Virus record (IMG/VR): IMGVR_UViG_3300037882_002350
Span: 18,999 to 82,998 of that record
Reading direction: 5' to 3' (one strand)
Origin: a virus
Taxonomy: Duplodnaviria > Heunggongvirae > Uroviricota > Caudoviricetes
DNA: 64,000 nucleotides
The notes beneath the pieces are model-generated. The model saw only the letters and a list, made by a program, of their open reading frames with translations, was not told the origin of the DNA and searched no databases. The position numbers were made by a program, and so were the translations under genes. Below are positions 1-64,000 of the stretch, piece by piece (position 1 is the stretch's first letter; each line of letters opens with the position of its first letter).

Positions 1-2022
1 AGTCCAGTAAAATAGCTTAATCTGTCACTGCCAAACATTCCCTCAACATCGTCAGTACCTACTATAGCATTTTTTGTGTCTTTAAAATCTCTTGCTGCTT
101 TAAGCTTAGTATAAGCCTCGGAAGTTTCTCTGATGGCATTTGATTGTATAGTTAGCTTTAGAGAAGCTTTCTGAGCTTCCGAAGCTACTGTAGCATTAAT
201 ACGAGCCATTTCAGCAAGGTAGCCATTAGTTTTACTAGCAATTGTATTGAGTTCTTCTAATGCTGACTCCATTGCTTTTGTTTTTTCTGACTTTAAAGAA
301 TCCCAGGCAATAGATGCAAGGCCTAACAACATTAATACAGTTCCGATTACTGGGATTGCGTTGAGCATTGCAACACCTGTTGCACGAGCAGCAAGACCTA
401 CTCCATAAAATGAGGTCTTAGTAACATTTAATGCAGGCACTAATGTTCTAGTCATAACGCTAGCATTTGTTAAAGAAGCTGCGGAACTTAGTTTTAGACC
501 TTGATGGTGCTGTAATGTAGCATCTTTTATACTAGTTAGAGACTTTCTGTACTCTCCATTTGCTGCAGCATTTAAAGCTGTAGATACAGACTCTTCTCGG
601 GCTGCTAGAGAAGCGGTTATGGCTGCTTGATTTTTTGCCTCTCTTACTCTTTTAGTGTCTTTAATCTCAGATTCTTCAGCCTTTCTACGAGCATTTTGAA
701 TTATAGAGACAGCCTGAGCCTGTTTTCTAGCATTTTCTATTTCTGCTAATTTGGCTTTACCGCGCTCAGTATCCTCCCCAAAAAGAGGATTATTTTTCAT
801 TAGTGCTTGATTAGCAGCTACGCTTCTATTCAAGCTAATTATAGCTTTAGTATATTCTCCAGGAGCAGCCGCTCCTGTTTTGATACTATTAGATAGTTGT
901 GCGTACGCCTTTGGCGCTTTATTACCTACATAATCTAAATTAGCTAGGTTGGATATTCTTTGCTCTTTTTGGGCTTTAACAAGATTACGAGCAGAAACAA
1001 CGTTAGCTTCTAACCCTTCTGCAGATTCTTTCAATTTTGCTGCTGATTTAGAAGCTGCACCAGCTGCATCTAACCAACCAGGTACTAACTGGTTTTTGAG
1101 TGTATTACCAAATAGAACACCAATACCAGAAAGTAGAAGCATAGAGTTAGACAATCCACCTGCTATAGGGGTTGCGATTATATTTACAAATTTAAAAACT
1201 TGATTGGTTAAGTCTACAAAAGTTGCAGCTAATTTATCATAATTAGTGCTATCTGCTGCTGCATCTGATATACCACCAAACTTAAGTTCAGCCTCTGCAA
1301 GAATTGCATTTGCAAATCCTTGACGTTTTTCGAAATTAGTAAGTTGACTTTCAGTTTTACCTAATTTTAGAGCATACGTCGCACTAGCTTCTCCAAGTTT
1401 GGTCATAAGACCTAATTCGTCAAGTAATTCAGGCTCTAACTTAACTATACCACGAGTAAGTCTCTCTAGCGCATCGGTCATATTTCGACCTAATGCGAAT
1501 GATGTATCTCTAGCCGCTTGTCCTAGTTTAACTACGGTAGAATTATCGAAACCGGCAGCCATAATTTGCGCCGTAGAGCGCATAGACTCTTCCGTGCTAA
1601 TTGCGTCTCCAGTTACTTCTCTTAATGCTTTTGCAGTATTTATAAGACTTCTACCTGTGCGAGTACCGGCAGCTTCTAATCCTCTAAAAATCTGCTCTAC
1701 TTGTGATGCGCCTCTAAGTGCCGTAAAAGCAGCTGTAACTGCAAATATATTAGCCGCCAATGTAGCATAGGCGCCAACAAGCCCGCTCGAACCATCATTT
1801 CCTATGGTTTGAGCGAGCTTGGAAAAACTTCTAGTTGAGTTTGCTGTACCTATAACACCTTTAGCTTGTGTTTTATATAGATCTTCAGATTCTTTGGCAG
1901 TTTGTTTATACTGTGTACCGGTCTTTTGAACAGCAGCACCTAGCTGGCGGATATTTTTTTCCGCCAGCTTTATGCCGCCTGCATCGGTAACTACAACTTT
2001 AATATTAAACTGATTATCAGCC
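1..2022 (-). CDS. tail tape measure protein, N-terminal ~674 aa (partial; gene continues beyond window start)
   Basis: Reverse-strand ATG at 2020-2022. The open frame runs to position 1 without a stop and translates MADNQFNIKVVVTDAGGIKLAEKNIRQLGAAVQ..., with Ala/Gly-rich helical repeats typical of tape measure proteins. It lies downstream of the tail tube and chaperone-like ORFs. Confidence 0.6.
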
Positions 2023-2065
2023 ATTTAACCTACTATAACTCTTTAAAGAGTCTTGGCCTATAAAT

Positions 2066-2437
2066 CTATTTTTTGGCCGTTCTTTTCAATCTATCCCTTT
2101 CGGCTTTTAAGGCACTCGCGGATTTTTGAATAATTTTAGAGTCTAGTCTTATAAGAGTCTCTAAAAATAATTTTTTATTCTCAACTTCATAAACATCCAT
2201 ATAAACTGGAAGTTGTGTATAATCTTTACCTAGATAACCTATATCTGGGTATATTCTATCACCTAATTTATTAAATAAAATCATTGCCTTCTGAACATCT
2301 ATAGGGAAATCATCTATCTCAGGTGGGATTTCGTCTTGTTCAGGCTCTTTATTAAGTTGCTCACACATATTGATGTATTTTTCATAGGTCATTTTGGCTT
2401 CAAAGTTATTTTGATACCGCTCCAGCCTTTGCCACAA
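2066..2437 (-). CDS. tail assembly chaperone-like protein (overlapping downstream ORF, possible frameshift extension)
   Basis: 123-aa ORF overlapping the 3' end of 2406..2855. Its frame is +1 relative to the upstream ORF. An internal ATG lies 13 nt after the upstream stop, so it could also be a separate gene. Confidence 0.3.
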   Translation of the reverse strand: MWQRLERYQNNFEAKMTYEKYINMCEQLNKEPEQDEIPPEIDDFPIDVQKAMILFNKLGDRIYPDIGYLGKDYTQLPVYMDVYEVENKKLFLETLIRLDSKIIQKSASALKAERDRLKRTAKK

Positions 2438-2855
2438 CTCCTCTGTCTGTTGGTGTACGAAAGTTGTCTAAGTCAAAGACCACCGCATTTAACCAAGTAT
2501 CAAAATCAGATGAATTAGTTACTAGAAGCTCTGCTGCTTCTGGATCGAATGGTAGTTCTTGTTCTGGATCTTGTTTAGAAGTATCTACCAACATCAATTC
2601 TTCTAAATACTTCAGCTTTAACCCCTTCCAGCCTTTTACAGTTTCTTTTGTAAATTCTGAAATAAACTTCTTCTCATTTAACTCTTCGTAAGGTACTTTA
2701 CTTTTTCTATCGAATTTTGTTTCTATGCAGCTTTTACGTAGCGACATAAGGCGCTCTCTACCTAGATTTGTTACCTCTACTTCGAAGCCGTCTAGTCCAG
2801 GATAGCTAATCCACGCACTCTTGGTATCTACCATTAATGATTTTAGTAAACTCAT
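2406..2855 (-). CDS. tail assembly chaperone-like protein (upstream ORF of overlapping pair)
   Basis: 149-aa ORF directly upstream of the tape measure, in the position of phage gpG-type chaperones. Its last 32 nt overlap the next ORF in another frame. Confidence 0.4.
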   Translation of the reverse strand: MSLLKSLMVDTKSAWISYPGLDGFEVEVTNLGRERLMSLRKSCIETKFDRKSKVPYEELNEKKFISEFTKETVKGWKGLKLKYLEELMLVDTSKQDPEQELPFDPEAAELLVTNSSDFDTWLNAVVFDLDNFRTPTDRGVVAKAGAVSK

Positions 2856-2886
2856 GTTAAATTATTACTCCTTAAATTGGCACTAG

Positions 2887-3798
2887 TTAGTGCAAATGTT
2901 TTATTACTTGTGTTATGTCTGCGGGGGTTGTATTCATTTTAAAGTCAAAACTTTGTATAAATACTTCTTGTACATCTAATCTATTTGTGTAAACTATAGA
3001 TGGTATGTCAAATTCTAAAATAGGGCTACTACCTAAGTTACCTACTAGTATATTTAGGTCGTCTCCTATCTTCCAACTATTAACGGTGTCGCCGTTTTCA
3101 TCTGTTATGTATTGCTGAACATTTCCAGATAAAGTTCTGGACTGAACGACAAAAGCCTCTGGGAACTGGGTTCCAGAGGCGTCTATAATTCCGATACTGT
3201 TATGTAGGGTGTCGTTCTGTATCCACTCTATATTATTTTTTAGCTCTATAGATACATTTGTTATGTTTTCTAATGTTACTCCACCTAAAACAACATTTAG
3301 GGAAGTAGGAGCGCTATAAGTTAAAGTGCTTGAACGACTTTGTAAGGTTCCTGGGATTGTACCAATAAATTTACTTAATTTAGCAGCACTTCCAGATATA
3401 TTTAATAGTATTAAAGAGTTGCGAGCAATTTGAAACACTCCAGTTTCTATCGCTGCCTTTTCTAATTTATATATTTCCGAATTACTTTCTACATACAGAT
3501 CGGCGGTTTTGACGCTCGCCTCAATATTACCAATGTCATAATCTAGTAATAAGTCCGTTATAATATTAAAGTCATTTTGTAATATTAAAGGAATCGTAAA
3601 ACTAAAATTAGCTGGATTTGCTTTTGTTATGACTGCATTTTCAAACATATTAAACTGCGAATGCAAGGTTTTTACCGGCACGTCCGTCTCATTAAATGTT
3701 TGCGAAAAGTTTAAATCAGGGTATATATCTATTAAATATTTTAGACCGTTTCTGACAATATATAGTTTTGTCTCTTTTTTTAAATTATATGTTGCCAT
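2887..3798 (-). CDS. tail structural protein (hypothetical, tube-associated)
   Basis: 303-aa ORF between the tail tube and chaperone genes. Ser/Thr/Asn-rich beta-rich composition. Confidence 0.3.
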   Translation of the reverse strand: MATYNLKKETKLYIVRNGLKYLIDIYPDLNFSQTFNETDVPVKTLHSQFNMFENAVITKANPANFSFTIPLILQNDFNIITDLLLDYDIGNIEASVKTADLYVESNSEIYKLEKAAIETGVFQIARNSLILLNISGSAAKLSKFIGTIPGTLQSRSSTLTYSAPTSLNVVLGGVTLENITNVSIELKNNIEWIQNDTLHNSIGIIDASGTQFPEAFVVQSRTLSGNVQQYITDENGDTVNSWKIGDDLNILVGNLGSSPILEFDIPSIVYTNRLDVQEVFIQSFDFKMNTTPADITQVIKHLH

Positions 3799-3891
3799 TT
3801 TAGTACCTCTAGATATGATAGAGGGAGCATAAAGCCCCCTCTATTTCTTGTAGTATAGACACTCTGCACCAAAAAGTCAAGAACTTTTTGT

Positions 3892-5034
3892 TTAGACGCC
3901 TACGTATGTAACCTTCGAGATTTCATCTGTTCCACTAATAGTTGATGGTAGGGCTTTAAATTCAACACTTGTAGCAATAACATCACCGAGATCAAATGTA
4001 GGTAAGGACAAGTGGGCTTGCGGGATTTTGAATTGAATACCAGGACCTACAGGCGCGTCACCTGCTGCCTTACCGCCTACATAAAAATCTAGAGCAAACT
4101 TATTAGTTATAGCCGTAGTTGCTAATGATAGATCTTCGAATAACTCAATAGTACCATTGGTTTTTTCATCTAGATAAGCCGTGAAGTTACCTGTAACCGC
4201 TCGAGTTCCTGTTACGTGTCCTAAAGGTTGATTTACTCGACCTAGAGTTTCCGGAGTTAAGAATGTGATACCGTTATTCAAAGTTATGGAGCCACCTGTT
4301 AATGTAATCGCATAAGTCTTAGAAGAACCTGATACGGAGCTTACAGCTGTAAGCTGCGTTAGTCTATTTCTAATAAAGTTGGTTGTTAAGTTAATACCTG
4401 CAACAATAGCAGCACTCGCATCAAACGAAGCAACTTCTGTTAAGGTGCCACCAAATCCAGACCAAGATAGCATTGTAATACCATCTATGTCAAAAGAAAT
4501 AGAAACTTCGTTAGCTACAGCATTTGTTACCTTATATATTGTGGTATCACCATCAGCAGCATAGTTTAGACCTGAAACGCTTGTTGCACCCAAAACATAG
4601 TATATGTTATAAGTACCTAAAAGTATCTTGTTGGAACCTGTGAAGTCAATATCTAGTGTTGTTGCACCTAAAGTAACTCCAGTTGTCCAAGCAGGAGTTG
4701 CTGGATTGTAAGAGTTGTTTGCTACAAAATTTGCCCAAAGGACTTCCTCTACAGCTCTCATACGATTAGGTGAACCTGTTACTAGGAAAGGTCTAACGTA
4801 AGTATCAAAACTCCATTCAGCAGGTGCTAAAGAGTCGGTGAATATTTTACTACCGCGTCTGCTTGTACCTGCAGAGTCAGACATTTCTGCCAACGTTACT
4901 TCACTAGTATTAGTAGCTTGGCTAAAGCTGTAGCCGTTTAGAACTGGGATTTCCCAAATATTAGAACCTTGCTCAATAAATACGCGTGTATCGCGATTAA
5001 AGAATAAATTAGAGGTTCCTGATGCAATTGGCAT
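3892..5034 (-). CDS. major tail (tube) protein
   Basis: 380-aa Thr/Gly/Ser-rich beta protein. It sits after the neck genes and before the chaperones and tape measure. The C-terminal stretch is Ig-like. Confidence 0.45.
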   Translation of the reverse strand: MPIASGTSNLFFNRDTRVFIEQGSNIWEIPVLNGYSFSQATNTSEVTLAEMSDSAGTSRRGSKIFTDSLAPAEWSFDTYVRPFLVTGSPNRMRAVEEVLWANFVANNSYNPATPAWTTGVTLGATTLDIDFTGSNKILLGTYNIYYVLGATSVSGLNYAADGDTTIYKVTNAVANEVSISFDIDGITMLSWSGFGGTLTEVASFDASAAIVAGINLTTNFIRNRLTQLTAVSSVSGSSKTYAITLTGGSITLNNGITFLTPETLGRVNQPLGHVTGTRAVTGNFTAYLDEKTNGTIELFEDLSLATTAITNKFALDFYVGGKAAGDAPVGPGIQFKIPQAHLSLPTFDLGDVIATSVEFKALPSTISGTDEISKVTYVGV

Positions 5035-5096
5035 TTAATTCTCCTACAAACTTGAAAAACTACTAATCTTGAACCTTTGCTCTTGTTAGTTTGTTT

Positions 5097-5552
5097 TCAG
5101 TATCTTATTTGAAGTAAGATTTCTCCTACTCCTAGAGGGCTTAAAACACCCTCGTCTGTTTCTATACTCGTAATTGTTATATCGTGAGTTGTGTGTGAAG
5201 CTCCTGAAGCGTCTTGATAAGCCAACCTGCCGTTTTGTTCTACTACAGTTTCAATGTCTTCGAGGAGCTTCTCTAAGCTTAGTGCTGAATCTTCATCTTT
5301 AACGTAGCATCTGACAGTAACCGTAAGGAAACGATCTTTATAACCACCACCTTGATATTGTCTAGTCTCTCTACCTACAGCTAAATGTATAGCAGGGTAT
5401 TCCGATACTTCATCCCAGAAAAGTAGTCTAGGGTGTACGTTATTTTCTAAGTTGGACCAGAAAGACTCTGTTCCGTTTATTTGTTTCAGGGCTTCAGCAA
5501 GCGATACTAGTATACTAGCTCTTTTACTTGTATAAAATCTTTCATTACCCAC
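5097..5552 (-). CDS. tail terminator / tail completion-like protein (hypothetical)
   Basis: 151-aa ORF in the head-tail joining position. Confidence 0.3.
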   Translation of the reverse strand: MGNERFYTSKRASILVSLAEALKQINGTESFWSNLENNVHPRLLFWDEVSEYPAIHLAVGRETRQYQGGGYKDRFLTVTVRCYVKDEDSALSLEKLLEDIETVVEQNGRLAYQDASGASHTTHDITITSIETDEGVLSPLGVGEILLQIRY

Positions 5553-6389
5553 TTATATTCTCCTAGTATAAAATCTTCCAATAGCCATATCTTTAGCTAT
5601 GTCCCTTATAGACTTATCTATAAGCTTTTTGGGGTCTCTTCCTGGAGTAGCCCATGGAAGCGACCCTATAACAGGATCAAATACATCATAAGGAGCTCTT
5701 TGATAAGTATATAATAATCTAGGGTAGCCTTGCGGAGTATTCTCTACTCCCGCGACTCTAACACTTTCCGAAAATCTGCCTGTTCTGTTAAATAGAGCCC
5801 CGTTTTGACCCATATTAGCTCGAACGGCTGGAGGCAGTTTTGCATTTATTAAAGATATTAATGAAATATCAAACTCCGAAGAGTCTTTATTTTCTGTAAC
5901 TCTGTTAGCTAGTTCCCCGCGCCGAATAGTAGTAGATACCTTAGAAGCTTTTCTACTTCCAGATGTGGCCCTACTTTTACCTCCAGCAGAAATTACCGCT
6001 CTACTTAAGTCTTTAGCTACGTTGGTAAGAAATGAATCTTCGCCGCCATATCTAATCCAATCAGTTTCGTTTAAAAACTGCTGTAAAGCTCGTCTAGTGC
6101 TTTCTTTAAATACCTTATTGCTTATAATAGTATCTTTTTCAGGAGTTACTGTTAGTGTTGTACTTTTAGATGGTCCCATCCATCTGGAAACCAATTGTAG
6201 TCTTGCCAGTACACCCGCGGCCTCGTACACATCTCTATTGTTTAATAGAGGTGAAGAATTGCCTGTAACTTCTTCCGATATACTTCTTAGGTTATTAGGT
6301 CTTTCTTTAAAAGATTTATACCAGTCTGGATCAGTAACAAGCAGACTTTTTGCGGTCTGAACTAATTTTGTTAAGTTACCTTTTGACAT
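5553..6389 (-). CDS. neck / minor structural protein (hypothetical)
   Basis: 278-aa ORF abutting neighbouring ORFs in the structural operon. Confidence 0.3.
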   Translation of the reverse strand: MSKGNLTKLVQTAKSLLVTDPDWYKSFKERPNNLRSISEEVTGNSSPLLNNRDVYEAAGVLARLQLVSRWMGPSKSTTLTVTPEKDTIISNKVFKESTRRALQQFLNETDWIRYGGEDSFLTNVAKDLSRAVISAGGKSRATSGSRKASKVSTTIRRGELANRVTENKDSSEFDISLISLINAKLPPAVRANMGQNGALFNRTGRFSESVRVAGVENTPQGYPRLLYTYQRAPYDVFDPVIGSLPWATPGRDPKKLIDKSIRDIAKDMAIGRFYTRRI

Positions 6390-6390
6390 A

Positions 6391-6963
6391 TTAAATCTTG
6401 TAGTAATCTAAAATAGCTCTCACATGAGGAGGTAAATCAGCAACCCCAGTTCCGGATGTTATGATTGTAGCACCTTGCATAGACCTATTAGGTAGAAAAC
6501 CTTTATCCCTATAATAATTGACTAACTCTATTGCAGCTAGCTTTAGTTCTGCTGGAGTATTAGAATCTGTGTATCCACCTACGTATGTTACTTTAACAGT
6601 AGTAGGACTAATTGGCCAGCAAGAAAATCCGCTTCCTGCAATTCTAAGTATAGAATCTCCGTCTAATACATAATCTGTACCTACCTGCAAAGGTATATGA
6701 ACAGTGCTACCATAAGAATAACGATCAGGTTCTTCTACAGATATTAAATTAGTTATAGGATAGTACTTAGGCCACAGTCTATCAGTATCGTAGTCTACAC
6801 TAATGTATTCCACTATAGGAGACACTGGAGGTGCAAATATGGAACCAAGATAGGTTTTGATTAAATTACTGGCAGATTCTATAAGTAATGTGAATTTAAC
6901 GTCCTGATCAGTTTTGATCAGTCCTTCGTAATTCTTATATTCTTCGAGTGTTATTATGCTCAT
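6391..6963 (-). CDS. head-tail adaptor / head completion-like protein (hypothetical)
   Basis: 190-aa ORF immediately downstream of the capsid gene. Confidence 0.3.
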   Translation of the reverse strand: MSIITLEEYKNYEGLIKTDQDVKFTLLIESASNLIKTYLGSIFAPPVSPIVEYISVDYDTDRLWPKYYPITNLISVEEPDRYSYGSTVHIPLQVGTDYVLDGDSILRIAGSGFSCWPISPTTVKVTYVGGYTDSNTPAELKLAAIELVNYYRDKGFLPNRSMQGATIITSGTGVADLPPHVRAILDYYKI

Positions 6964-7009
6964 AATTTAACCAAAACCTTGGGTGGGGCTATTAACCCCA
7001 CCCAAAATA

Positions 7010-8995
7010 TTAAGATGCTGGGAATCTAAGACCTACAACAGACTTAGCGTCTGGAATAATTTCATCAAAGCCAAGACGTTGGCTAGATACTAGCACAGTT
7101 CGCTGATTTTCAGTCTGGTATTCGCTTTCGATTGTCATACCACGTAGACGTGGAATTACGAAGTTACGACGATTTAGAGCAAGAGCAAAGTAGTTATTTG
7201 CACCTGCTGGAGCAAATTCATCACACATAATAACGGAAGAACCGTATAGACGTCCAACTTCACCTGTAAGCTTGTTTGCATTTTGTGCACCAACCAAATC
7301 AGCGTCAGCAAATTCAGGGTCTTCAATTAGCTGGAAGTACGCGTCTTGTGAAACGATATAAACTACATCACGAGGATCCAGACCGTATTTACCCATTGTC
7401 TTACGAAGACCAAACAAACCAGCGCCTGTAAGCTGTGTGCTCAAGCTTGCTGCTGTAACAGTACGGCTGTTAGTAGCTGCAAAATTTAGAAGACCTTTAG
7501 CTGCACCAGAAGTGTATACACCTTGGTTAGTGTTACCTGCAAGAAGCATGTTTTCAACACCTCGAGCATGGGTTCTTTGCATAGATTCTCTAATCAGAGG
7601 TAAAATAGGAAGAATTGCGTCTTCTTCTGTTTCATTACCTAGATAAGCTTTGGAAATCATCTTTACAGTGCTTAGAGTTTTCTCTGTAAGTGTGATACCA
7701 CCATAAGGTGAACCAAAAGCAGCTCCTCTAGCGTCAATGTTACCATTAGGCTGAGTTCCTGCAGCTGTTGTAGCAGAAGTAATTTCTGCGTATCCAGCGT
7801 CCGGCATGATTGGGAAAGTCATTTGAGCGCTGTTCATGTTAATCTCTCTAAATAGAGGAGCAAGAATTAAGCTATTCCAAATGTCTCTTTCAATATTAGT
7901 GCTGATAATTGTTTCAAGATTATCATTACCAGTGCTTACTGTTGAGTGTGTGTTAAACTTTTCTAGAACGCCTTGACCAAACTTAGTTGAGTCAATTCCG
8001 CCCTTACGAACAGCTTTTGCAAGAATGAAAGCGTCTTCTGCTTCACGCATCAAACCTTCATTTTTGAAAGGATCTGAAGTTTTATCGCTAAAGTTTCTTT
8101 TTGATTCTGTGAACGCTTTAAGTTCCGCACTCTTAGCTTCTAGATCATCTTTCATTTGAGCAATGGTCTTTTCCAAGTCTTCGTTGTTTGATTTTAGCTT
8201 ATCGCCAAATTCAGCAAGTAGTTTTTCTTCAAGACCTTTAGTTGCTGCTTGAGCAGCTACTTTAGTAGCTTCTACTGCGGCTTCTTTCTCTGCACGTTCT
8301 TTAGCAGCTTTTTCTTCTGCTTCTTTTTGCTCTTTCATTTTTTCTGCAAAAAGTTTTTCCGCTAGAGCCTTTACTTCTTCTTCATTCATTGTTTTATTCT
8401 CCGGAGGTACTTCAGTACCGGACTTGAGCGAGTCGATTTCTGAGTCTAATGCATTTACATTTTCTTCAGCAGAGTCATTCTGGCCCTTTAAAGCATTTGT
8501 TTCTATGTTAAATTTATTACGGTCTAAGTCGTTTTCAAAAGATTTGGAAACGCTAAAGACTGCTGCCTGATTACAAGGAACTGAAACAACCGATACTTCT
8601 AGTAATTCTGCGTCTCTAATAATGTAACCATCTGTTGTTTGGTTGTAGTCTGCATCTTTAATCATAAAACCTACAGAAAAAGTACTAAGTACTTCATCCT
8701 TAATTAGGCCATAAGTTTCTCCTGCAGATTTACTTATTTCACATTCAATTTTAAGACCTTGGGCATCTACTTCTAGTTTTGTTGCCCGTCCTATAGGTTT
8801 GCTGTAATTATGATTAAACAAGATTATGGGATTTTTTTGATAGTTTTCTAAACCACCTTTAACCCAAGCATCTGGAATAATTACATCACCTGCTCGGTCT
8901 GTATCGGCTGTGCTCGCATAACCTAATATCTTAAGTTTATCTCCATCTTCCGATATAGACTTAATACGAGATTCTAGTGTAAATTTACGAGCCAT
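7010..8995 (-). CDS. fused prohead protease - scaffold (delta-like) domain - HK97-fold major capsid protein
   Basis: 661 aa. The N-terminus (GYASTADTDRAGDVIIPDAW...) matches the HK97-family (S78) prohead serine protease. The middle is a Glu/Lys/Ala coiled coil (EEKAAKERAEKEAAVEATK). The C-terminal ~300 aa look like a capsid shell domain. It sits directly downstream of the portal. Confidence 0.6.
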   Translation of the reverse strand: MARKFTLESRIKSISEDGDKLKILGYASTADTDRAGDVIIPDAWVKGGLENYQKNPIILFNHNYSKPIGRATKLEVDAQGLKIECEISKSAGETYGLIKDEVLSTFSVGFMIKDADYNQTTDGYIIRDAELLEVSVVSVPCNQAAVFSVSKSFENDLDRNKFNIETNALKGQNDSAEENVNALDSEIDSLKSGTEVPPENKTMNEEEVKALAEKLFAEKMKEQKEAEEKAAKERAEKEAAVEATKVAAQAATKGLEEKLLAEFGDKLKSNNEDLEKTIAQMKDDLEAKSAELKAFTESKRNFSDKTSDPFKNEGLMREAEDAFILAKAVRKGGIDSTKFGQGVLEKFNTHSTVSTGNDNLETIISTNIERDIWNSLILAPLFREINMNSAQMTFPIMPDAGYAEITSATTAAGTQPNGNIDARGAAFGSPYGGITLTEKTLSTVKMISKAYLGNETEEDAILPILPLIRESMQRTHARGVENMLLAGNTNQGVYTSGAAKGLLNFAATNSRTVTAASLSTQLTGAGLFGLRKTMGKYGLDPRDVVYIVSQDAYFQLIEDPEFADADLVGAQNANKLTGEVGRLYGSSVIMCDEFAPAGANNYFALALNRRNFVIPRLRGMTIESEYQTENQRTVLVSSQRLGFDEIIPDAKSVVGLRFPAS

Positions 8996-9004
8996 TTAGT
9001 AGCC

Positions 9005-9469
9005 TTAAGCCTTTTTTTCTGTTTTAACAGAAGTTGCTTCTACTTTCGTAGGTTCTACCTTTGCAGGTTCTGTTTTTTCTGCGTTTGCAGCAGCTTTTAC
9101 AGCGTTAATAGTTTCTGGATTTGCAGCTGCCAATGCTAGCTCTTCAGCTTTTGCATTTGCGTCTGCTTCTGCCGCTACTTTAGCTTCCAAATCCTCTCTG
9201 ATAGCTTGTGCAGCTTTAAGCTCGTCTAAAGCTTTTGCATTTGCTTCAGCGATAACTTCATTAACATTAGTTGTAGGTTCTGGTGCGGATCGCGCTTCTC
9301 TTGCCATTAATAATTTCTCCACTCTGTTCCAGCTTCCAAAGATATTACGAACTTGTTGTAATCGTATAGGAGTATCCGTTTCACGAGCATACTCGTTAGA
9401 CTTCATAATCCGTCCTTTATCTTTAAAATACTGATCTAAGGTCTCCAAGACCTTGGTTCGATTTGCCAT
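9005..9469 (-). CDS. hypothetical head protein with Ala/Glu/Lys-rich low-complexity tail
   Basis: 154-aa ORF between portal and capsid. The C-terminal half is an AEAK-type repeat. Possibly a scaffold or decoration protein. Confidence 0.3.
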   Translation of the reverse strand: MANRTKVLETLDQYFKDKGRIMKSNEYARETDTPIRLQQVRNIFGSWNRVEKLLMAREARSAPEPTTNVNEVIAEANAKALDELKAAQAIREDLEAKVAAEADANAKAEELALAAANPETINAVKAAANAEKTEPAKVEPTKVEATSVKTEKKA

Positions 9470-10668
9470 TAAACTTCCTCTTTTTTAGGTGGTCGCCCAC
9501 CTTCGTTAGGGTTTGCTGCGCTTCCAGCTATATTTGCCGGAATACGTATATCATCATGTCCTTCGAGGGGTTCTCGGCCTAGCTCAATACGAGCCTCATT
9601 GGCGGTAATAATACCCCCATTAACTAAAGATGCGTAATAGGATGCTTGGTCTGATAGTTCAGGTCTTAAAGCTTCTATATACGTTGTATCTTCATAAATT
9701 TCAAAACCAAAAAATCTTTGAAAAGCAGAATTTATCTTGTTAACTATCGGAACAATAGCCTCTAAATAAAATAATCTATGATTTGGTCTTATGTTAGCGT
9801 TGTTTCCTGTATCTAGTAAGATAGGTGGGACTCCGAGCGCTTTTAAGATTGTTTCTTCACACTTAACAATAGCGTTCTCAAAATCAAGCTCTTTAAAACT
9901 AATGTTGGAAATATTATCTATTTCTAGTCCACCATCAAGAATTATAGGTCTTTTACCGCCTGAACCTGGTCTATATTTTTTAGCCCATTCATCAGTAAGT
10001 CTTTTCTTAAGCCGTTCGTTTAAGGTATTTTCTGTTTTTAATACTAAACCCGGTACCGCGCCGTTCTTAAAAAAGTTATCTTGAAAGTTACGCATTTCTA
10101 TAACTAGGCGCATTGTTCTCAACGCGGGCTCTAATCTAGAACTTCCTCTATATATAGACTTATAACTATTATCTTTTATGTGTATTATCTCTTCTGGTTT
10201 GAATTTTTGTCCGTCATCAAACTCATAGTGGGATACGTAAGTTCTAGCATCTGCGACAATGGTAACTTTCTGCGCTGGCAGTTGATACATATGTGCGCCA
10301 TCAAAATATATAAAGATATTACCTTCTAGAAGTAGATCCATTATAAGGTCTCTACGAAAGGAATCTATATCCTGAAACGGATTAGGTTCATTATTAAGAA
10401 GCTTCTCTAAAGTTTTTTTCCTAATATTTACGAATCTAGATGTATTTAACTGGCCTCCGACTTTATTTTTTATAGCCGCCACGTCATCAACTAGCATATT
10501 TACTGCTCTATTTACTACTTCCAACTGTTCGTAACATTGCTGGTGCGAATAAGTCTTAGTAGTACTAGAAACAGTTTCTTTACCACCATTACTTAAATAA
10601 GCCTGGGCAGGATTTAGTTTTTCTACTGTCCATTCAATTAAGCCCATGCTTTCCTCGCTGTATTTCAA
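9469..10668 (-). CDS. portal protein
   Basis: 399-aa ORF immediately downstream of the terminase and HNH genes and upstream of the protease-capsid gene. Size and position fit a portal. Confidence 0.55.
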   Translation of the reverse strand: MKYSEESMGLIEWTVEKLNPAQAYLSNGGKETVSSTTKTYSHQQCYEQLEVVNRAVNMLVDDVAAIKNKVGGQLNTSRFVNIRKKTLEKLLNNEPNPFQDIDSFRRDLIMDLLLEGNIFIYFDGAHMYQLPAQKVTIVADARTYVSHYEFDDGQKFKPEEIIHIKDNSYKSIYRGSSRLEPALRTMRLVIEMRNFQDNFFKNGAVPGLVLKTENTLNERLKKRLTDEWAKKYRPGSGGKRPIILDGGLEIDNISNISFKELDFENAIVKCEETILKALGVPPILLDTGNNANIRPNHRLFYLEAIVPIVNKINSAFQRFFGFEIYEDTTYIEALRPELSDQASYYASLVNGGIITANEARIELGREPLEGHDDIRIPANIAGSAANPNEGGRPPKKEEV

Positions 10669-11008
10669 CCCACCGCAACTGTTTTTTAGCAGTAGTTAAA
10701 GCGGGATCTTTTCCATAAATTGCGTGTAGCTGTAAATGGTGCTTATGACACAGTGTTGTAGCTACTTCGTATAACTCTTCGTGATGCTCTGAAATAAATC
10801 TGTCTCTTATAGCAAGAACATCTTCTTCGCAATTTATAACAATATTATTATCTTTTTTCCACTTGTTATAAAGTGGGGTTAAGGTATAATGGTGGTGAAA
10901 ATCTAGGTCTTCCGTCGACCCACAAATACGGCACTCGGAACCTTTTTGATATCGTCCTTTAGCCTTATCTCGGATATATTTTATCTCGTCTCTTTTAAGA
11001 TCACTCAT
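10634..11008 (-). CDS. HNH endonuclease (terminase-associated)
   Basis: 124 aa with a CRICGS...DFHHHY...CHKHHLQLH zinc-finger/His-rich HNH signature. It sits between the large terminase and the portal. Confidence 0.55.
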   Translation of the reverse strand: MSDLKRDEIKYIRDKAKGRYQKGSECRICGSTEDLDFHHHYTLTPLYNKWKKDNNIVINCEEDVLAIRDRFISEHHEELYEVATTLCHKHHLQLHAIYGKDPALTTAKKQLRWVEIQRGKHGLN

Positions 11009-11113
11009 TTTACCTCTACTATTTATTTTGTCATTATAAACTCCCAGACCAAGAAAGTCAAGGACAATTTTATTTTGGGGGTTACAATATTATGTCTACT
11101 TTAAAATCTTTTA

Positions 11114-12481
11114 TTAAAGAGAGCCTATTGCGGCATCAAAACTATATAAAGCGTAACGAAGTGCATCAGCCATGTGGGACGCACTATCATGAACTGGTTT
11201 TTCTTTAATAAGATTAGGATTTGGGTCCCATCTATAAGCGTCAAAAGATCGTAGTGTTTGCTTACAATTTTTGTTTACAAATACTTTACCATTATCTACT
11301 ATAGAAGCCACATAACCAATACCGTCTAATAGTGATTTCTTTGCGTTCATCGTAGGTATGTCATACTCTTGTGCAAAGTCATACCTAGTTTGTTGTGCTG
11401 CCGAATCAATATATATGTAATCTAAATCCCATTTTTCTATCATAGCCTGAACATTAGCAGCATAGCCTGATGTTGTTTTCTCATTTTCATAATATTCATC
11501 TACGATATAAAATATTTCATTCTTCCAATCGTAACCCACAACAACCATTGCGGTGGCGTCACGGAAACCTAAGTCTAAGCCAGATACCATATCCATATCT
11601 AGTTCGCCAGGTGTAAATGCCGGATATTTAAGAACTGTCTCACCATTCTCTAACTCTATAGTTTCTAACGGATCTACAATGTTCTCTTTAGGTAGGTTCC
11701 ATATCTGACCTTGATAACTATTAAAGGATGCTTCATATTCTTGTTCAAACTCGGCTTTACTCATAGAGCGACGAGCATCTATAACATCTTCTTCCGTCAT
11801 ACGTGGGTTATCTTCCCAAGTAGAGTGAATAGAGCACCATTGTGGAAAGCTTTCGTGCTCCCCATTTTCCCCAATGTCAAACCCACGATTCCAGAATTCT
11901 GAAAACCAGTTGGTTTTACCACGTGGCGTACTAATAAAAATGGCGCGAGCATTGTCACGATCTAGTGTTGGACGTAACGATACGTTAAATGCATCCTTAC
12001 CCTCACTAGTCAACGCGGCTTCGTCAAATATAATTAGGTCGTATGAACGTCCTACGCAGGAATCAACTTGGTTAACAGAACCCATTCGGATCGTAGATCC
12101 GTTGCTTAGTACTATTACTCGGTCTTTGGCGTTATCCTTCTCAACTTCTAACATATGGTGACGAATGAACGCACGTTGTAGTTCCCAAGATATAGTCGAA
12201 AGATTATAGTTAGGAGACATAATAAGTATGTTTGAACCTGGAACTAGTGCTACGCACTGTCCTATAATGTTAGCTATATAAGTTTTGCCTTGACGTCTGC
12301 TAATAGCGGCGCAAACAAATCTGTATTTGTTTACCGCGTTTATAATAGCTATCTGAGACGGTAGGGGTTCTACATCAATAGATTCCAAATACCTACTAGG
12401 AGATATTTTTAGGAATCTATTTGGTAAGTCTTCAATAATATAATCTGATATTACATCGGACCTACTAATAGTTAAAGTCAT
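11114..12481 (-). CDS. terminase large subunit
   Basis: 455 aa. The N-terminal region has ATPase P-loop-like GQCVALVPGSNILIMSPN and DLIIFDEAA (Walker B). The C-terminal half is nuclease-like. It sits before the portal. Confidence 0.7.
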   Translation of the reverse strand: MTLTISRSDVISDYIIEDLPNRFLKISPSRYLESIDVEPLPSQIAIINAVNKYRFVCAAISRRQGKTYIANIIGQCVALVPGSNILIMSPNYNLSTISWELQRAFIRHHMLEVEKDNAKDRVIVLSNGSTIRMGSVNQVDSCVGRSYDLIIFDEAALTSEGKDAFNVSLRPTLDRDNARAIFISTPRGKTNWFSEFWNRGFDIGENGEHESFPQWCSIHSTWEDNPRMTEEDVIDARRSMSKAEFEQEYEASFNSYQGQIWNLPKENIVDPLETIELENGETVLKYPAFTPGELDMDMVSGLDLGFRDATAMVVVGYDWKNEIFYIVDEYYENEKTTSGYAANVQAMIEKWDLDYIYIDSAAQQTRYDFAQEYDIPTMNAKKSLLDGIGYVASIVDNGKVFVNKNCKQTLRSFDAYRWDPNPNLIKEKPVHDSASHMADALRYALYSFDAAIGSL

Positions 12482-12482
12482 C

Positions 12483-12752
12483 TTATTTCAAAAGTCCTTT
12501 TTTCTTTGTGGTTTCTGGCTCGACTATTTTGTCGTCTAGTAGTAACTCTTTTTGTTCTTCTTCCTGTTTCTCTTCTGTTGTTGTGCTTGCGAGAATTTCT
12601 TCTACGTATTGTTTTTGTTTATCACTAGCGGTAGCTAGAAGTTCGGGATGTAGATGTAAAGGTTCTTTATGCATGACGCCTTCTTTATCAACCCATTTTA
12701 CATAACCTCTTTTAATTTCCATTAGAATTTGTCTCCAAAGTGATAGTGTCAC
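12483..12752 (-). CDS. hypothetical protein
   Basis: 89-aa ORF, translationally coupled upstream of the large terminase. Acidic C-terminus. Confidence 0.3.
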   Translation of the reverse strand: MTLSLWRQILMEIKRGYVKWVDKEGVMHKEPLHLHPELLATASDKQKQYVEEILASTTTEEKQEEEQKELLLDDKIVEPETTKKKGLLK

Positions 12753-13080
12753 TTTCTTTGTTTTCAGTACTTGACATAGCCGCTATGGCGTCAAAAGCTT
12801 TTCCTGTATTATCCGCACGTTTTTCTGCTAGCATATCGCGATTCTCATCTGATTTATTAGCAGTAAAATAAAAGGCCAATATCATATTAATACAACCAGT
12901 TACAATTACTACAGTTATTAAAGTCTTAAATAATTCGACCCCCCAAAGAGCAGGATCGTACTTTGCCATCATAATCATCATAAAACCCATAGCAAAGGTG
13001 GTAAGCATTACAAGTTGTTTCTCTGTAGGCCAACCAGGTAGTCGAGATAAAACTCTATCCCAAAATTCCCAAAAGTTCAT
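12712..13080 (-). CDS. small membrane protein
   Basis: 122 aa with two hydrophobic helices (LVMLTTFAMGFMMIMMA; LITVVIVTGCINMILAFYF). Confidence 0.3.
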   Translation of the reverse strand: MNFWEFWDRVLSRLPGWPTEKQLVMLTTFAMGFMMIMMAKYDPALWGVELFKTLITVVIVTGCINMILAFYFTANKSDENRDMLAEKRADNTGKAFDAIAAMSSTENKESDTITLETNSNGN

Positions 13081-13508
13081 TGTGTAAGTTTATCCATTAG
13101 TCGACCATATGCAGTGTCTCCAAATTGATTGTTTACTTGAACTGCAACTCCCGGAACCATATTACCAGCTTCCTTAGTTGCTTTTATTTCATCCATTCTC
13201 ATTTTATGAGCCATCTGAAGTAGTTCAAGTAAATCTTTAGAAGTGTATATACCAGATTCTCTAGCGTCTTCTAATTTAGATTCAATCATTTCATCAAGCA
13301 GTTTGCCGAGCTTGTCGCGATTTCTATAACCCTGGTCTAAATAAACACCATCTAAATAGCGCTTAACCTCTGGAGTTTGTAAAACTTTAACGACTTCTTG
13401 TCTAGGGATATCCAGCTGTTCTGCTGTAGCATCTACTGTTCCGAAAAACAGAAATGAATTCGCAATATCAAAACCTTCAGGCCCTATTTTTGTAATTTCT
13501 TGTCCCAT
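13077..13508 (-). CDS. candidate terminase small subunit / DNA-binding protein
   Basis: 143 aa, upstream of the large terminase in the packaging module. The N-terminal helix-turn-helix-like segment is AEQLDIPRQEVVKVL. Confidence 0.35.
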   Translation of the reverse strand: MGQEITKIGPEGFDIANSFLFFGTVDATAEQLDIPRQEVVKVLQTPEVKRYLDGVYLDQGYRNRDKLGKLLDEMIESKLEDARESGIYTSKDLLELLQMAHKMRMDEIKATKEAGNMVPGVAVQVNNQFGDTAYGRLMDKLTQ

Positions 13509-13516
13509 ATTTTTCC

Positions 13517-13852
13517 TTAACTAGAGAACGCTACTACTAGGTCACTTACCGAAGAAACGTCCATATCCAAGTTTCCTCCTTCAATAAGTAATAGTATATC
13601 AGTGGGGTCTGCGCCTACTGCCGTGATGTGTAGTGCAGTATCACCTACTGTATTTAAATGAGTCGTGGTTAGTGCTAAATTATACCAACCGTCGCCTCTT
13701 TCTGTTATAGTTGGTGAGATTGCAGAAAAAGCTCCGCCATCTTTACTTATTGTAACTGTAAGTGTTAGACCAGTTTTACCAGTAACATGGTCTGTTGAGT
13801 CTGTCATAAAGACCATGACATTTTTTGCTGTATCTTTTTTAGCTTTACGCAT
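13517..13852 (-). CDS. hypothetical structural protein
   Basis: 111-aa ORF in the structural operon. Confidence 0.25.
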   Translation of the reverse strand: MRKAKKDTAKNVMVFMTDSTDHVTGKTGLTLTVTISKDGGAFSAISPTITERGDGWYNLALTTTHLNTVGDTALHITAVGADPTDILLLIEGGNLDMDVSSVSDLVVAFSS

Positions 13853-14077
13853 TAACTATTCTTCCTCTGCTATAACCAGAACTTCCGCCTCCCGAAGGGC
13901 TTAACGTACCTATAAAGCTACCTTGTGGACCATAAGATATATTAACTCTAACATCTCCCGTTATAGGAGATATTAGAAATAAAGTATGAGTATCTATTGT
14001 TGTGTCAGAAACGACCCCTATATTACCACGATTAGCTTCAGCTACAATATCATAGAAGATAATATCAGTTAATGCCA

Positions 14078-16234
14078 TTAGAATTCTCTAAGTACAGCTC
14101 TTACCTTGATATTATCTGCAAGGGAAGTAGGAGTTACTCTTACATAGGTATTTTCGTTACTACGATCTATATTATTGTATGTAGTCCACGCGCCGCCATT
14201 ATTTATGGATTTTTCCCAAGTCCATGCTTTTGTAACTGAATCATCAGAGCCTAGTGAGGCTCCTGTTTCTGCGTTGAATAACTCAATTTGTAATCTAGGT
14301 ACTGTTGAACCGTAAGCAACCGCGTGACGGAAACCAAATCGTTTGTTAACTAAATCAGTACCAATATTCGAAGAACCCTGCCAATAGTCTGACATATTAC
14401 TGTCTTCATACATTACGGCAACATTTAAAATTCTTGCTGGAACTAGGTGGTCTGCCATCCTAAACTCAAAACTAAATTGTATATGGGAAGCGCCTGCAAC
14501 TCCGGAAATGTCTCCAGAATTATCAATTGTCTGCCACGTACCCGAGTTATCAGAAATACCGGTTGTTCTGTATTTAATTTTGTGAGCTTCAGGTCTTACA
14601 CCAAAGTTCTTTCCTGTATCAAGACCTATAACCATATCTTCACTGGTGAATGCGGCGAGATATTGTTTGGCATTTGGAGTTGCTATACGTGGAGTGACGA
14701 TACGAGAATTTGTTGTACCTACCCACTCCCAATCACACCCGAGAGGTATAGCATAGATATGATTTAAAGCCGCCGTAGTACCTATTCTAACAGCATATAA
14801 CATACCATCTTCAATCCAGCTCGAAAACGGAGAAGCTAATTGCGAAGGTACAGGAGTAATACCGCTATCTGCTATGCCTTGGTCAACCTGTTTATGATCT
14901 ACGAATAAAACACGATCCATCTGTCCGCCGTCTGTTCTATATTGTGTTAGATAGGAACGAGCTCCTGCAACACCTGAAGACATTACAAGAAACTTATCTA
15001 TAAACCCACTGTATTCAATTGAGTTCATAACACCCGTTGCAGCGAATGTATTTATGCCACCAGGAGGAACTTCAGTCATATTATCTATTAACCAACCGGT
15101 TTCAGAAGCAACTATACTATCTACAGCTTTTGTTCTATATATTCTTGTTGCTGTAGTTAAGTATATACAATCGCTACCAGAGCCCGGCCCATGAGAGGTA
15201 TTAGCAATACGACCATTATTATTTTGAGAAGGAGCACCTACAAGAACACCACCACCACCAGTTTTAAATAGGAAAGCATTAGTGGCAGCTCCAGCTGTCA
15301 AAGTAAGATCTGCATAAACGTTGAATTTAAATAATACAGGGTTTGCAAGAGTATCTAACAACCAAAATATTCTGTTTGTTTGTGATGTTTTCTCTTGGAA
15401 TCCGCCTCCAAATGAGACAAGAGCAGTACCTGTTGCTGCATCTTTTAAGAAGTAGCAAGCACGGATACGATCTACAGTTGTCGCAGCAGGAACTGCGCCA
15501 CCAGCAGGTGCGAATAATTCTTTTTTTAAACCTTTAACAACGTATAGACCACCATTAGATGTAGTTACACTCGTACAAATAATATAAGCACGAAGATCTT
15601 CAATAACGTAAGGCGTTCCAGCAGCTATCGATCCTGCAGAAGTAGTTAGTGTTATACCTGTATCAGAGCCTACAGCTGAGATTTCATACCATTGTGTAAT
15701 CAGAGATGGGTCTGTAGAACCAAATCCAATACGATTACCAACGCAGGCTTTGTTAGCAGAAAATGTAGTTGATGTGCCGGTTACTGCTGTACCAGAAACA
15801 GCTACAGTTCCGTTAGTAATTTTTTCATATGACATACGAAGACTACGAATAGTCTTAGCTTCTAATGTACCTGGAAACGTAACAGTAATAAATCCGTCAT
15901 AAGTTAGTGTTCCAGTTATACGATCATAGCGATACATACCTAAACGACGAGTCGTTGCAGCTGTAGCGTTATCGGCTACAAATATCCAATCGGTTCTATC
16001 TGTCTCTGTCTCTGACCATCTCATAGCCCAAGGAAATGCAAAAGGAATAGCTACAGAAGCCTCCATAGGACGAGCTACAGAAACTGGTAGTGGTCCAACG
16101 AAGTTGTCATCTACTCCAGCACCTGTTTTCTGAGTCATAAGATAGCCAATACCTAAGGCGTCTTGATTATACGTACTAACACCTAGTTTGTATGATGGTA
16201 ATGAACCAAATTTTAAGATAGCTGAACGCTTCAT
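14078..16234 (-). CDS. large tail / baseplate or receptor-binding structural protein
   Basis: 718-aa Gly/Thr/Ser-rich beta protein within the tail-fibre gene block. Confidence 0.4.
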   Translation of the reverse strand: MKRSAILKFGSLPSYKLGVSTYNQDALGIGYLMTQKTGAGVDDNFVGPLPVSVARPMEASVAIPFAFPWAMRWSETETDRTDWIFVADNATAATTRRLGMYRYDRITGTLTYDGFITVTFPGTLEAKTIRSLRMSYEKITNGTVAVSGTAVTGTSTTFSANKACVGNRIGFGSTDPSLITQWYEISAVGSDTGITLTTSAGSIAAGTPYVIEDLRAYIICTSVTTSNGGLYVVKGLKKELFAPAGGAVPAATTVDRIRACYFLKDAATGTALVSFGGGFQEKTSQTNRIFWLLDTLANPVLFKFNVYADLTLTAGAATNAFLFKTGGGGVLVGAPSQNNNGRIANTSHGPGSGSDCIYLTTATRIYRTKAVDSIVASETGWLIDNMTEVPPGGINTFAATGVMNSIEYSGFIDKFLVMSSGVAGARSYLTQYRTDGGQMDRVLFVDHKQVDQGIADSGITPVPSQLASPFSSWIEDGMLYAVRIGTTAALNHIYAIPLGCDWEWVGTTNSRIVTPRIATPNAKQYLAAFTSEDMVIGLDTGKNFGVRPEAHKIKYRTTGISDNSGTWQTIDNSGDISGVAGASHIQFSFEFRMADHLVPARILNVAVMYEDSNMSDYWQGSSNIGTDLVNKRFGFRHAVAYGSTVPRLQIELFNAETGASLGSDDSVTKAWTWEKSINNGGAWTTYNNIDRSNENTYVRVTPTSLADNIKVRAVLREF

Positions 16235-16408
16235 TCTGGGAATACTCCGTCTTTAACATACTTAGCATGATAGCAAACCAAATTATCAGGATTTAAAATA
16301 TGGTATAATTCTACAAGATCATCTTCTGCGTAGTCACCTGCCGACAAAACATAAAGATTTGGGTCAAGTAAGCATGGTTCATCTTTTTCTAATCTAATCA
16401 TTAAATTC

Positions 16409-16804
16409 TCAACTTGTAACTACGCCAGTTAAAACATTAGATGTATATTGTAATGTTTTTGTGGCTATTAATGTGTTGGAGCTATTTCTTAGCTCAATAG
16501 AGGTAAGAACCCCGCTACTACGAATGAAGGTTAAGGTTTTATACAACTGGGTTTTTGCAGCGTCGGAATAGAAAGATATACTAGATAGGACGTTACCATT
16601 ATAGGTTAGTGTTTTACCTAGATACTCTTTCTTGGATACTGTAACATCTCCTGTTCCTATATCTGGACCAGTAGATGAAAAACTCATTTCAAAACCTGGT
16701 AACACTTTGCGTACCACAGCCTCACCAGCTGTAGATACGTCAAGGTCGGCACGTTTAATCGTACCGTCCTCAACTTGTGCACCATTAATTCTTGTTCTTG
16801 CCAC
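16409..16804 (-). CDS. tail fibre-like protein (short)
   Basis: The N-terminus MARTRINGAQVEDGTIKRADLD resembles the conserved N-terminus of phage tail fibres. It is a paralogue of the N-terminus of 17008..18084. Confidence 0.35.
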   Translation of the reverse strand: MARTRINGAQVEDGTIKRADLDVSTAGEAVVRKVLPGFEMSFSSTGPDIGTGDVTVSKKEYLGKTLTYNGNVLSSISFYSDAAKTQLYKTLTFIRSSGVLTSIELRNSSNTLIATKTLQYTSNVLTGVVTS

Positions 16805-17018
16805 GTACTTCTCGCGCTAGCTGTGTTCGTCCGTCTTCGGCTTTTTTCAGTCTTTCTAAAAGCAAGCCTCTTTCATGTTCACGATCACTAGCTTCTTGCT
16901 CTAATTTCTCAACGCGTCTTGTCAATTTTTCAACATTCAAATCCGCCGTTCTGCAATTTATAAACAAAACACCAATTTCACGAGCTAAATCTTCTAATAG
17001 TTCATTCTCATTTAACAT
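16785..17018 (-). CDS. coiled-coil small protein (fibre assembly?)
   Basis: 77 aa, charged heptad-like sequence (LEQEASDREHERGLLLERLKKAEDGRTQLARE). Confidence 0.3.
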   Translation of the reverse strand: MLNENELLEDLAREIGVLFINCRTADLNVEKLTRRVEKLEQEASDREHERGLLLERLKKAEDGRTQLAREVRGKNKN

Positions 17019-18084
17019 AATAAGCTCTTAGCTTGTCTCCTGTCAAAGGAGCAAACAACATAGTAATGGCAGTACCCGAAATTGTAAAGTCATTTCCCGC
17101 ACCCGGTTCTAAAACTATACCATTCAAAAACAACTGTAGCGTACCATTCTGCGGCGCAGAAGTTAAGGTAAATGCAGTGTTAGATCCGTTTATCGTACCA
17201 CTAGGAGTTTCATTATTAACGTGGTCTGTGTACTTCAAAAAGCCCGAACCAGCTGTTCGTACTATAGAAATAACACCAGTATCATTTATCGTTGCATCAC
17301 CGCTGACCGTTGTATAAGTTGCTACGCCAGAGTTATTCGCCATTAGTATTCGACCAGCAGTACCGTCAGCTATTTTAATACCATTTGCACTGCGTGTAAG
17401 TGAAGTGCCGTCTAGTTTTACACGAACGTTACCAGAGCCATCGTTTTCAACGCCCTGACCAAAGTTAACCGAAAATGTATTACCTGCAAGACCAAGTCCT
17501 GCACCATTTATATAAGATGTACCACTTAAATCTTGGTTAATGGTTACAGCAGTTGTATCAACTGTAATAGCGTCTGTGATAACCATCCATTTAGTATCTG
17601 CATAAGTAGTACCTTCTTCTACAAAGAATAAAGTAGACTTCTGAGTTGATGCGGCCGCCCACGAAGATGGGCGAGCCCATGCACCCGCAGCTACAGCCCA
17701 TGGACCGTTCTGTGACGCTGTTGTTTGCGCTCGTAGAAGCACAATTTGACCCGACGTAAGACTTACACCATCAATTGTTTGTAAACCAGTCAATGCAACG
17801 TTTGCTACAGAAACTGCTCGTGCTGAACGGATTTGAATACCATTCACAAGTCCCTGCACAGAACGCAAGTTCATAGCATCTTGAGGGTTAGTAGCATCCG
17901 CTAAGTTAGTGAGTTTAAATCCACCAACTGATTGGTCAGCAGTAAATGCAACTGTACCACCTGCACGAACGAATGTAGCTCCATCTGCCAAATTAGCAGT
18001 TGGAATACTGTACCCAGAAGCAAGTTTCGCTAGTGTTATTGTTCCGTCAGCAATCTGGGTGCCACGAAGAAAAGTTTGTGCCAT
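17008..18084 (-). CDS. tail fibre protein
   Basis: 358 aa. N-terminus MAQTFLRGTQIADGTITLAKLA. Gly/Thr/Ala-rich beta repeats. Confidence 0.45.
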   Translation of the reverse strand: MAQTFLRGTQIADGTITLAKLASGYSIPTANLADGATFVRAGGTVAFTADQSVGGFKLTNLADATNPQDAMNLRSVQGLVNGIQIRSARAVSVANVALTGLQTIDGVSLTSGQIVLLRAQTTASQNGPWAVAAGAWARPSSWAAASTQKSTLFFVEEGTTYADTKWMVITDAITVDTTAVTINQDLSGTSYINGAGLGLAGNTFSVNFGQGVENDGSGNVRVKLDGTSLTRSANGIKIADGTAGRILMANNSGVATYTTVSGDATINDTGVISIVRTAGSGFLKYTDHVNNETPSGTINGSNTAFTLTSAPQNGTLQLFLNGIVLEPGAGNDFTISGTAITMLFAPLTGDKLRAYYVK

Positions 18085-18091
18085 TTATATC

Positions 18092-18439
18092 TCAATACGT
18101 AAAGTTAATTACGTCACCGGGTTGAACACCCATAAGGGAAGGTACAGTAAGTGTTGCACCTGAAAGTGTGTAATAAGCTGGGCTTTGCATCAACCCATTC
18201 AAAAAGAATATACCGGCAACAGAAGGTCTACTTAAAATATAATTTTGTGTGCCTGTTGTAGTTACGATATGTTCAAAAGTACTAGTTAGTCCTGGCCCAG
18301 CTGGACCGGAGGGTCCTGCCGGCCCCATTACTAAAATTATTTGCTCGTCTGAAGCACTTAATATTTCAGTAATTGACTGTGTTTCAGGAAAGGCAATTTT
18401 TATTTGAGGACCTGGAGGTCTAGACCATTTAAGTAACAC
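18092..18439 (-). CDS. collagen-like repeat tail fibre protein
   Basis: Gly-X-Y run GPAGPSGPAGPG followed by a beta-rich C-terminus. Confidence 0.4.
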   Translation of the reverse strand: MLLKWSRPPGPQIKIAFPETQSITEILSASDEQIILVMGPAGPSGPAGPGLTSTFEHIVTTTGTQNYILSRPSVAGIFFLNGLMQSPAYYTLSGATLTVPSLMGVQPGDVINFTY

Positions 18440-18719
18440 TAGGGATAATCTCTATATTAACGGTAGAGGACTTCCTAACATCTCCGTTTGTTAGAGTTAG
18501 GGAAACGTCCGTAACGTATAATCCTGGGGTGGGAAAACTAGGGAGCTTTAGATTCCATCCGTTTGTAATATTTGTAACATTGAATGTACCTTCAAGCGGA
18601 TAAGGTTCTGTACGTGTCTTTTTTCGTAGTTTTGCACTTATTGAGCTTATAGTGTTTATGGAACCGTCTTCCACTGTTACATTAAATGATACTGTCTCAC
18701 CTTGTTTTAGCCTGTTCAT
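18429..18719 (-). CDS. hypothetical structural protein
   Basis: 96-aa ORF overlapping neighbours in the fibre operon. Confidence 0.25.
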   Translation of the reverse strand: MNRLKQGETVSFNVTVEDGSINTISSISAKLRKKTRTEPYPLEGTFNVTNITNGWNLKLPSFPTPGLYVTDVSLTLTNGDVRKSSTVNIEIIPSVT

Positions 18720-19009
18720 GTAATCACCATTCTTATAGGGATAATTTTAAGAGTATCACGATTGTCCCATATTCTCAATTTAAAATTAAATTCACCTGCC
18801 GTTGTGGGTATTCCTGTAACTGTAAGTCCGGAAACTGACATACCTGTCGGTAGGGCACCTTCAAAAATGTCGACGGTGTAGGGCGCCTGAGCTCCGGTTG
18901 GAACAAGCGTTACAGTTGCGGTCGAGTTGGAGGGATAGGACGGATTTTGAGTTATACTGACTTGGAAAAGTCTAGCTCGTTTTCGTCGCAAAAGAAAGTT
19001 TCGTCTCAT
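18716..19009 (-). CDS. hypothetical structural protein (first gene of late leftward operon)
   Basis: 97-aa ORF. Its start codon lies 8 nt downstream of a TTGACA-N17-TATACT promoter, so the message is near-leaderless. Confidence 0.3.
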   Translation of the reverse strand: MRRNFLLRRKRARLFQVSITQNPSYPSNSTATVTLVPTGAQAPYTVDIFEGALPTGMSVSGLTVTGIPTTAGEFNFKLRIWDNRDTLKIIPIRMVIT

Positions 19010-19017
19010 TTGGGGTA

Positions 19018-19046
19018 AGTATAGCTCGGTTAAAGCAAATTGTCAA
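19018..19046 (-). promoter_or_regulatory. sigma70-type promoter for leftward structural operon
   Basis: On the minus strand: TTGACA-17 nt-TATACT, with the ATG 8 nt downstream. Confidence 0.5.
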
Positions 19047-19080
19047 GGTTAAATTTTTTCAAGGTACTAAAAATTAAATC

Positions 19081-19109
19081 TTGACAAAACCGCCCCCTTC
19101 AGCTATAAT
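19081..19109 (+). promoter_or_regulatory. sigma70-type promoter (divergent), rightward
   Basis: TTGACA (19081-86), 17 nt spacer, TATAAT (19104-09). The ATG of 19116 is 6 nt after the -10 hexamer. Confidence 0.55.
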
Positions 19110-19115
19110 CATCTT

Positions 19116-19700
19116 ATGATAAAACATTGGACCCTTGAAGAGGAAAATAAACTTAAAGAATTAAAAGCTAAAGGAATGAAGCTAAAAGATATCGCTGTTG
19201 AGCTAGGTCGCACTTATCAGGCTGTAGCGACCAGAAGTAAACGATTGAATCCTATTCACAAAGGGGGAAATCCCTCTTGGACACAAGACGAAGTAGCTTT
19301 GCTTTATCAAGACTACGACTACAATGAGTTGGAGCAACTGCTTCCTAAATCTCGTCGAGCTATTATGTCAAAATGTGAAAAATTGGGTATAAGTAAAAGA
19401 TTTCCCGGCTCAAATAAATCAGTTGGAACTATGTATACGGATAAAGTTACCACGCTATATCTTGTAGATTTTGGGAGCTTTAAAAAAGTAGGTATAACCC
19501 AGGTAGATTTAGAAATTCGTTTTAAACAAGACAAACCTTTTAAAATTTTAGACAAGATAGAGCTTGATCTGGATGAGGCTAAATATTTTGAAGAAGAAAT
19601 ACTTCGGAATATGCGCGGGTTTCGTGTGTTGGGGGATATTCGACGAGGCTTTGGAGAGTGTTTTGATTATAACTGCACCCAATTAGAGGATTTGCTTTAA
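19116..19700 (+). CDS. SANT/Myb-like HTH plus T5orf172 (GIY-YIG-related) domain protein
   Basis: N-terminus WTLEEENKLKELKAKGMKLKDIAVELGRTYQAVATRSKRL (helix-turn-helix). The C-terminal part TTLYLVDFGSFKKVGITQ...RF resembles the T5orf172/MUG113 domain. It is a paralogue of 47009..47644. It may start at the internal Met at 19176, which has a good RBS. Confidence 0.4.
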   Translation: MIKHWTLEEENKLKELKAKGMKLKDIAVELGRTYQAVATRSKRLNPIHKGGNPSWTQDEVALLYQDYDYNELEQLLPKSRRAIMSKCEKLGISKRFPGSNKSVGTMYTDKVTTLYLVDFGSFKKVGITQVDLEIRFKQDKPFKILDKIELDLDEAKYFEEEILRNMRGFRVLGDIRRGFGECFDYNCTQLEDLL

Positions 19701-19706
19701 AAAGTT

Positions 19707-19737
19707 ACACGTGTGGGGGAGCCCACACGTTCTTTGA
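19707..19737 (+). terminator. intrinsic terminator
   Basis: Perfect hairpin ACACGTGTGGG-ggag-CCCACACGT followed by a T-rich tail. Confidence 0.45.
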
Positions 19738-20214
19738 AATATCATGTCTTGGAACCGCCCTAATTGCGCAACATTATTGCGCGCAATTATATTACAATTC
19801 ATTCAGATGAATTAACATTATCTTGCGTTATTGACCTTGAATAAGCAACAAGCTTGCTTGATTTTGTAATATTCGCTTTTGTCAAGCATTATTTTCGGAA
19901 CAAAACGTGAAAACGCCGCACAGCGCGAAACTTTATTTTTATGGACTAAGGTAAGCAAAAGGGCAAATGGCTCTCAGGAGGCTTCCTAGGGGCTTACGGG
20001 GCATATGCTATGTTTGGCATGATTATTGCATGGCAATATGGCCTGCCAAACTTGGCATGATTCTTGCATATATGATACGTTATATCATCTGTTATAGCGG
20101 AACAAAACGTGAATTCGTTTCATCGCATAAAACACTCGATTCGTCGCAACACTATATGCAAGGTTTGATAGGGTGTTAAGATAGGACATCAAGACAACGA
20201 AGGGACTAAAAAAA

Positions 20215-20451
20215 ATGGCAACTCGCAAACAAACAGAAACGATTGCAACAATAAGAGCTAAGGGCTTGACTTGTCGCTGCATTAATGGGGAATTTAGAAT
20301 TTCCTTTCCGTTGGAAACTATTAGCGCGCAATGGCCTAGCCTTTCATATAATGAAATAAAGGGCAAGAATGAAGCACTGGCCTACTATACTGATTGCGCA
20401 ATAGACGCTATCGGCACGGCTAACGCTATGTTAACGGCTTGGGGTAAGTGA
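20215..20451 (+). CDS. hypothetical protein
   Basis: 78-aa ORF with RBS-like aaaaaaATG context. First gene after the repeat-rich intergenic region. Confidence 0.3.
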   Translation: MATRKQTETIATIRAKGLTCRCINGEFRISFPLETISAQWPSLSYNEIKGKNEALAYYTDCAIDAIGTANAMLTAWGK

Positions 20452-20710
20452 TATGAAACCGTTTACACTTTTTTGCATTGTCTATTGCTCTATCGCTTTT
20501 GTTTTACTAATGTATATTTGTTCAAAGAAAGGTTAATAAAATGTCGAGACGAATCCTAGACGCCATGACAATGGCGGAACTAAACGAAAAAATGTCGCAG
20601 CTAGAAGCTTCACCCGAAACGGCGTTACGCAACTTCCAGATTGAAAAGCTTTCAGATTATATATATGAACGCATCAGTGCTTGCGTGCAATAATAGAAAG
20701 GCGGCAAAAA

Positions 20711-20995
20711 ATGTCCTGCAATGATTACTATAGAAGCGTTGCAATGGAAATAGCAGCAGATCAGGCGATGGAAAAAGCCCCTAAGCTTTGGCTATCGCCG
20801 CTTGAAAATTGCAATTGCTGCAATCGTGATTTTAATAACACAATGTTCGACGCTCGCTTACCATTTGGTTGGGGCAACTACTGCGCGCCTTGCTTTAAGC
20901 GAAACGGCGGAAAGCTTGGGACCGGTTTAGGTCAACGATATGAACGACAAGAAATTAAGGGCTTAGGTTTAGCTTGGGTTAAGACAGGGGGATAA
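20711..20995 (+). CDS. Cys-rich hypothetical protein
   Basis: Internal-ATG version of ORF 20681..20995. Has a CNCCNRD...CAPCF cysteine cluster. Confidence 0.3.
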   Translation: MSCNDYYRSVAMEIAADQAMEKAPKLWLSPLENCNCCNRDFNNTMFDARLPFGWGNYCAPCFKRNGGKLGTGLGQRYERQEIKGLGLAWVKTGG

Positions 20996-21137
20996 AATGG
21001 AATCTATTAGCTATGTGATTATCGCTAAATCTGGCAGGGAAGTCATGGCTTTTGATACCTTAGAAAAGGCTAGGGAACGAAAACGAGACTTTCAAAGAAT
21101 TAAGGAACGAAAAATTACGGAAAGGATTATAGAATAG

Positions 21138-21161
21138 GCCGGTTTTTCCGGCCTTTTTTAT
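21138..21161 (+). terminator. intrinsic terminator
   Basis: GGCCGG-tttttc-CCGGCC followed by TTTTTTATT. Confidence 0.5.
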
Positions 21162-21495
21162 TGCGAATGATTCTCAATTGGCGCCGAAAATTTTGGTCGT
21201 GCTTCTCCATGTATAACGTGTAACCTATCGTTTGTGGGTTGTCAAGCGTTTTATTTATTTATTTTCAAGATATTTACTTTTTGTTAACCATTAGCTAGGG
21301 TAAGACTTGAAAGGGTTACACTATGGCAAAAACGCAACAGGCGCGCGACAATCTGCCGCCAATGATAACAATTTACTTGACTTTACAAGAAGCTGAAGCT
21401 ATAAGAGCAACCAATTGCACGGCACTGGCAAGGGTTAGACTGCGATTAAAGCAGTTGACAGTCAACAGTCAATTATCAATTGTAAAAGGTGATTA

Positions 21496-21894
21496 ATGTT
21501 AAAGCCGATTGATTTTTTTAGAGCTATGTTGGAAATCTCGGATTGCGTCATAGTTACGCAGAATTTCCGTCGGTTTACAAAACAAGACAAACATTTTGCT
21601 GCATATATGCAACAAGATGGTGACTGTGATTTCACTCTAACTTTTGATCGTAATATAGTCAACGATCCTGATCCGCTTTACTATATCGAGACGCTAGCCC
21701 ACGAATTAACGCACGTTGCGCAATATGCTAGCGGAAAAATGGTTGACGGATGCGGAAGTATAGTTTACTGGGATGGGCAAGCTATAGATGAATCGACTGC
21801 TGATTATTGGCTTTTACCGTGGGAAGTTGAAGCCAGAGAAAAACAATTGGAATTAACACTAGCATGGCTAGCATATAACGAAAGGCATCATTAA
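21496..21894 (+). CDS. SprT-like HExxH zinc-metallopeptidase domain protein
   Basis: HELTHVAQY motif. C-terminal WLLPWEVEAREKQLE. It is a paralogue of 39765..40154 (HEMVHVWQH ... LRPWELEARALE). Confidence 0.4.
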   Translation: MLKPIDFFRAMLEISDCVIVTQNFRRFTKQDKHFAAYMQQDGDCDFTLTFDRNIVNDPDPLYYIETLAHELTHVAQYASGKMVDGCGSIVYWDGQAIDESTADYWLLPWEVEAREKQLELTLAWLAYNERHH

Positions 21895-21895
21895 G

Positions 21896-22204
21896 ATGAA
21901 TGAAGCACTCAAAAAAGGCTTGACATTGCCGCAATTATTCTGGAATATGCCACCTAGTGAGAAAGGCGGCTGGATCGGCATGTGTCTAATTCATGGCGCA
22001 ACCTTACCTATCACTATAGGCAATGTGTTAGGATGGACTAAAAACTTGCCCCCGCTTTCAATGGTTTTGATGATATGGGCGGGGCTTGTTCTTTACCTTT
22101 GGCGGGCTGTCGCAACGCAGGACCGATTGCATATTGTTAGCAATTCGATAGGCTTTATTTTTCAAAGCGTTTTGCTTGCACTGATATTTTTACCTATATT
22201 TTAG
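21896..22204 (+). CDS. membrane protein
   Basis: 102 aa with three hydrophobic segments. Confidence 0.3.
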   Translation: MNEALKKGLTLPQLFWNMPPSEKGGWIGMCLIHGATLPITIGNVLGWTKNLPPLSMVLMIWAGLVLYLWRAVATQDRLHIVSNSIGFIFQSVLLALIFLPIF

Positions 22205-22588
22205 AGAAAAGGGGCTTGACAATGGAAGAACAATGTGAAATAACTATTTCTAGCGCAATCGCTGTTTTGCTTCGCAATGCTATGCAGGACTATTTAGTTA
22301 ATGTAGCAGATGCGGATAACTCAGATGAATGTGACGCCTTTGCATCGCTTATGGTGGGTTTTGATGAATGTGATCGCATTGTTATCACGGTAAAGGACTA
22401 AATAATTATGTGACAAAAATGTCACATAATTAGCGCCGAAAATTTTGGGCGACTTCCCACCTTTAACTTACATATAGATGAAAGCATGGGGCACGTCAAG
22501 CATTTTATTTTAGGGGCATGTCTTTTTTATTGTTGACAAGCCTAGTCTTTTCTGACAATGCTAAGGCAAGGCAAAAGGAGCATTAAAG

Positions 22589-23161
22589 ATGGCAAATATC
22601 ATTTTTGATTTAGACGGGACGGTTATTGACACAAGCCACCGTTACCGCAATAAGCCTTGCGGCGATATAGATTTAGATTTTTGGTTTGAAAATTCAATTC
22701 CTGAAAAAATTGCGCAAGATAGCTTGCTACCTTTGGCAGACAGTTGGAAACGCTTCTATAATGAAGGGCACACAATAATTGTATGCACGGCGCGCTCTTG
22801 GGATAGGCACCCGAATTTACCTATTGATTTAGGGCCAATTTACGAAAGTTTTTTGCATGATAACGGTTTGCATTATCATGCGCTGCTATACCGTAATTTA
22901 GCCGGTCCCCGACATGAAAATTTAGGGGACGGTGATCTGAAAATTCGATTGCTAACAGACTATGCCCTATCACAAGGTTATAAATCTATAGCGGATATGG
23001 GCGCTATCATGTTTGATGACAATATAAAAGTTATTCAAGCGATGATAGGAGAGAGGCTAGTGTGTTGCGACGCGACTAGCTACAATAGGCAACTTGCAAA
23101 AGGGAAAACAATCGGAAAAAGCATTTTTGATTTGGCAAATAAATGGAGATTAGCATCATGA
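22589..23161 (+). CDS. HAD-superfamily phosphatase (T5 dmp-like 5'-deoxyribonucleotidase candidate)
   Basis: N-terminal IIFDLDGTVIDT matches the HAD motif I DxDGT. Size 190 aa. It sits in the pre-early-like block next to the A1-like gene. Confidence 0.45.
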   Translation: MANIIFDLDGTVIDTSHRYRNKPCGDIDLDFWFENSIPEKIAQDSLLPLADSWKRFYNEGHTIIVCTARSWDRHPNLPIDLGPIYESFLHDNGLHYHALLYRNLAGPRHENLGDGDLKIRLLTDYALSQGYKSIADMGAIMFDDNIKVIQAMIGERLVCCDATSYNRQLAKGKTIGKSIFDLANKWRLAS

Positions 23162-23406
23162 ACGAATTTTTAGTAATGTTCGCCCTATCGGCTGGCGGTC
23201 TTGCGGCGCTTTATTGGAAACTGAAAAAAACTAATTTAGACATTCCAGAGGAAGCAGAAAAATTTGTAGAGAATGCAAAAAGCTATCGAGACGCGCTAGG
23301 AAACGAAACAACACTTGTTATTCATATCAACCCGCGCGAAGGGGTTGACTTGCCCCGCGCTGGAATAGGTCATAATGGCGGACCACCTTTAAGCGAACGG
23401 GAATAA
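23158..23406 (+). CDS. hypothetical protein with N-terminal TM helix
   Basis: 82-aa ORF starting MNEFLVMFALSAGGLAALYW. Confidence 0.3.
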   Translation: MNEFLVMFALSAGGLAALYWKLKKTNLDIPEEAEKFVENAKSYRDALGNETTLVIHINPREGVDLPRAGIGHNGGPPLSERE

Positions 23407-23600
23407 ATTAGGCGGCTGGATTTATTCAGCCGCCAATTGGCGCCGAAAATTTTAGGCGACTTCCCACCTTTAACTTACATATAACCATAAATAAACGTGT
23501 TGTCAAGCCTTTTTATTTTATTTTTTCGCTTGCAATCCCGTTTTGTTTCGCCTAAGCCGGTTTTGTCGCAACTATCGCGGCGATTATAGGAAGACAGAAA

Positions 23601-25262
23601 ATGACTGTTAAGTTACAACCGGAAACTATAGCTTACTTCAAAGCTGCTGGCGTTTTTCGTGCTAAGACAGATGAAAAGGCACGGGAAAAATTTGATGAAA
23701 GTGTAGAAGATTTTGACGGTGAAGACGATTGCGAAACAAAAGACGCGCTTTTTACCGCGCTTATTGCTTGGCGCGATGAAACAAAGCTTGTAAAATTGCA
23801 AGCTGATGCTGCACGAGAACGCAAGCGGCAACAAAAAGCGGAAGCGGACGCCGCAAAGCCACTAACGGCTTCAATTGATAGCGTTGCAGATGTTATCAAG
23901 AAAATGCCGCACGGTCGATATGTTTTGACCGTGGCGCAAAATAACACGGATATCGACCCTGATATGTTTGCAGCGTTGCAACATTATTGTGTTGAAATGG
24001 ACGCAACTTTATTAATTGCCCGAACGACCTATAACAAGGGCGGGTTCAGGCAACCGGACGTAAATGACACAGAAGGGGAGAAGGGCGCTATTTTTTATGA
24101 TGATGCGGTGCAACCCTATCTTGTTTCCGGTCATATTGATTTAGGCGGCAAATTTCATTTTATCGCAGACGCTAACGTCATTGTAACAACAAAATGGCCG
24201 ACTAGCGGATTTGACGGCATTGCACCCGCTGGCGTGGGAGTTATAATTCCAGCCAGCAAAATTGAATTGCGCGTTAGCGCGGCGCTAAAAAATGCCCCTA
24301 ACAAAGTAATTGCCGCTACTGGTGCAATTACAAAGCGAAACTACATTATGCGCAAAGCGGGGGCGCAAGCCGCCTTTGCGCACTCAATCGGCGCTATTTT
24401 TGTAGATACGAAAAAAGGCACAATCCGCCATCTTGAACAGATGGAAGGGACAAAGGGCTTTTATGACATGGACCGCTTTTTTTCACCCTATGGGGTTAAG
24501 GATGCGTTAGGGCATGTTGCGGCGTTGCAATTTGGCGATATTCACGCTGAAAAGATGGAGCGTAAAAACATGAAAGCGGCGCTTGCTCTTATAGAGCAGT
24601 TGCAACCGGCTAACGTGATTTTGCATGATCTGCTAGATTTTTCATCCCGTAATCATCACAATATAAAAGATCCGACTTTCATTCATGCGCAAATGGTCGC
24701 AGGAAATACCGTCAAAGGCGACTTGCAAAAAATGGCCGCTATTGTAGATGAATTTCTTGCAACTGGCGTTAACTTGCATGTTATTGAAAGCAATCACGAC
24801 CTTGCGATTAATACTTGGTTGAAAAATGCCGATTTTAAAAATGATCCCGTAAATGCTGTTGTGTATCTTGATTGCATGTTAGCACTTTACAAGCATCAAG
24901 AAAAAGGGGGCAAGGATTACTTTAATATGCTATCCTTTGCTTATTCCAATATCGGGGGTGGTCGTTTTGCAGAAAGCATCGACTTTCACGAAACGGACGA
25001 AACGCTAACTATAGCCGGTGTGGAAATGGGCAATCATGGGCATAATGGGGTTAATGGCGCAAGGGGCAACCCTAAAGGATTTGCCGCATTAGGTGTAAAA
25101 ATGAACACCGGACATACGCATAGCCCTAGCATATATGGCCCTTGCTATACAGCCGGTGTTACCGCTTCCCTAGATATGGATTACAACAAGGGCGCATCGT
25201 CGTGGGCGATTGCCCACCTTGTCACCTATGACAACGGACAGCGACAAATTTTATTCGCTTGA
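23601..25262 (+). CDS. A1-like calcineurin-type metallophosphoesterase (Mre11/SbcD-like nuclease fold)
   Basis: 553 aa with phosphoesterase motifs in order: GDIH, LHDLLD, ESNHD, GNHGH, GHTH. Its size and context are close to T5 pre-early protein A1 (about 556 aa). The T5 A1 sequence itself was not compared. Confidence 0.55.
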   Translation: MTVKLQPETIAYFKAAGVFRAKTDEKAREKFDESVEDFDGEDDCETKDALFTALIAWRDETKLVKLQADAARERKRQQKAEADAAKPLTASIDSVADVIKKMPHGRYVLTVAQNNTDIDPDMFAALQHYCVEMDATLLIARTTYNKGGFRQPDVNDTEGEKGAIFYDDAVQPYLVSGHIDLGGKFHFIADANVIVTTKWPTSGFDGIAPAGVGVIIPASKIELRVSAALKNAPNKVIAATGAITKRNYIMRKAGAQAAFAHSIGAIFVDTKKGTIRHLEQMEGTKGFYDMDRFFSPYGVKDALGHVAALQFGDIHAEKMERKNMKAALALIEQLQPANVILHDLLDFSSRNHHNIKDPTFIHAQMVAGNTVKGDLQKMAAIVDEFLATGVNLHVIESNHDLAINTWLKNADFKNDPVNAVVYLDCMLALYKHQEKGGKDYFNMLSFAYSNIGGGRFAESIDFHETDETLTIAGVEMGNHGHNGVNGARGNPKGFAALGVKMNTGHTHSPSIYGPCYTAGVTASLDMDYNKGASSWAIAHLVTYDNGQRQILFA

Positions 25263-25475
25263 TTGCGATAAGGAAGGGGTGGCGCTTGATTGTGTCGCCC
25301 TTTTCTTTTACCTTGGAATGATACGTTATATCATTACACAAAATTATTTGCAGATATTGAAAATAAATGTTGACAGCAAGGCGCTTGCTAGGTATAAGAG
25401 ATTATCAAGAGCGGGGAAGCCTCCAAACTTGAAACAAGTTGGCAATGTCGCCAAATTGAAAAAAGGAAAATGCAA

Positions 25476-25916
25476 ATGACTAAAGAAAAAACACCGAATT
25501 ATTCCGCCGCACAAGTTGCGTTGATTGTCTCGACTGCTGCTGCTGCTGGCGGTTCGCTAAATCTCGATCTCGCAAAATCGCTTGCCGCTGATCCTGCGAT
25601 GAATAGTGAAGACGGACCGCGCAATTATCGCTCAATTGTTGCCAAAATCTCTCAAATGGTTCGCGCTGGCGACACTGTGGAAGTTGACGGCGAAAATGTG
25701 CCGATCACCTATGAACGCAAGCAACCGACAACAAAGGACGGCAAGCCGGTCACGAAAAAAGTCGATTTGGTCAATCAAATTGCATCGCTTGCCGGTGTAA
25801 ATGCGGCCAAGCTTGACGGCATGGACAAAGCACCTAAACAGGCGCTTGAAACCATTGTTGCGGCGCTTGAAAGTCGGGGTGGTGATCCTGTGGAAGCAAC
25901 AGGCACGGACGGCTAA
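25476..25916 (+). CDS. hypothetical protein (A2-position gene)
   Basis: 146 aa with RBS aaaaaaggaaa. It sits downstream of the A1-like gene behind a TTGACA-N17-TATAAG promoter. Confidence 0.35.
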   Translation: MTKEKTPNYSAAQVALIVSTAAAAGGSLNLDLAKSLAADPAMNSEDGPRNYRSIVAKISQMVRAGDTVEVDGENVPITYERKQPTTKDGKPVTKKVDLVNQIASLAGVNAAKLDGMDKAPKQALETIVAALESRGGDPVEATGTDG

Positions 25917-26326
25917 GGCCGGACCAACAAGCGGGGCGGCGCTTTCAATCCGCCCATATAAACGCGACGACGTTTTGAAACCTTTCGTTCCCAAGTGAAA
26001 CCGTTGGACAGGTTAGGAATATAACGGATAGTAGCAACGGCCAATTTCCTAATGAGCCGTAAGGGCAAAAGAGCAAAAGGGGCAAATTGCCCCTTTTGCT
26101 AATACTGCATAATGATATGTTATAACATAACATCAAGATTCCAGCCAAAACTTATCCACAATTAAAATGGTTAAAAGGCTTGACAAGCCCGAAAAATGTT
26201 GTTATGTTCATACCAAGGATGGCGCCGAAAATTTTGTGTCGCCAACACGCAATAAAATTACGTGCGATTTTACTTGACAATACAAATGGATTAAGGCATA
26301 ACGAGATTAACGAAAGGGCGTAGAAG

Positions 26327-26587
26327 ATGACTACCATAATTACAGAAATTAAGATTCCCTGTCGATGGGCTAAACCCCATCCAACTGGCACAAGTGTTTC
26401 TGACAGGGATGCTGTAGCCGTTTTTTCATTAGGGGTTGGCCCTTGCGGCAAAGAAGTTAATAAGCTAGATATGGTTTACGACAATCCTGCTTATTTCGCT
26501 GTTGTGCAATATTGTGACGGGGAAGCAAAAACTTTTGTTTACCCTTATCACACAATAACAGGCAGAATTAAAATAACTGAAAAATAG
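26327..26587 (+). CDS. hypothetical protein
   Basis: 86-aa ORF preceded by a GGCGCCGAAAATTTT motif and a TTGACA box. Confidence 0.3.
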   Translation: MTTIITEIKIPCRWAKPHPTGTSVSDRDAVAVFSLGVGPCGKEVNKLDMVYDNPAYFAVVQYCDGEAKTFVYPYHTITGRIKITEK

Positions 26588-26813
26588 TTCTTGACAGTGC
26601 AATCAAAACGCGCTATAAGAGAGAAACGAGGCAAGGAAGTAACCAACCCTTGTGCAAGCGTTTAGCCATTGCCCTGACCTTATTCCGTGTGGTAGCGGAG
26701 AGGACACCTATTGGGGATTGACGCTAAAGGGCGTGGCAGAAAAGCTACTCAAAATCTACCGCTAGTGGTATAAATTCTAGCTAAGCGGGGAATAATGGCC
26801 ATTATTCCCCGTC
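26587..26813 (+). ncRNA. short promoter-to-hairpin transcription unit A (sRNA or micropeptide transcript)
   Basis: TTGACAG-N16-TATAAGAG promoter at 26591-26623, followed by about 190 nt without an ORF of 30 aa or more. It ends in the perfect hairpin GCGGGGAATAATGG/CCATTATTCCCCG. Confidence 0.3.
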
Positions 26814-26931
26814 GAAAATTTAGAGAGCCTTTTCAACGCTGTTGAGGCGTCAAGATTAGTAATCGTGAATAGCGGCCTAACTAGCCCTGTTTTGGAAAGG
26901 CTCTCTAAGTTTTTGACAAAAGGGCACAAAA

Positions 26932-27225
26932 ATGCGAGTAATTTTCAAAAGCCACTGGCACCCGAATAGCAACGGCACTGAATATACAGACGTTCTAGGG
27001 ATTTACCCCGATTTAGGTGAGCAAGCACAAAAAGACGCTAATCAGGCTGCATGGGACCGCTACGAGGAAATGAGCGAGGAAGAGCAGGAGGAAGACGGCG
27101 TCGAGGATGAGGGACCGTATGTAATTATCGAGGAATATGATCCGGAAATCCATGACGGCGAACGCGCTGGCGGTGGGTCGTTTGAAGATGAATTTGCGGA
27201 AATAGAAAAAGCATTTATTGCTTGA
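26932..27225 (+). CDS. highly acidic small protein (DNA-mimic candidate)
   Basis: 97 aa with long Asp/Glu runs (EEMSEEEQEEDGVEDEGPYVIIEEYDPEIHDGE...FEDEFAEIEKAF) in the pre-early-like block. Confidence 0.35.
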   Translation: MRVIFKSHWHPNSNGTEYTDVLGIYPDLGEQAQKDANQAAWDRYEEMSEEEQEEDGVEDEGPYVIIEEYDPEIHDGERAGGGSFEDEFAEIEKAFIA

Positions 27226-27604
27226 CATTAAAAGCAATATGAAGTAATTCTTGGCCCTAGCGGACAATATTCTAGACGTTCACGCTAGGACAGATAGGCG
27301 AAGGTGACAACAAGCAAGGCAATAGTAGAACGCTATAAGGTCAATCTGCTCGTTTTTGAGTTAGCTTGCACTGAATGAGGCTAAACCGAATTGACACGGG
27401 CCTCTTAACCGGAAATAAACCCGCCTTGTGCGGGTTTATTTTTGCGCTTTTTTCACTTGACAAGATCCAATTCCGCCACTATAATAAAAGTAGCGACCAA
27501 AATTGGCGCCGAAAATTTGCAGATACCCCACCCATTATAATTACGTATAGCTATAAGTCTAGTTACTGTCAAGCGAAAAAATTTCACATTTTGCGATTAT
27601 TTTT

Positions 27605-27925
27605 ATTGACAGGACGGTCAAAACGCGATATAAGAGATTATCAAGACGAGATAAGCCTTAAGCAAGTGGAGGCGTCTTGGGTGGGTAGTCCGGCCCTAGA
27701 TACCGTGATAGCGTGCCAATACGGGGTTAATAAATTGGTGTGACACTTCCTGTCACTAAGGTGGAGCGTAGGCTATTTCGGCCTGTCGATAATACCAAAC
27801 GAAACCGGAACCTATTCCGCTTGACAGTAAATAGGCGTTATCACATAACGTAAAAGAGGCTCGCTTGGCTTCGCGTGAAAAAGAAAAGCCGTTGCGGAGT
27901 CATGACCGTAACGGCTTTTTGATTT
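27605..27925 (+). ncRNA. short promoter-to-terminator transcription unit B
   Basis: TTGACAG-N17-TATAAGAG, then the conserved leader ATTATCAAGA, then about 280 nt with no long ORF. The only candidate is a 21-codon GTG frame behind a GGAGG. It ends in terminator GCCGTTGCGG...CCGTAACGGC-TTTTTGATTTTTT. Confidence 0.35.
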
Positions 27926-27939
27926 TTTCTGAAAATAAG

Positions 27940-28170
27940 TCTTGACAGAACAGTCAAAGCGCGCTATAAGAGATTATCAAGAGGGTGGAAACCTAGATAT
28001 AGGACAATAAAGCTCTCTTGACTCATTGATATGGTTCGCTACCGGACATTGAGGGTGGTTCCGTGTGTTGCCATAAGCTGACGGACGTTGGGGCTTGTTC
28101 CCGTAGCGACAAAAACGCAACAAGCTAGAGCCGCAGGGTGCGCGATTGCCCTGCGGCTTGAATTTTATTT
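27940..28170 (+). ncRNA. short promoter-to-terminator transcription unit C
   Basis: TTGACAG-N17-TATAAGAG plus ATTATCAAGAG leader. About 180 nt. Terminator GCCGCAGGG-tgcgcgatt-GCCCTGCGGC-TTGAATTTTATTT. Confidence 0.35.
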
Positions 28171-28189
28171 AGCTTTAATAAAATTAATT

Positions 28190-28416
28190 ATTGACATGAT
28201 GCCGTTTTGTTGTTATAAGAAGCTATCAAGACGGCGGAGGCATTCACCGAATTGACAACGTAAATCTAGGTTACGGGGCTTGAAATGAGACTTCAAGGGG
28301 CGCTTTGCATAATCCCTATTGAAATAGATGTTCTGGTCTGCCTATACGTCCGTAATTGCAAATAATCGGGCAACCTTGCAAAAGAACGTGGAGGGCGGCA
28401 GAAATGCCGCCCTTTT
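28190..28416 (+). ncRNA. short promoter-to-terminator transcription unit D
   Basis: TTGACATG-N16-TATAAGAAG plus CTATCAAGA leader. About 180 nt. Terminator GGGCGGCA-gaaa-TGCCGCCC-TTTTT. Confidence 0.35.
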
Positions 28417-29665
28417 TCACCATATACGCATGATATGTTATAACATATCATGCCGCTTCGCGGCAAGTGGAACAAAACAGGAACAACCCCCTAGCGCCGA
28501 CGCGAGTAGTACGTCAACAACTATTTTACGCATACGTGCGCCGGCCGCCCAGTGCGAAATCTAGTACTATTTTTACGTGTGGCCACAACTTACCTCAAAT
28601 ATACAACTTAAACAGCCCCTCCCCACCCTGGTATACTAGCAGAGCTTGAAGCATCAGTCAAGTGCTAAATTGAGCGTCTCCGCGCACGTGTTGTTGCAAG
28701 CTCATACCAGTAGGCCTTCAATGAGCCCTGTTTTGGACATATTCCGACTTATTTGTAGTTTAACGAAGCTTGGGCAAGTTTTTTCACCGAAGGTGAATTT
28801 ATTTGCCCCAACTTTGAGTTAAAGCGACTTATTTTCATTTCCCGACTCGTTTTGGTCGTTGAGAGTTGGTATTCTGGAACATTCTGCGCCCGACAGCGAA
28901 AAATTCGGGCCGGCGAAAAAAATTTGCTGCGGACCTGCAGCAAGCTGTAGCAGGACTCACGCTTCGCGTGAAAAAGGCTTCAATCTAGTACAATATCAAC
29001 ACTAGATATATTCGTAAGGCAATAAAATACCCCCACTAGTACTAGACCAATGGAGGTTTAAACGAGCTAGAGTGGACTAGGGAGGGAGGCGGCCTGGGCG
29101 CTGGAATCCTCTTATAAGTCCACATAAATCAAAACAAACCCATCCACAGCCCCATTAGTATCCCAGTAGTAGCAACGTAACAAATAATCAAGTCGAAAAT
29201 GGTGTTTTTCAAAACACGGAGTTGTAGCCGACAGAAGCTATTATGACAGTAATAAATTTGTGGTGAAGTTGTTGGTAAAAGCGAGTTGTAGATAAGTAGT
29301 TAGTAAGTGTACGCGAAGCGTACTACGTTTGCGATAAGTTAGATAGAAGTAGATATAAGTTAATAGATATCTCACTTCACAGGGAACATTCTCTCTTGGC
29401 TACGCGGAGCTACGCCAGAGAATATTCCATGAGTGATATCTATTTTTAGTAATATAAAGAATTTGTGTATCAATCCATCATATAATATATGTTATAACAC
29501 ACTTTTTCCACAAATGCAAGAACTTTTTTGGAGGGGGTACGGTAGAAACGGAGTGAAATACCCAAGTCTTTATTTAAGGCCCCTTGCGAAAATCCTTGAC
29601 AAAGATGGTCTTTTTCTCTATACTGCTACTTAACACACTAATGTGTCAGTATTCAAGCAACGAAG

Positions 29666-30139
29666 TTGCACAATTTGGAGAATTACATGAAAAATATCTT
29701 TTACTCTACAAAGCTAGACAAGAATAAAAATAAGTTAACAGTAGGTTATCTCACTAGTAAAAATCGTGACCGTTACGGCGGTGATGGTTCTAAACAAGAT
29801 ACAGTATTTTTTGCGGATTTTAATTCCGAAGGAAAACTAGCACTGTTCGATACTAGCGTGCATGATGACGTTAAGGGTCATGTAATGCGTGCTATGATTG
29901 TAAATAACGGAGCACTAGCGACGGATAGTTCTGGTGGAAATTTTGTACTTTATGCAAAGTTGAATGATGTGTGGTCTCGAACTCCTTTTAGTTTTGGTGA
30001 TTTTAGTGCTGCTAACTCTGCTATGAAAACGATGATTAGTCAGTATCAAGCGATGTTGGTTCGTGACGAATCAGAAACTAAAGAACATGTTACAGAAAAA
30101 GAAGACATATACGATGCAGATTTGACTATTGGAGAATAG
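29666..30139 (+). CDS. hypothetical early protein
   Basis: 157-aa ORF with RBS ggagaattacATG. First gene after the long non-coding stretch. Confidence 0.4.
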   Translation: MHNLENYMKNIFYSTKLDKNKNKLTVGYLTSKNRDRYGGDGSKQDTVFFADFNSEGKLALFDTSVHDDVKGHVMRAMIVNNGALATDSSGGNFVLYAKLNDVWSRTPFSFGDFSAANSAMKTMISQYQAMLVRDESETKEHVTEKEDIYDADLTIGE

Positions 30140-30249
30140 GGGCACCCCTTAAAAATAGTCAAAAACTGTAGTCTAATTCTGGGCAGAAGTTGATTCTGTT
30201 CTTGACTGTTATGGTTTTTCACACTATAGTGAGTTCTTGAAAGGGATTT

Positions 30250-30510
30250 ATGCGTAAAAATTCAGAAACAATTTACCAAGCAAACCAACGAGGACTACTA
30301 GTTGGTTCAAAAGCAGAGATAACTACTAAACATCATCTCCCTTCGTGGCATGGTAAGTGTGTAGTAATTCTTAGTATAGATGAAATTGAATATAAAGCAA
30401 TGGGACAATATCCGGAAGATTATACTTATACAACACTACGCATAACTACCCGCCCTTCGGCGGGTCATGAATGGATGTTTTATAAATTAGAGGACTTGAA
30501 AGCAATATGA
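30250..30510 (+). CDS. hypothetical early protein
   Basis: 86-aa ORF behind promoter-like TTGACTG...CACTATAGT. Confidence 0.3.
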   Translation: MRKNSETIYQANQRGLLVGSKAEITTKHHLPSWHGKCVVILSIDEIEYKAMGQYPEDYTYTTLRITTRPSAGHEWMFYKLEDLKAI

Positions 30511-30701
30511 TTGAAATAATTAAGACTGTTGGAATAGGATTAGTAGCTATTTTAGTAGCGCTACTGGGAACGGCCTGTTTATTTGCGGCTATTTATTTTT
30601 TAAGTACTACGCTTGTACTACAGGTAATTTTCTGGTCAGTGCTTTTTTCTTTTGCTTGTTATATAATTGGTGTATACATTAAAGAGGAGTACTATCTGTG
30701 A
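30507..30701 (+). CDS. small transmembrane protein
   Basis: 64 aa with two hydrophobic helices, start-stop coupled to neighbours. Confidence 0.35.
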   Translation: MIEIIKTVGIGLVAILVALLGTACLFAAIYFLSTTLVLQVIFWSVLFSFACYIIGVYIKEEYYL

Positions 30702-30938
30702 AATATTTGGTAGTTATAGACCACGGATACCACGATATAGGTACTTATGAATTTGAAAAAATTGATAGCCATCTTCTGGAGTTACTAAGTGATAACGTAG
30801 TTGATGTAGAATACTTTGTTTCTGTAAAAGAAGAGCTAAATGTCACAGAATTTCTAGCGCAACACTATAATGCTCTAATAGAAATCAATGAAGCTATTCG
30901 CGGACGTGCACTAGCAAAACTAACACAGGAAGAAAAAG

Positions 30939-31274
30939 ATGCGCTTGGATTGTGAGGTTTGTGGGCGGTCTCCCACACTAGGCGTAGCCTCCTCGTGTCT
31001 AGGAGCAATAAGCTTTGCTTTTTGTAAGGAGTGTTTAGATGAACAAGCCGAACCAGAATTTATGCTTGGGTTTATCTGGGACTCCTGTGATGGTAACGTG
31101 GCTGAATGGGTTAAACAAATTAAAACTTATGTGAATGGTAAATACATCACATGGGATGAGTTCGAAGCCGATGCTCTAGCAAATCCGGATAAATGGAAAT
31201 ATGACCCGCCGGAGCCAGAAAACTACGACGACCTAGAACCTATAGACCTAGATTTTGGGGAGGTTTATCCTTAA
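30939..31274 (+). CDS. Cys-rich (zinc-ribbon-like) hypothetical protein
   Basis: CEVCG...C..C..CKEC arrangement. 111 aa. Confidence 0.3.
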   Translation: MRLDCEVCGRSPTLGVASSCLGAISFAFCKECLDEQAEPEFMLGFIWDSCDGNVAEWVKQIKTYVNGKYITWDEFEADALANPDKWKYDPPEPENYDDLEPIDLDFGEVYP

Positions 31275-31357
31275 AATGGACCAAGAAATAATTGAACATA
31301 ACCTTCAAGTACTGCTAAGACAGTTGGTTTCTTACATGAACGAACTAGAGTACTTAG

Positions 31358-31669
31358 ATGAAAAGCCGCGGCAGCTTTATGAAGCTACAGGCTGCTCTGA
31401 CTGGTTGTCTTTATCAACTAAAGAGAAGGCGGTGTGGCGTGGGAAGTGCTGAATTTAGGTGTCAAGTTTGTGGCCATATTATAAATGTGACTTTAGGAGA
31501 GTTAGCTTATTACACTTTTAATGGGGAGCTATATAATGGTTCCTGTGGCCATAGTAATACGATGACAGTAACAGAATTAACGCAAGTAACACTCTCAGCG
31601 ATCGAAAACATTCAAGAACAATTAACAAGATTGGAAACTATTAATGTTCACACACAACCCGCTATCTAG
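31358..31669 (+). CDS. zinc-ribbon hypothetical protein
   Basis: CQVCGH ... CGH motifs. 103 aa. Confidence 0.3.
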   Translation: MKSRGSFMKLQAALTGCLYQLKRRRCGVGSAEFRCQVCGHIINVTLGELAYYTFNGELYNGSCGHSNTMTVTELTQVTLSAIENIQEQLTRLETINVHTQPAI

Positions 31670-33150
31670 AGCATTAGGACTAGAGAACTCATTCACTTAC
31701 CAGGATTATTTGTACGAACTATTGGCGGACGGATCTTCTCAGAAGCCTGTAACAGAGCAACAATGGGAAATGCTTTGCGTCATTATAGGAAAACGTAAGT
31801 TAGTGTACGCCAGCACTTCTAGTAATATGATTCGTTGCTTAGATAAAGCTTAAAATAGTTCTTGCTATTCAAGCTGTTTTGTTTTATATTTCAGTTTGAA
31901 AGTGAGAAAAAGATGGAAGATTTACTTAACAAATACGACGAACTACACAGACAATTAGGTGAAACTTATGGGGCTCATACAGGTCATGGTGTAGCTAGTC
32001 GCTCAGCTGTAGGTTTGCATAAACTACGTCATGATATCTGCACTGAAATGCGTGAAGTTCGAAACGAAATCTTAGAGTATGGAAAGTCTTATAATGTTTG
32101 AATGTTCTTACGGTGAGATTAAATGTATATGGTTTAATGGACCACCTAGGCCAGAATACTATTTTGTATGGAAGCCGGAAGTTAGCGCATGGTGTGTAGA
32201 AAATCTTAATTATATTCCACGAGTAAAACCACATATAATATTCTTTTTCACTAGAGAAGATTATAAGAAATTTAATGCAGTATGGTCCATCAATTTTCTA
32301 ACAGAAGTAAAAATCAAATCTGAAATGGGTTGGTTTGAGAGATTTTGGTACAAAGGATTTTTTTAATGCGAGTTGTGCATACTAATTACGAATATGTGGG
32401 ATTTCGTTATGAAATTCTGCAAGACGTCGATGGTAGGTTTTATGCTAATCCCTGTCGTGAGCAACATAAAGCAGCCTATAAAGAAGCACACTGTCAAAGT
32501 GCCGCTGAACAATTTACTGAGGACTATGAGTGGGTTCAAAAATTATGAATGACGAATTATTCGAGGCTTCATTAGTTTTTCTTTTGGTTCTACATTTTAT
32601 TTTCTGGCTAGCTAGCGGGCAAATGATCTATTTAGTTTCACCTACTATAATCATTGCGATTTGCTTAGTTGTAAAGTATAGGGATTTAAATAGTGAATAG
32701 AACTGATATTTTGTGTTTAGTTACCTTGTTTATTGGACTTTGTAACATGTTCATGTGGGTCTTAGGCGGGCTTTCATTGAACTTATTTGTGGGGGTATCA
32801 ACAATATTGATATGTTCTGATTATATAATATGTAGGATTTTGTTGGATTATGAGTAAAGATTTATGTTTATTAATACTTTTTTCTTTCTTTAACACATTA
32901 TGCACTGTGGTTGTATTATGACCTCTTTATGAGCTTATTAGTAAGCCTAGGCGTACTAATAATCACAATATCCTATATGTATTTTGAGGGTTTTTATGAT
33001 GTATAAATTAATTGTTTTACTTAATGTGATTTCTGCTGTACTTAACTTTGTAGTAGGTTCAGTAAATCCTATGGATGTTCATTTCGTTACGGGTATACTT
33101 AATATCTTTGTGGCTATAATCTTTATGATACTTACTTTAAGCGAGGAAGA

Positions 33151-33390
33151 TTGGTAATGTTAATTTTTGCTTCAATTTTAGGTTATTTACTTGTAGGGTA
33201 TTTAACCGCAATGGTTACGTGGATAAGAGCCTATACGTACGACCGATTTTTCGATAATCCGGAGCCCACTTTTATGGGGGTACTTTGGCCTATTAGTATA
33301 CCTTTGGCTATCTTTATTAGTGGAGTCTCAAAATTTGCCCCTCTACACAAAAACATTGAAACTAATTTAAGGAAGATTTTAATTAAATGA
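33151..33390 (+). CDS. small transmembrane protein (member of micropeptide run)
   Basis: 79 aa, two TM helices. One of about nine consecutive hydrophobic small ORFs between 32546 and 33751. Confidence 0.35.
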   Translation: MVMLIFASILGYLLVGYLTAMVTWIRAYTYDRFFDNPEPTFMGVLWPISIPLAIFISGVSKFAPLHKNIETNLRKILIK

Positions 33391-33581
33391 AAGCAATAAT
33401 TATAGACGCTATCCTTAATATAGGAATAGCACTACTAACTTTAATACTTACTTTTAGTATTGTAGCTGGTTTTACTTGGTTTGTAACTTCAGTACCTTAT
33501 GTAGGTCTAGCAATACTAATACTTGTGGCCTTAGCTTTTTTGGCGGCTTTTGGTCATTTTCTTAGAGAAGGTGGCTTTTAA
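33387..33581 (+). CDS. small transmembrane protein (member of micropeptide run)
   Basis: 64 aa, two TM helices. Overlapping start and stop with neighbours. Confidence 0.35.
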   Translation: MKAIIIDAILNIGIALLTLILTFSIVAGFTWFVTSVPYVGLAILILVALAFLAAFGHFLREGGF

Positions 33582-33754
33582 TGAGGCAGTTTTTTGTATT
33601 TTTACTGATAATACTAATTCTTGTAACTATAGCTTTGGCAGCGGCGTTCGGCTACGGTAAAATCATAGGTATAGTACTATTAATTATTCTCGTGTTTATT
33701 CTTGCATGCGCTTTATGGGATATTGCTGGAGATATTGCTGAAAAGAGATAAGAT

Positions 33755-34348
33755 GTGTTAGAAGCCAAAGAATTTGTTGAATATATGAATAAACAAACTG
33801 GTCCAAACTATGATAAATGTTTGGACCAGTTACGCTTGTTGGGTGAAGCTGAAATTCGCAGTTCTAGCGTATTAGAACCCACCCCCAGTATCTCACTGAC
33901 CTTTAAGGCTTATCATAAGTGGCTTAAAAAACAAATAAAACCTTCTCTTATTGATAGAGGCTTTGGATATTTTGGTAATCCCGAAGACAAATCTTATAAA
34001 TTCGAAACAGATAAGAAAATTTTGGTAGCAGAATTAGAACAATACCGAAATCACAGAGACTTATTATCCAAACACTTCCACAGACTAGCTATGATGAATT
34101 TGGTTGCAACTTGTCTGCTAGAATGCGGGCCAGATAAAGTAGGCTATGTAATTGTAGAAAAAATCATACGAGAAAGAAAAGCTAGATTAACGGAGCATAA
34201 AACAGTTATTATGCAAGCTATTTTAGGAACAGAGATTTTAATTGATAACATTGAGACGACTATAAGTCTTATAGGTTATTATTCACATACACATACTTTT
34301 GCTAAAAAAGTGAATGCTTCAGTAAAGAGAGTAAAAAATGAAATGTAG
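33755..34348 (+). CDS. hypothetical early protein
   Basis: 197-aa ORF. Confidence 0.35.
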   Translation: MLEAKEFVEYMNKQTGPNYDKCLDQLRLLGEAEIRSSSVLEPTPSISLTFKAYHKWLKKQIKPSLIDRGFGYFGNPEDKSYKFETDKKILVAELEQYRNHRDLLSKHFHRLAMMNLVATCLLECGPDKVGYVIVEKIIRERKARLTEHKTVIMQAILGTEILIDNIETTISLIGYYSHTHTFAKKVNASVKRVKNEM

Positions 34349-34679
34349 AGAAGAGATAATCGCGAGCGGAGCATCTTTAGTACCTAGAAGCTGCCCTACT
34401 TGTAAATTTGGACCATGTCGACTGAATAAAGAAGATTATATGACCTATAATTATGGCGTTATTGTTAAGGACTTTTATCAAGTAGAAGATGATTATACTC
34501 CAGGAATTTATACCCCTGTATACTATCAAACTATATTAACTTTTACAACCAAAGAAGAATTAATTGAATGGATAGAACGTAACAATACTTTATTGTCGAA
34601 ACAGAATGTTGTCAAATGCATTAAATTTACTGAATTGACTGTAAAGCACGAAATAACATTAGAAGATGCAAAGGTCTAA
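34338..34679 (+). CDS. hypothetical early protein
   Basis: 113-aa ORF with N-terminal Cys pairs (CPTCKFGPC). Confidence 0.3.
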   Translation: MKCREEIIASGASLVPRSCPTCKFGPCRLNKEDYMTYNYGVIVKDFYQVEDDYTPGIYTPVYYQTILTFTTKEELIEWIERNNTLLSKQNVVKCIKFTELTVKHEITLEDAKV

Positions 34680-34840
34680 GTGCCACAAGTGTGGCCAAGA
34701 AGATGTAATCTACGTTACAGAACACGGCCAAACCACTATAAAAGAAAAGATATATTGGACTAATTACTTTGGTAATCAAGAAGAGTTAGTGGACCATAAG
34801 TGCCACTTAGGTATAAAAGCTAAATTTAAGGAAATTAAAA

Positions 34841-35269
34841 ATGTCACCTGAGCTTGTATTATTAATGCTAATTTTTCTAGTTATGCTAATAACCAGCTTT
34901 TTAGTTATACCTATTGAAAAGTATTCCCATTTCTTTGACAGAATTACTAGAGGTAAGCTGCGTAAAGATCATGAAACACTAAAAATGGCTATTGACCACT
35001 TAAAGAACTATCCAGAAGAATGGTCTATTAGCAGAACTTCAGTAAATTTTCCTAAAGAAGGCTTAAAACGAATTGTTTTCAATTTAGATAGAAGTACTGG
35101 ATGGGAGTATAATATGCCAGCTTTTGGTAACTTCAGGCCTCTAAACGGCCACTTTGAAGCATGTTTAGAAGAGATTATTAAGAAAGAATGTTCTATTCAA
35201 GAACGAGAAGCCCTTTTTAGAGCATTCCACCCAGAATTAAACAACCTGTTACTTACTAAAAGGGCTTAA
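34841..35269 (+). CDS. membrane-anchored hypothetical protein
   Basis: 142 aa with an N-terminal TM helix. Confidence 0.3.
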   Translation: MSPELVLLMLIFLVMLITSFLVIPIEKYSHFFDRITRGKLRKDHETLKMAIDHLKNYPEEWSISRTSVNFPKEGLKRIVFNLDRSTGWEYNMPAFGNFRPLNGHFEACLEEIIKKECSIQEREALFRAFHPELNNLLLTKRA

Positions 35270-35270
35270 G

Positions 35271-35864
35271 ATGATCGAATTTGGTGTCCTACTTATACTT
35301 GTTGTGGCTGGTATTATGAGCTACCTAGATTTATCTTCTCGTACTTACCAGCTTGCAATAGATCCCCAGAGCTTTCCCCCACCTCACAAACCTGCCGTTG
35401 AATTGATTTTAGAATTACTACGTGTAGAGCCACAAAATTGGAAAAATACAACACAGTATGTTATACATGATGGTTTAAATATAAAAGTATTTAAAGAAAC
35501 TAATTCTTATTCAGCTGAAATAACTATATTTATAGATAACGTAGAGTTAGTAGATATTACAGTAAGTGAACAAAATAGCTTAGGTAAAGCTATTAGAAAG
35601 TTTGAAATAGATAAGAAACAGACTCATAATGAAGAACTCACTAAAAAACTCGCGAAACAAATTCTCGAACGAGAACAAAGCATTTTGGCTCAATCTGAAT
35701 TGGGAGGAAGCAGAGAAGCAAAATCTTCTGCCGTGGCAAGTACCACCCTTAAACTCACAGACGAAACCGGAAACGAGATTATTACAGATTTGTCACTCCA
35801 TTCTCTCTTGAAGAAGGAACAGTCATATGACTATTTACAATACAGTAAAAAAAGAAATTATTAA
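35271..35864 (+). CDS. membrane-anchored hypothetical protein
   Basis: 197 aa with an N-terminal TM helix. Confidence 0.3.
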   Translation: MIEFGVLLILVVAGIMSYLDLSSRTYQLAIDPQSFPPPHKPAVELILELLRVEPQNWKNTTQYVIHDGLNIKVFKETNSYSAEITIFIDNVELVDITVSEQNSLGKAIRKFEIDKKQTHNEELTKKLAKQILEREQSILAQSELGGSREAKSSAVASTTLKLTDETGNEIITDLSLHSLLKKEQSYDYLQYSKKRNY

Positions 35865-36057
35865 ATATAAGGCCGCAGTAGTTAGTAGCTACTGTGAGCA
35901 ATATGACTGCAGCGATAGATGGAGAAGTATAGATAGCTATGTATACTATTGCGTAGTTATGATTTTGCTTATTTTAGTAACTGCGGTTCTAGTTTAAAAA
36001 TAAATCTTGACTTTTAAGCTTAAAAAGCGTATTTTCTTAAAAGATAAGGAAATAACG

Positions 36058-36327
36058 ATGAATGACGAATTAAGAAATAAATTTGTTAAAATCTTTCAAC
36101 AAGTAGACGGAGGCTCGTCTACACATATGGAAGCTATGATTGATGATGCTATTGAGAACGGTATCATCACTAGAAACGATTTTGATGATAACGAATTAGA
36201 AGTTTGTGGTATTTTCGATAATGACTGGTTCACATGTCTAGGCTGTGACTGGATTTTACCTATCGAAGACCAAGATGAACGCGGTGAATGGCACTGCAAA
36301 CAATGTATGGATGAAGAATATGGATAA
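36058..36327 (+). CDS. Cys-rich hypothetical protein
   Basis: RBS aaggaaataacgATG. C-terminal CLGCDW...CKQC pattern. Confidence 0.35.
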   Translation: MNDELRNKFVKIFQQVDGGSSTHMEAMIDDAIENGIITRNDFDDNELEVCGIFDNDWFTCLGCDWILPIEDQDERGEWHCKQCMDEEYG

Positions 36328-36393
36328 TCAAGGAACCTTTTGGTTTGGATTTGTAACTCTAGCGGCGGTATTTTTATATGCACTGGTGTCAGC

Positions 36394-36822
36394 ATGATTT
36401 TAAAAATGTATGCTATTTTTGCGCGAGAAACTCTTAAACAAATGCAGTTTGAGGGTAAGCTTGCTGCGCAAGCGGGTCACGCCTTTCTACATGCTTGGTG
36501 GGATGCAGAAAACCGTCTTGAAATAAACGGACACCATTATTCTGATTATTATAGGGACGTAATGCTTCCTTATAAAAACGGAAATGATGCCCGTAAAATC
36601 ACCTTAGTTGTAGATACTGTCGACGAGCTAGAGGAACTGTACTATAAATTCCGTCCCCATATGGGAGCAACTCTTGTAGAAGACTGTGGTTATACGGTTT
36701 TTGATGAACCAACAATAACAGCTGTTGGACTCGGTCCAATTCCTAGTGACTGGACTATAGGTACGTCTTTATCTGACTTACCTACACTACAAAATGAAAT
36801 TCATGGAGAAAAATATGTTTAA
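36394..36822 (+). CDS. PTH2-family peptidyl-tRNA hydrolase-like protein
   Basis: KLAAQAGHAFLHAW matches the PTH2 catalytic motif (KIAAQCSHA...). TLVVDT..EL and TLVEDCGYTVF..PTITAVGLGP correspond to conserved PTH2 strands. Confidence 0.45.
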   Translation: MILKMYAIFARETLKQMQFEGKLAAQAGHAFLHAWWDAENRLEINGHHYSDYYRDVMLPYKNGNDARKITLVVDTVDELEELYYKFRPHMGATLVEDCGYTVFDEPTITAVGLGPIPSDWTIGTSLSDLPTLQNEIHGEKYV

Positions 36823-37144
36823 GAAAATTGTTTCAGTTTTAGCTTTGGGACTCTCACTATCTGCTTGTGGTCAATTAAATAAAGAAACTCACACATTTAC
36901 AGTAGACTCTAAGGAACGTAAATGTGATAGCGCGGGTGAAACTACAGATTGCTATTACGTAGTTTACGGCACAGGTGGTGAGGTTTTTGAAAACCGTGAC
37001 GACCTGTTGAACGCTAAATTTAATAGTGGTACTTTACAAGCTAAATTTAAAGTTGGAAGCACTTACACAGTTAGAACTACTGGCTGGCGTAACGAGTTTC
37101 TCTCTATGCAACCCAATATTATTGAGGTAAAATTTGTTAAGTAA
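36794..37144 (+). CDS. lipoprotein
   Basis: Signal peptide with lipobox LSLSAC. 116 aa. The true start may be the ATG at 36815. Confidence 0.4.
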   Translation: MKFMEKNMFKKIVSVLALGLSLSACGQLNKETHTFTVDSKERKCDSAGETTDCYYVVYGTGGEVFENRDDLLNAKFNSGTLQAKFKVGSTYTVRTTGWRNEFLSMQPNIIEVKFVK

Positions 37145-37288
37145 TATCCTATCTCTGCTTATATTTAGAGCAAAGATGCTTTTGACAACCAACCCGTTTG
37201 CCCCAATTGCGTTCGTTCATCGAACAAGAGAGGGGCACGTCTGGCAAATTGTAGTTAGCAGAGTTCCCGAACTGGAGAAACAAGTAGC

Positions 37289-37585
37289 ATGAAAATAAGT
37301 AAAGAAGCTAGGCAGTATGCTTGGTATTATAATGATTTTCATTGTGTGCCGGATAGAGAAATGCGTGAAGGCTGGTTTTCGGGAAAATACGATAATCATC
37401 CACAAGGTGGAGCAATACGTTTATTTGCAAAATTTGAAACAAAAATACGAGAAGACGAACGCATAGCGGCAGAACAACGCGGCATGGAACGGGCTGCGGT
37501 GATTGCGGAGGGTCTTTCATCGCCTGAACAGTATCACGACATCGCCGCTGCAATACGCAACGCAAAGGAGGCGAATGATGGATAA
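37289..37585 (+). CDS. hypothetical protein (GC-rich island)
   Basis: 98-aa ORF. Local GC is about 55%, against about 38% in the flanks. Confidence 0.35.
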   Translation: MKISKEARQYAWYYNDFHCVPDREMREGWFSGKYDNHPQGGAIRLFAKFETKIREDERIAAEQRGMERAAVIAEGLSSPEQYHDIAAAIRNAKEANDG

Positions 37586-37853
37586 GGAAAAAGTTGCTCG
37601 TGATATTGTCGCCAAACACTATCCCGAAATGAAGCCGTCATACAAAGGACGTAGACTGACAATAGCGCAGGAAGCGTATGCATCCGGACAGAAAACCGCC
37701 TACGCGCCCGACCGGATAACGCCGGAAGTGGTGGAGGCTGCGGCTAGGGCGATAAGCCTGAATACAACGATGACAGAGGATAATTGGCCGAACTTTGTAG
37801 GGGCCGCCAAAGCCGCGCTCCTTGCAGCGTTTGCGACGTTGGGAGGTGTGTGA
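37578..37853 (+). CDS. hypothetical protein (GC-rich island)
   Basis: RBS aaggaggcgaATG. 91 aa. Confidence 0.35.
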   Translation: MDKEKVARDIVAKHYPEMKPSYKGRRLTIAQEAYASGQKTAYAPDRITPEVVEAAARAISLNTTMTEDNWPNFVGAAKAALLAAFATLGGV

Positions 37854-37974
37854 TGGAATACATAATATACGTAATAATTGCCGGAGCGTGCTGCACCTGT
37901 TTTGCTCTTGGCGTGTTTTGTGAACGCGGGAAACCGAGCCGTCACTTTTGCATCCGTTGCCAGAGTAAATTGCC

Positions 37975-38340
37975 ATGACAACACTATCAACCCGCCTAGC
38001 AGCGGCAACGCAACTAACGCCCGAACTCCGCGAAGAAATGGCGCGGCTTTGCGGGTGGTCGTGGGAAAAAGCAATTCCAGTAGGACAAGGAAGCTGCGCT
38101 AGTGGGTGGGTACGCGACAAAGATGTGCAGTGGACATTGCCCAAGCTCGACCTCACCGAGATAGTGGCAGAGAACGACCGGCGCGGGTGGGATAGCAGCC
38201 ATGATACGGCATTCGGCCAATGTCAATTTAGAGTGGCAACCGGCTGCAAACTACATCGCGCCAGCCGCCCCGACCGCAACATCCAGCTATGCGCTATGAC
38301 TGCGCTGGCGATGGCTTTGGAGAACACGAATGCAGAATGA
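37975..38340 (+). CDS. hypothetical protein (GC-rich island)
   Basis: 121-aa ORF. The ORFs in the island overlap start to stop. Confidence 0.35.
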   Translation: MTTLSTRLAAATQLTPELREEMARLCGWSWEKAIPVGQGSCASGWVRDKDVQWTLPKLDLTEIVAENDRRGWDSSHDTAFGQCQFRVATGCKLHRASRPDRNIQLCAMTALAMALENTNAE

Positions 38341-38659
38341 CCTTACACAAGCTGAATTGAGTAAGCCGGACGTTGCACAAGCGGATTGCGCCTCAACCTT
38401 CGCCCATATCCGTGAACAGGCTGGCGAAGAAAGCACATGGGATGGGTTGCCGCGCCAGATAATGATGTGGCTGGACATGGAACCAAAGACGCCTGATACA
38501 CTATTCAAACACCTAGAACGCAGCGGCTATGAAATTCCGCAATGGTTGCTTGATGAACCTGAAATGCGTCAACGCGACCATGTGCCAAGTAAAGGGACGC
38601 GATGCGTTATCCTGTTTCGCGCCATGCTCGACCAGATCGAAAGGACAACCAATGACTGA
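38330..38659 (+). CDS. hypothetical protein (GC-rich island)
   Basis: 109-aa ORF. Confidence 0.35.
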   Translation: MQNDLTQAELSKPDVAQADCASTFAHIREQAGEESTWDGLPRQIMMWLDMEPKTPDTLFKHLERSGYEIPQWLLDEPEMRQRDHVPSKGTRCVILFRAMLDQIERTTND

Positions 38660-39014
38660 CCGCCAACTATCACAAAACGCCGTTATTGCGGCTATCTCGG
38701 TTGTTGGGTGCCAGAGGTTGGAAAACCTCGGCATCCGCGAAGATGACGCGGCCTACAATCAGGCGCTCGAACACGCCATAGCAGCCGTTAAAGCACTGCC
38801 GGAGGTGTCTTTTCGCCCGACAGTGGAGAACTATCTGAAAAAGCGAGTCGCGGAATTAGAGGCTGAATTGTTGTCCCGCAACTTTGCGTTTGATATACTT
38901 ATGCAACAGTCTGACGAATTCGCTAGAACGATGAACCAAAAGACAGACCGGATTTTAGCTCTAGTGAAAAATCACTTTCCAGACAGCCCACCGGAGGCGA
39001 ATGATGGACAGTGA
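38652..39014 (+). CDS. hypothetical protein (GC-rich island)
   Basis: RBS aaaggacaaccaATG. 120 aa. The longer listed ORF 38529..39014 is an upstream in-frame extension. Confidence 0.35.
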   Translation: MTDRQLSQNAVIAAISVVGCQRLENLGIREDDAAYNQALEHAIAAVKALPEVSFRPTVENYLKKRVAELEAELLSRNFAFDILMQQSDEFARTMNQKTDRILALVKNHFPDSPPEANDGQ

Positions 39015-39764
39015 AGACCGCTGCGAAATAGCCCGTATGGTCGCAGAGTGGAGAGCGTTCAAACGCGCTTTCTGGCTTGGTTTTACTGGCAAGAGATTGG
39101 AAGATTATGATGGACAATAAGGAACTGATAGCGCAACTTGCCGCTTACTCGGATGACGGCACTTTCCGCACCCGCCTGCTAAAGAAAGCCGCCCAAGCCC
39201 TTGCCGCACAGGATGCGCGTATTGTTGAACTGTAAGCAGAGATTGAACAAGCTAAAACTTCTGCCAAAACAGACCAGCAATTCTATAGTGCGCTTAGTGA
39301 CGTTTTGATTGCGCATATTGCTAAACTGGAGAATAATAATGCAGATAATTAACTTGGACGGTTTACAAAATTTACGTTTTGCTCTTGATGACGTAATAGG
39401 TTATTTAACAGATAATAGTTGCAGCGACCCTGACTGCTGTGGTGGACCTTTCTACGAACTAGAAGAGTACGAATCAGGCTTAAAAATACTTCAACATTAT
39501 GGATTAAAATATGAAATCTGAATTTAAAATGTCAAAAATTGATATTCAAATAGCTATAGTTGAATACTTTGAAAAACGAGGTATTACAATTGAGCCTAAG
39601 CAAGTTAATCTAAAAGGGTCTCCTCAATATGACTTTAGGGGTGAGCCTGTGCTAAGCACTTATGACATATCTGCAACAGTTGAAGTTAGTCACACTTTTT
39701 TTCAAAGATATTAAAATTGCTTCTTGACTATCTTGGTTATCTACATTATAATTATGGAAATTAA

Positions 39765-40154
39765 ATGAGAATTATCGGACCTAAAAAACTAACCAAACGT
39801 GCTGAATTTGTAGCAAATTTACTAGACATAAAACCAGCAATAACTCTTTCTTGGGCTAAAGAAGAAGGTGACTTTTCATATTGTATAGAGAACGATGATG
39901 CTTCTTTTAATATGGAAATTCAAAAGTGGTTAAAGGGCGAAGATTTAATTAAAACTATCGGACATGAAATGGTCCACGTTTGGCAACACAAACGAGGAGA
40001 CCTTGTCTCCTTTCATAACGAATTTCGTTGGTTTTGGAAAGGTCAGATGTACGTAGGTACTGAAAATAATATGGAAGAATACTTTCTCAGGCCTTGGGAA
40101 TTAGAAGCTAGAGCCTTAGAGGATTGGATAGCGTGGCGGTGGAGAAATAGATGA
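39765..40154 (+). CDS. SprT-like HExxH zinc-metallopeptidase domain protein
   Basis: HEMVHVWQH motif. Paralogue of 21496..21894. Confidence 0.4.
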   Translation: MRIIGPKKLTKRAEFVANLLDIKPAITLSWAKEEGDFSYCIENDDASFNMEIQKWLKGEDLIKTIGHEMVHVWQHKRGDLVSFHNEFRWFWKGQMYVGTENNMEEYFLRPWELEARALEDWIAWRWRNR

Positions 40155-40867
40155 GCTATAGTGAAGAATTAACTCAAGAAATTATAGAAGAATATAAGGC
40201 TAATCCTTGTCGAAAAACTGTAGACCAAATTTCAGAAAGAATAGACAAGTCTGTTCGTTCAGTTATAGCTAAACTATCAAGTGCTGGAGTTTATCAAACA
40301 CCGCAACGCACAACTAAAACTGGTGATGCCATCGTGAAGAAGGAAGAACTGGTTAGAGACATTTGCACATGGTTAGGTGTTGAAGCCCCTACACTTGCAA
40401 AAACAGGTAAGTTAGACTTACAAAAAATACATAAAGCAATGCATGACTTACTGTCAGAGATTGATTGATGCGTAAGCCTTCAATGAAACAAGCTGAATGG
40501 ATTGCAAACCAAATGGATGATGCAAATGCTGATGACGTATTTGACGTCCTTTTAGGTACTATAACAGAGCCTAGCTATTTCGTAAAAGAAGTGGAAGAAT
40601 GGGCAAAAGAATATGAATTAGATTTTAGGAGACATAATGTCGGATAAGTTAAATTGGATGAAAGAACAACTAGAAGAAGACGGTTGGGGCGAGTTAAATA
40701 TTGAAGATATTAAAGCAATTTTAGATGGTGCTGTGGAAGATTTCGAAGATACTCTAGTTGACTGTGTTTTGGAGTTAGAGTCCGAATGGGCTACAGACGG
40801 GAACATTTAATATAGTTCTTGACTTCTTTGGTCTTCTTAGGTACAATGAGTCATCAAAGGAGACAAT

Positions 40868-41248
40868 ATGGAAAACGAAATTTTAGCATTTTTAAACAGA
40901 CGTGAAAATCTGCGAGCTGATTTAGTCCTTTGTTTGACAGACACCTCCATCCCACTAGATACCCGATGGAGTGCTTTTTTATCTTCTGAAGATATTTTGC
41001 CTATATGGCCTTGGATAGATAGACCTATGGATATTTATTCCGATTGCCTTTATGACGATTTTTGTATCGAAAGGCATCAAACCGCAACTTATGCTGAAAT
41101 AGACGAACAAGTTTGTCAAAATTCAACTACGGAAGGTGAGGAGCCAGGATATCAGGCTGAATTTTGGGATGCTTGCTATGCTAAGCGTGACCTATGGCGA
41201 GAGGCAGTTCTGGCAAGTGGTTATAGTGGTTTTGTTTACGATTGGTAA
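40868..41248 (+). CDS. hypothetical early protein
   Basis: 126-aa ORF with RBS aaaggagacaatATG downstream of a consensus early promoter. Confidence 0.35.
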   Translation: MENEILAFLNRRENLRADLVLCLTDTSIPLDTRWSAFLSSEDILPIWPWIDRPMDIYSDCLYDDFCIERHQTATYAEIDEQVCQNSTTEGEEPGYQAEFWDACYAKRDLWREAVLASGYSGFVYDW

Positions 41249-41453
41249 ACTTAATTATTGACTTTGACGCTCAATGTGTCTATATTGAGAAAATGGAAAG
41301 CGCGAAGAACTATCGAGATGGCGCTTTAACGGGCAATTCATTGAGTTGTCGCAGTTGGTAGGCAGTTCTAGGATATTGGAGGGCGGCTAGGCTTGGCAGT
41401 CGTTAAATGAAAGGTGTAACTGGCTTTCACCCTACCATATCTTAAAAAAGTTC

Positions 41454-41482
41454 TTGACTTTCAAGGCTTTTAATAGTATAAT
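41454..41482 (+). promoter_or_regulatory. consensus early sigma70-type promoter
   Basis: AGTTCTTGACTT (TTGACT 41454-59), 17 nt spacer, TATAAT (41477-82), then GAG. Confidence 0.55.
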
Positions 41483-42183
41483 GAGTTTTCAAGATATGGG
41501 AAGGGCTGCAATCCTTCTTATTAGTTATGAAGCATCAATGGTCGATGTACCCCTCTTAAAGGGTGTGTTCTCTGCGGAGAATGTGGTTCGATTCCACCTT
41601 AACGAACTAAGCTGTGCCGAGCGGGCATTCCTCGAAAGAGAGAATACGGGTTGGATTCCCTAGGCTTAGAAGTCTGAAATGCACAGCGGGCTTTGAACCC
41701 GAAAGACAGAGATTGGTAGCCTCTGACGCATAGCGTAGGTGTAAACATACTACCCAATTTGACTAGTGCAACGAACTTTAAGGCACGATAAATATGGAGA
41801 AGTTATAAAAAGTATGACGCTAGAAGCGCGTATAAAAACAGTTGTTGACTGGCCATACTATACTTGAGGTTCAATGCGATGGCGTCGGTTGAATAATAGC
41901 TACCCCATTATTAGTAATGAAAATAACTAGCTTTCCTCTTGCAAATAGAAAGACGTTTCTATTGGAGCATAAAGGGTTGTGGCATCGCACAACATTCTTC
42001 CTAGCGGATGGTAGGGGCTAGGGAGCCGGATTTTATTGAGGTTAAAACCTCTACGAAACGGGCCTGTGAGTGTAATGATACCGGTCGCCAGACCAACCCG
42101 TGTATGTCGGGAGTCCTAAGTCTCACAGATAGGGATAACACATGCACTTAAGGCGGCGAGGTGAGAATCTTGCCGCCTTTTTA
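41483..42183 (+). ncRNA. about 700-nt promoter-to-terminator structured non-coding RNA candidate
   Basis: No ORF with RBS between promoter 41454 and terminator GGCGGC...GCCGCC-TTTTT (42150-42183). It contains tRNA T-arm-like hairpins (GTGGTTCGATTCCAC; GGGTTGGATTCCC; CGGGCTTTGAACCCG) and many short helices. Confidence 0.4.
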
Positions 42184-43415
42184 GTAACTGTTAATAAAGC
42201 TATTGACACATAGCTTAAAAAGTACTATTATTCAGGAATAAATGATGAAATCAATTCTATGTCTGCTAGGTAAACATAAACTCGTTAATAATAGAATTTA
42301 TTGTGGCGGAGATACATGGAAAACTGTAAACCAATGCACTAGATGTGGTTTTATCGAAAGAGAAAATACTTTTAATTTGACACCTATAAAACGGAGTAGG
42401 AATGGAACCCCTTGATTTAAAAAAGCTTCTTTGGATGAACAAAGATACTAAAGATAGCGTGGTTATCCTGTCTATTAAAGATGATAAAGTAGAACTTAGT
42501 GATTGGAGGTCTGATTCTACTTTTGTTATAACAACAAAAGATTTTTCTAAAAAATACGAAGCAACTTATCAGGTGGAGTTTTAATGGATTACTTACTATT
42601 AAGAAAAGAGATTAAAAGGTTTAACGGATCTAACGATAGTGACGACGACGTATTGGATGCTTTTGTAAACTTAACCTGTGACACAAAACATTATTCTGAC
42701 AAAGATCTAAAAGCGGTTATTAAAGAATATAGATTATTTGAATCAAATAATCCGGAATTTGTTGCTATGGGGGACTTATGGCCTTAAATAGAAGCATAGA
42801 TAGAGATTATGATATTCCAGAACACCTTAAGGGAATCGAAGACGCCCTAAAAGAAATCCAGTTCCATCTGGATGGACTAGAAGGTGTTGGTTACGATCCT
42901 GTAAACGAACTTAGAAAGATAAATGAGTTTTGTGTGAAGATAACAACAAGTTATTACTAAGTCACTTAGTTGTGACTTTTGGCTTCTCTAAACGAAATGC
43001 AGAGATAGCCATACAGATGCTCCAAAATGGTCAGCTTGACATTATGGAAGAGAAGGTGATTGAAAAATTAAAGCTGGCACCCAATGATATGCAACAACCT
43101 AAGGTTGAGTACTATATTCCAACATGTAGTACAGGTATTGGGATTTTGGAGCATCTTAATTATAAAATCACACAAAATGGTGGAGACGCAGTTATAAAGG
43201 CTAATAAAAGGAGAGTATAGTGTTATTTGTAAAGGGTTTAACGCTAGTTCTAGGAGTACTCATAACCTTATTTATGGTTATAACAGTTGTATATTATGGA
43301 GCTAGATGGGTATACTCCAATTTTCTATCAGATGAAAAAGAATTGGTAGAACAAGAAGAACGACTAGAAAAATTAATTAAAGAATACACCGAAATAATGG
43401 AAGAAGGAAAAGTAA

Positions 43416-44222
43416 ATGCGAATTAAGAATTTGTTGATTATTGCTGCGGCATCTCTGTCTCTGATGGCCTGTAGCCAAATTGATGACAACCAGATTGGAC
43501 TAAAACGTACATACGGTGAGCTAGAGAATGAACCTGTAAAAGGTTTAGTTTGGTATAACCCTTGGTCCACTGATATTATTACTTTTGATAATAAACAACA
43601 AAAGGTTAAACAGGAAGTTTCTATTCCAACCTTTGACCAGCAGCGAGCATCAATTGTATCAACTTCGACAGTTCAGTTGAATAAGAAGTTTGCGTCTAAG
43701 ATGTATCGTGATGTTGGTGAGAATTGGGTAGGTGCAATTGTACCACAGCTAGTAAAGTCTACACAACTTGAGGTTGTTGGCAAATATACAGCCACCGATG
43801 TTATTCAAAAACAGGAAACCGTAGCTAATGAAATCCGTACTCGTCTAGCCGAAAAACTTGCGAAACGCGGTATTACATTAACAGACTACCAGTTGACAGA
43901 AGTTAAATTCTCCGAAGAGTATATGGCAGCAGTAGAATCAAAAGCTACAGCAGTACAAAATGCTGAAGCTGAGAAGAATAAAACAGCTGCTATTCAAGAA
44001 CAGGGCCGTCAACAGGTAATTACAGCGAACGCAGAAGCTGATTCTATGCGAGTTCGTGCTAATGCGCTACAGGCCAATCCTAATCTGATTGAATACGAGC
44101 GACTAAAAGTTGAACGAGAAGCTATTGAGGCTTGGAAGCAAGGTGGAGCTCAAGTACCTACAACTGTTTTTGGTGGTAATGGTGCAGGTATTCCTTTTGT
44201 GAATGTCCCTATGGGTAAGTAA
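43416..44222 (+). CDS. SPFH/band-7 (prohibitin/HflC-like) domain lipoprotein
   Basis: Lipobox LSLMAC. The central region with the Ala/Glu/Gln-rich helix (AVESKATAVQNAEAEKNKTAAIQEQGRQQVITANAEADSMRVRANAL) is typical of SPFH proteins. Confidence 0.4.
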   Translation: MRIKNLLIIAAASLSLMACSQIDDNQIGLKRTYGELENEPVKGLVWYNPWSTDIITFDNKQQKVKQEVSIPTFDQQRASIVSTSTVQLNKKFASKMYRDVGENWVGAIVPQLVKSTQLEVVGKYTATDVIQKQETVANEIRTRLAEKLAKRGITLTDYQLTEVKFSEEYMAAVESKATAVQNAEAEKNKTAAIQEQGRQQVITANAEADSMRVRANALQANPNLIEYERLKVEREAIEAWKQGGAQVPTTVFGGNGAGIPFVNVPMGK

Positions 44223-44230
44223 TAATAAAA

Positions 44231-44260
44231 GGGCCGCTAATTTCAGCGGCCCTTTTTATT
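44231..44260 (+). terminator. intrinsic terminator
   Basis: GGGCCGCTAATTTCAGCGGCCC followed by TTTTTATTT. Confidence 0.55.
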
Positions 44261-44393
44261 TGTCTTGATTCAATTTGTAAAATTTATTATAACATCTTTA
44301 TTAGAAGAGTTCGGCAGATATAAAGTAAGTCCAAACACTTAAAGCAGGTAGTAACTGAACGAAAGTCACTTACAAAACAAACCAGCTAGAAAC

Positions 44394-44427
44394 GAAAAAG
44401 CCTGCTGATTAATCAGCAGGCTTTTTT
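44394..44427. terminator. bidirectional intrinsic terminator
   Basis: AAAAAGCCTGCTGAT-TAATCAGCAGGCTTTTTT. It lies at the 3' end of the leftward dut-S21-hydrolase operon and of a short rightward transcript. Confidence 0.55.
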
Positions 44428-44428
44428 A

Positions 44429-44836
44429 TTATCGGTAAAAAAGATGATTACCGATACGAACTGTAAGTTTTAATTTCCATCTAGGATTCACACTTTTACT
44501 ATGAAAGTACATGGCTCCATACGTAGGGTCACTACCCGGATTTTTAGCAATTTTAAGCGCTTTATTCCAGTCCGCGCCGGAGTAGGTAACTCTTCTGCTA
44601 TACAAAAATTGGCCTCGTTGATTAACAACTTGGCACGGGGTTAACTTTCTAGTTTTAGCTCTGTTTAGTATAACATGAGCCACCGCCCTTTTACCTAAAT
44701 CAGACTCTCCTCTAGCTTCGCCATAAATGGCTTGTGCTACACAAGTTACTTGTTGGGGTGGTAAATCAATAAACATAATATTCGGCCTATAGCCTTTGGT
44801 TCTCCTTTTAAATAAAATAAAAAGGGGGCTTGTCAC
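44429..44836 (-). CDS. cell-wall hydrolase (SleB/Hydrolase_2 family)
   Basis: AQAIYGEARGESDLGKRAVAHVILNRAK matches the conserved SleB-type hydrolase block. GTG start. Confidence 0.5.
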   Translation of the reverse strand: MTSPLFILFKRRTKGYRPNIMFIDLPPQQVTCVAQAIYGEARGESDLGKRAVAHVILNRAKTRKLTPCQVVNQRGQFLYSRRVTYSGADWNKALKIAKNPGSDPTYGAMYFHSKSVNPRWKLKLTVRIGNHLFYR

Positions 44837-44846
44837 CCCCTTTTTA

Positions 44847-45047
44847 CTAATTTCTTTGATCTTGTTGATCTCTATCAGCCCTTCGCTGCCTTGCGATTGC
44901 TGATCTTTTCAAACGTCTTTTACGATCACTAGGTTTTTCAAAAAATCTCTTCTCCTGTAATTCTTTAAAGACATTCTCTTCGGCAAGCTTACGTTTTAGA
45001 GTCCTAATTGCTCGGTCTAAGTTTCCGTTTCTTACTTCAATTTTCAT
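44847..45047 (-). CDS. rpsU: ribosomal protein bS21 homologue
   Basis: IEVRNGNLDRAIRTLKRKLAEENVFKELQEKRFFEKPSDRKRRLKRSAIARQ aligns along its length with bacterial S21 ([52 protein letters not shown]). Confidence 0.6.
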   Translation of the reverse strand: MKIEVRNGNLDRAIRTLKRKLAEENVFKELQEKRFFEKPSDRKRRLKRSAIARQRRADRDQQDQRN

Positions 45048-45053
45048 TATTTA

Positions 45054-45488
45054 TTACTTTCTTCCTGTTGAACCAAATCCGCCGGTTCCGCGGTTTGTAG
45101 AGTCCAATTCACTTACTTCTACAATTTCAGCTTTAGCGACTGGGCATAACACTAATTGCGCTATCCTATCACCATACTCTACGTGAAAATCTTCTTTTCC
45201 AAGATTTTGTAGAATTACACCAATCTCTCCACGATAGTCACTGTCTATCGTTCCAGGAGAGTTAGTAATGGTAATTCCATGTTTAAGAGCCAAACCGGAC
45301 CGCGGTCTAACTTGGATTTCAAAACCTTGAGGAATTGCAACTGCAAAACCTGTTTTTACCAATTTAATCTCGCCTGCTGGAATTAATAAAGTATCAGCTG
45401 ACCTTATATCCATACCTGCGGCTTCTTCAGAAGCATAACTAGGTAGAGGGAGGTCTAATCCATTAGATAATCGTTTAAATTGAATCAT
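45054..45488 (-). CDS. dut: dUTP diphosphatase
   Basis: Classic dUTPase motifs: [37 protein letters not shown]. Confidence 0.8.
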
Positions 45489-45721
45489 GCTTGCTTACGC
45501 TCTCCATTCTCTTCTTTTGCTAATAATTCAAGATATGTCATGAAATCGGCGCATCTAATCTGAAAGCCAATATCATTTTGCACATCTATACCTTGGTCTT
45601 CTGCCCAATCAATCACACTAGATATTAGGTTTTTAATATCTATAACCTTATTAATAGGCTTTTTGATTTCGGGGCGAAGCAAAGGAACTACGTTAGTACT
45701 CATATTTATCCAAAACTCCAT
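45485..45721 (-). CDS. hypothetical protein
   Basis: 78-aa ORF coupled upstream of dut. Confidence 0.3.
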
Positions 45722-45873
45722 TTTCTTTGTCTAAGATAGTTAACTTGAGAATAAATACTAGACTCACTTCTATCTGGTAGCAACGAAAGCAGTTCTGACA
45801 TAGGGACTTTTTTGTAGAATTTTTTCAAAGTATATCTTTCTTCCCTAGTCCAAGGAACTTTCTTTCGTTGCAT
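45706..45873 (-). CDS. small SANT/HTH-like protein (short form of ORF 45706..46155)
   Basis: C-terminal [44 protein letters not shown] resembles the HTH N-termini of 19116 and 47009. The upstream part of the listed ORF overlaps a rightward promoter and is probably not coding. Confidence 0.3.
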   Translation of the reverse strand: MQRKKVPWTREERYTLKKFYKKVPMSELLSLLPDRSESSIYSQVNYLRQRKWSFG

Positions 45874-46177
45874 TTGATGAATATACAATAATTGAGCATG
45901 GAAGTCAACACTTATTTTATACGGTCTTGGAGAACCATCAGTATAGCAAGGTTGAAAATAGGGCTTGACTTTACTGCTCACTCTAGCTATAATGAGTTCA
46001 TTACAGAGCAAGGAATAGACATGAAGCCCGAAGATTTTAGAAAATTTATGATAGATAGTGTAAGAGCTTTTGATAAATGGGCTTGGGTGGATATGCAGCA
46101 GAATCCAGAAGATTGGAATACAATGACTAAAGAAGATTTGTTTCAGATGTTTCATGATTTTATAAAGGACGATTTGA

Positions 46178-46585
46178 ATGACTGATTATAGAAGTAAAGC
46201 AGAATTGTTTGTAACGGAATTTCTTGATTATATCAATAAACACGACATTTTGGACCATTTTGATAAAAAGACCCAAAAAATGATTCGCTCTGCGGGAGTA
46301 GAGGCTTTGATTCGTCAAGCTAGCGATGTTTTTCCACCACGAGTTGCTATTGGTAAAGCTGAAACAGATAAACTAACTTCTGAACAAGTTTCTAATTCTA
46401 TAGAAGAATCAGAAAATGTTCTAGACCGTCGTGATGCATTCTCTCGTAAGATTCAAACTAATGGGGGAGCAAAGGGTCTGCTTGAGCGCATCCTAGAAGG
46501 TGACGTTACTGCTATACCTCTGGCGCGCGAACTTATTGATGCGGATAACGGAGATAAGGAGTTTTATGTATCGCCTAAAGTATGA
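46178..46585 (+). CDS. hypothetical early protein
   Basis: 135-aa ORF after promoter 45963-45991 (TTGACT..TATAAT). Confidence 0.35.
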   Translation: MTDYRSKAELFVTEFLDYINKHDILDHFDKKTQKMIRSAGVEALIRQASDVFPPRVAIGKAETDKLTSEQVSNSIEESENVLDRRDAFSRKIQTNGGAKGLLERILEGDVTAIPLARELIDADNGDKEFYVSPKV

Positions 46586-46756
46586 TAGGATGGGGCACAA
46601 GAAAGGAACCTTAGTTTATATTCTAACAGGAACAGACTATGGCTCCTCAAGCATGGATTCCTTCATAACTCAAATACAACATATTTCTGTAACTACAAAT
46701 GAAGAAGGCGATTATCCTTTCTTTACTGTGCCATTACATGATTTAGAGGAAGTCTA

Positions 46757-47020
46757 ATGAGAGACAACGGAATTAACTTTGCTAATATTAATAAGGAACA
46801 ATCAGTGAATAAAAAATGCAAAAGACTTGGTAATACTGCAACCAAAAAAGAATTAGCGGAAGCACATCGCATTAAGATGGAAATGAAAATCTTAATGAAT
46901 GAACATAACCGAAAACAGCTGATAGATAATCCCGAATGGATTTATGCTAATATTAGTAAACATCACGAACACTACGGTGACACACCTAAAGAGCATGAGA
47001 AACGAAAACTAAAAATCTAA
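46757..47020 (+). CDS. hypothetical early protein
   Basis: 87-aa ORF. Confidence 0.3.
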   Translation: MRDNGINFANINKEQSVNKKCKRLGNTATKKELAEAHRIKMEMKILMNEHNRKQLIDNPEWIYANISKHHEHYGDTPKEHEKRKLKI

Positions 47021-47644
47021 TTCTAATACATCTTTGGTAAAAAGTTCCGTATTACCATCAGACTTAAGAAGTTTATCTGTAGATTTATATTCCTTAAATT
47101 TATTTAATATAAATTGCTCTCTTAACTTAGCCTCAAATCCGGTTTCAAAAGGTCTCTCCAAAAGAGTAATTATAGTAACATTTGATTTATCTTTTTTAAA
47201 TCTATAATCTACAGTATTATTGGTAATTCCTATTTTAAATCTAATTATATCATCTTTAATTATTTTAATGTAGTATAAAATACTTGGTAAATCGGGATTA
47301 AAGCCAGACCAATTACTAGAACAGATAGGGCAGCGAGTACCTGCCAATATATTAGCAGGTCTTGCTTTCCAAGTGTGCCCATCATTACATTTGTGCTCTA
47401 TAGGAAATGTTGAGCCTTTATAATCTTCTAAGACTTCGTAGCATATACGCTTATTTCGAAGTTTTCTGATATAAGAGTCTATAGAGTCCTTAGTATCTTT
47501 ACCTTTAATATTAAGTCTACAAGCTTTTTGAGCAACCCCACTTTCTGTACGTCCTAAAATTTCAGCACACTGATAGGCTCCTAAATTACTATAGTTTTCA
47601 GTTAAAAAGTTAATGTCCTCCTCGGACCATGATTTACCACCCAT
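47009..47644 (-). CDS. HTH plus zinc-finger plus T5orf172 (GIY-YIG-related) domain endonuclease-like protein
   Basis: N-terminus WSEEDINFLTENYSNLGAYQCAEILGRTESGVAQKACRL (HTH). C..H..C..CPIC zinc finger. ILYYIKIIKDDIIRFKIGIT matches the T5orf172-type core. It has its own leftward TTGACT-N17-TATACT promoter. Confidence 0.4.
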   Translation of the reverse strand: MGGKSWSEEDINFLTENYSNLGAYQCAEILGRTESGVAQKACRLNIKGKDTKDSIDSYIRKLRNKRICYEVLEDYKGSTFPIEHKCNDGHTWKARPANILAGTRCPICSSNWSGFNPDLPSILYYIKIIKDDIIRFKIGITNNTVDYRFKKDKSNVTIITLLERPFETGFEAKLREQFILNKFKEYKSTDKLLKSDGNTELFTKDVLELDF

Positions 47645-47705
47645 TTAATAAGTATAAAATAATTATAAGATAAAGTCAAGAACTATTTTTTCAGGGTGTG
47701 TAAAA

Positions 47706-47735
47706 TAACTCTTGACATTTAGTTAAAAGTATCGT
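47706..47735 (+). promoter_or_regulatory. sigma70-type promoter of the tmRNA-like gene
   Basis: TTGACA, 17 nt spacer, TAGTAT. Confidence 0.45.
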
Positions 47736-47741
47736 AGTATG

Positions 47742-48300
47742 CAAACATAGTTGTTGATAAAGGACAATAAAAGTGAACAGGACGCGGAGGGCAGCACTCC
47801 GCCGCCTCCACCATTAAATCTACCTAGGTATTTAAGGGACCGAAAGCGTAGAGCCAGCAGCCTTAACTGCAAACAACACGCCAACCTCATAAGTTGGAAT
47901 CGGGGCTTGGCTTCCCCCACTTGTCGGGTGACAGGTTAGTGTAAGGCGTTGGTAGATTTATTGATGGGGGCGAAATAGGATCGACTGGCGCAGAATAGGA
48001 AATTAGTAGACTATTGACTAGCAAAGTGCTAAAATCGTTAAATGCAAATGACAACGAAAACACTGTGGAGTATGCGCTAGCCGCATAATTTAACGGGGAT
48101 TGGCCCACCTGGCAACATAACGGGCTAACATCTTTAAGAACCGGGATGCAACAGCTATAAGTAAGTATATGAAAACCTTGAGAAAGGCATTTCAATATGA
48201 CTAGTAATATACTGAACGAAAAGTGGTGCTGAAATTAATAAAGTAGCTAATTATTAAGGGGTTCGACTCCCTGCATAACGGCTCTTAAAGATGTAGTTTT
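47742..48300 (+). ncRNA. ssrA: circularly permuted (two-piece) tmRNA-like gene: acceptor piece then coding piece with tag ORF
   Basis: Acceptor piece at 47780-47813 is GGACGCGGAG-ggcagca-CTCCGC-CGCCTCC-A-CCA; compare the E. coli tmRNA 3' end GGACGCGGGTTCAACTCCCGCCAGCTCCACCA. At 47966-47986, GGGGGCGAAATAGGATCGAC is complementary to CGCCTCC; compare the E. coli 5' end GGGGCTGATTCTGGATTCGAC. Tag reading frame 48044-48088: GCA AAT GAC AAC GAA AAC ACT GTG GAG TAT GCG CTA GCC GCA TAA = ANDNENTVEYALAA*. Confidence 0.65.
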
Positions 48301-48358
48301 ATTTTAACCTGTATAGGTATAGTTAGGTTATGTTTAAAAACATTTCCTCGGAGAAATC

Positions 48359-48907
48359 ATGTTTGAAGCTTTTAAAGCGTTATCAATAGGAACCAAGTTA
48401 GGTATAGCTTTTGGTTTTATCGTATTATTGTTAAGTATAGTAGGCTCTACGGCCTATGTTTCCTATAATAAAGGTTTAAATGTTTCTAAATTAGAAATAC
48501 AGAGTTATAAAGCAGATGTAGCTAATCTAAACTCAAGATTAAAAACCGCACAAGGAAAAGTTGATGTCAAAGTTATTACGGAATATAAAGATCGTATTAA
48601 CTATGTAGATAGAGTGACTTATAAAACAAAGACTGTAGTTGAAACTATAATTAAAGACAATATGGTTCCTCAATTCAATCTGTCTAAAGGTTGGATATAT
48701 GTGTATAATCAATCCGCTCTAGGGCTTGAGGTTGACCCTGTTCTTGCAGCAGATTCAACACCATCAACAGTAACAGAAATGCAAGCCTTAGCAGACACAA
48801 TTGTGCCAAATAACGGAAGATACCTTTCCGTTAAGGCCCAACTTGAAGCACTTCAAAGTTGGGTAACGAATACGGAGAAATCACATGAAAAAGTTATTAA
48901 TAATTAG
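48359..48907 (+). CDS. i-spanin-like protein (N-terminal TM anchor plus periplasmic coiled coil)
   Basis: 182 aa. TM helix IAFGFIVLLLSIVGSTAYV followed by a coiled-coil-like region. The next gene is a small lipoprotein that overlaps its 3' end. Confidence 0.35.
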   Translation: MFEAFKALSIGTKLGIAFGFIVLLLSIVGSTAYVSYNKGLNVSKLEIQSYKADVANLNSRLKTAQGKVDVKVITEYKDRINYVDRVTYKTKTVVETIIKDNMVPQFNLSKGWIYVYNQSALGLEVDPVLAADSTPSTVTEMQALADTIVPNNGRYLSVKAQLEALQSWVTNTEKSHEKVINN

Positions 48908-49056
48908 TCTTTTAGCTTTGGCCGCTTGTTCTTCACCTAAAATAGGCGAGCCTACAATAGAATTACCTAAAGCGCCAGCAGCTTTAATGATACCACCGCA
49001 AAATCTAGAACCTATCAAGGAAGAAAAAGTTGAAAACAATAACAAAGACGATTGAA
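48884..49056 (+). CDS. o-spanin-like small lipoprotein
   Basis: 57 aa. MKKLLIISLLALAACSS (lipobox LAAC), Pro-rich. Its start is embedded in the end of the preceding gene. Confidence 0.35.
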
Positions 49057-49219
49057 GTCGTAGATAAATTTATTATAGAAGGTAGGATATGCAGCGTAAT
49101 TACTAATTTTGATTACTACGGAAATCCTAAAGGTACTGTGTCTATTAGAGATACTGAAACAGGAGAATCTTCAGAGATATCTGTTAATGTAGATTTTTTA
49201 AACAAATTAAATACATTAA

Positions 49220-49696
49220 ATGATAGATTTGCTAAAGTACAAATGGAGATTAAAATCCTTGACAATTGAGAAAACACTAGCCGAACGTGGAGCACGGTAT
49301 GGCAAATTTGCAGATCATGCTATTATATCCCAAGGCATCCAAGATGTAATGAGGTCAGCCCCTCGATGGAATGATCTAGACCAAGATATGAAACAAGCTC
49401 TAAGTACTATAGCGGATAAAATCGCTAGAATACTTAATGGAGATCCTTATTACGTAGACAACTGGCATGATATTATAGGTTATGCTAAACTTATTGAAGA
49501 CAGAATCAATATGCTACCTAGTAATGAAGAGCCTCAAGGACTATATGATTCTCCTAGCTCAGAAGATATTACATACAGAGCAGATGAAGAATCCACTCTT
49601 ACGGGGACTAAAATCATGTCTATACTTATGGATGGTAAAGGCTTGCCAACTAAGGAAGATATTTTAACTGGTTTTGCCAGACGTAATCAACATTAG
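49220..49696 (+). CDS. hypothetical protein
   Basis: 158-aa ORF. Confidence 0.3.
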   Translation: MIDLLKYKWRLKSLTIEKTLAERGARYGKFADHAIISQGIQDVMRSAPRWNDLDQDMKQALSTIADKIARILNGDPYYVDNWHDIIGYAKLIEDRINMLPSNEEPQGLYDSPSSEDITYRADEESTLTGTKIMSILMDGKGLPTKEDILTGFARRNQH

Positions 49697-49698
49697 TT

Positions 49699-49728
49699 CT
49701 TGACAGAACACTTAAAATTTAATATAAT
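49699..49728 (+). promoter_or_regulatory. consensus early promoter
   Basis: TTGACA (49699-704) and TATAAT (49723-28), then GAG. Confidence 0.5.
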
Positions 49729-49756
49729 GAGTCATTAAAGAAAGGGAGTCTTTCAA

Positions 49757-50776
49757 ATGAAATACGATTTATTAGTTTACATAGGGCGCTTTCAGCCACT
49801 TCATCGGGGACACCAAGAAGTGATTGAACGTGCCCTTTTGCTTTCCAAAAAGGTGCTTGTTCTAGTTGGTTCAGCAAACCAAGCGCGTACGACGCGCAAC
49901 CCATTCACTTATGATGAACGTGCAACTCTAATTAATGAGCTATACCCAAGTGTAGTCACTAAGCCTCTACAAGACCATACCTACAACGATACGGCGTGGA
50001 TTGCGGAAGTACAAAAACAAGTTAAAGAAACTTTGCTAGGAACTGGTTGGACTCCTGATGGTCTTTCTGATTACAAAGTTGGCCTCATAGGTTGCAACAA
50101 AGATGCAACATCTTACTACCTTAAGATGTTCCCAAATTGGGCTAACGAAAGTATAGAGCATTTTGATGAAATTGACGCAACTCCTATTCGCAATCGCTTT
50201 CTAGCCAATAAAATGAATGAAGCTTTTATGGAGCAGGTTGTTATAAGTCAAAATGTATACGAGTTTATGCAAGACTTTATGATTACAGATAGCTATACAG
50301 CCTTAAATGAGGAATATAAGTATCTTGTTAAATATAAAGAAAACTACGGGCACGGTCCTTTCCTCACAGCTGATGCACTTATCCAGGTTGGTGGGAAAAT
50401 CCTACTTATCCGTCGCGGAAAAGAATATGGACATGGTCTGTTGGCGCTTCCCGGTGGATTTGTTAATCTGGGAGAGACCTTTATCAACGCTTTCCTTCGG
50501 GAACTGCGAGAGGAAACAAATCTTAGAGTCCCTGTGCCAGTCTTAAAAGGCTCAATTAAGAATACTTTTATGGCTGATGAACCTAATCGTTCGGCACGAG
50601 CACGGCTAGTGTCACAAGTATTCCACGTTAAACTGGAAAACGATGTGAAATTGCCCGAAGTACGTGGCGGCGACGATGCTGATGAAGCGTTGTGGGTTGA
50701 TATTGCGGACTTGCGTCGTGAGGACTTCTTTGAAGACCATTATCATATTATTAAGCTTATGTTGGGGTTAAACTAA
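49757..50776 (+). CDS. nadM: bifunctional NMN adenylyltransferase / Nudix hydrolase (NadM-like)
   Basis: N-terminal GRFQPLHRGH (HxGH nucleotidyltransferase motif). C-terminal Nudix box LPGGFVNLGETFINAFLRELREETNL. Confidence 0.7.
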   Translation: MKYDLLVYIGRFQPLHRGHQEVIERALLLSKKVLVLVGSANQARTTRNPFTYDERATLINELYPSVVTKPLQDHTYNDTAWIAEVQKQVKETLLGTGWTPDGLSDYKVGLIGCNKDATSYYLKMFPNWANESIEHFDEIDATPIRNRFLANKMNEAFMEQVVISQNVYEFMQDFMITDSYTALNEEYKYLVKYKENYGHGPFLTADALIQVGGKILLIRRGKEYGHGLLALPGGFVNLGETFINAFLRELREETNLRVPVPVLKGSIKNTFMADEPNRSARARLVSQVFHVKLENDVKLPEVRGGDDADEALWVDIADLRREDFFEDHYHIIKLMLGLN

Positions 50777-51168
50777 TGGATAAAGAAGCAAAAATTCGTG
50801 CATATTCAAAAATGCTAAGAGAAGAAGCGGAGCGCTTGATTGAAGCCCCTTTTGGGGTGACAGTAGATTTAAATTCTTTCGATAAAATTCTAGAAAGCTT
50901 TATTGATGTTGCTCTAGAAGGTTATAAACCTAGACCAATAACAGGCGCTGAAATTCTTCGCCGACATACAAGGCCTGACAATGACTAAGTACATGGTTGA
51001 TGGAGGTATTTTCGAAGATACCTCCTTTGAGAAAGTAGTTGAAGGTACAGAAGAATCTTATGGACCTTTCATATCTAAGGAACGAGCTTTAAAAGAATGG
51101 AAACGAAGAACTTTTACACAGAATCTTGATATTTGTACACATAGAATGAAAGTTGTAGAAATAAATTA

Positions 51169-51855
51169 ATGTTACAATTATATACACCAAATACAATTCC
51201 ATTTTGGACAGAAGACGAAATCGAATTTAGAGAACTTTTTCAAGCACGAGTAGTAACTCGTATTAAACAGACTCTCACAGATATGAATAAAGCTTGGCGT
51301 TTTCATCGAATCGAAGGTCCTTGCCTGTCCCCTAGATATAAAATTGGTAATAGTTATGATGATAGTGATATTTTTGTCACTAATCATAAAGTAGAGTCTG
51401 ATTTTTTATGTCTAAGGGCAGAAACAACGCCATCTAGTTATGAATATGCGAGATTTTTAAACAAACAGCAATTACCTTTATGTGTATGGCAATCTGGTAA
51501 AAGTTTTCGCCGTGAAGTTAATGATGGTGCAACAGCTGCGAAACTTCGTTTCAATGAATTCTATCAATTAGAGTTTCAGTGTATTTATAGTAACACAACA
51601 AAAGCGGATTATAGATCAGCCCTTATTGATGCCGTTGAACAAGAGATTGAACGGTTCACTCAATGTAAAACTCGAGTTGTAGAAAGTGATAGACTTCCTT
51701 TATATTCGGATAGTACTCTAGATATTGAAGTTTATTTAAATAACGAATGGCGAGAGATAGCTTCTTGCTCCATTCGTAATGACTTTTCCGAAAATACGAA
51801 AGTTGCCGAGATCGCTATTGGCCTAGATCGTGTTGTGATAGCGAGTGATATTTAA
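51169..51855 (+). CDS. class II aminoacyl-tRNA synthetase-like catalytic core (class IIb-like, truncated)
   Basis: Motif 2-like KSFRREVNDGATAAKLRFNEFYQLEFQ (fRxE...R..EF.Q.E). Motif 3-like AEIAIGLDRVVIASDI (GxGxDR). Only 228 aa, with no anticodon-binding domain. Confidence 0.4.
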   Translation: MLQLYTPNTIPFWTEDEIEFRELFQARVVTRIKQTLTDMNKAWRFHRIEGPCLSPRYKIGNSYDDSDIFVTNHKVESDFLCLRAETTPSSYEYARFLNKQQLPLCVWQSGKSFRREVNDGATAAKLRFNEFYQLEFQCIYSNTTKADYRSALIDAVEQEIERFTQCKTRVVESDRLPLYSDSTLDIEVYLNNEWREIASCSIRNDFSENTKVAEIAIGLDRVVIASDI

Positions 51856-52069
51856 TGGTTAAATACGCTGTTCATCAGTATATTAAAAAATGTAATGTAA
51901 AAAATTAGAATGGACTTCCTTTTTACAATCCAATAACTCAACCAAGAGACACTCTAGAAGAAGCCGAGCAGGATTTTATACGTTTTAGTAATTATGAAAG
52001 AATAGATAAAATGAGGTACCCTCTTAGTATACGAGAATTTAGTGGCTACGGTCTTGTTATAAAGGAATA

Positions 52070-52582
52070 ATGATGCAAGTATTTTTAGACTGTGATGGCG
52101 TATTAGCAGATTTTGACGGGTTCGCCGCAGAAATTTTAGGTATGCCTCCACGTGATTATGAGCGTGAAAAACATAACAACTCTGACTTATGGGAACGACT
52201 GTATGCAGTTGAAGATTACTTCTTCAAGCTACCTAAAATGCATGATGCCGACGAACTTGTTGCAGGTGTAGAAGCGTTTGGTTTTGCCCCTATAATTCTT
52301 ACAGGTATTCCTAGTAAGGGTGGCAGCGATTGGGCTATTGACCAAAAAACACGCTGGGCGCAGGTTCATTTTCCTAATCTTGACATTATTTGTTGTAAGA
52401 GTAAGGAAAAAGCCTTTAATATGATTGAAGGTAAGCATAACGTACTTATTGATGACTGGACACAATATAAACACGTATGGGAAGAACATGGAGGGTCTTT
52501 CATTGTACACACAAGCGCAAAGAAATCACTAGCAGAATTGCAGCAACTTGATATGCTTATGAATATTCAGGGTGTGTATTAA
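52070..52582 (+). CDS. 5'(3')-deoxyribonucleotidase (NT5C-type HAD)
   Basis: VFLDCDGVLADF N-terminal motif typical of the NT5C family. 170 aa. Confidence 0.5.
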   Translation: MMQVFLDCDGVLADFDGFAAEILGMPPRDYEREKHNNSDLWERLYAVEDYFFKLPKMHDADELVAGVEAFGFAPIILTGIPSKGGSDWAIDQKTRWAQVHFPNLDIICCKSKEKAFNMIEGKHNVLIDDWTQYKHVWEEHGGSFIVHTSAKKSLAELQQLDMLMNIQGVY

Positions 52583-52636
52583 CCCTCAAAAAATTTACAT
52601 CTTGACTTCAGGGTTATAGATAAGTAAAATAGAAAA

Positions 52637-53260
52637 ATGAATAAAATAGAATTTATAGAAGCGATGTTAAAAAATCGCAAATTGAACCCCGAAGACCTTG
52701 TTAGAAAAAAGTATCGCACTGTTCCTAATATCACGGCTTTTAGTTTATTTGAGTCCATCTTTGAAAGAGAAAATGTCAGAGCCATTGCAGCCTACTATGG
52801 AGTGGGTATAAATACAATTAACCGGTTAATGAAAACTCTATTTCCAGATGTTACCATAAAAGGAGGCTCTAGGACTTGGAGATATTATTTACTAGATATT
52901 TTGCGACACAAAATGTGTACAGATTGTGAAGTAATCAAGTCGAAAGAAGAATTTTATATAGGAAATGTAACAGAATTACGTTCTACATGTAAAAGCTGTG
53001 ATGTAGAACGAGCAGCCAAAAGAAGAGCAAAAATATTAAAAGCTACTGATATAGATTCTAGTTTAGATATAATTCAGACAATTTATGCAAATTGCCCAAA
53101 AGGTTATCATGTTGACCATATCATACCTTTAGATAAAGGAGGTAGACATCATCAAAATAATTTATGTTATTTATCTGCTACCGATAATCTACATAAAAGT
53201 AATAAATTACCGGAAATGATACCTGATATAATGGCAAGAGCTATATATCCTAAAATATAA
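52637..53260 (+). CDS. HNH homing endonuclease
   Basis: C-terminal CPKGYHVDHIIPLDKGGRHHQNNLCYLSATDNLHKSNK. Paralogue of 62801..63481. Leaderless: the ATG is 7 nt after a TAAAAT -10. Confidence 0.6.
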   Translation: MNKIEFIEAMLKNRKLNPEDLVRKKYRTVPNITAFSLFESIFERENVRAIAAYYGVGINTINRLMKTLFPDVTIKGGSRTWRYYLLDILRHKMCTDCEVIKSKEEFYIGNVTELRSTCKSCDVERAAKRRAKILKATDIDSSLDIIQTIYANCPKGYHVDHIIPLDKGGRHHQNNLCYLSATDNLHKSNKLPEMIPDIMARAIYPKI

Positions 53261-53263
53261 TTG

Positions 53264-53292
53264 TTGACAATGCTTCTTATTTTTACTATAAT
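53264..53292 (+). promoter_or_regulatory. consensus early promoter
   Basis: TTGACA (53264-69), 17 nt spacer, TATAAT (53287-92), then GAG. Confidence 0.55.
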
Positions 53293-53322
53293 GAGCACAT
53301 AAAGAAAGAAGGGAGTCTTCTA

Positions 53323-54705
53323 ATGACCAAGTTTAATTTCATCCAAGACACTGATAGTTACAAATTTTCCCATTACCAATATTACGTTCCTGGAGCGGAA
53401 CACATTTATAGCTACGCGGAGAGTCGTGGTGGTGTATATCCTGCAAGCGTATTCTTTGGATTACAAAAATATATTAAAGAATTAGCTGATGTTCGTGTAA
53501 CCCTTGACGACTTAGTAGAGGCTTCAGAGTTCGCAGAAGCACACGGTGTACCTTTCAACTATACTGGCTGGAAGAGCATCGTTGTAGACCACAATGGAAA
53601 AATTCCAGTACGTATCAAAGCGGTTGCGGAAGGCACTCTCGTGCCAACCAGCAATGTTCTCGTAACGGTTGAGAATACTGACCCTTCGATGCCTTGGCTA
53701 ACCAGCTATATCGAAACTGCACTTCTGAGAGCGGTTTGGTATCCTACGACTGTAGCTACTCGTATTCACTACATGAAAGAAAGGATTAAGCCATTCTTCG
53801 ATGAAACCAGCGATACTGGCGACATGGGTTTTGCTATTCTTGACTTCTCGGCTCGTGGCGTTTCCAGCCGTGAAACTGCCGAAGTTGGTGGTCTTGGTCA
53901 TTTGGTTCACTTTATCGGTTCGGACAACATTCCAGCTGTTCTAGCTGCTCGTAAATTCTATGATGAGCCAATGGCCGCTTTCAGCGTTGCTGCAACAGAA
54001 CATAGTGTCATGACTAGTTGGGGTGATGAAAATCGTGAGAGCGAAGCAATAAAATATATGATCGATACGATGCCAGAAAACGGTATTCTATCAGTTGTTG
54101 GTGATACTTATAATATCTACAATTTTATTGATAAAGTAGCTCGTCTAGAGGATAAGATTGCGGCTAAGAATGGTACCTTTGTAATCCGCCCAGATTCTGG
54201 CGATATGAATGTTGTGTTACCTAAAGTTTTTGAAAAGGTTCGTAATCTTTTTCAAGGCGAATTTAACAACAAAGGCTATTTCGTGCCTAAGTATGTTAAA
54301 GTTCTGCAAGGCGACGGTATTGATGAGGTTAGTGTTTCTACCCCCTTTAAATTGGCAATGGAAGAAGGGCTTAGTGCAGATTGTATTATGACGGGCTCTG
54401 GTGGTGGACTTATGCAATCGCATATTGATCGTGACACACTAAAATTTGCCTTTAAAGCATCCAGCGTCACTATTAATGGTGTTGATGTTCCGATCGCTAA
54501 GGAACCATTCACTGATCCGGGAAAACGGAGCAAAAAGGGTAAACTAAAGTTAATTACCAATGAAAATAAATATATGACTGTTTCATCTGAAAATGAAAAG
54601 TTTTATCATATAATGTGTGACGAATTAAAACTTGTATATGAGAACGGCGAGGTTTTCAATAACCAAACACTAGCACAAATTCGGGAACGTGCTGCAAAAA
54701 ACTAA
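53323..54705 (+). CDS. nadV: nicotinamide phosphoribosyltransferase (Nampt/NadV)
   Basis: 460 aa. The N-terminus FNFIQDTDSYKFSHYQYY parallels the Nampt N-terminus (FNILLATDSYKVTHYKQY). Size and general similarity fit NadV. Confidence 0.65.
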   Translation: MTKFNFIQDTDSYKFSHYQYYVPGAEHIYSYAESRGGVYPASVFFGLQKYIKELADVRVTLDDLVEASEFAEAHGVPFNYTGWKSIVVDHNGKIPVRIKAVAEGTLVPTSNVLVTVENTDPSMPWLTSYIETALLRAVWYPTTVATRIHYMKERIKPFFDETSDTGDMGFAILDFSARGVSSRETAEVGGLGHLVHFIGSDNIPAVLAARKFYDEPMAAFSVAATEHSVMTSWGDENRESEAIKYMIDTMPENGILSVVGDTYNIYNFIDKVARLEDKIAAKNGTFVIRPDSGDMNVVLPKVFEKVRNLFQGEFNNKGYFVPKYVKVLQGDGIDEVSVSTPFKLAMEEGLSADCIMTGSGGGLMQSHIDRDTLKFAFKASSVTINGVDVPIAKEPFTDPGKRSKKGKLKLITNENKYMTVSSENEKFYHIMCDELKLVYENGEVFNNQTLAQIRERAAKN

Positions 54706-54769
54706 TGTTATAGGGTAGAGTCAAAAATTGATCTTGACTCTGCCCTTTTTCTTTGCTATAAGGATTGTA

Positions 54770-55324
54770 ATGAATTTATTCTTTCTCGATCATGATTTAG
54801 ACAAATGCGCTGAATATCACATAGATAAACATGTAGGTAAAATGCAACTTGAGGCCGCACAGTTAATGTCAACAACATTATGGGTGGATAAGCTTTTCGG
54901 ATTTGTACCTAGAAAACTGGATGCGGATCAACTAAGTGAACTTAGATTAGCAATGTCTAGTGAGCCGGTAATTGAAGAACGTAAATTTTTGCGTTATCTT
55001 GCTACACATCCTAATCATCCTTGTGCTGTGTGGGTTCGCTCTAGCTTAGATAATTTTATTTGGACGCACTGTTACGTTAACGCATTAAACAGTGAAAGCG
55101 TGTGGCGAGGTAATAAGCCCCACGCTTCTTGCGTCGAAGTGAACAAAATGCCGGAGCCATTAAGTCTTCCGAGCCTAGGACTTACCGCCTTTGCATTAGC
55201 AATGCCGGATGAATATAAAACTGCTGATGCTGTTATATCTTATCGCACATATTATAAAAATGATAAAGCTAATATAGCTTCATGGAAACGTAGAGAACAA
55301 CCGGAGTGGTGGAATGACTATTGA
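54770..55324 (+). CDS. hypothetical early protein
   Basis: Internal-ATG form of ORF 54728..55324, starting MNLFFLDHDLDKCAEY immediately after a TTGACT..TATAAG promoter. Confidence 0.35.
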   Translation: MNLFFLDHDLDKCAEYHIDKHVGKMQLEAAQLMSTTLWVDKLFGFVPRKLDADQLSELRLAMSSEPVIEERKFLRYLATHPNHPCAVWVRSSLDNFIWTHCYVNALNSESVWRGNKPHASCVEVNKMPEPLSLPSLGLTAFALAMPDEYKTADAVISYRTYYKNDKANIASWKRREQPEWWNDY

Positions 55325-56522
55325 AGTAGGCAACTTAATTAAGGCTTTATTAACTGATATTAACACCTTAACTAAAACTATTAATGATAAACAACAGCTT
55401 GTTAAATTATTAAGAAAGGAATGTGTACATGAGTGGCAATATGATTATACTTGTGGACATAAAGGTGAGGATTACTATGTTTGTAAACATTGTGGGGCAA
55501 TGAGATGAATGATTTTCTTATTAAGCAACAACGGTTGCATGATGCTTCAGCTCGTAAAGCTTTAATTCTATTTTATAAAGCTATAACAAACTTAGGAAAT
55601 ACCTTAAACGATAACGGAGTAAGACTTGAAGGAGCCACTAAGGATAGGTTTGAAGAACTTAAAACGCAACTAAAATCAGATATGTGGGACGCAGGTATTT
55701 CCCAGAAGGATTTAAATGACCAGTAAAGTAACTATTGACGCTCATGCGGGTTGGGATATTGAAGTTATTACAGAAGAAACTTTTGATATTAGAGGAAATT
55801 TAACTTTAGATAGAAAAGTATTTAAAATACTAGCAGGCACTAAAGCTGATGTATATATTTGGGATAATAAAGAAATAGTTTCTATTAAGGAGTTAAAGAA
55901 TGTGTGTAGTTAGTGCAGTATCAGAGCCTTTCAAATATCCTAATTCTTGGCCCAACTGGCCAACCGCAGTGCCTTTTCCGAGTTCTCCATTTAAACCGAT
56001 GGAAATCGAAAAGTCTTTTGAGCAGAAAGTTACTAGAGAAGAATTTGAAGCGTTAAGAGCGCAAGTAGAAGACCTCAAAATTCTTCTAGAAAAAGCCAAG
56101 GATCAGGATATTCGTGAAGGTAATCCAGATTGCGAAATGGAAGATAAAGTTTTCGTTATTAAGAAAATAGCCGAATTAGTCGGTGTAGATTTAGGAGACG
56201 TATTTCCAAAATGAATAAAGTACGAGACTATTTTAAAGCAAAGTACGATAAGACAGGCCCAGCCTATTTGCAAGGTGTACTTAGAACGATAAATAAACTA
56301 CCGGCAGAAGATGAAGAATCTGTGCCTGAAAATAAGAAGGTACTTGAAAAATGATAAAATACGTAGTTATTTCCCCTAATCAGGCAGAAACGCTAACTAT
56401 CGAAGCCAATAGTTACGAAATAAACGAAACCGGATTCCTTAGTTTTATTAAAGGCACTTACAGTTGTAACCCTTTCATGTCTATAAATCCTAGTCATTGG
56501 GCTGTAGTTATGGAGGCAGAGG

Positions 56523-57179
56523 ATGAGCTGTAAATTAATTTCTGTAACCCATCCGGTTATTCCTGAATGTGAAACGGCTGAAGATTTAATTGCCTATATT
56601 GCTCGCGTTAGCAATCCAGCTAATCAAGTAAATAAGGAGACAAGTTCAAAGCTCCTTAAGTATTTGATTAAGAACAATCACTGGTCTCCTTTTGAGCAGG
56701 TGTCACTAACAATTGAAATTGTTACAACTAGGGACATTGGAAGACAAATTCTTAGACACCGTAGTTTTGTATTCCAAGAATTTAGTCAACGCTATGCAGA
56801 AGCGACAGAATTCCACGACGGACGTGAGGCACGGCTTCAAGATAATAAAAATCGTCAAAACTCTATAGAAACAGATGACGGAGATTTGCAACGTTGGTGG
56901 AATACGTGGCAAAATTATGTTAAAGGCGAATCAGAAAAAATCTACAAGCTTGCTCTACAAAGAGGTATAGCTAAAGAACAGGCTCGCGCAGTACTGCCAG
57001 AAGGTCTTACTATGTCTAGAATGTACATGACTGGTAATCTTCGTAATTGGATTCATTATTGCCAATTACGCACAGGTAACGGAACTCAAAAAGAACATGC
57101 AGAAATTGCTAAAGCTTGTTGGGACATTGTAAAAGAAGAATTCCCTAGTTTAGAGGATTTATTTGATAATGATTGTTGA
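56523..57179 (+). CDS. thyX: flavin-dependent thymidylate synthase
   Basis: ThyX signature RHRSFVFQEFSQRY (RHRx7-8S). Size 218 aa. Confidence 0.7.
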   Translation: MSCKLISVTHPVIPECETAEDLIAYIARVSNPANQVNKETSSKLLKYLIKNNHWSPFEQVSLTIEIVTTRDIGRQILRHRSFVFQEFSQRYAEATEFHDGREARLQDNKNRQNSIETDDGDLQRWWNTWQNYVKGESEKIYKLALQRGIAKEQARAVLPEGLTMSRMYMTGNLRNWIHYCQLRTGNGTQKEHAEIAKACWDIVKEEFPSLEDLFDNDC

Positions 57180-57534
57180 ATTTAGCTACAATACAAGACC
57201 TAAACAAGAAGTATCCTCGTTCAGGTCATACCCAAATCCTTCAAGACAAGATTTAATAGAAATTCTAAAACTATTAGAGTCTTTAAAGGACAGAACAAAC
57301 TTTAAGTTTAGTTTGTCGGAGATAGAGTGAAAGCAAATTATAGGCTTAGATCAAAAGAACAATTAGAAGGTACTATGGAATACCCTGCTATAGTACCTCA
57401 AGCTATGCAAAATGCTGATGGATTTACGTTACTAGGCTTCCAAAGCTGGGAAGATGTTACTAGCGAAAAATTAGCTGCTGCTGTAACTGATGTTGTTGAG
57501 TTTCACTTAACAAAAGAACAAATAGGATTTCATA

Positions 57535-57680
57535 GAAATGAAGACAAGAATTGAAGTAAACGATAATGGGGAATTTTTTATAATAATTCCAGAAGACGTT
57601 CTTTTAGAGTACGAGCTAGGTGTAGGGGAACAACTAGAGTGGGATATTGATGATCCTGACTTTATTACTCTCAATATTTA
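57535..57680 (+). CDS. AbrB/MazE-like (swapped-hairpin) small protein
   Basis: 48 aa. TRIEVNDNGEFFIIIPEDVLLEYELGVGEQLEW resembles AbrB/SpoVT-type DNA-binding domains. Confidence 0.3.
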
Positions 57681-57745
57681 AAAAAGTTCTTGACTTCGAA
57701 GCTCAAATTTAGTATTGTCTAGTTTCTAAACAAACGGAGAGTAAA

Positions 57746-58462
57746 ATGGCTATTAAAAAGGGTATTAAAAAGAAAGAGGGAGAAAACCTCACAGATGCTC
57801 ACATTGAGAAAGTCATTAGCTTATTAGGGGCAGAAAAGCCTATCACAAAGAAAGAGGCGTGTGAGATACTTAATATTTCATATAACACAACTCGACTAAC
57901 TAAAATTATAAATGAGTATCTCGAAGAACAGGAAAGTCAAAAGAAGCGTCGAGCCGCAAATAAAGGCAAACCCCTCAATGATTACGAAAAGCAAGTAATC
58001 ATTGAGGGTGTTCTTGACGGAGATAGTGTAACAGAAATAGCTAAAAGACTTTACAGGTCTACGGCTTCCGTAAACAAAACTATAGAAGAAATTGGAATAC
58101 CGGAAAGAAGCGATAGTTATGTAAGTATAGCTATTCTGCCAGACCTTTGCGTTTCTGATTCTTTTAACGCAGGTGAGTTAGTATGGTGCGCTAGGTCTAA
58201 CAAAATTGCTGTTGTTAGGGAGGATAAATGTCAGAGAAATCCTGATATTCTTCAAGTTTATGAGTTTGAACGACTAGAAGAAGATTCCCCTTTCTTTCCC
58301 AACTGTCGGACAGGAGACTATGGGGGCCAGTATGCCTCTTACCCTAAGTACGAAGTAGGAAGACTAGAACACTTGAAACAGTATGGTATTGATTTATATC
58401 GTACTTACACAAAGCATTTCCCTTTAGCTATAAGACAGGCTATAGGTATGGAGACAAAATAA
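57746..58462 (+). CDS. HTH-containing early protein
   Basis: 238 aa. RBS aacggagagtaaaATG. Two HTH-like segments (EACEILNISYNTTRL; VTEIAKRLYRSTASV). Confidence 0.35.
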   Translation: MAIKKGIKKKEGENLTDAHIEKVISLLGAEKPITKKEACEILNISYNTTRLTKIINEYLEEQESQKKRRAANKGKPLNDYEKQVIIEGVLDGDSVTEIAKRLYRSTASVNKTIEEIGIPERSDSYVSIAILPDLCVSDSFNAGELVWCARSNKIAVVREDKCQRNPDILQVYEFERLEEDSPFFPNCRTGDYGGQYASYPKYEVGRLEHLKQYGIDLYRTYTKHFPLAIRQAIGMETK

Positions 58463-58567
58463 TTGTTATAACACCAACATCTTATTGTTAGAGCAGAAAT
58501 ATCTAAGCCGCCTAAATGGGATTATCCTATAGAATTATGGCTTTCTGACTTAGTTAAGAGTTTAGAC

Positions 58568-58828
58568 ATGAAAGTTATGATGGGACCTATAGCTTCATAT
58601 TGTCATATGACTGGCAATAAAGGCCTAACAGGTGTAGTGGTTATAGAAACTAGTCATATTGCCCTACATACTTGGGATGAAGATAATCCAGCTATGCTTC
58701 AGCTAGATGTATATTCCTGTTCTAAGGTTGATTTAAATGTGGTTTGGAAAGCTATTGAGGTATTTGAACCTACGCATATCGACTATAAGTTCTTAGATCG
58801 AAAAGATAAATACATTACCATATTATAA
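58568..58828 (+). CDS. S-adenosylmethionine decarboxylase-like (SpeH-type) domain protein, N-terminally short
   Basis: GLTGVVVIETSHIALHTWDEDNPAMLQLDVYSCS parallels SpeH [32 protein letters not shown], including the E-S cleavage site that forms the pyruvoyl group. Only 28 residues precede the site, against about 60 in SpeH. Confidence 0.5.
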   Translation: MKVMMGPIASYCHMTGNKGLTGVVVIETSHIALHTWDEDNPAMLQLDVYSCSKVDLNVVWKAIEVFEPTHIDYKFLDRKDKYITIL

Positions 58829-58836
58829 AAAAGTTC

Positions 58837-58865
58837 TTGACTTTGCGGTTATTTTTAAATATAAT
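58837..58865 (+). promoter_or_regulatory. consensus early promoter
   Basis: TTGACT (58837-42), 17 nt spacer, TATAAT (58860-65). Confidence 0.55.
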
Positions 58866-58889
58866 CATGCTTCAAGAACGGAGAATGAG

Positions 58890-59018
58890 ATGAAAAAATT
58901 AGTACTTATTGCAGCTATTCTACTTGCAGCATGTTCGGCTCCCGAGTGTATTGTAGATGACGGAGGATTCTCACAAGAGGAGCATTCCAACGTAGAACAG
59001 GTTGAAAACGATAATTAA
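58890..59018 (+). CDS. small lipoprotein (42 aa)
   Basis: RBS ggagaatgagATG. MKKLVLIAAILLAACSAPECIVDDGG has lipobox LAAC. Confidence 0.4.
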   Translation: MKKLVLIAAILLAACSAPECIVDDGGFSQEEHSNVEQVENDN

Positions 59019-59021
59019 TAA

Positions 59022-59097
59022 GCTCGGTTCGACTTCTGGTGAGGCCACCCTCCTTACAAGTGGGTTAAGATGGGTTCAATTCCCATACCGAGTACCA
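59022..59097 (+). tRNA. tRNA-Val(TAC)-like
   Basis: Acceptor GCTCGGT/ACCGAGT (G1-U72), anticodon arm CCCTC-cTTACaa-GTGGG, T-arm ATGGG-TTCAATT-CCCAT, discriminator A, encoded CCA. The D-stem is weak. Confidence 0.45.
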
Positions 59098-59621
59098 GTT
59101 TTCTAGTAGGTGAGAACCGCTACCTCACACACCTTTCATGCCATATGAAGGTACAATAGCCTTGGTTGCCTATATGGAGACCGCTCCAAGGTGAAGAGAT
59201 CGTACTTTGCAATACGACTAGAAAATATAGGGATGGCTGTCATTCCTTCTACCGCTTAGAGCGGGGTAAAGCCTTTAAATAACCGTATAAGGGGTGGCAT
59301 AACTTGTAGTTCTTAAGTGAACCGTGGCGATCACGATAGCTTCGCACGCATGTCTACTAAGCGTAATATGGTTCGGACGGACTGTAGATAAAAAGCGACC
59401 GTACAGGGAAACCAAATTAGGTCGCTTTAACCGGCCCCGTTATCCAACGTAAATGGACTTCCTTGTGAAAACAAGGAAAGACCTCACCTAGGTGGTCTAA
59501 AAACAGGATCTAGTGTCGCGGAAAAATGGTCAATTCGCGTAGATAAAATAACCACGTGAAGGTACGCACTCGAAGACCTTCTAGTCGTGTGGGCGACGAT
59601 AATACCCACTTAGTTTTATGT

Positions 59622-59695
59622 GCTTCCATCCTCTAATGGTAAGAGACCCGCCTGATTAGCGGTGAATCGGAGTTCGAATCTCTGTGGAAGTACCA
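59622..59695 (+). tRNA. tRNA-Ile(GAT)
   Basis: Acceptor GCTTCCA/TGGAAGT, D-arm CTCT-AATGGTA-AGAG, anticodon loop CTGATTA, T-arm CGGAG-TTCGAAT-CTCTG, then A-CCA. Confidence 0.6.
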
Positions 59696-59698
59696 TAT

Positions 59699-59775
59699 TC
59701 CCCGAAGTGCAAATTGGTATAGCAGCACGGCTTTGAACCGTGTGCTTGTGGGTTCGAAACCCACGCGGGGATCCA
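59699..59775 (+). tRNA. tRNA-Gln(TTG)
   Basis: Acceptor TCCCCGA/GCGGGGA (one mismatch), anticodon arm CACGG-cTTTGaa-CCGTG, T-arm GTGGG-TTCGAAA-CCCAC, then T-CCA. Confidence 0.55.
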
Positions 59776-59783
59776 AATTTAAT

Positions 59784-59873
59784 GGAAGGTTAAGTCAGCA
59801 GGTGCTGGCCTCTGTCTTGAAAACAGATGGTACACGAAGGTGTATGGGGATCGAGACCGCCGGCCTTCCTCCA
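59784..59873 (+). tRNA. type-II tRNA-Ser(TGA)-like
   Basis: Acceptor GGAAGGT/GCCTTCC, anticodon arm TCTGT-cTTGAaa-ACAGA, long variable arm, CCA encoded. I could not fold the T-arm cleanly. Confidence 0.4.
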
Positions 59874-59905
59874 AAAACAACGCTGCATGGTGCGCCCAGC
59901 AGCCT

Positions 59906-59931
59906 CCTCACCGCTACGGCGGTGAGGTTTT
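59906..59931 (+). terminator. intrinsic terminator
   Basis: CCTCACCGC-tac-GGCGGTGAGG followed by TTTT. Confidence 0.5.
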
Positions 59932-60081
59932 AACAAGGAATATATGTTTAACTATTTAGCACAATCTAATACTATAAAACCTCATCTGGGGTTATTTTGT
60001 GCGCATGGCAGGTCGTTTGGTGACGACGGGGGTCTCATAAGCCTCTAGAATTGATTCGATTTCAATACCTGCTACCATTGC

Positions 60082-60115
60082 GCCACGGTTCTAAATGAAT
60101 TTCGTGGCTTTTTTA
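60082..60115 (+). terminator. possible intrinsic terminator
   Basis: GCCACG...CGTGGC followed by TTTTTTATT. The loop is long, at 15 nt. Confidence 0.35.
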
Positions 60116-60337
60116 TTGGAAATAAAATGAAAATTCTTAAAATTACACCTGTACAGTCTTATATTGTAAAAACAGATGATAAAGAGTGGCCTTACTATAG
60201 AACGGACGGTAAAGGCAACTGGGAAAATCAAATAGGTGAGTCTTGGGAAGGCATCTACGATGTGGACGATGAATTAGAAAAAGCCGTTTCTGAATTTCTT
60301 TCTTGACTTTCAACCTGTTTGCATTTATAACAGATAA

Positions 60338-60562
60338 ATGATGACAAAAGAAGAAGAATATGAGCGATTTATTGAAGACCGTGATATGGCGGAGTCGAAC
60401 CTAGAATCTTTAAACGAAGAGATTCGACATCTAGAAATGTCTATGGATAAGTTTGAACTAACAGAAGAGTGGAATTCACTATTCAATGAAATAACAGTTC
60501 TAGAAAGCCGGGTGAATTATTTAAATTCTTGGATTGATGCAGAAATGGACGAGTTTGCTTAG
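60338..60562 (+). CDS. hypothetical acidic coiled-coil protein
   Basis: 74-aa ORF after promoter TTGACT..TATAAC. Its last 16 nt overlap the tRNA-like element at 60547. Confidence 0.35.
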   Translation: MMTKEEEYERFIEDRDMAESNLESLNEEIRHLEMSMDKFELTEEWNSLFNEITVLESRVNYLNSWIDAEMDEFA

Positions 60563-60635
60563 TAGGCCGAAAGCACCGGGCTCTTAATCCGAACGCGAAA
60601 GCGCACCGTGGGTTCGAATCCCACCTCGTCCTCCA
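60547..60635 (+). tRNA. atypical tRNA-like element (type-II-like, anticodon CTT as read)
   Basis: Acceptor GGACGAG/CTCGTCC, T-arm GTGGG-TTCGAAT-CCCAC, T-CCA encoded, variable hairpin CGCGAAAGCG. The D-loop is long and the anticodon stem irregular. Confidence 0.3.
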
Positions 60636-60654
60636 GTTTATAGAAAGTTTCTAC

Positions 60655-60975
60655 ATGCAAATACGGCATCGTCGTTTGGAAGACCGCTTGTGGGTAGAAG
60701 CTATTATAGATAACAGAGTAATAGCTTGGGCTTCTTTTGTTCTTAATGAGAAAAAATACTTATGGTCTGCTTCGACATTTGTAGAGCCTAAATATCGCAG
60801 AGCAAAAGTAGCTAAACAGATTTATATGTATGCACATAATTTAGGGTATGAAATACGACCTTCGGGTCTTCAAACAGATGCCGGCAGGCTCATGTGGAAA
60901 TCCTTTAAAAAACAGAGACTACCATTTGCAAAGTTAAATATATTTGAACGAATAATATATAAAGTCTTAGGTTAA
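60655..60975 (+). CDS. small GNAT-like hypothetical protein
   Basis: 106-aa ORF. VEPKYRRAKVAKQIYMYAHNLGYEI weakly resembles GNAT motif A. Confidence 0.25.
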   Translation: MQIRHRRLEDRLWVEAIIDNRVIAWASFVLNEKKYLWSASTFVEPKYRRAKVAKQIYMYAHNLGYEIRPSGLQTDAGRLMWKSFKKQRLPFAKLNIFERIIYKVLG

Positions 60976-61010
60976 GTCCTAAGCTATGGCCGAAATTGAA
61001 CAGTTCATAT

Positions 61011-61087
61011 GGACCGGTAGTTCAATAGGCTGAACGACGGGCTTTTAATCCGTGCGCATGCGGGTTCGAACCCCACCCGGTCTACCA
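61011..61087 (+). tRNA. tRNA-Lys(TTT)
   Basis: Acceptor GGACCGG/CCGGTCT (G1-U72), D-arm GTTC-AATAGGCT-GAAC, anticodon arm ACGGG-cTTTTaa-TCCGT, T-arm GCGGG-TTCGAAC-CCCAC, then A-CCA. Confidence 0.6.
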
Positions 61088-61234
61088 GTTTAAAAAGACA
61101 AAGGCACAGCATAACTAATACTAGTTAAACATAAGTTATATTAGGTAATTCCTAATTGCACGGCTTATTAACAGAATTAATTACTCAAGTTAATAATCTA
61201 GGTAGCTTTGTGCCACCAATCAAAAAAACAGTTC

Positions 61235-61263
61235 TTGACTTCCAAGGCTGTTTTATGTATAAT
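61235..61263 (+). promoter_or_regulatory. consensus early promoter upstream of a 250-nt leader and tRNA-Pro
   Basis: TTGACT (61235-40), 17 nt spacer, TATAAT (61258-63), then GAGTTATCAAGAG. Confidence 0.55.
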
Positions 61264-61525
61264 GAGTTATCAAGAGCAGAGAGGATCATTTTGCGTTAAC
61301 AGAGTTAATACTCGGTGAAGTAATCAACTTTTTAAATGTTCTGATAAGCTATGCCAAACTAGCGTCGCAAGACGAAGTAAGGCATAAACTCTAGCCCACG
61401 AGTATAAATTGAGCGGGCTGCACAATCCGTTGGATGTTCCGTGCAGGGCTGGGAGAGGGACGGGACTCCTTGCACTAGGGTATCTAAGGAAGATTTAATT
61501 TTAGCACAGCCGCTAAAGCCTACAT

Positions 61526-61602
<77 letters not shown>

Positions 61603-61773
61603 GTTTATGTTGGGTGGGCACAGTCCCTACGAAGTCATCGGTGAGGTTACACCATGCGCCCGACGCCAAGTTTAGCTACGCAAACACTAGTAGGTCAATG
61701 AAAGTGTGGGCTTATGGTGCAGGAGGTATGATGTTGACTCGAATACCACAATACACCGCTAATTAAATTTATG

Positions 61774-61828
61774 TCGAGATTCCCTGGGGGTAAGTGCACA
61801 TAGGCGGTTCGAATCCGTGTCTCGACTC
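61774..61828 (+). pseudogene. truncated tRNA-like fragment (acceptor stem plus T-arm only)
   Basis: GTCGAGA ... GGCGG-TTCGAAT-CCGTG-TCTCGAC. Only about 21 nt lie between the acceptor and the T-arm, and there is no CCA. Confidence 0.25.
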
Positions 61829-61930
61829 TAAGTTTCTCATAACTGAACCAAGTAGACTAGTAAACGCTTGGCAGAAGTTTATGTAGAGGAGAGCCGCGTG
61901 GGGCTAAGTAAAGTACCACGAATTTTAAAT

Positions 61931-62005
61931 GCGTGCGTGGCGTAATCGGTAACGTGACAGGCTTCCAACCTGTAGTCGAGGGTTCGATTCCCTCCGTATG
62001 CTCCA
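61931..62005 (+). tRNA. tRNA-Gly(TCC)
   Basis: Acceptor GCGTGCG/CGTATGC (two G-U pairs), anticodon arm ACAGG-cTTCCaa-CCTGT, T-arm GAGGG-TTCGATT-CCCTC, then T-CCA. Confidence 0.6.
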
Positions 62006-62041
62006 AATTCCGAGACATTCTGTCTCAACTTAGGAGAAACA

Positions 62042-62527
62042 ATGAAACTATTTACAATCGCAGCACTAGCTGCTGCCCTCGTAACGACACCAGCTCTTTC
62101 GCGAACTAATGAGAATTTTACCGGAGTCCGAGCAGAAGTAACGGCGGGTGTTAATGATGTTACTAATAGCCCTGATGTAAACGATGTTGTATATGGAGCA
62201 GCTATTGGCGTAGATGTACCTGTTAGTGACCGATTTACATTTGGTGTAGAAGCAAATACGAGCAATGTATTTGAAGATGAACGCCAAATTGGTGCTAGTA
62301 TGCGTATTGGTTACGCACTTAATAAACAATTTCTTGGCTACGTGAAAGGCGGTTATAACAATTATAATAATGTCTTTTCTCAAAAACTAGACGGTGCTAC
62401 AGCAGGTGCCGGTGTAGAGTTCAGCATTAGTGATAATAGCTATGTGAAAGCAGAATATAATTATACTGATTTTCAAGCTAATACAGGAAGCCACGCGGCA
62501 CTTATTGGTGTGGGACTTCGATTTTAA
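62042..62527 (+). CDS. outer-membrane beta-barrel protein (Lom/Ail/OmpX-like)
   Basis: Signal peptide MKLFTIAALAAALVTTPALS. Alternating amphipathic beta strands. Aromatic C-terminus ...ALIGVGLRF. 161 aa, RBS aggagaaacaATG. Confidence 0.55.
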   Translation: MKLFTIAALAAALVTTPALSRTNENFTGVRAEVTAGVNDVTNSPDVNDVVYGAAIGVDVPVSDRFTFGVEANTSNVFEDERQIGASMRIGYALNKQFLGYVKGGYNNYNNVFSQKLDGATAGAGVEFSISDNSYVKAEYNYTDFQANTGSHAALIGVGLRF

Positions 62528-62676
62528 TAAGGTACTGGTCTCTCATAGAACCTGGTTGCGTTCGCGACGCACATTATGATAAGCGGTGACTTTCAGCTTA
62601 TCAAATTCATAAGTGACCCTCGGTCAGCGCAGCTTATGACGTTTTCGGGTATCGAATAACCCGCCAGATTTTATAT

Positions 62677-62753
62677 GCCTGCGTAGTCCAACGGTAGGAG
62701 ACAACACGCTTAGAACGTGAACAGTGTCAGTTCGAATCTGACCGTAGGTACCA
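62677..62753 (+). tRNA. tRNA with anticodon TAG (Leu by anticodon) but a short type-I variable loop
   Basis: Acceptor GCCTGCG/CGTAGGT, anticodon arm CACG-cTTAGaa-CGTG, T-arm GTCAG-TTCGAAT-CTGAC, then A-CCA. Confidence 0.5.
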
Positions 62754-62764
62754 AAATTTAATTC

Positions 62765-62793
62765 TTGACTTTCGACCTCCAAATTGCTATAAT
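62765..62793 (+). promoter_or_regulatory. consensus early promoter (leaderless HNH gene)
   Basis: TTGACT (62765-70), 17 nt spacer, TATAAT (62788-93). The ATG at 62801 lies 7 nt downstream. Confidence 0.5.
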
Positions 62794-62800
62794 TTGGCAT

Positions 62801-63481
62801 ATGGAAGAAAAAATAAAAGAAAATTTTTATCAAAAATTACAAATTGATCGCAAAGCGGAGTTTGTGTCTAAATGGGGAGTTAAACCTGCAATTACAATAG
62901 AGAATCTTATAGATGCTTTATGGTTGTTTGAAACAGGTCCTAAAGCTATAGAATTTTTAGGTCGATCTCCTCAAAGTTTTAATAGAAATATAAAAAAACT
63001 ATTTCCAAATGTACAGTTACAAGGAGGTGGACAAACATGGAAGCATTGGCTTATAAGTCAATCAGACTATAAGCGGTGTTGTACTTGTAATAATTTTAAG
63101 TTAAAAATTGATTTTAATAAAGAAAAATCTCGCTACGATAATTTAAGTTCAAAATGCAGAGACTGTGCCAAAGATAGCAGTGCTGAAAACTATAAAAATA
63201 ATCAAAGTTACTTTATAGAATATCGTGCAACTCATGATTCAGAACAACGAGCACGCACAGCTAAAAGAAGAGCAGCGAAATTACAGAGAACTCCCAAATG
63301 GGCTGATCTCAAAGCCATTCAATTAGTATATAAGCTATGCCCTGAAGGTTATCATGTAGATCATATTTATCCTTTGCAAGGGGAGTTTGTTTCTGGATTA
63401 CATGTCGAGAATAACTTACAATATTTAACTGAAAAAGAAAATCTTAAAAAGGGCAATAAGATGCCTGAATTTATTTCTTGA
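62801..63481 (+). CDS. HNH homing endonuclease
   Basis: C-terminal CPEGYHVDHIYPL...HVENNLQYLTEKENLKKGNK. Paralogue of 52637..53260. The listed ORF 62765..63481 starts inside the promoter. Confidence 0.55.
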   Translation: MEEKIKENFYQKLQIDRKAEFVSKWGVKPAITIENLIDALWLFETGPKAIEFLGRSPQSFNRNIKKLFPNVQLQGGGQTWKHWLISQSDYKRCCTCNNFKLKIDFNKEKSRYDNLSSKCRDCAKDSSAENYKNNQSYFIEYRATHDSEQRARTAKRRAAKLQRTPKWADLKAIQLVYKLCPEGYHVDHIYPLQGEFVSGLHVENNLQYLTEKENLKKGNKMPEFIS

Positions 63482-63525
63482 CTTTGAAGCCCTAAACGAA
63501 TATAATGGCTTTATTAAGAGACAAT

Positions 63526-63612
63526 GGGGTTGTGGCGAAACTGGTTATACGCGCGAGACTTAAAATCTTGTGGATTTATTCCGTGTGGGTTCGAGTCCCA
63601 TCTTCCCTACCA
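63526..63612 (+). tRNA. type-II tRNA-Leu(TAA)-like
   Basis: Anticodon arm CGAGA-cTTAAaa-TCTTG, long variable hairpin GGATTTATCC, T-arm GTGGG-TTCGAGT-CCCAT, A-CCA encoded. The acceptor GGGGTTG/CTTCCCT has two U-U mismatches. It is fed directly by promoter 63478-63506. Confidence 0.45.
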
Positions 63613-63701
63613 TTTAAATAAAGGAGATAAAGATGTTTACAATTATTTTGCTTGGTGTAGCCATTTATGGTGGATATAAATGGGGTCAACATAACAATTA
63701 A

Positions 63702-63786
63702 GGGTAGGTAAAGCTAGTGGTTCTAGCAGGGAGTCTGTAAAACTCCTCCGGTCTCGGGAGTGATTCGATCTCACACCTGCCCACCA
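63702..63786 (+). tRNA. type-II tRNA-Tyr(GTA)
   Basis: Acceptor GGGTAGG/CCTGCCC, D-arm GCTA-GTGGTTC-TAGC, anticodon arm GGAGT-cTGTAaa-ACTCC, long variable hairpin CCGGTCTCGG, T-arm GTGA-TTCGATC-TCAC, then A-CCA. Confidence 0.55.
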
Positions 63787-64000
63787 GAAATTTAGGATGC
63801 TAACAGCAAACCATTTCAAATTTTCTTCATAGCAGAAAACAAGAATGGCATCCTGGACAGTTGAGTCCTTTACCTATCGGTCTAGGATTTATCAAGGTTT
63901 TGAATGTTGAACCAGCATAGCGAATCAACACTTAATGGCGACTCGTGCTGAAATTGGTAAACGGGGTGGCAAGTACCTAGATGATAAATCGGGGAAAGCT

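Follow-up and report, generated by a model that had tools for sequence, protein, structure and literature searches.

A probable gene for a large, modular structured RNA with tRNA-like modules in an uncultured T5-like phage clade

Introduction

To our knowledge, the large structured RNA classes (>500 nt) of unknown function in bacteria and phages are very few, being mainly GOLLD, ROOL, OLE and HEARO. Each of these has opened new biology, most recently in the form of RNA-only nanocages. Smaller phage RNAs with ties to tRNA processing are also familiar, the species 1 and 2 RNAs of T4 being matured by RNase P. Both GOLLD and ROOL are carried by phages, close to tRNA islands; in GOLLD, tRNAs sit in the linker, the 3' part is conserved and the 5' part is variable (PMC12286853). 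Phage tRNAs also counter tRNA-cleaving defences, as do the tRNA-Lys, tRNA-Thr and tRNA-Asn of T5 against PARIS AriB (PMC11464382, PMC12409363).

In the present study we examined one locus in a window of 64,000 nucleotides (the whole stretch of DNA that was analysed), the source of which is a distant, uncultured T5-like phage. An initial annotation of the letters had proposed here a free-standing structured RNA gene, running from promoter to terminator and bearing tRNA-like modules, and this proposal was borne out. The region is probably a self-contained gene for a large, structured non-coding RNA, one member of a modular family that is absent from Rfam and belongs to an uncultured T5-like clade.

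The RNA resembles GOLLD (RF01998) in being phage- or prophage-encoded, tRNA-associated and very large, with conserved and variable domains and sometimes embedded tRNAs (PMC12286853), but it is unmatched by the Rfam model at E up to 10, and its core, a GACCG...CCGGU junction followed by GGAGCAUAAAGG, a hairpin and a G-rich loop, is of another kind and is carried by T5-like phages. With ROOL (RF03087) it shares the character of a large, ornate phage or prophage RNA, often near tRNA genes and without a known protein partner, whereas it differs in being unmatched in Rfam, in spanning ~0.5 to 1.8 kb by modular insertions, and in its explicit tRNA-like and anticodon-arm-like modules. Phage-borne, tRNA-associated and large, with conserved and variable domains, it is like GOLLD and ROOL in kind and not a member of either class.

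Three further systems invite comparison. As in phage tRNA operons, and as with the small stable RNAs from the T4 and T5 tRNA regions, strong host-type early promoters precede tRNA-shaped units, the same promoter family drives genuine tRNAs, and by analogy the RNA would probably be matured by the host tRNA-processing machinery; its units, however, cannot decode (8-10 nt loops, no CCA), and most of the transcript is taken up by a conserved core, several hundred nucleotides long, that is not of tRNA type. The anti-PARIS tRNAs of T5 offer a likeness in the T5-like phage itself, in the U-rich Lys-like and Gln-like anticodon arms and in the theme of translation protection. Those are functional replacement tRNAs, whereas the elements here are apparently non-functional mimics fused to a large RNA, and for this reason a decoy role is one that we only infer. 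Viral tRNA-like structures and bacterial YrlA (Y RNA-like) are likewise non-coding RNAs with a tRNA-mimicking domain and a T-loop consensus, but they measure 100-200 nt, stand at the 3' ends of plant virus genomes or in the Rsr operon, and have Rfam models that are unmatched here.

Distribution of the locus

Counterparts of the non-coding unit were found on five other distinct phage contigs, with L014 as a doubtful sixth, which has only some modules in common with the family and in which module D was not found, even with filters off. Only about seven distinct sequences are known, L001 and L003 being close to the window, and all homologues were obtained only through exact-protein look-ups of neighbouring genes. 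Among carriers the position of the locus is kept, on the DUF7020-gene side of a Band_7 gene. The related phage L017 is without the RNA (L004 and L005 are too short to tell); as some related phages do without it, the RNA is dispensable.

Nucleotide searches of GenBank phages with the region and with 14 kb around it gave no match, nor did IMG/VR searches with the single DUF7020 and Band_7 proteins or with a 24-sequence Band_7 alignment as query. Patterns for module D, exact and degenerate, gave 0 matches at the DNA level in IMG/VR, JGI metagenome contigs and GTDB genomes (one genome per species). The family is known only from Logan/SRA assemblies and, by protein look-up, from a few recent JGI metagenome records, and it serves as a reminder of a coverage gap, having been missed in the searches of IMG/VR, the JGI contig set, GTDB and GenBank phages.

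The transcription unit

The features of the locus are collected in Table 1. The early promoter at 41454-41482 and the clean terminator that the initial annotation had marked are both present as described. The main promoter, P2 (TTGACT-17-TATAAT, an 11/12 match), belongs to an extended family, AAAAAGTTCTTGAC-N18-TATAATGAG, which occurs at 6 places in the window, always on the + strand, against a chance expectation of 0; tRNA genes lie downstream of 2 of the 6. A terminator ends every full-length relative, its stems differing in sequence yet staying paired, and such covarying stems are kept in L001, L008, L013, L014 and L016, the same five in which an equivalent of the promoter past the terminator also occurs. 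A sigma-70 promoter and an intrinsic terminator, both kept in homologues, mark an independent bacterial-type transcription unit, and since the next unit has its own promoter, the RNA gene is a self-contained cassette. The predicted RNA is ~695 nt long from P2 and ~890 nt from the upstream promoter P1.

Table 1. Features of the RNA locus, in window coordinates
Feature	Position	Strand	Remarks
Upstream promoter P1, TTGACT-17-TATATT	41258..41286	+	both hexamers kept, spacer varies, in L001, L003, L008, L013, L016
Unit A, structured upstream segment	41293..41450	+	present in 6/8 loci
Main promoter P2, extended consensus	41445..41485	+	-35 at 41454-41459, -10 at 41477-41482
Leader hairpin M0, conserved loop GCUGCAAU	41498..41519	+	stem covaries
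tRNA-like module T1	41522..41607	+	long variable arm, GGTTCGATTCC T loop, 8-nt 'anticodon' loop, no CCA
tRNA-like module T2, degenerate cloverleaf, TTGGATT loop	41607..41670	+	ARAGORN at -ps80; anticodon loop non-canonical
Module C, two hairpins	41672..41769	+	loop CUUUGAA hairpin 41687-41701; C2 hairpin 41707-41725
Linker, two small hairpins GUGC/GCAC	41766..41834	+	at 41766-41786 and 41813-41834; site of optional module X in relatives
Core junction F	41841..41927	+	outer helix 41841-41846/41922-41927
Hairpin Dh	41945..41962	+	directly 5' of module D; paired in 6 loci, six different stem sequences
Core module D	41962..42038	+	GGAGCAUAAAGG, helix Da, helix Db, then CCGGAUUUU
Lineage-specific 3' tail	42039..42149	+	not conserved; holds 'P7-like' string 42109-42141
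Intrinsic terminator	42150..42183	+	arms 42150-42160 and 42169-42179, then TTTTT
Promoter of the next unit	42203..42231	+	11/12 match

The earlier reading had missed a second promoter and a conserved structured segment of 160 nt upstream of P2 (41258-41450). Two helices of this unit A, A1 (41297-41303/41321-41327) and A2 (41334-41339/41343-41348), both covary in L013 and L016, and because no terminator stands ahead of P2, unit A is read through into the main RNA. A 19-nt inverted repeat around P2 (41430-41448/41486-41504) was dropped as a candidate, as it is not kept in L001.

An alternative reading makes the RNA a cis-acting element, namely a long structured leader, 3' UTR or transcription insulator controlling small neighbours. 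In four relatives (L008, L011, L013 and L016) an ORF of 51-61 aa (MYDKIA...) lies directly 5' of the RNA on the same transcript, L011 has no clear terminator ahead of the next gene, and unit A is leader-like in its place upstream of P2. We nevertheless hold this explanation to be unlikely: in the window, L001 and L003 no ORF stands in the stretch from P2 to the terminator, a strong promoter past the terminator serves the downstream genes, and the size of 0.5-1.8 kb, the embedded tRNAs and the modular insertions are unlike known cis-regulators.

tRNA-like modules and conserved core

From its 5' end the RNA consists of a leader hairpin, two or three tRNA-like cloverleaves, an anticodon-loop hairpin, the core (F, Dh, D) and a lineage-specific tail. 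Relatives bear real tRNAs or insertions up to ~1.2 kb at fixed places, and it is insertions at fixed points that give the range of lengths across the family. The stem of M0 reads GGGAAGG/CCTTCTT in the window, ACTTGG/CCAAGT in L016 and CTAAGGT/ACTTTAG in L008.

Module T1 scored 31.9 bits (E 4.4e-4) against the Rfam tRNA-Sec model, the cut-off of which is 47; it had no match to RF00005 and was not called by ARAGORN at default settings, which reported T1 and T2 only at a lowered threshold (-ps80). The copy of T1 in L001 is called by ARAGORN at default settings. In the manner of a canonical tRNA, T1 combines a D arm with a T arm carrying a GGTTCGAATCC-type loop (GTGGTTCGATTCCAC, 41583-41597). Its T stem changes from GTGG/CCAC in the window to GCGG/CCGC in L003, and its D stem (GCATC/GATGT) shows compensating changes in L001 and L003. 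Instead of the constant canonical length of 7 nt, however, the anticodon loop measures 8 nt (CUCUUAAA) in the window copy and 10 nt in the copies of L001 and L003. T1 is followed by ACUAAG and T2 by AAGUC, unlike the genuine tRNAs of this phage, which lie at 59022-59775 and have encoded CCA ends. T1 and T2 are tRNA look-alikes, not decoding tRNAs. At the place of T1, L008 carries a real tRNA-Lys(UUU) of 53 bits, and L014 has a genuine tRNA-Ile within the homologous RNA.

The acceptor stem of T2, CTAAGC/GCTTAG, becomes GAGAAAGTG/CACTTTCTC in L001, with compensation in the D-like and T-like stems as well, giving the cloverleaf moderate support, an alternative hairpin being possible in L001. Module C is possibly a third tRNA-like fold, again with moderate support. 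Its CUUUGAA loop is identical in the window, L001, L003, L008, L013 and L016, on a stem that covaries (CGGG/CCCG versus CGAG/CTCG), and the same sequence forms the anticodon loop of the tRNA-Gln that the phage itself encodes (59699-59775). Hairpin C2 changes from CAGAG/CTCTG to TGGAG/CTCCA in L001. In the linker, the window has GTGC/GCAC where L001 and L003 read GTAC/GTAC and L008 reads GTGC/GTAC; the optional module X, ~125 nt, is inserted there in L001 and L003. The three T-arm-like hairpins of the initial annotation are present as strings (41583-41597, 41648-41660 and 41687-41701), and the first two do sit in cloverleaf-like folds, but the third (CGGGCTTTGAACCCG) is an anticodon-arm look-alike and not a T arm.

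Rather than these hairpins, the truly conserved core is 41841-42038. In junction F the outer helix differs in sequence with pairing kept in 7 loci, the strings GACYG and YCGGU being conserved, and the inner helix joins ACUG (41848-41851) to CGGU (41886-41889) around an inserted hairpin (41852-41883). The evidence for this junction is a scripted helix table, the covariance model having been dropped after MAFFT misplaced the 3' strand of L013. In module D, helix Da (41976-41981/41988-41993) closes the loop GCAUCG and helix Db (41999-42005/42017-42023) a G-rich loop; pairing of the latter with CCCUACCAU of unit A fits in the window and L001 and fails in L008, L013 and L016. Beyond the core, the tail is absent in L016 and measures ~70 nt in L011, ~170 nt in L013, 515 nt in L001 and ~1200 nt in L008.

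Conservation and covariation

Over the non-coding block the window and L001 share 76-86% identity, against 70-71% for the best-conserved genes and 60% for the DUF7020 protein, making the RNA region the best-conserved DNA of its neighbourhood. A covariance model of module D, R1, scored the window copy at 91 bits, and when L011 was left out of the build its copy was still recovered with 66.6 bits (E 2.5e-18). Across six sequences of module D, 96% of cells are paired, with both-side changes in 10 of 13 pairs; none of 500 shuffles reached the observed values, and slid controls gave at most 0.25 versus 0.90. For eight curated helices, 96.7% pairing over 50 pair columns and both-side changes in 37 of them were reached by 0 of 1000 shuffles, these helix counts being biased upward because several helices were picked by eye. 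At least eight helices covary, and the conserved structure in homologues on which the initial annotation depended is found across the relatives.

The full-length global MAFFT alignment was unusable, the insertions being too large, and RNAalifold, applied to the three closest sequences, missed the cloverleaves and showed little covariation, for which reason we analysed the RNA module by module. As for folding energy, the whole RNA is somewhat better than its shuffles (z = -2.67) and the conserved core alone no better (z = 0.09). Given so weak a signal, the real evidence is comparative, not thermodynamic.

These results also bear on a quite improbable explanation, that of a decaying tRNA-gene cluster in which T1, T2 and the CUUUGAA hairpin are pseudo-tRNAs of an old operon and the rest is functionless spacer. 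Modules under the tRNA thresholds, with abnormal anticodon loops and no CCA, would suit such decay, as would the real tRNAs at equivalent places in L008 and L014, the unexplained spacers known in T5-like tRNA regions (e.g., 59098-59621) and the lack of the unit in some relatives. In pseudogenes, however, one would expect neither compensatory change nor a loop that stays the same while its stem covaries. The region is also better conserved than any other DNA of its neighbourhood; the non-tRNA core F-Dh-D stays paired in distant phages despite many double substitutions, and the region's own promoters and terminator are conserved.

Among the helix pairs, G·U combinations number 17 versus 2 for A·C, and therefore it is the + strand RNA that is selected. 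This speaks against a DNA cruciform. An element whose hairpins act in DNA, for instance a replication origin or the injection stop signal of T5, is very improbable. In its favour, the stretch is long, non-coding and placed early in a T5-like genome, with an A2-like gene a few genes before it (L011), and T5 has a non-coding iss region of ~1.8 kb. Yet the iss of T5, a non-coding block of the terminal repeat, is a dense array of direct repeats in several copies each (8 x 25 nt, 5 x 23 nt; repeat families of 8, 6 and 5 copies), whereas the window region has 0 repeat families; it also has no DnaA boxes and is bracketed by promoter and terminator.

Known RNA classes and coding potential

An Rfam scan of 41100-42400 at E up to 10 returned no Intron_gpI, RNase P, 6S, tmRNA, GOLLD or ROOL, and the relatives, scanned at E up to 5 and 0.5, likewise gave none of the first four. 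The covariance models of GOLLD and ROOL had no match in L001 and L008 at E up to 5, and ARAGORN in tmRNA mode reported nothing at the RNA locus. The sole Rfam likeness of the RNA is the weak tRNA similarity, so that the known class to which the initial annotation had left room did not emerge.

That annotation had further seen in the 3' third a resemblance to the G-binding site of group I introns. The string is indeed there, and AGUCCUAAGUC at 42112-42122 resembles a P7 region in the earlier reader's view, in an RNA that is large and structured; the resemblance itself does not hold, since Intron_gpI is unmatched and the string sits in the non-conserved tail, which in L001 is largely replaced by a 515-nt insertion where only AGAUAG of the motif recurs. 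The failure to identify flanking exons was correct: the neighbours are a DUF7020 gene, which is complete, and a small ORF led by a promoter, and no interrupted gene is found at the locus. A group I intron-like ribozyme, or another catalytic or housekeeping RNA such as RNase P, 6S or tmRNA, is hardly credible in the face of these negative scans and unsplit flanks.

The claimed want of coding potential was upheld. Within 41489-42183 the longest complete ORF has 55 aa against a shuffled mean of 67 aa, six relatives behave likewise, and gene callers predict no gene in gaps up to 2 kb. Small ORFs of 33-69 aa do exist, but a hidden protein-coding gene, frameshifted or in an alternative code, can scarcely be entertained when ORF lengths are within shuffled expectation at 7 of 7 loci, the callers stay blank, indels between relatives are not multiples of three and break every ORF, and substitutions track base pairing.

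Possible roles of the RNA

Returning to the preferred reading, a self-contained gene for a structured non-coding RNA, we propose the following course of events. The RNA would be made early and in large amounts by the phage; RNase P and the 3' trimming enzymes of the host might then cleave it at its tRNA-like modules, in the way that phage tRNA operons are processed, and such cleavage would release a stable core RNA. By analogy with GOLLD and ROOL, the folded product may work in trans.

Mimicry of tRNAs points to processing signals or to a decoy. Of these we favour the latter, a decoy or sponge for host factors that attack U-rich anticodon loops, e.g., anticodon nucleases, to which anticodon arms could be presented by T1, with a Lys-like loop that does not decode, and by the CUUUGAA loop, which is invariant. 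A point on the other side is that the core modules F and D are without tRNA likeness. More tentatively still, and as a possibility to which we give less than an even chance, the family may provide the first members of a new class of giant modular phage RNAs of 0.5-1.8 kb, in which non-decoding tRNA and anticodon-arm mimics are joined to a conserved non-tRNA core and which act either as a decoy, taking up anticodon nucleases of the host or other defence enzymes directed at tRNAs, or as a self-assembling GOLLD/ROOL-type particle holding tRNA-shaped cargo. If true, either role would connect the puzzling company that large phage RNAs keep with tRNAs to the conflict over translation.

What the locus adds is a new, strongly covarying large RNA in a T5-like lineage, and three of its traits are unusual. 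Its mimicry of tRNAs is explicit and extends to a tRNA-Gln anticodon loop that is invariant; in relatives, genuine tRNAs take the same positions; and its length varies three- to four-fold, as insertions enter at fixed points about a small core. It also provides a testable lead on the association of large phage RNAs with tRNAs, as the RNA may be a processing substrate, an anticodon nuclease decoy or a carrier. As for the genomic setting, the window holds 9 tRNAs plus a tmRNA at 47708-48130, relatives encode PTH2, RNA ligase with PNKP, and S21, and the phage lineage invests heavily in tRNAs, tmRNA, peptidyl-tRNA hydrolase and tRNA repair.

The transcription unit

The DUF7020 gene (40868-41248) is followed by non-coding DNA (41249-42241), up to a small ORF with its own promoter. 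This DNA holds the large RNA, a unit running from the main promoter P2 to a terminator. The initial annotation had described a strong early promoter, a clean terminator and no coding potential between them, and all of this was borne out: P2 matches the consensus at 11 of 12 positions, the terminator is indeed clean, and the longest complete ORF within the RNA (55 aa) falls below the mean of shuffled sequence. P2 is one of an extended early promoter family, AAAAAGTTCTTGAC-N18-TATAATGAG, whose members lead into a conserved TCAAGA start region. The window has six such sites on the plus strand, where 0 are expected by chance, and two of the six precede tRNA genes. A second promoter family, TTGACAG..TATAAGAG..ATCAAGA, was also seen. 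Upstream, promoter P1 is followed by unit A, a 160-nt segment just before P2, and no terminator separates P1 and unit A from P2.

Positions of the features discussed (in the window unless a related locus, L, is named)
Feature	Position	Strand	Remark
Promoter P1	41258-41286	+	upstream promoter
Promoter P2	41454-41482	+	main promoter
Leader hairpin M0	41498-41519	+	just after P2; conserved loop GCUGCAAU
T1	41522-41607	+	good D arm, long variable arm, consensus T loop
T2	41607-41670	+	degenerate cloverleaf, status uncertain
Module C	41687-41701	+	position of its CUUUGAA hairpin
Junction F	41841-41927	+	conserved core
Hairpin Dh	41945-41962	+	conserved core
Module D	41962-42038	+	conserved core; G-rich loop
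3' tail	42039-42149	+	lineage-specific
Terminator	42150-42183	+	end of large RNA
P2 promoter family	40810, 41445, 45956, 49691, 58828, 61226	+	six sites
Second promoter family	27606, 27942, 28191		
661-aa ORF	7010-8995	-	
Permuted tmRNA	47708-48130	+	own promoter at 47712-47740
tRNA-Val to tRNA-Ile spacer	59098-59621	+	524 nt
MYDKIA... ORF	L008 1151-1306; L011 3210-3365; L013 7564-7731; L016 7384-7569; L004 1054-1182		51-61 aa
GCGCCGACCA motif	L008 3095-3110; L013 8487-8500; L014 8312-8325; L016 8360-8372		
CCUUAAUCC ... GGGCUAAAUUGUGG module	L001 7700-7766; L008 2824-2875; L014 7632-7691		
Ribosomal protein S21 genes	L014 12169-12366; L017 8120-8311		
RNA ligase and PNKP genes	L016 1-1627		
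PTH2 gene	L001 3623-4075		

Relatives and modular architecture

Nothing similar to the large RNA was found in IMG/VR, the JGI contig set or one genome per GTDB species. Exact-protein look-up of two neighbouring genes, DUF7020 and Band_7, brought up syntenic contigs in Logan and JGI assemblies, and several of these contigs have a large gene-free gap at the same position, upstream of the Band_7 gene and directly 3' of the DUF7020 gene wherever the latter was called. The gap measures 2.0 kb in L008, 1.7 kb in L014, 1.5 kb in L001, about 1.4 kb in L013, about 1.2 kb in L016 and 0.5 kb in L011, and is partial in L003, where the contig ends; L017 has no gene-free gap there. The non-coding block of the window shares 76-86% identity with that of L001, compared with 70-71% for the best-conserved genes in the surrounding 10 kb; most of the genes there are unalignable as DNA. 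No gap in the relatives contains an ORF longer than shuffled expectation. Every full-length copy closes with a terminator, after which a new promoter follows. A conserved GCGCCGACCA motif, perhaps a protein-binding site, lies between these two elements in four relatives; neither the window nor L001 has it.

The 5' part of the RNA is tRNA-like. The T-arm-like strings of the initial annotation are present where it placed them, and its reading of a structured, tRNA-mimicking RNA was right. ARAGORN at default settings reports no tRNA in the large RNA; with lowered thresholds it gives cloverleaves coinciding exactly with T1 and T2. T1, whose 'anticodon' loop has 8 nt in the window and 10 nt in L001 and L003, lacks the CCA that genuine tRNA genes of the same phage encode. 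Its place is taken in L008 by a bona fide tRNA-Lys(UUU) (53 bits), and since the loop of the L003 copy contains CUUUUAA, T1 looks like a disabled Lys-type tRNA. The acceptor of T2 is wholly rewritten in L001 with pairing kept; a third tRNA-like fold is as uncertain in status as T2. The CUUUGAA loop of module C, identical in six loci on a covarying stem, has the same sequence as the anticodon loop in the tRNA-Gln that the phage itself encodes. The non-decoding Lys-like loop of T1 and this invariant Gln loop together point to anticodon-arm mimicry.

An optional module is inserted between C and F in relatives. Within F, two CCGGU strings are alternative candidate partners for the 5' strand of the junction. 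The 3' tail, absent in L016, is 515 nt long in L001 and reaches about 1.2 kb in L008, and the long extensions of L001, L008 and L014 have a further conserved module, CCUUAAUCC ... GGGCUAAAUUGUGG, which the short tail of the window lacks. L014, whose RNA has a tRNA-Ile embedded in it, has F and the 3' module in common with L001 and L008, and module D was not found in it; it may be only a partial relative.

Covariation

Five loci give a clean alignment of module D, in which the two helices are 95% paired and 9 of 13 pairs have changed on both sides. A covariance model built from these five sequences detected an unseen sixth copy in L011 (66.6 bits, E 2.5e-18), which adds new compensatory changes and raises the count to 10 of 13. 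The six sequences score 0.90 for covariation; shuffles score 0.28, with 0 of 500 as high as the real value, and sliding the partners lowers the score to 0.25 or less. A scripted table of eight helices (A1, A2, M0, C, Fo, Dh, Da and Db), anchored by regular expressions, holds 50 pair columns, 96.7% paired, with both sides changed in 37, figures that are generous because the helices were picked by eye; with shuffles the values are 71% and 15, and 0 of 1000 come up to those of the real sequences. The 17 G·U against only 2 A·C pairs in these helices identify an RNA read from the plus strand rather than a DNA structure. Folding energy is weak evidence, with z = -2.67 when the whole RNA is taken and about 0 when only the core is. 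The data show an RNA gene that is complete in itself and whose structure is kept by purifying selection.

Known families and alternative explanations

At gathering thresholds Rfam has no match in the RNA region. In a permissive search (relaxed filters, E up to 10) the sole meaningful hit is tRNA-Sec at 41521-41606, with 31.9 bits against a cut-off of 47, and neither a group I intron nor RNase P, 6S, tmRNA, GOLLD or ROOL is matched. The suggested group I intron failed all tests run, and the ribozyme guess was wrong, the 'P7-like' string behind it lying in the lineage-specific tail. The large RNA is a member of a modular family not in Rfam, real but thinly sampled (about seven sequences). It resembles GOLLD and ROOL in setting, these being phage-borne and tRNA-associated, with conserved and variable parts and sometimes embedded tRNAs (PMC12286853), but it belongs to neither, and forms a new family among the large phage RNAs, with these two as its nearest counterparts in type.

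A cis-regulatory role is possible in loci with a small ORF upstream: in four loci such an ORF lies between P2 and the RNA, a conserved MYDKIA... ORF being seen in several relatives, whereas its place is occupied by the tRNA-like modules in L001, L003 and the window. The role fits poorly where the promoter-terminator interval has no ORF. A tRNA cluster in decay would leave unexplained why the non-tRNA core is conserved and shows compensatory change. Three results exclude a DNA element comparable to the T5 injection stop signal: the region has no repeat families, it has no DnaA boxes, and its helices are biased towards G·U. Hidden coding is excluded by the ORF statistics and the indel pattern.

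Because the promoter is of the type used by the phage tRNA genes and tRNA-shaped units stand at the start, host tRNA-processing enzymes would be expected to cut the large RNA, freeing a stable core. T5 tRNAs neutralise the tRNA-cleaving PARIS system (PMC11464382, PMC12409363), and the present lineage has tRNAs, a tmRNA, peptidyl-tRNA hydrolase and, in L016, RNA ligase with polynucleotide kinase-phosphatase (PNKP); we therefore favour, as a candidate mechanism, a decoy for tRNA-directed host enzymes.

The phage and its genome

The minus strand of the window carries phage structural genes (terminase, prohead protease-major head protein fusion, tail fibre), and the plus strand NAD-salvage genes, nine tRNA genes and a homologue (553 aa) of T5's DNA-transfer protein A1, which shares about 40% identity with its counterpart in Klebsiella T5-like phages. 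As no GenBank phage matches the RNA region or the 14 kb around it at the nucleotide level, the A1 similarity marks the source as a distant, uncultured T5-like phage. In the 661-aa ORF, N-terminal matches to head maturation protease and C-terminal matches to major head protein (PHROG families) suggest a fused protease-capsid gene.

A translation and tRNA-repair theme is marked in this lineage. Relatives have genes for ribosomal protein S21, RNA ligase with PNKP, and peptidyl-tRNA hydrolase (PTH2). The window encodes a two-piece, circularly permuted tmRNA, found with Rfam (alpha_tmRNA, 89.2 bits; tmRNA_permuted, 89.1 bits) and not reported by ARAGORN; the tag reading frame of this tmRNA ends in ...ANDNENTVEYALAA. 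The non-coding spacer between tRNA-Val and tRNA-Ile (folding z = -1.5; no match in Rfam) may be either a spacer that is processed or a further structured RNA, and ~250 nt of further non-coding sequence extend from the early promoter at 61226 to tRNA-Pro.

Follow-up and report, generated by a model that had tools for sequence, protein, structure and literature searches.

The locus described here lies in a window (the whole stretch of viral DNA that was analyzed, 64,000 nucleotides long) that encodes an A1 DNA-transfer protein, terminase, portal, head, and tail proteins and a cluster of nine tRNAs, and whose source genome, to judge from these genes, is that of a phage distantly related to T5. 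A preliminary description of this DNA had placed the locus in a T5-like context; the phage genome is there, but the likeness to T5 is distant; window proteins are at most 45% identical to those of T5-like phages. When a 24-kb query was compared with 50,697 phage records, the only DNA matches were short tRNA-Pro stretches (87–98% identity), and the locus itself had no match in this collection. The gene-free interval that contains it measures 714 nt (47645–48358) instead of the 560 nt of noncoding sequence reported initially, and is flanked by a homing-type HNH-like endonuclease gene, directly upstream (47009–47644), and by spanin genes. Because phage genes lie on both sides, the locus is not a host flank. 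No integrase was seen near it, and a tblastn search with the E. coli SmpB sequence found no SmpB-like frame in the 64-kb window, which covers part of a source contig of 83 kb (best E-value 3.8). All RNA features given below are on the + strand. The sigma-70 promoter proposed earlier was recovered by a promoter scan at 47712–47740, where TTGACA (−35; 47712–47717), a 17-nt spacer, and TAGTAT (−10; 47735–47740) match 10 of 12 consensus positions; transcription would start near 47747. This promoter is conserved in four members of the phage lineage examined below, and TCTTGAC-17 nt-TAGTAT, followed about 8 nt on by ATAGTY, stands upstream of the gene in L166, L167, and L175.

By covariance-model searches, folding, and comparison with related contigs, we identified the locus (47747–48305) as, very probably, a functional ssrA gene, circularly permuted and of alphaproteobacterial type, in the genome of a lytic phage distantly related to T5, its function being predicted. 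In searches of the 64-kb window, RF01849 (alpha_tmRNA; gathering score 50) matched from model position 1 to 355 of 355 with 89.2 bits (E-value 7.7e−23), and RF04321 (tmRNA_permuted; gathering score 47) from 1 to 213 of 213 with 89.1 bits (E-value 8.6e−16). The Infernal/Rfam comparison suggested in the preliminary description thus gave two models at about 89 bits, both above their gathering scores, in agreement with its claim of a phage-encoded, permuted two-piece tmRNA with a 14-residue tag. The part of the locus that matches tmRNA models stops near 48128–48130, and in the RF01849 alignment some 43 model positions 3′ of the stop codon are deleted in the phage gene. Two-piece tmRNAs are defined by their permuted gene order, in which the T-arm, the acceptor 3′ strand, and CCA come before the 5′ strand, the tag, and PK2 (PMC3985003; family definitions were drawn from this work and from PMC11915505). 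Such is the order found here, as had been noticed from the sequence: the CCA end at 47813 is upstream of G1 at 47966, on the same strand.

ARAGORN, also put forward as a check, was of mixed outcome. At default settings it called no tmRNA at the locus, and at a 90% threshold (-ps90) it reported a permuted tmRNA at 47720–48179 with the tag ANDNENTVEYALAA. The default miss occurs because the gene scores below the default threshold, detection being restored at 90%; the long spacer was considered as a cause and discarded, as cutting it from 152 to 20 nt left the gene undetected. Of the eight lineage members, default ARAGORN missed four, and of 120 related viral loci, 39; RF04321, in contrast, found the window gene and all seven other lineage members.

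The acceptor piece (about 67 nt, 47747–47813), delimited from the Rfam alignments, the folds, and covariation of the T-stem and acceptor stem in the lineage, contains the P2a 5′ strand AUAGUU (47747–47752), the P2-proximal strand CAG (47778–47780), a 6-bp T-stem GCGGAG/CUCCGC (47784–47789/47797–47802) with the T-loop GGCAGCA (47790–47796), the acceptor 3′ strand CGCCUCC (47803–47809), a discriminator A (47810), and an encoded CCA (47811–47813). The acceptor-end motif GGACGCGGAG-GGCAGCA-CTCCGC-CGCCTCC-A-CCA is accordingly present at 47780–47813 as originally read. Its CGCCUCC strand pairs with GGGGGCG at 47966–47972, and the resulting 7-bp acceptor helix, the pairing that the preliminary description had proposed to check, forms without constraint when the precursor is folded to minimum energy and also when the two pieces are co-folded. 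Within this helix, G47968 pairs with U47807, which corresponds to the G3·U70 alanine identity pair; across the lineage the G·U at the third pair never changes, and covariation is seen at two other pairs. The 6-bp variant of the T-stem also covaries in the lineage, and is found in Methylobacterium, Sphingomonadales, and others. At position 6 of the T-loop the phage gene has C. Every registered IMG/VR loop has U there, as do 41 of 42 bacterial genes, the exception being the chromosomal gene L151, which has C. T-loops differ widely among lineage members. The exact 34-mer of T-arm and acceptor was absent from the viral, genome, and metagenome contigs covered by pattern scans; none of the bacterial genomes in the 185,579 species covered carries it.

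The two pieces are separated by an intervening segment of 152 nt (47814–47965), an insertion relative to both Rfam models that is presumably removed in processing. A perfect 10-bp helix, UAAAUCUACC/GGUAGAUUUA (47815–47824/47951–47960), closes it, and a 5-nt leader, UUGAU (47961–47965), lies between this helix and G1. An equivalent spacer-closing helix of 9–11 bp was found in six of seven lineage members, with a different sequence in each, and the interiors of their spacers share no similarity. We also considered that the segment might itself be a functional RNA and rejected this idea: it matched no Rfam family, its fold is no more stable than those of shuffled sequences (z = −0.91), and the spacers of relatives are dissimilar, so that the closing helix is the one supported element. 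This helix-closed architecture supports the predicted processing of a precursor into two RNAs.

The core of the coding piece (47966–48128) was established from the Rfam alignments, the co-fold, the lineage alignment, pair counts, and comparisons of PK2 and of hairpins. It begins with the acceptor 5′ strand GGGGGCG (47966–47972) and the D-loop analogue AAAUAGGAUCGAC (47973–47985), which together form the 5′ motif GGGGGCG-AAATAGG-ATCGAC; the motif starts at 47966 as first described and ends at 47985, not at 47986. The 20-mer of 5′ strand and D-loop analogue is identical in many alphaproteobacterial genes and in at least 120 IMG/VR viral contigs. The D-loop analogue, which would form the SmpB-binding face of the tRNA-like domain, is thus present. 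Next come the P2-proximal strand CUG (47985–47987) and the P2a 3′ strand GACUAU (48009–48014). The P2a helix AUAGUU/GACUAU is kept in all lineage members, with one compensatory change in L180, and the CAG/CUG pairing shows double changes in the lineage; of the pairs that the Rfam model places in the middle of P2, most are missing from the phage sequence. A duplex-energy test of intermolecular P2 pairing lacked discrimination, since for genuine bacterial genes, too, z was near 0 relative to shuffles.

Before the tag, what could be recognized in the PK1 region was a covarying hairpin, UAGCA/UGCUA (48019–48023/48027–48031), and not a classical pseudoknot. The tag frame of 14 codons (48044–48088) was recovered by direct reading of the sequence, in accord with the preliminary description, and by ARAGORN at the lowered threshold. 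It opens with the resume codon GCA (48044–48046), preceded by UAAAU, encodes ANDNENTVEYALAA, and ends with a UAA stop (48086–48088); the tag fits the ANDN...ALAA pattern that dominates in the 120 related loci. A tag-end hairpin, UGCG/CGCA (48073–48076/48082–48085), covaries at synonymous sites in relatives. After the tag, a covarying helix in the PK2 region, UUGGCCC/GGGCUAA (48100–48106/48122–48128), closes the loop ACCUGGCAACAUAAC, of the CAACAGAA-like type; in both pseudoknots the second stem is either short or ill defined. As only 14 of 163 loci had a PK2 loop that a strict regular expression could recognize, direct alignment was used instead. Two further candidate elements were not retained: a small hairpin 3′ of the P2a strand of the acceptor piece, for which conservation was judged by eye and prediction was inconsistent, and a long-range helix proposed by RNAalifold (columns 119–124/154–159), which clashes with a local hairpin and rests on a misaligned region.

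Beyond PK2 the locus continues into a structured 3′ extension of about 170 nt that ends in a terminator-like U-run (48128–48305), to which we assign no role. An outer 12-bp stem, ACAUCUUUAAGA/UCUUAAAGAUGU (48128–48139/48283–48294), encloses inner stems, among them a T-arm-like hairpin, GGGGUUCGACUCCCU (48258–48272), and is followed by the U-run UUUUAUUUU (48297–48305). The extension is markedly stable (z = −4.65), none of 200 shuffles being equally so. The sole match to RF00023 falls inside it, a weak T-arm match of 13 nt at 48259–48271. In L166 and L167 a comparable long stem, capped by GGGKUACGAACUCU, lies directly 3′ of PK2; L171, L174, L175, and L180 are without a long 3′ stem. Neither a blastn match among the 120 IMG/VR loci nor a match to an Rfam family was obtained for the extension.

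Relatives of the locus were found through protein database searches and contig look-ups; two downstream proteins used as queries had no close relatives in IMG/VR. The same gene occupies the same syntenic site, upstream of an i-spanin gene, in eight members of an uncultured T5-like lineage from independent samples: the window itself, L166, L167/168, L171/172, L173, L174, L175/176, and L180. Their covariance-model scores range from 67 to 109 bits, and the neighboring i-spanins are only 43–65% identical among the eight contigs. In an alignment of seven members, 93.3% of the cells of the 30 core pairs are paired, compared with 40–51% in slid controls. Both partners have changed in 16 pairs, a number that none of 500 shuffles attains (5.2 ± 1.8 pairs in the shuffles). 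L180 adds further compensatory changes, in P2a and in the hairpin of the PK1 region. The mRNA-like part is kept in all eight members: translation would resume in the context UAAAU/C-G, the in-frame tag has AA as its last residues and is followed by a stop, and both the tag-end hairpin and the PK2 helix are present. The shared site, the maintained pairing, and the changes on both sides of pairs therefore indicate that the gene has been kept under selection in these phages. The lineage also displays natural variants in the T-loops, in resume codons (Val), in spacer length, and in the 3′ extension.

The closest known counterpart is the two-piece tmRNA of alphaproteobacteria (RF01849; prototype, Caulobacter crescentus ssrA). 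Both have the permuted order, an acceptor helix of 7 bp that forms in trans and includes G3·U70, a T-loop close to the GGCRGUA type, the D-loop analogue AAAUAGGAUCGAC, a GCA-started ANDN...ALAA tag, and a helix-closed CAACAGAA-like loop after it. The phage gene differs by its T-loop GGCAGCA, with C at position 6, by a spacer of 152 nt whereas those of 42 bacterial genes span 8–90 nt, by the lack of about 43 nt after the stop codon, by its mostly unpaired central P2, by the additional structured 3′ extension of about 170 nt, and by being phage encoded. The two-piece tmRNA works in Caulobacter, where RNase P and tRNase Z are presumed to mature its precursor (PMC3985003). With the one-piece tmRNA of E. 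coli (RF00023), the window gene shares the acceptor/T-arm architecture and the ...YALAA ending of the tag, but it is permuted and its T-loop resembles the alpha type.

Phages carrying permuted alpha-type ssrA genes are less rare than the preliminary description, which called such a gene unusual, had supposed. A 2021 survey of phage genomes counted 53 two-piece molecules among 133 unique phage tmRNAs (PMC9004378), the GenBank records of DSS3_MAL1 and Lacusarx annotate a two-piece ssrA, and the exact 5′ core recurs in IMG/VR as stated above. Melnitz, the pelagimyophages, DSS3_MAL1 and its relatives, Lacusarx, and phages of Rhodobacter and Mesorhizobium likewise bear genes of this type. The lineage of the window phage is nevertheless unrelated to these cultured phages, and the genomic neighborhood is different: in DSS3_MAL1 ssrA lies inside a tRNA gene cluster, whereas the window gene stands beside spanin genes. 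In the Methylophilales phage Melnitz, ssrA follows an early promoter and its 3′ part includes a glutamine riboswitch (PMC9004378), whereas the 3′ extension in the window matches no Rfam family. Other phages also encode components of trans-translation, but these are non-permuted or tagless, unlike the permuted and complete window gene: Bxz1-like mycobacteriophages and Bacillus phage G have one-piece genes, and DS6A has a molecule reduced to the tRNA-like domain (TLD; PMC4131195). Since two-piece phage tmRNAs were already known, the novelty here is modest and resides in the T5-like lineage, the U-to-C change in the T-loop, the helix-closed spacer of 152 nt, and the 3′ extension. On many viral contigs, ThyX and a phrog_624 protein are encoded close to tmRNA genes; we considered a functional link of these proteins to tmRNA and judged the association to be synteny instead.

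From these elements we infer a course of events in infected cells. The gene would be transcribed from its own sigma-70 promoter into a single precursor of about 560 nt, in which the 152-nt segment would fold back through its 10-bp closing helix and bring the CCA at 47813 beside G47966, atop the 7-bp acceptor helix. Host RNase P would then cut 5′ of G47966 and host 3′-end enzymes would trim to the encoded CCA. The acceptor piece of about 67 nt would thereby remain joined to a coding piece no shorter than 163 nt through the acceptor helix and P2 (AUAGUU/GACUAU and CAG/CUG). Charged by host alanyl-tRNA synthetase (AlaRS) through G3·U70, the phage tmRNA would enter stalled, nonstop ribosomes with host SmpB and EF-Tu; translation would resume at the GCA at 48044 and add ANDNENTVEYALAA, which ends in a protease-recognized ALAA, so that the ribosome would be freed and the truncated protein marked for degradation. 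This scheme presupposes that the phage RNA is compatible with SmpB, AlaRS, and RNase P of the host. The phage would likely benefit by sustaining its capacity for ribosome rescue at a time when host ssrA may be degraded or shut down and truncated mRNAs build up. The earlier suggestion that such a gene helps to cope with stalling caused by defense nucleases or by host shut-off is a reasonable prediction.

Could the RNA instead act against the host system, mainly titrating SmpB, AlaRS, or ribosomes and thereby blocking or redirecting host trans-translation? The TLD-only molecule of DS6A has been proposed to play such a role, and tmRNA is inhibited by a similar molecule (PMC4131195; PMC11915505); the unusual U-to-C substitution and the wide variation of T-loops in the lineage could also alter function. 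However, the complete mRNA-like part is kept in eight of eight members with compensatory changes, and a pure decoy is disfavored because it would have no need of a conserved tag, stop, tag-end hairpin, and PK2 helix; we regard this explanation as improbable. The alphaproteobacterial type of the sequence, the rare T-loop substitution, and the adjoining homing-type HNH-like endonuclease gene, which could have mobilized DNA, might suggest a recent capture from a host, now decaying or neutral and with no role in the phage. Against this, the T-arm/acceptor sequence was not encountered in any of the bacterial species searched, and the gene holds its place in eight divergent phage contigs, with compensatory changes and its own conserved promoter, which makes a mere passenger very improbable.

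tmRNA genes are also frequent integration sites, and fragments of them are found in prophages (PMC4131195; PMC9004378), so that the locus could be the remnant of an attachment site, an ssrA fragment carried by a temperate element that integrates into ssrA. Yet neither piece is truncated, promoter, tag, and PK2 helix are all present, the nearby genes include no visible integrase, and the gene sits amid phage genes at a position unchanged in relatives. The genome is, moreover, T5-like, and T5-like phages are lytic. An origin of this kind is hardly credible.

The well-supported reading remains that of a phage tmRNA maintained by selection, to which a tentative and rather doubtful extension may be added. 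The 3′ extension and the long helix-closed spacers could make the gene a phage-tuned rescue device and not just a duplicate of the host tmRNA, with a new RNA module that controls expression, processing, or stability, analogous to the glutamine riboswitch attached to Melnitz ssrA. The rapid turnover of T-loops in the lineage could, in this sense, represent escape from tmRNA-recognizing host factors or defense systems, and the gene would then serve as a counter-defense against RNA-cleaving immunity.

Taken with the alpha type of the tmRNA, a set of phage tRNAs reading for the most part codons that end in A is a hint that this AT-rich phage has an alphaproteobacterial and possibly GC-rich host. 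Because default ARAGORN misses genes that RF04321 finds, published frequencies of phage tmRNAs based on this program are likely too low. The variants that occur in the lineage can serve to study the processing and function of two-piece tmRNAs. Finally, the conservation of the gene in this lineage and its compensatory evolution imply that a ribosome-rescue RNA can be a stable part of the early program of lytic phages and not an accident.

By searching the 64-kb window with Rfam covariance models, we obtained two full-length matches at curated thresholds, alpha_tmRNA (RF01849) at 47708-48130 (89.2 bits, gathering score 50, E-value 7.7e-23) and tmRNA_permuted (RF04321) at 47749-48088 (89.1 bits, gathering score 47, E-value 8.6e-16), in agreement with the preliminary description of this locus as a phage two-piece tmRNA gene. 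The motifs on which that description relied are present in the sequence: GGAC-GCGGAG-GGCAGCA-CTCCGC-CGCCTCC-A-CCA at 47780-47813, GGGGGCG-AAATAGG-ATCGAC at 47966-47985, and a tag frame running from GCA to TAA (48044-48088), whose product is ANDNENTVEYALAA*. The sigma70 promoter it proposed corresponds to a promoter-like TTGACA-17 nt-TAGTAT at 47712-47740. The acceptor strands GGGGGCG and CGCCUCC pair over 7 bp both in the unconstrained precursor fold and in the two-piece co-fold; the T-arm is also formed in the precursor fold and in the co-fold of the presumed mature pieces, and pair 3 of the acceptor helix is in both folds a G·U, the alanine identity element. ARAGORN detected nothing here at default settings, but with its threshold at 90% it called positions 47720-48179 a permuted tmRNA, reading the same tag. 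Shortening the spacer left the gene undetected at default settings, so spacer length is not the cause; these settings miss the window gene, four of the eight members of its phage lineage and 39 of 120 related viral loci.

The anatomy of the gene was read from the sequence, the Rfam alignments and predicted folds. It occupies a gene-free interval (47645 to 48358) between a minus-strand HNH-like endonuclease gene and a plus-strand gene of 182 aa. Transcription probably starts near 47747, 7 nt past the -10 element, where a conserved ATAGTY motif begins. The acceptor piece (47747-47813) comprises P2a (AUAGUU), a P2-proximal CAG, a 6-bp T-stem, the T-loop GGCAGCA, the acceptor 3' strand, the discriminator A, and CCA. 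Beyond the intervening segment, or spacer (47814-47965, 152 nt), the coding piece begins at G47966 with the acceptor 5' strand, the D-loop analogue and CUG, and continues with the strand GACUAU (48009-48014), a pre-tag hairpin UAGCA/UGCUA (48019-48031), UAAAU, the tag frame, and a tag-end hairpin. In the PK2 region, the helix UUGGCCC/GGGCUAA (48100-48106/48122-48128) closes the loop ACCUGGCAACAUAAC, and a further structured domain (48128-48294) precedes a U-run.

The window is a phage genome, encoding a large terminase, a portal, head protease/major head protein and major tail protein, a T5 A1-type DNA transfer protein (phrog_1745, E-value 5.8e-152), enzymes of NAD salvage, and nine clustered tRNA genes. 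A 661-aa ORF (7010-8995, minus strand), whose residues 8-266 match a head maturation protease and the rest major head protein families, appears from its sequence to be a fused protease/capsid gene. Because window proteins reach at most 40-45% identity to their counterparts in T5-like Klebsiella and Vibrio phages, and nucleotide matches among 50,697 phage records are limited to short tRNA-Pro stretches, we regard this genome as a distant, uncultured T5-like phage. Lysis genes lie directly downstream of the tmRNA gene, namely the 182-aa i-spanin (48359-48907, plus strand), with an N-terminal transmembrane segment and a tblastn match to the i-spanin/o-spanin region of Burkholderia phage Mana, and an overlapping gene for a probable 56-aa o-spanin lipoprotein (48885-49055, plus strand; lipobox LAAC). 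Two homing-endonuclease-like genes flank the region, one divergent from the tmRNA promoter (47009-47644, minus strand; phrog_681 endonuclease, DUF4379 treble-clef) and one with an HNH domain (52637-53260, plus strand); the former is absent at this position from the related contigs L166-L174, and L175 has a DUF4379 protein downstream.

Metagenome assemblies yielded homologues of the i-spanin (43-65% identity), whose contigs proved syntenic with the window (dUTPase, small ORFs, i-spanin, NMN adenylyltransferase/Nudix gene, NadV). Every contig with enough upstream sequence carries a permuted tmRNA at the same site, with RF04321 scores of 67-109 bits (L166, L167/L168, L171/L172, L173, L174, L175/L176, and L180). 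For seven members, the acceptor and coding pieces were aligned with spacers taken out. From this alignment, without input from Rfam, RNAalifold predicted P2a together with the T-stem and acceptor stem, the tag-end hairpin and the PK2-region helix. As the alignment is out of register in the PK1 region and, for the window, in the PK2 helix, pair counts were limited to well-aligned helices: over 30 core pairs in the seven members, 93.3% of cells are paired (vs. 40-51% with slid partners), and 16 pairs show changes on both sides (vs. 5.2±1.8 in shuffles, 0/500). The acceptor pair 3 G·U is invariant in this alignment, and in L180 both P2a (AUUGUC/GACAUU) and the pre-tag hairpin (UGGCA/UGCCA) show further compensatory changes. 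The promoter of the window is conserved also in L166, L167, and L175. Tags differ within the lineage and keep the family pattern (ANDNVAFEDLREAA, ANDNDVSVEFALAA, ANDNEVAFALAA, ANDNDVEVALAA, VAANDNEVAYALAA, and VNDNEIEVSLAA). In L171, L173, and L175 the tag starts with GUC (Val) rather than GCN (Ala), immediately after the conserved UAAAU, and ARAGORN reads VAANDNEVAYALAA and VNDNEIEVSLAA likewise, with GUC first, which implies a non-alanine resume codon. The T-loop varies among L166, L171, L174, and L175, the lineage including an alpha type (GGCAGUA), canonical tRNA types (UUCGAUU, UUCGACU), and others (CUCAUUC, AGCGUUA), while the rest of the tRNA-like domain is conserved. Taken together, synteny, covariation, promoter and tag pattern provide strong sequence evidence that the tmRNA gene is under selection in these phages.

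These observations also bear on other readings of the locus. The covariance-model E-values exclude a chance resemblance. A tmRNA fragment left at an attachment site is likewise excluded, given that the gene is complete and that, with phage genes around it and no host flank, it is internal to the phage genome. That the gene is a decaying passenger is unlikely, for it is syntenic across divergent phages, shows compensatory changes and has a dedicated promoter. An RNA that merely titrates SmpB as a decoy is also unlikely, since the whole mRNA-like part is conserved.

Outside the conserved core, the fold of the entire spacer does not exceed shuffled sequence in stability (z = -0.91), and no Rfam family matches the spacer. 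A perfect 10-bp helix nevertheless closes it, starting 1 nt past CCA and stopping 5 nt short of G1, and an equivalent helix of 9-11 bp, each time of different sequence and with unrelated interiors, occurs in six of seven lineage members. This arrangement fits a precursor with paired leader and trailer, which would give tRNA-processing enzymes access, as has been suggested for permuted tmRNA genes (PMC3985003). Strong structure (z = -4.65) is predicted for the 3' extension (48125-48300), including an outer stem of 12 bp and a hairpin resembling a T-arm (GGGGUUCGACUCCCU). A comparable long stem (~20 bp; cap GGGKUACGAACUCU) stands right after PK2 in L166 and L167, and L171, L174, L175, and L180 end directly after PK2. 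The extension may terminate transcription and stabilize the 3' end, offer a site for processing, or act as a regulatory module; for an extra RNA module Melnitz provides a precedent, its ssrA having a glutamine riboswitch in the 3' part (PMC9004378). Between the tmRNA gene and the i-spanin, several relatives carry an ORF of 195-232 aa without Pfam match (L171 4345-5001; L172; L173 4399-5001; L169 112-810; L180 1896-2504); the window, L166, and L167 have no called ORF of this kind there and the structured 3' RNA extension instead, and L174 and L175 follow neither pattern.

The preliminary description held phage tmRNAs to be rare and a permuted one in a T5-like early region to be unusual, which is an overstatement. 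At least 120 IMG/VR contigs contain an exact copy of the 5' 20-mer GGGGGCGAAATAGGATCGAC, and an acceptor-CCA motif lies upstream in 117 of 121 copies (120 loci and the window), 3-499 nt off (median 79 nt). The 152-nt spacing of the window is unremarkable for a viral copy. Among annotated phages, a search with relaxed criteria retrieved the same core in Melnitz, Mesorhizobium phage Cp1R7A-A1, Rhodobacter phages, DSS3P8-like roseophages and Sphingobium phage Lacusarx; in DSS3_MAL1 and Lacusarx it is annotated as ssrA. Mycobacteriophages and Bacillus phage G have long been known to carry tmRNAs (PMC4131195), a 2021 survey counted 133 unique phage tmRNAs, of which 53 were two-piece, these mostly from marine/aquatic phages (PMC9004378), and a 2025 tmRNA database holds 79 phage sequences (PMC11915505); the window gene thus belongs to an already known type. 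Among the papers listed by a literature text search, we found none on a tmRNA in T5-like phages. Modestly new are the T5-like uncultured carrier lineage, the variant T-loop, the conserved closure of the spacer by a helix, the 3' extension and the misses by default ARAGORN.

Among 185,579 species genomes, none contains the exact T-arm/acceptor sequence of the window, and the 6-bp T-stem variant is confined to Alphaproteobacteria (Methylobacterium, Dongia, Sphingomonadales, Zymomonas, Inquilinaceae, and others), where spacers measure 8-90 nt as opposed to 152 nt. At T-loop position 6, all registered viral loops and 41 of 42 such bacterial genes carry U; the window carries C, the sole other case being one Inquilinaceae chromosome. 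An alphaproteobacterial-type permuted tmRNA T-arm in a MAG labelled Terriglobia (L138, DATLJB010000116.1) is identical to that of a Dongiaceae MAG from the same assembly series (L125), and the label is probably a binning error. The tmRNA type and the hosts of cultured phages carrying it suggest an alphaproteobacterial host, an argument that can fail, as Melnitz shows (PMC9004378). Homologues of ThyX (56523-57179, plus strand; 55-62% identity) and of the phrog_624 "DNA binding protein" (54728-55324, plus strand; ~35%) occur near the tmRNA gene on many unrelated IMG/VR contigs with alpha-type permuted tmRNAs, probably a shared synteny of aquatic phages.

A further translation-related gene of the lineage, encoding a ribosomal protein S21 homologue (PF01165), lies a few kb upstream of the tmRNA gene in L167 (2225-2425, minus strand) and L171 (1689-1880, minus strand). 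In the window, a free-standing protein of 228 aa that has the catalytic core of a class II aminoacyl-tRNA synthetase (51169-51855, plus strand; Pfam tRNA-synt_2b 3.7e-10, tRNA-synt_2d 1.7e-7) is encoded 3 kb beyond the tmRNA gene and 7 kb before the tRNA cluster; it matches NCBIfam GlyRS, SerRS, HisRS, HisZ, and SrmL weakly, far under cut-offs, and no PHROG or anticodon-binding domain. The cluster (59022-63612, plus strand) specifies Val-UAC, Ile-GAU, Gln-UUG, Lys-CUU, Lys-UUU, Pro-UGG, Gly-UCC, Leu-UAG, and Leu-UAA. Most of these tRNAs have a wobble U and thus read A-ending codons, as would be expected to help an AT-rich phage (~38% GC) whose host is richer in GC. Over 50-59 nt, the tRNA-Pro shares 98% identity with tRNA-Pro of Rhizobium phages and with the equivalent stretch in Agrobacterium phage Atu_ph07.

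Family membership, structural elements, promoter and conservation with compensatory changes are established at the sequence level, and a mechanism can be proposed from established knowledge of trans-translation and two-piece tmRNAs (PMC3985003). The gene would be transcribed as a single precursor, cut by RNase P at G47966 and trimmed to CCA, after which the two pieces would associate, be charged by AlaRS via G3·U70 and be delivered with host SmpB; a tblastn search with an approximate E. coli SmpB query found no SmpB gene within the 64-kb window. Tagging with ANDNENTVEYALAA would then lead to proteolysis. For the phage, the benefit may be that rescue capacity is kept up during host gene shut-off and the build-up of truncated mRNAs.

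Follow-up and report, generated by a model that had tools for sequence, protein, structure and literature searches.

Among the closest systems described is NARP2 of Vibrio phage KVP40, which consists of the nicotinamide phosphoribosyltransferase (Nampt) NadV (KVP40.0264) and the NMN adenylyltransferase (NMNAT)-Nudix protein NatV (KVP40.0162) (Lee et al., 2017; Osterman et al., 2024). The KVP40 Nampt and Nmnat abolished Thoeris and DSR2 defence, with NAD+ levels rising (bioRxiv 10.1101/2024.02.11.579819), and likewise cancelled aRES defence (bioRxiv 10.64898/2026.01.28.702374). The same biological goal is shared by NARP1 and NARP1-AP, which comprise Adps and Namat, joined in NARP1-AP by the Macro phosphatase Adpp, and by NARP3, made up of PnuC and NadR (NMNAT + RNK; Yan et al., 2026); NARP1 and NARP2 have never been found together (Osterman et al., 2024). 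Here we analysed a 64 kb stretch of viral DNA (the window), taken from a contig at least 83 kb long, in which the initial annotation had placed a Nampt gene and a NadM-Nudix gene about 2.5 kb apart. Both coordinates proved exact, the two genes lie on the + strand with 2546 bp between them, and all of their catalytic motifs are intact. Because both proteins align over their full length with the validated KVP40 pair, the locus is best read as a divergent new member of the known NARP2 system, carried by a distantly T5-like phage, and not as a new kind of system.

The nampt gene (53323..54705, + strand) specifies a 460 aa protein with Pfam matches to NAPRTase (2.6e-35; 122.7 bits, cut-off 20.8) and NAMPT_N (5.7e-23; 81.5 bits, cut-off 25), as well as a 496 bit match to NCBIfam PRK09198 (cut-off 405). 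In the PDB, its matches included 7yqo (2.4e-108) and human NAMPT (about 1e-85). The reference positions were taken from the human enzyme, the published structures of which give roles in catalysis or specificity to D16, Y18, F193, R196, D219, H247, R311, D313, G353, D354, G383, G384, R392, K400 and others. All 18 of the catalytic or substrate residues checked are kept (D11, Y13, F175, R178, D201, H227, S257, D261, R289, D291, G330, D331, G360, G361, R370, K378, K393 and K401), including the equivalents of human D219 and H247. The initial annotation had allowed that profile searches might place this protein in a different phosphoribosyltransferase family; instead, NAMPT_N and PRK09198 were passed and the active site was retained. 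Against the Nampts of KVP40, human, Xanthomonas and NadM-linked phages the protein scored 256-390 bits, and against five Namats associated with Adps only 99-184 bits. The Namat insertion is missing from it: the equivalents of D313 and G353 are 39 residues apart, as opposed to 129 in the Bas63 Namat. A neighbour-joining (NJ) tree placed it in the Nampt clade, apart from the Namats, and all five of the isolate homologues checked are marked 'Nmnat-associated' (Osterman et al., 2024, Table S2). As such, we assign it to the putatively PRPP-using, Nmnat-associated (NARP2) clade and not to the Adps-associated Namat (NARP1) clade.

The partner gene, nadM (49757..50776, + strand), specifies a 339 aa NadM-Nudix protein, a predicted bifunctional NMN adenylyltransferase/ADP-ribose pyrophosphatase. 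It had been proposed to combine CTP_transf_like and NUDIX domains, and both were matched above their Pfam gathering thresholds (1.7e-10 and 1.2e-16, respectively). Its best NCBIfam model, NF003786, covered residues 2-338 (E-value 2.5e-105) with a score of 352.6 bits, which is below the equivalog cut-off of 397 bits; we treat NadM as a divergent family member, assigned by architecture and motifs. Full-length PDB matches were found to 2qjo (3.4e-68) and 2qjt (6.7e-51). The N-terminal domain carries the HxGH nucleotidyltransferase motif as GRFQPLHRGH (residues 10-19) and an SxTxxR-like motif as DATPIR (residues 140-145), and the C-terminal domain carries the Nudix box GFVNLGETFINAFLRELREETNL (residues 234-256), in which the glycine of EExG is replaced by Asn. 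Alignment with KVP40 NatV returned 31 % identity over 353 columns (E-value 4e-55), with the motifs common to both. The proposal that the two genes form an NAD+ reconstitution pathway therefore held at both ends: Nampt falls in the Nmnat-associated clade, and its partner is a full-length NatV homologue.

The initial annotation had also placed each NAD gene directly downstream of its own consensus promoter, and this was borne out by perfect (12/12) sigma-70-type sites on the + strand at 49700..49728 (TTGACA-17-TATAAT, 29 nt upstream of the nadM ATG) and 53264..53292 (31 nt upstream of the nampt ATG). The 64 kb contain just four perfect sites, and sites with at most one mismatch number 21, compared with 0.78 expected by chance. 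Amongst related uncultured phages, the position of the nadM promoter is kept, with 0-2 mismatches, in L044, L045, L046 and L048, and the nampt promoter matches at 12/12 positions in all five syntenic genomes. Between promoter and start codon, each leader contains a hairpin that presents the Shine-Dalgarno (SD) sequence in its loop: GAAAG-GGAGT-CTTTC for nadM (49740..49754, + strand; minimum free energy structure, 2 nt before the ATG) and AGAAG-GGAGT-CTTCT, a compensatory variant of the former, for nampt (53307..53321, + strand; 1 nt before the ATG). Across ten leaders, 98 % of cells were paired and double changes were seen at three of the five pairs; the nadM stem itself is weak (-5.9 kcal/mol, z -1.67). 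On the + strand of the window, AAGGGAG is found solely in these two leaders. The two genes have in common a dedicated layout of promoter, leader and SD-in-loop hairpin, which is conserved across the lineage.

The NAD locus lies in a + strand block together with a homologue of the A1 DNA-transfer protein (PHROG 1745, 5.8e-152; 40 % identity to annotated A1 proteins), tRNAs, ThyX and dUTPase, and this block holds 18 of the 21 near-consensus promoters. The features of a T5-like (Demerecviridae-like) early region are all present, namely the A1 homologue, a tRNA cluster (the window has nine tRNAs) and sigma-70 consensus promoters on one strand. No sequenced phage was matched at the nucleotide level. 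The window comes from an uncultured phage that is distantly T5-like. The type of promoter and the place in the genome suggest that the NAD genes would be expressed early.

We suggest that host RNA polymerase would transcribe nadM and nampt from the two perfect promoters soon after infection. On the model of the homologues studied in Synechocystis, Francisella and KVP40, Nampt would then convert nicotinamide and PRPP to NMN, from which, with ATP, the N-terminal domain of NadM-Nudix would form NAD+, and the C-terminal Nudix domain would split ADP-ribose (ADPR) into AMP and ribose-5-phosphate, the latter returning to PRPP via host Prs. The phage would in this way retain a supply of NAD+ even as TIR, SIR2, SEFIR or RES effectors cleave it, the defences concerned being Thoeris, DSR1/2, SIR2-HerA and aRES. 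We consider it probable that this early-region module serves to rebuild NAD+ against NAD+-cleaving defence. A rather unlikely, though credible, alternative is that the pair serves as an auxiliary metabolic module of a general kind, boosting NAD+ for needs of the phage such as an NAD+-dependent ligase or the redox steps of nucleotide synthesis, and is not specifically directed against defence. NARP2 raises NAD+ also in cells that lack a defence system (bioRxiv 10.1101/2024.02.11.579819), so that the genes might be selected for NAD+ supply in general; furthermore, the neighbours dUTPase, ThyX and an NT5C-type nucleotidase belong to nucleotide metabolism, and the original KVP40 work, as cited in the same preprint, presented the genes as a salvage pathway. 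However, the window revealed no phage enzyme that consumes NAD+, the KVP40 pair neutralises Thoeris, DSR2 and aRES in experiments, and a metabolic role is in any case compatible with counter-defence.

The initial annotation had named three genes between nadM and nampt (a class II aaRS core, an NT5C-type HAD protein and an HNH endonuclease), each of which was recovered by profile matches, and had suggested that they might be functionally linked to the pair. This suggestion was only partly right: the NT5C-type phosphatase is kept in the NAD locus across the lineage, whereas the aaRS-like and HNH genes are window-specific insertions that none of the seven relatives has. Two further small ORFs, not previously listed in the interval, were also found. 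The first, orf70 (50776..50988, + strand), has a start that overlaps the nadM stop (TAATG), matches no Pfam or PHROG family and is absent from relatives; it is a window-specific insertion and not a pathway component. The second (50981..51169, + strand) specifies a 62 aa DUF4170 protein (Pfam, 5.1e-11), the gene for which recurs directly downstream of nadM in L044 and L083. The HNH endonuclease gene lies between the HAD gene and nampt and has its own 10/12 promoter (together 52602..53260, + strand; promoter 52602-52630, gene 52637-53260). Its product scored 21.3 bits in Pfam, just below the 21.4 bit cut-off, and matched the PHROG endonuclease VII family at 1.5e-11. The gene is absent from this position in L044-L046, L048 having no more than an HNH-like remnant or ORF, and is a mobile, window-specific insertion.

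The NT5C-type HAD-superfamily phosphatase (52070..52582, + strand; 170 aa; PHROG 2643, 5.9e-22), for many homologues of which PF06941 is recorded, raises the question of whether the lineage has its own, extended NAD module, with this enzyme (and perhaps the DUF4170 protein) as a working third component. It could be an analogue of the Macro-domain phosphatase Adpp of NARP1-AP, with dephosphorylation of ADPR-1''-phosphate, NADP+ or a pyridine mononucleotide as candidate reactions. Its motifs DCDGV, LTG, CKSK and IDD are invariant, and orthologues adjoin the NAD genes in all seven of the related uncultured phages examined, next to nampt with 62-70 % identity in L044-L048 and 55 % in L083. In L047, nadM, nampt and the HAD gene have moved together to a different position with a different internal order, and at least 19 contigs (paired by their lengths), some only 5-7 kb long, carry close homologues of both Nampt and the phosphatase. 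In L045, additionally, PnuC and NadR sit between nadM and the HAD gene, so that NAD genes accumulate at this locus, and a NARP-associated phosphatase has precedent in NARP1-AP (bioRxiv 10.64898/2026.01.28.702374). Nevertheless, these cases all belong to one syntenic lineage, for which shared descent is explanation enough, and the gene is absent from the NARP2 loci of B1VFA, DSS3_MAL1, RsoM2USA and CcrBL9 outside it. More distant homologues (26-51 % identity) are found near ThyX or in unrelated contexts without NAD genes, which fits a dNMP nucleotidase; moreover, ADPR is not required as a substrate of NARP2, and the HAD gene is without the twin promoter and leader. As such, we regard a third component as distinctly unlikely, and favour the two-enzyme NARP2 module.

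The remaining gene in the interval specifies a minimal, GlyRS-like class II aaRS core of 228 aa (51169..51855, + strand; tRNA-synt_2b, 3.7e-10) that has no anticodon-binding domain but in which motifs 2 and 3 are invariant; its AlphaFold2 model (pLDDT 86) had GlyRS 8t5n as best Foldseek match (1.9e-13). Overlapping stop and start codons join its gene to nadM-orf70-DUF4170, and family members lie <5 kb from the NadM and Nampt genes of Caulobacter phage CcrBL9 and related phages and, in contig L003/L039, at a distance of ~6.4 kb. From this the protein might be read as coupled to NAD salvage, for instance by regulating the phosphoribosyltransferase in the manner of HisZ. The distribution of the family largely refutes such a coupling, which we consider very improbable: none of the seven lineage relatives, all of which retain the NAD locus, has the gene, NAD genes lie within 10 kb at only two of 27 IMG/VR loci, and tRNA genes, some in dense clusters, are present at 13 of 30. 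The family mostly travels with tRNA genes and has no conserved partner ORF, and the nearest structures are GlyRS, PheRS and PylRS, not HisZ. Finally, that the 460 aa protein is a NARP1-type Namat using ADPR-pyrophosphate (ADPR-PP), or a nicotinate-specific enzyme, is extremely improbable, for although Namat and Nampt are homologous with most active-site residues in common, and KVP40 Nampt has some ADPR-PP activity (bioRxiv 10.1101/2024.02.11.579819), the scores against Namats are far lower, their insertion is missing, the NAMPT_N domain, the nicotinamide-specifying Asp and a NadM partner are all present, and tblastn with Bas63 Adps found no Adps in the 64 kb window of the at least 83 kb contig (best E-value 5.4).

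Compared with KVP40, the window has the same two-enzyme composition, with Nampt built of NAMPT_N and NAPRTase, and the partner an NMNAT-Nudix fusion bearing HxGH, SxTxxR and Nudix motifs; the NAD genes are non-adjacent in both phages, yet identity over the full-length alignments is only 36 % for Nampt (against NadV) and 31 % for NadM. The backbones also differ (T5-like siphovirus-type as opposed to T4-like), as does the spacing, which is 2.5 kb with twin dedicated promoters in the window and 42.7 kb in KVP40. KVP40 additionally has NadR and PnuC, neither of which was found in the window by tblastn with the L045 and KVP40 sequences (contig at least 83 kb), nor were their Pfam domains in its larger early ORFs. 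The closest isolate homologues are those of Rhizobium phage B1VFA, DSS3_MAL1, Ralstonia phage RsoM2USA and Caulobacter phage CcrBL9, from Alphaproteobacteria and other hosts, with 42-47 % identity for Nampt and 31-41 % for NadM. These loci, also listed as 'Nmnat-associated' (Osterman et al., 2024, Table S2), have nadM followed by nampt as in the window, but contain no HAD or DUF4170 genes. In B1VFA and CcrBL9 the pair forms a single operon, with 2 bp and 11 bp, respectively, between the genes, whereas in the window and across its lineage the pair is split, with a variable cassette and an additional promoter. The best solved homologues of NadM, Synechocystis slr0787 (2qjo) and the Francisella enzyme (2qjt), share its full-length bifunctional architecture but belong to the ordinary NAD metabolism of cells, and the protein encoded in the window falls below the equivalog cut-off. 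Relative to NARP1, the window has no Adps (in its 64 kb) and no Macro domain, its Nampt belongs to the other clade and would use PRPP in place of ADPR-PP, and its phosphatase is of the HAD/NT5C type, only a candidate pathway member, as opposed to the Macro-type Adpp of NARP1-AP. The PnuC and NadR genes of NARP3, lacking here, are found in the close relative L045, between nadM and the HAD gene.

The two genes lie on the + strand exactly where the initial annotation had placed them, ~2.5 kb apart: nadM, specifying the 339 aa NadM-Nudix protein, at 49757–50776, and nampt, specifying a 460 aa protein, at 53323–54705, with 2546 bp between them. Profile searches bore out the domains proposed for both, with Pfam CTP_transf_like (E 1.7e-10) and NUDIX (1.2e-16) matching the former, and NAMPT_N (5.7e-23) and NAPRTase (2.6e-35) the latter. 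In NCBIfam, the larger protein scored above the PRK09198 cut-off (496 vs 405 bits), whilst the smaller aligned over its full length to NF003786 (2.5e-105) at a score below the equivalog cut-off (352.6 vs 397). PHROGs matches were concordant, namely phrog_448, nicotinamide phosphoribosyl transferase (3.3e-138), for Nampt and phrog_395 (5.7e-69) for NadM-Nudix. The nearest solved structures, all aligned over their full length, were bacterial Nampt 7yqo (2.4e-108) and human NAMPT (~1e-85) for the first, and Synechocystis 2qjo (3.4e-68) and Francisella 2qjt (6.7e-51) for the second. NadM-Nudix retains the motifs GRFQPLHRGH and DATPIR as well as the Nudix box, and Nampt keeps all 18 of the active-site positions checked, including D219 and H247; from published NAMPT structures, we take these two residues to serve amide specificity and autophosphorylation, respectively.

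Osterman et al. (bioRxiv 10.1101/2024.02.11.579819) recognise two clades among phage Nampt and Namat proteins, one associated with Adps (NARP1) and one with Nmnat (NARP2); the Namat of the former uses ADPR-pyrophosphate and the Nampt of the latter PRPP, with NARP2 validated by means of the gene pair of Vibrio phage KVP40. The window protein scored 390 bits against the Nampt of RsoM2USA, 374 against DSS3_MAL1, 354 against Xanthomonas, 326 against B1VFA, 271 against human and 256 against KVP40, compared with 99–184 bits against five Adps-associated Namats. In a neighbour-joining tree (347 columns) it branched within the Nampt clade, and 39 residues separate its equivalents of human D313 and G353, as in other Nampts, vs 129 in the Bas63 Namat. 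Moreover, all five isolate homologs checked are labelled 'Nmnat-associated' in Table S2 of Osterman et al. As bit scores, tree, insertion length and published labels agree, we place the protein in the NARP2 clade. Within the 64 kb window, no Adps was found by tblastn with the Bas63 protein (best E 5.4), nor were PnuC and NadR (the NARP3 components), and the larger early ORFs held no further NAD-related Pfam domains. On these sequence comparisons, the initial interpretation of the genes as a predicted NAD+ reconstitution pair, here of NARP2 type, is correct.

Going by characterised homologs, Nampt would convert nicotinamide and PRPP to NMN, from which the NMNAT domain of NadM would form NAD+ with ATP; the Nudix domain would cleave ADP-ribose to AMP and ribose-5-phosphate, and the latter could return to PRPP synthesis via host Prs. 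An anti-defence role of the pair is likewise suggested by homology. The KVP40 NARP2 works against RES-type effectors, which leave ADPR-1''-phosphate (bioRxiv 10.64898/2026.01.28.702374), and since PRPP, not ADPR, is the starting substrate of the pathway, the window pair should also counter such effectors.

Each gene has its own consensus promoter directly upstream, a claim of the initial annotation that proved exact: TTGACA-17-TATAAT matches at 12/12 positions both at 49700–49728 (+ strand), 29 nt 5' of the nadM ATG, and at 53264–53292 (+ strand), 31 nt 5' of the nampt ATG. Only four such perfect sites occur in the 64 kb, and 21 sites with ≤ 1 mismatch were found vs 0.78 expected. Eighteen of these 21 consensus-like promoters lie in the + strand block that holds the NAD genes, which for this reason are probably expressed early. 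The leaders run from TATAAT through GAGTCATTAAAGAAAGGGAGTCTTTCAA to ATG for nadM (49729–49756, +) and through GAGCACATAAAGAAAGAAGGGAGTCTTCTA to ATG for nampt (53293–53322, +). In the whole 64 kb, GGGAGTCTT is found at two places, both NAD leaders, and on the + strand AAGGGAG is confined to the same two; as such, this motif is not the generic ribosome-binding site of the phage. With 19/32 identical positions (mean 12.7, sd 2.7), the two leaders are among the most similar of 190 promoter-leader pairs. The design is kept in four relatives (L044, L045, L046 and L048), and the nampt promoter is 12/12 in five of five genomes.

Both NAD leaders can fold a 4–5 bp hairpin (49740–49754 and 53307–53321) that presents the Shine–Dalgarno GGAG in its loop. 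Across ten leaders, which come from only five related phages and are the same ones from which the structure was derived, 98 % of cells pair and three of five pairs are changed on both sides; the covariation score was reached by none of 500 shuffles, and all slid registers fell to 34–66 % pairing. At −3.8 to −5.9 kcal/mol the stems are weak, and they do not exceed shuffled sequences in stability (z −1.7 to +0.4). Another relative, L047, carries a different hairpin of 6–8 bp around GGAG ahead of both NAD genes. A reasonable reading is that the two enzymes would be strongly and coordinately expressed early from duplicated control cassettes, which may owe their origin to insertions that broke up an ancestral operon such as that of B1VFA, where 2 bp lie between nadM and nampt. 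This split layout, conserved as it is, suggests tuned expression of the pathway, in keeping with reports that NARP2 is metabolically costly and toxic.

A second family of promoter-leader cassettes, TTGACA-17-TATAAG followed by AGATTATCAAGA, is found on the + strand at 25370, 26591, 27606, 27942 and 28191, just 3' of the homolog of the T5 A1 DNA-transfer protein, in what is probably the pre-early region. Just past the nampt stop codon, at 54717–54741, AGAGTCAA(N9)TTGACTCT forms an inverted repeat with a T-rich run after it; it overlaps the TTGACT-17-TATAAG promoter of the next gene and may be a terminator, though a terminator scan did not call it.

Between nadM and nampt, the three genes originally named are present, yet the interval in fact holds five genes and a further promoter: orf70 (50776–50988), a DUF4170 protein (50981–51169), a class II aminoacyl-tRNA synthetase (aaRS)-like protein (51169–51855), an NT5C-type HAD phosphatase (52070–52582) and an HNH endonuclease (52637–53260) preceded by a 10/12 promoter of its own. 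Overlapping stop and start codons link nadM, orf70, the DUF4170 gene and the aaRS-like gene. Relatives of the locus were identified through Nampt homologs of 54–78 % identity in a protein database; a scan of IMG/VR loci with the single Nampt protein returned no matches. In five of them (L044, L045, L046, L048 and L083), dUTPase/SleB, DUF6378, nadM, nampt, phrog_624 and ThyX are syntenic with the window, and the nadM–nampt gap spans 1.1–2.8 kb with variable contents: DUF4170, a 59 aa ORF and HAD in L044; Gcw_chp, PnuC, complete NadR and HAD in L045; a radical-SAM protein and HAD in L046; and DUF4170, HAD and a Y00F-family ORF in L083. In L047, DUF6378, phrog_624 and ThyX are contiguous, and nadM, nampt and HAD form a group of their own, internally reordered, ~4 kb from them. 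The PnuC and complete NadR genes of L045 (L045:5226–7445; JGI 3300064042, Ga0604931_0000461) sit between nadM and HAD, such that NARP2 and NARP3-type components are joined in one place.

The proposal that the intervening genes are functionally linked to the pathway therefore fared unevenly. As gap contents differ among relatives, the aaRS-like, orf70 and HNH genes are peculiar to the window, whereas a HAD ortholog with invariant HAD motifs is found in the NAD locus of seven of seven relatives (62–70 % identity, 55 % in L083), even in the rearranged L047, and at least 19 contigs, paired by their lengths, carry both Nampt and HAD homologs. Despite this conservation, a functional link of the HAD phosphatase to the NAD pathway is in our estimation unlikely: NARP2 loci outside the lineage have no HAD gene, more distant homologs neighbour ThyX or stand in other settings that lack NAD genes, and the family resembles 5'(3')-deoxyribonucleotidases (PHROG 2643, with PF06941 on many members). 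Against PDB sequences, the family profile returned nothing at E ≤ 0.01 that would point to a substrate. In another viral contig group (L049–L063), distant HAD homologs are located ~2.4 kb from ThyX. We consider it quite improbable that the layout of nadM, often DUF4170, a variable slot, HAD and nampt forms a lineage-conserved, specially regulated locus in which HAD is a genuine third pathway enzyme ('NARP2-AP') and the hairpin a shared post-transcriptional control.

For the aaRS-like gene, an association with NAD genes is weak and non-obligate, with phylogeny and genome size as confounders. The family is tightly conserved and comprises > 1,000 metagenomic proteins of ~230 aa with invariant motifs 2 and 3, a GlyRS-like 'LRAETT' sequence and a GlyRS-like core without an anticodon-binding domain; it matched no PHROG family, and the predicted model, which is confident (pLDDT 86), is closest to GlyRS, PheRS-alpha and PylRS. 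Members are scattered across unrelated phages (L001–L003 and L009–L043), and of the IMG/VR loci only 2/27 have NAD genes within 10 kb, while 13/30 contain tRNA genes, in some cases in clusters of 14–21; in Caulobacter phage CcrBL9 (gp230c, L014:6959–7684) and its relatives, the gene is less than 5 kb from NadM and Nampt. Only 20 sequenced isolates encode the family, chiefly annotated as hypothetical, and a literature search on minimal phage aaRS-like proteins retrieved nothing specific. A conserved small-ORF partner was considered and rejected, as was a HisZ-like role, the latter on fold neighbours and distribution.

Megablast against 50,697 phage genomes gave no nucleotide-level match to the locus or window. 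The A1 homolog (PHROG 1745, 5.8e-152; 40 % identical to annotated A1 proteins), together with terminase, portal, protease/capsid fusion and major tail protein on the − strand, nine tRNAs, ThyX and dUTPase, identifies a distant T5-like phage. The 661 aa ORF at 7010–8995 (− strand) matches head maturation protease PHROGs at its N terminus as well as major head protein PHROGs, and is apparently a protease-capsid fusion. A PTH2-type peptidyl-tRNA hydrolase is encoded in the early region (36340–36822; Pfam 5.7e-12), and, taken with the nine tRNAs and the aaRS-like gene, suggests investment in translation and tRNA maintenance. Among the tRNA genes is an outer-membrane beta-barrel protein (62042–62527; OMP_b-brl, 1.2e-14), and comparable genes turn up in phage loci both related and unrelated (L012:10782–11477, L046:16187–16669). 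A proteobacterial host is favoured by the 21 sigma-70 consensus promoters, which are of E. coli type. A GcrA-like regulator (19116–19700), DUF4170 and best isolate matches from phages of Alphaproteobacteria point to that class, whereas a different host is suggested by some short relatives, which were assigned to MAGs of Cytophagaceae or Hymenobacter (P0161, P0263).

Compared with the validated KVP40 pair, the window proteins are 31–36 % identical, NadM-Nudix aligning over its full length to NatV (31 %, E 4e-55). The natV gene is KVP40.0162, at 94.5 kb; KVP40.0211 ('nadR') was ruled out as NatV, being NadR-type by Pfam and mismatched to the Osterman cloning primer. In KVP40, natV and nadV are 42.7 kb apart, and non-adjacent genes are thus normal for NARP2. 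We found NadM-Nudix homologs in 476 of 50,697 phage records (0.9 %), in line with the published frequency of about 1.1 %, and Iyer et al. (PMC9503650) already remarked that every NadM-carrying phage also has NadV. No isolate homolog is more than 47 % identical to the window proteins. NARP2 now extends to a distant, uncultured T5-like lineage, which shows the broad reach that this counter-defence has gained through horizontal transfer and also makes divergent sequences available for probing the breadth of the pathway. The features that could be new are modest, comprising the lineage-conserved HAD, a slot in which NARP3 genes can reside, and the promoter and leader hairpin dedicated to the NAD genes; this split architecture offers a concrete candidate accessory enzyme. 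The pair itself is of an already-known kind in a new and divergent lineage, and is mainly one more well-organised example, leaving the present understanding of NAD+ reconstitution unchanged.
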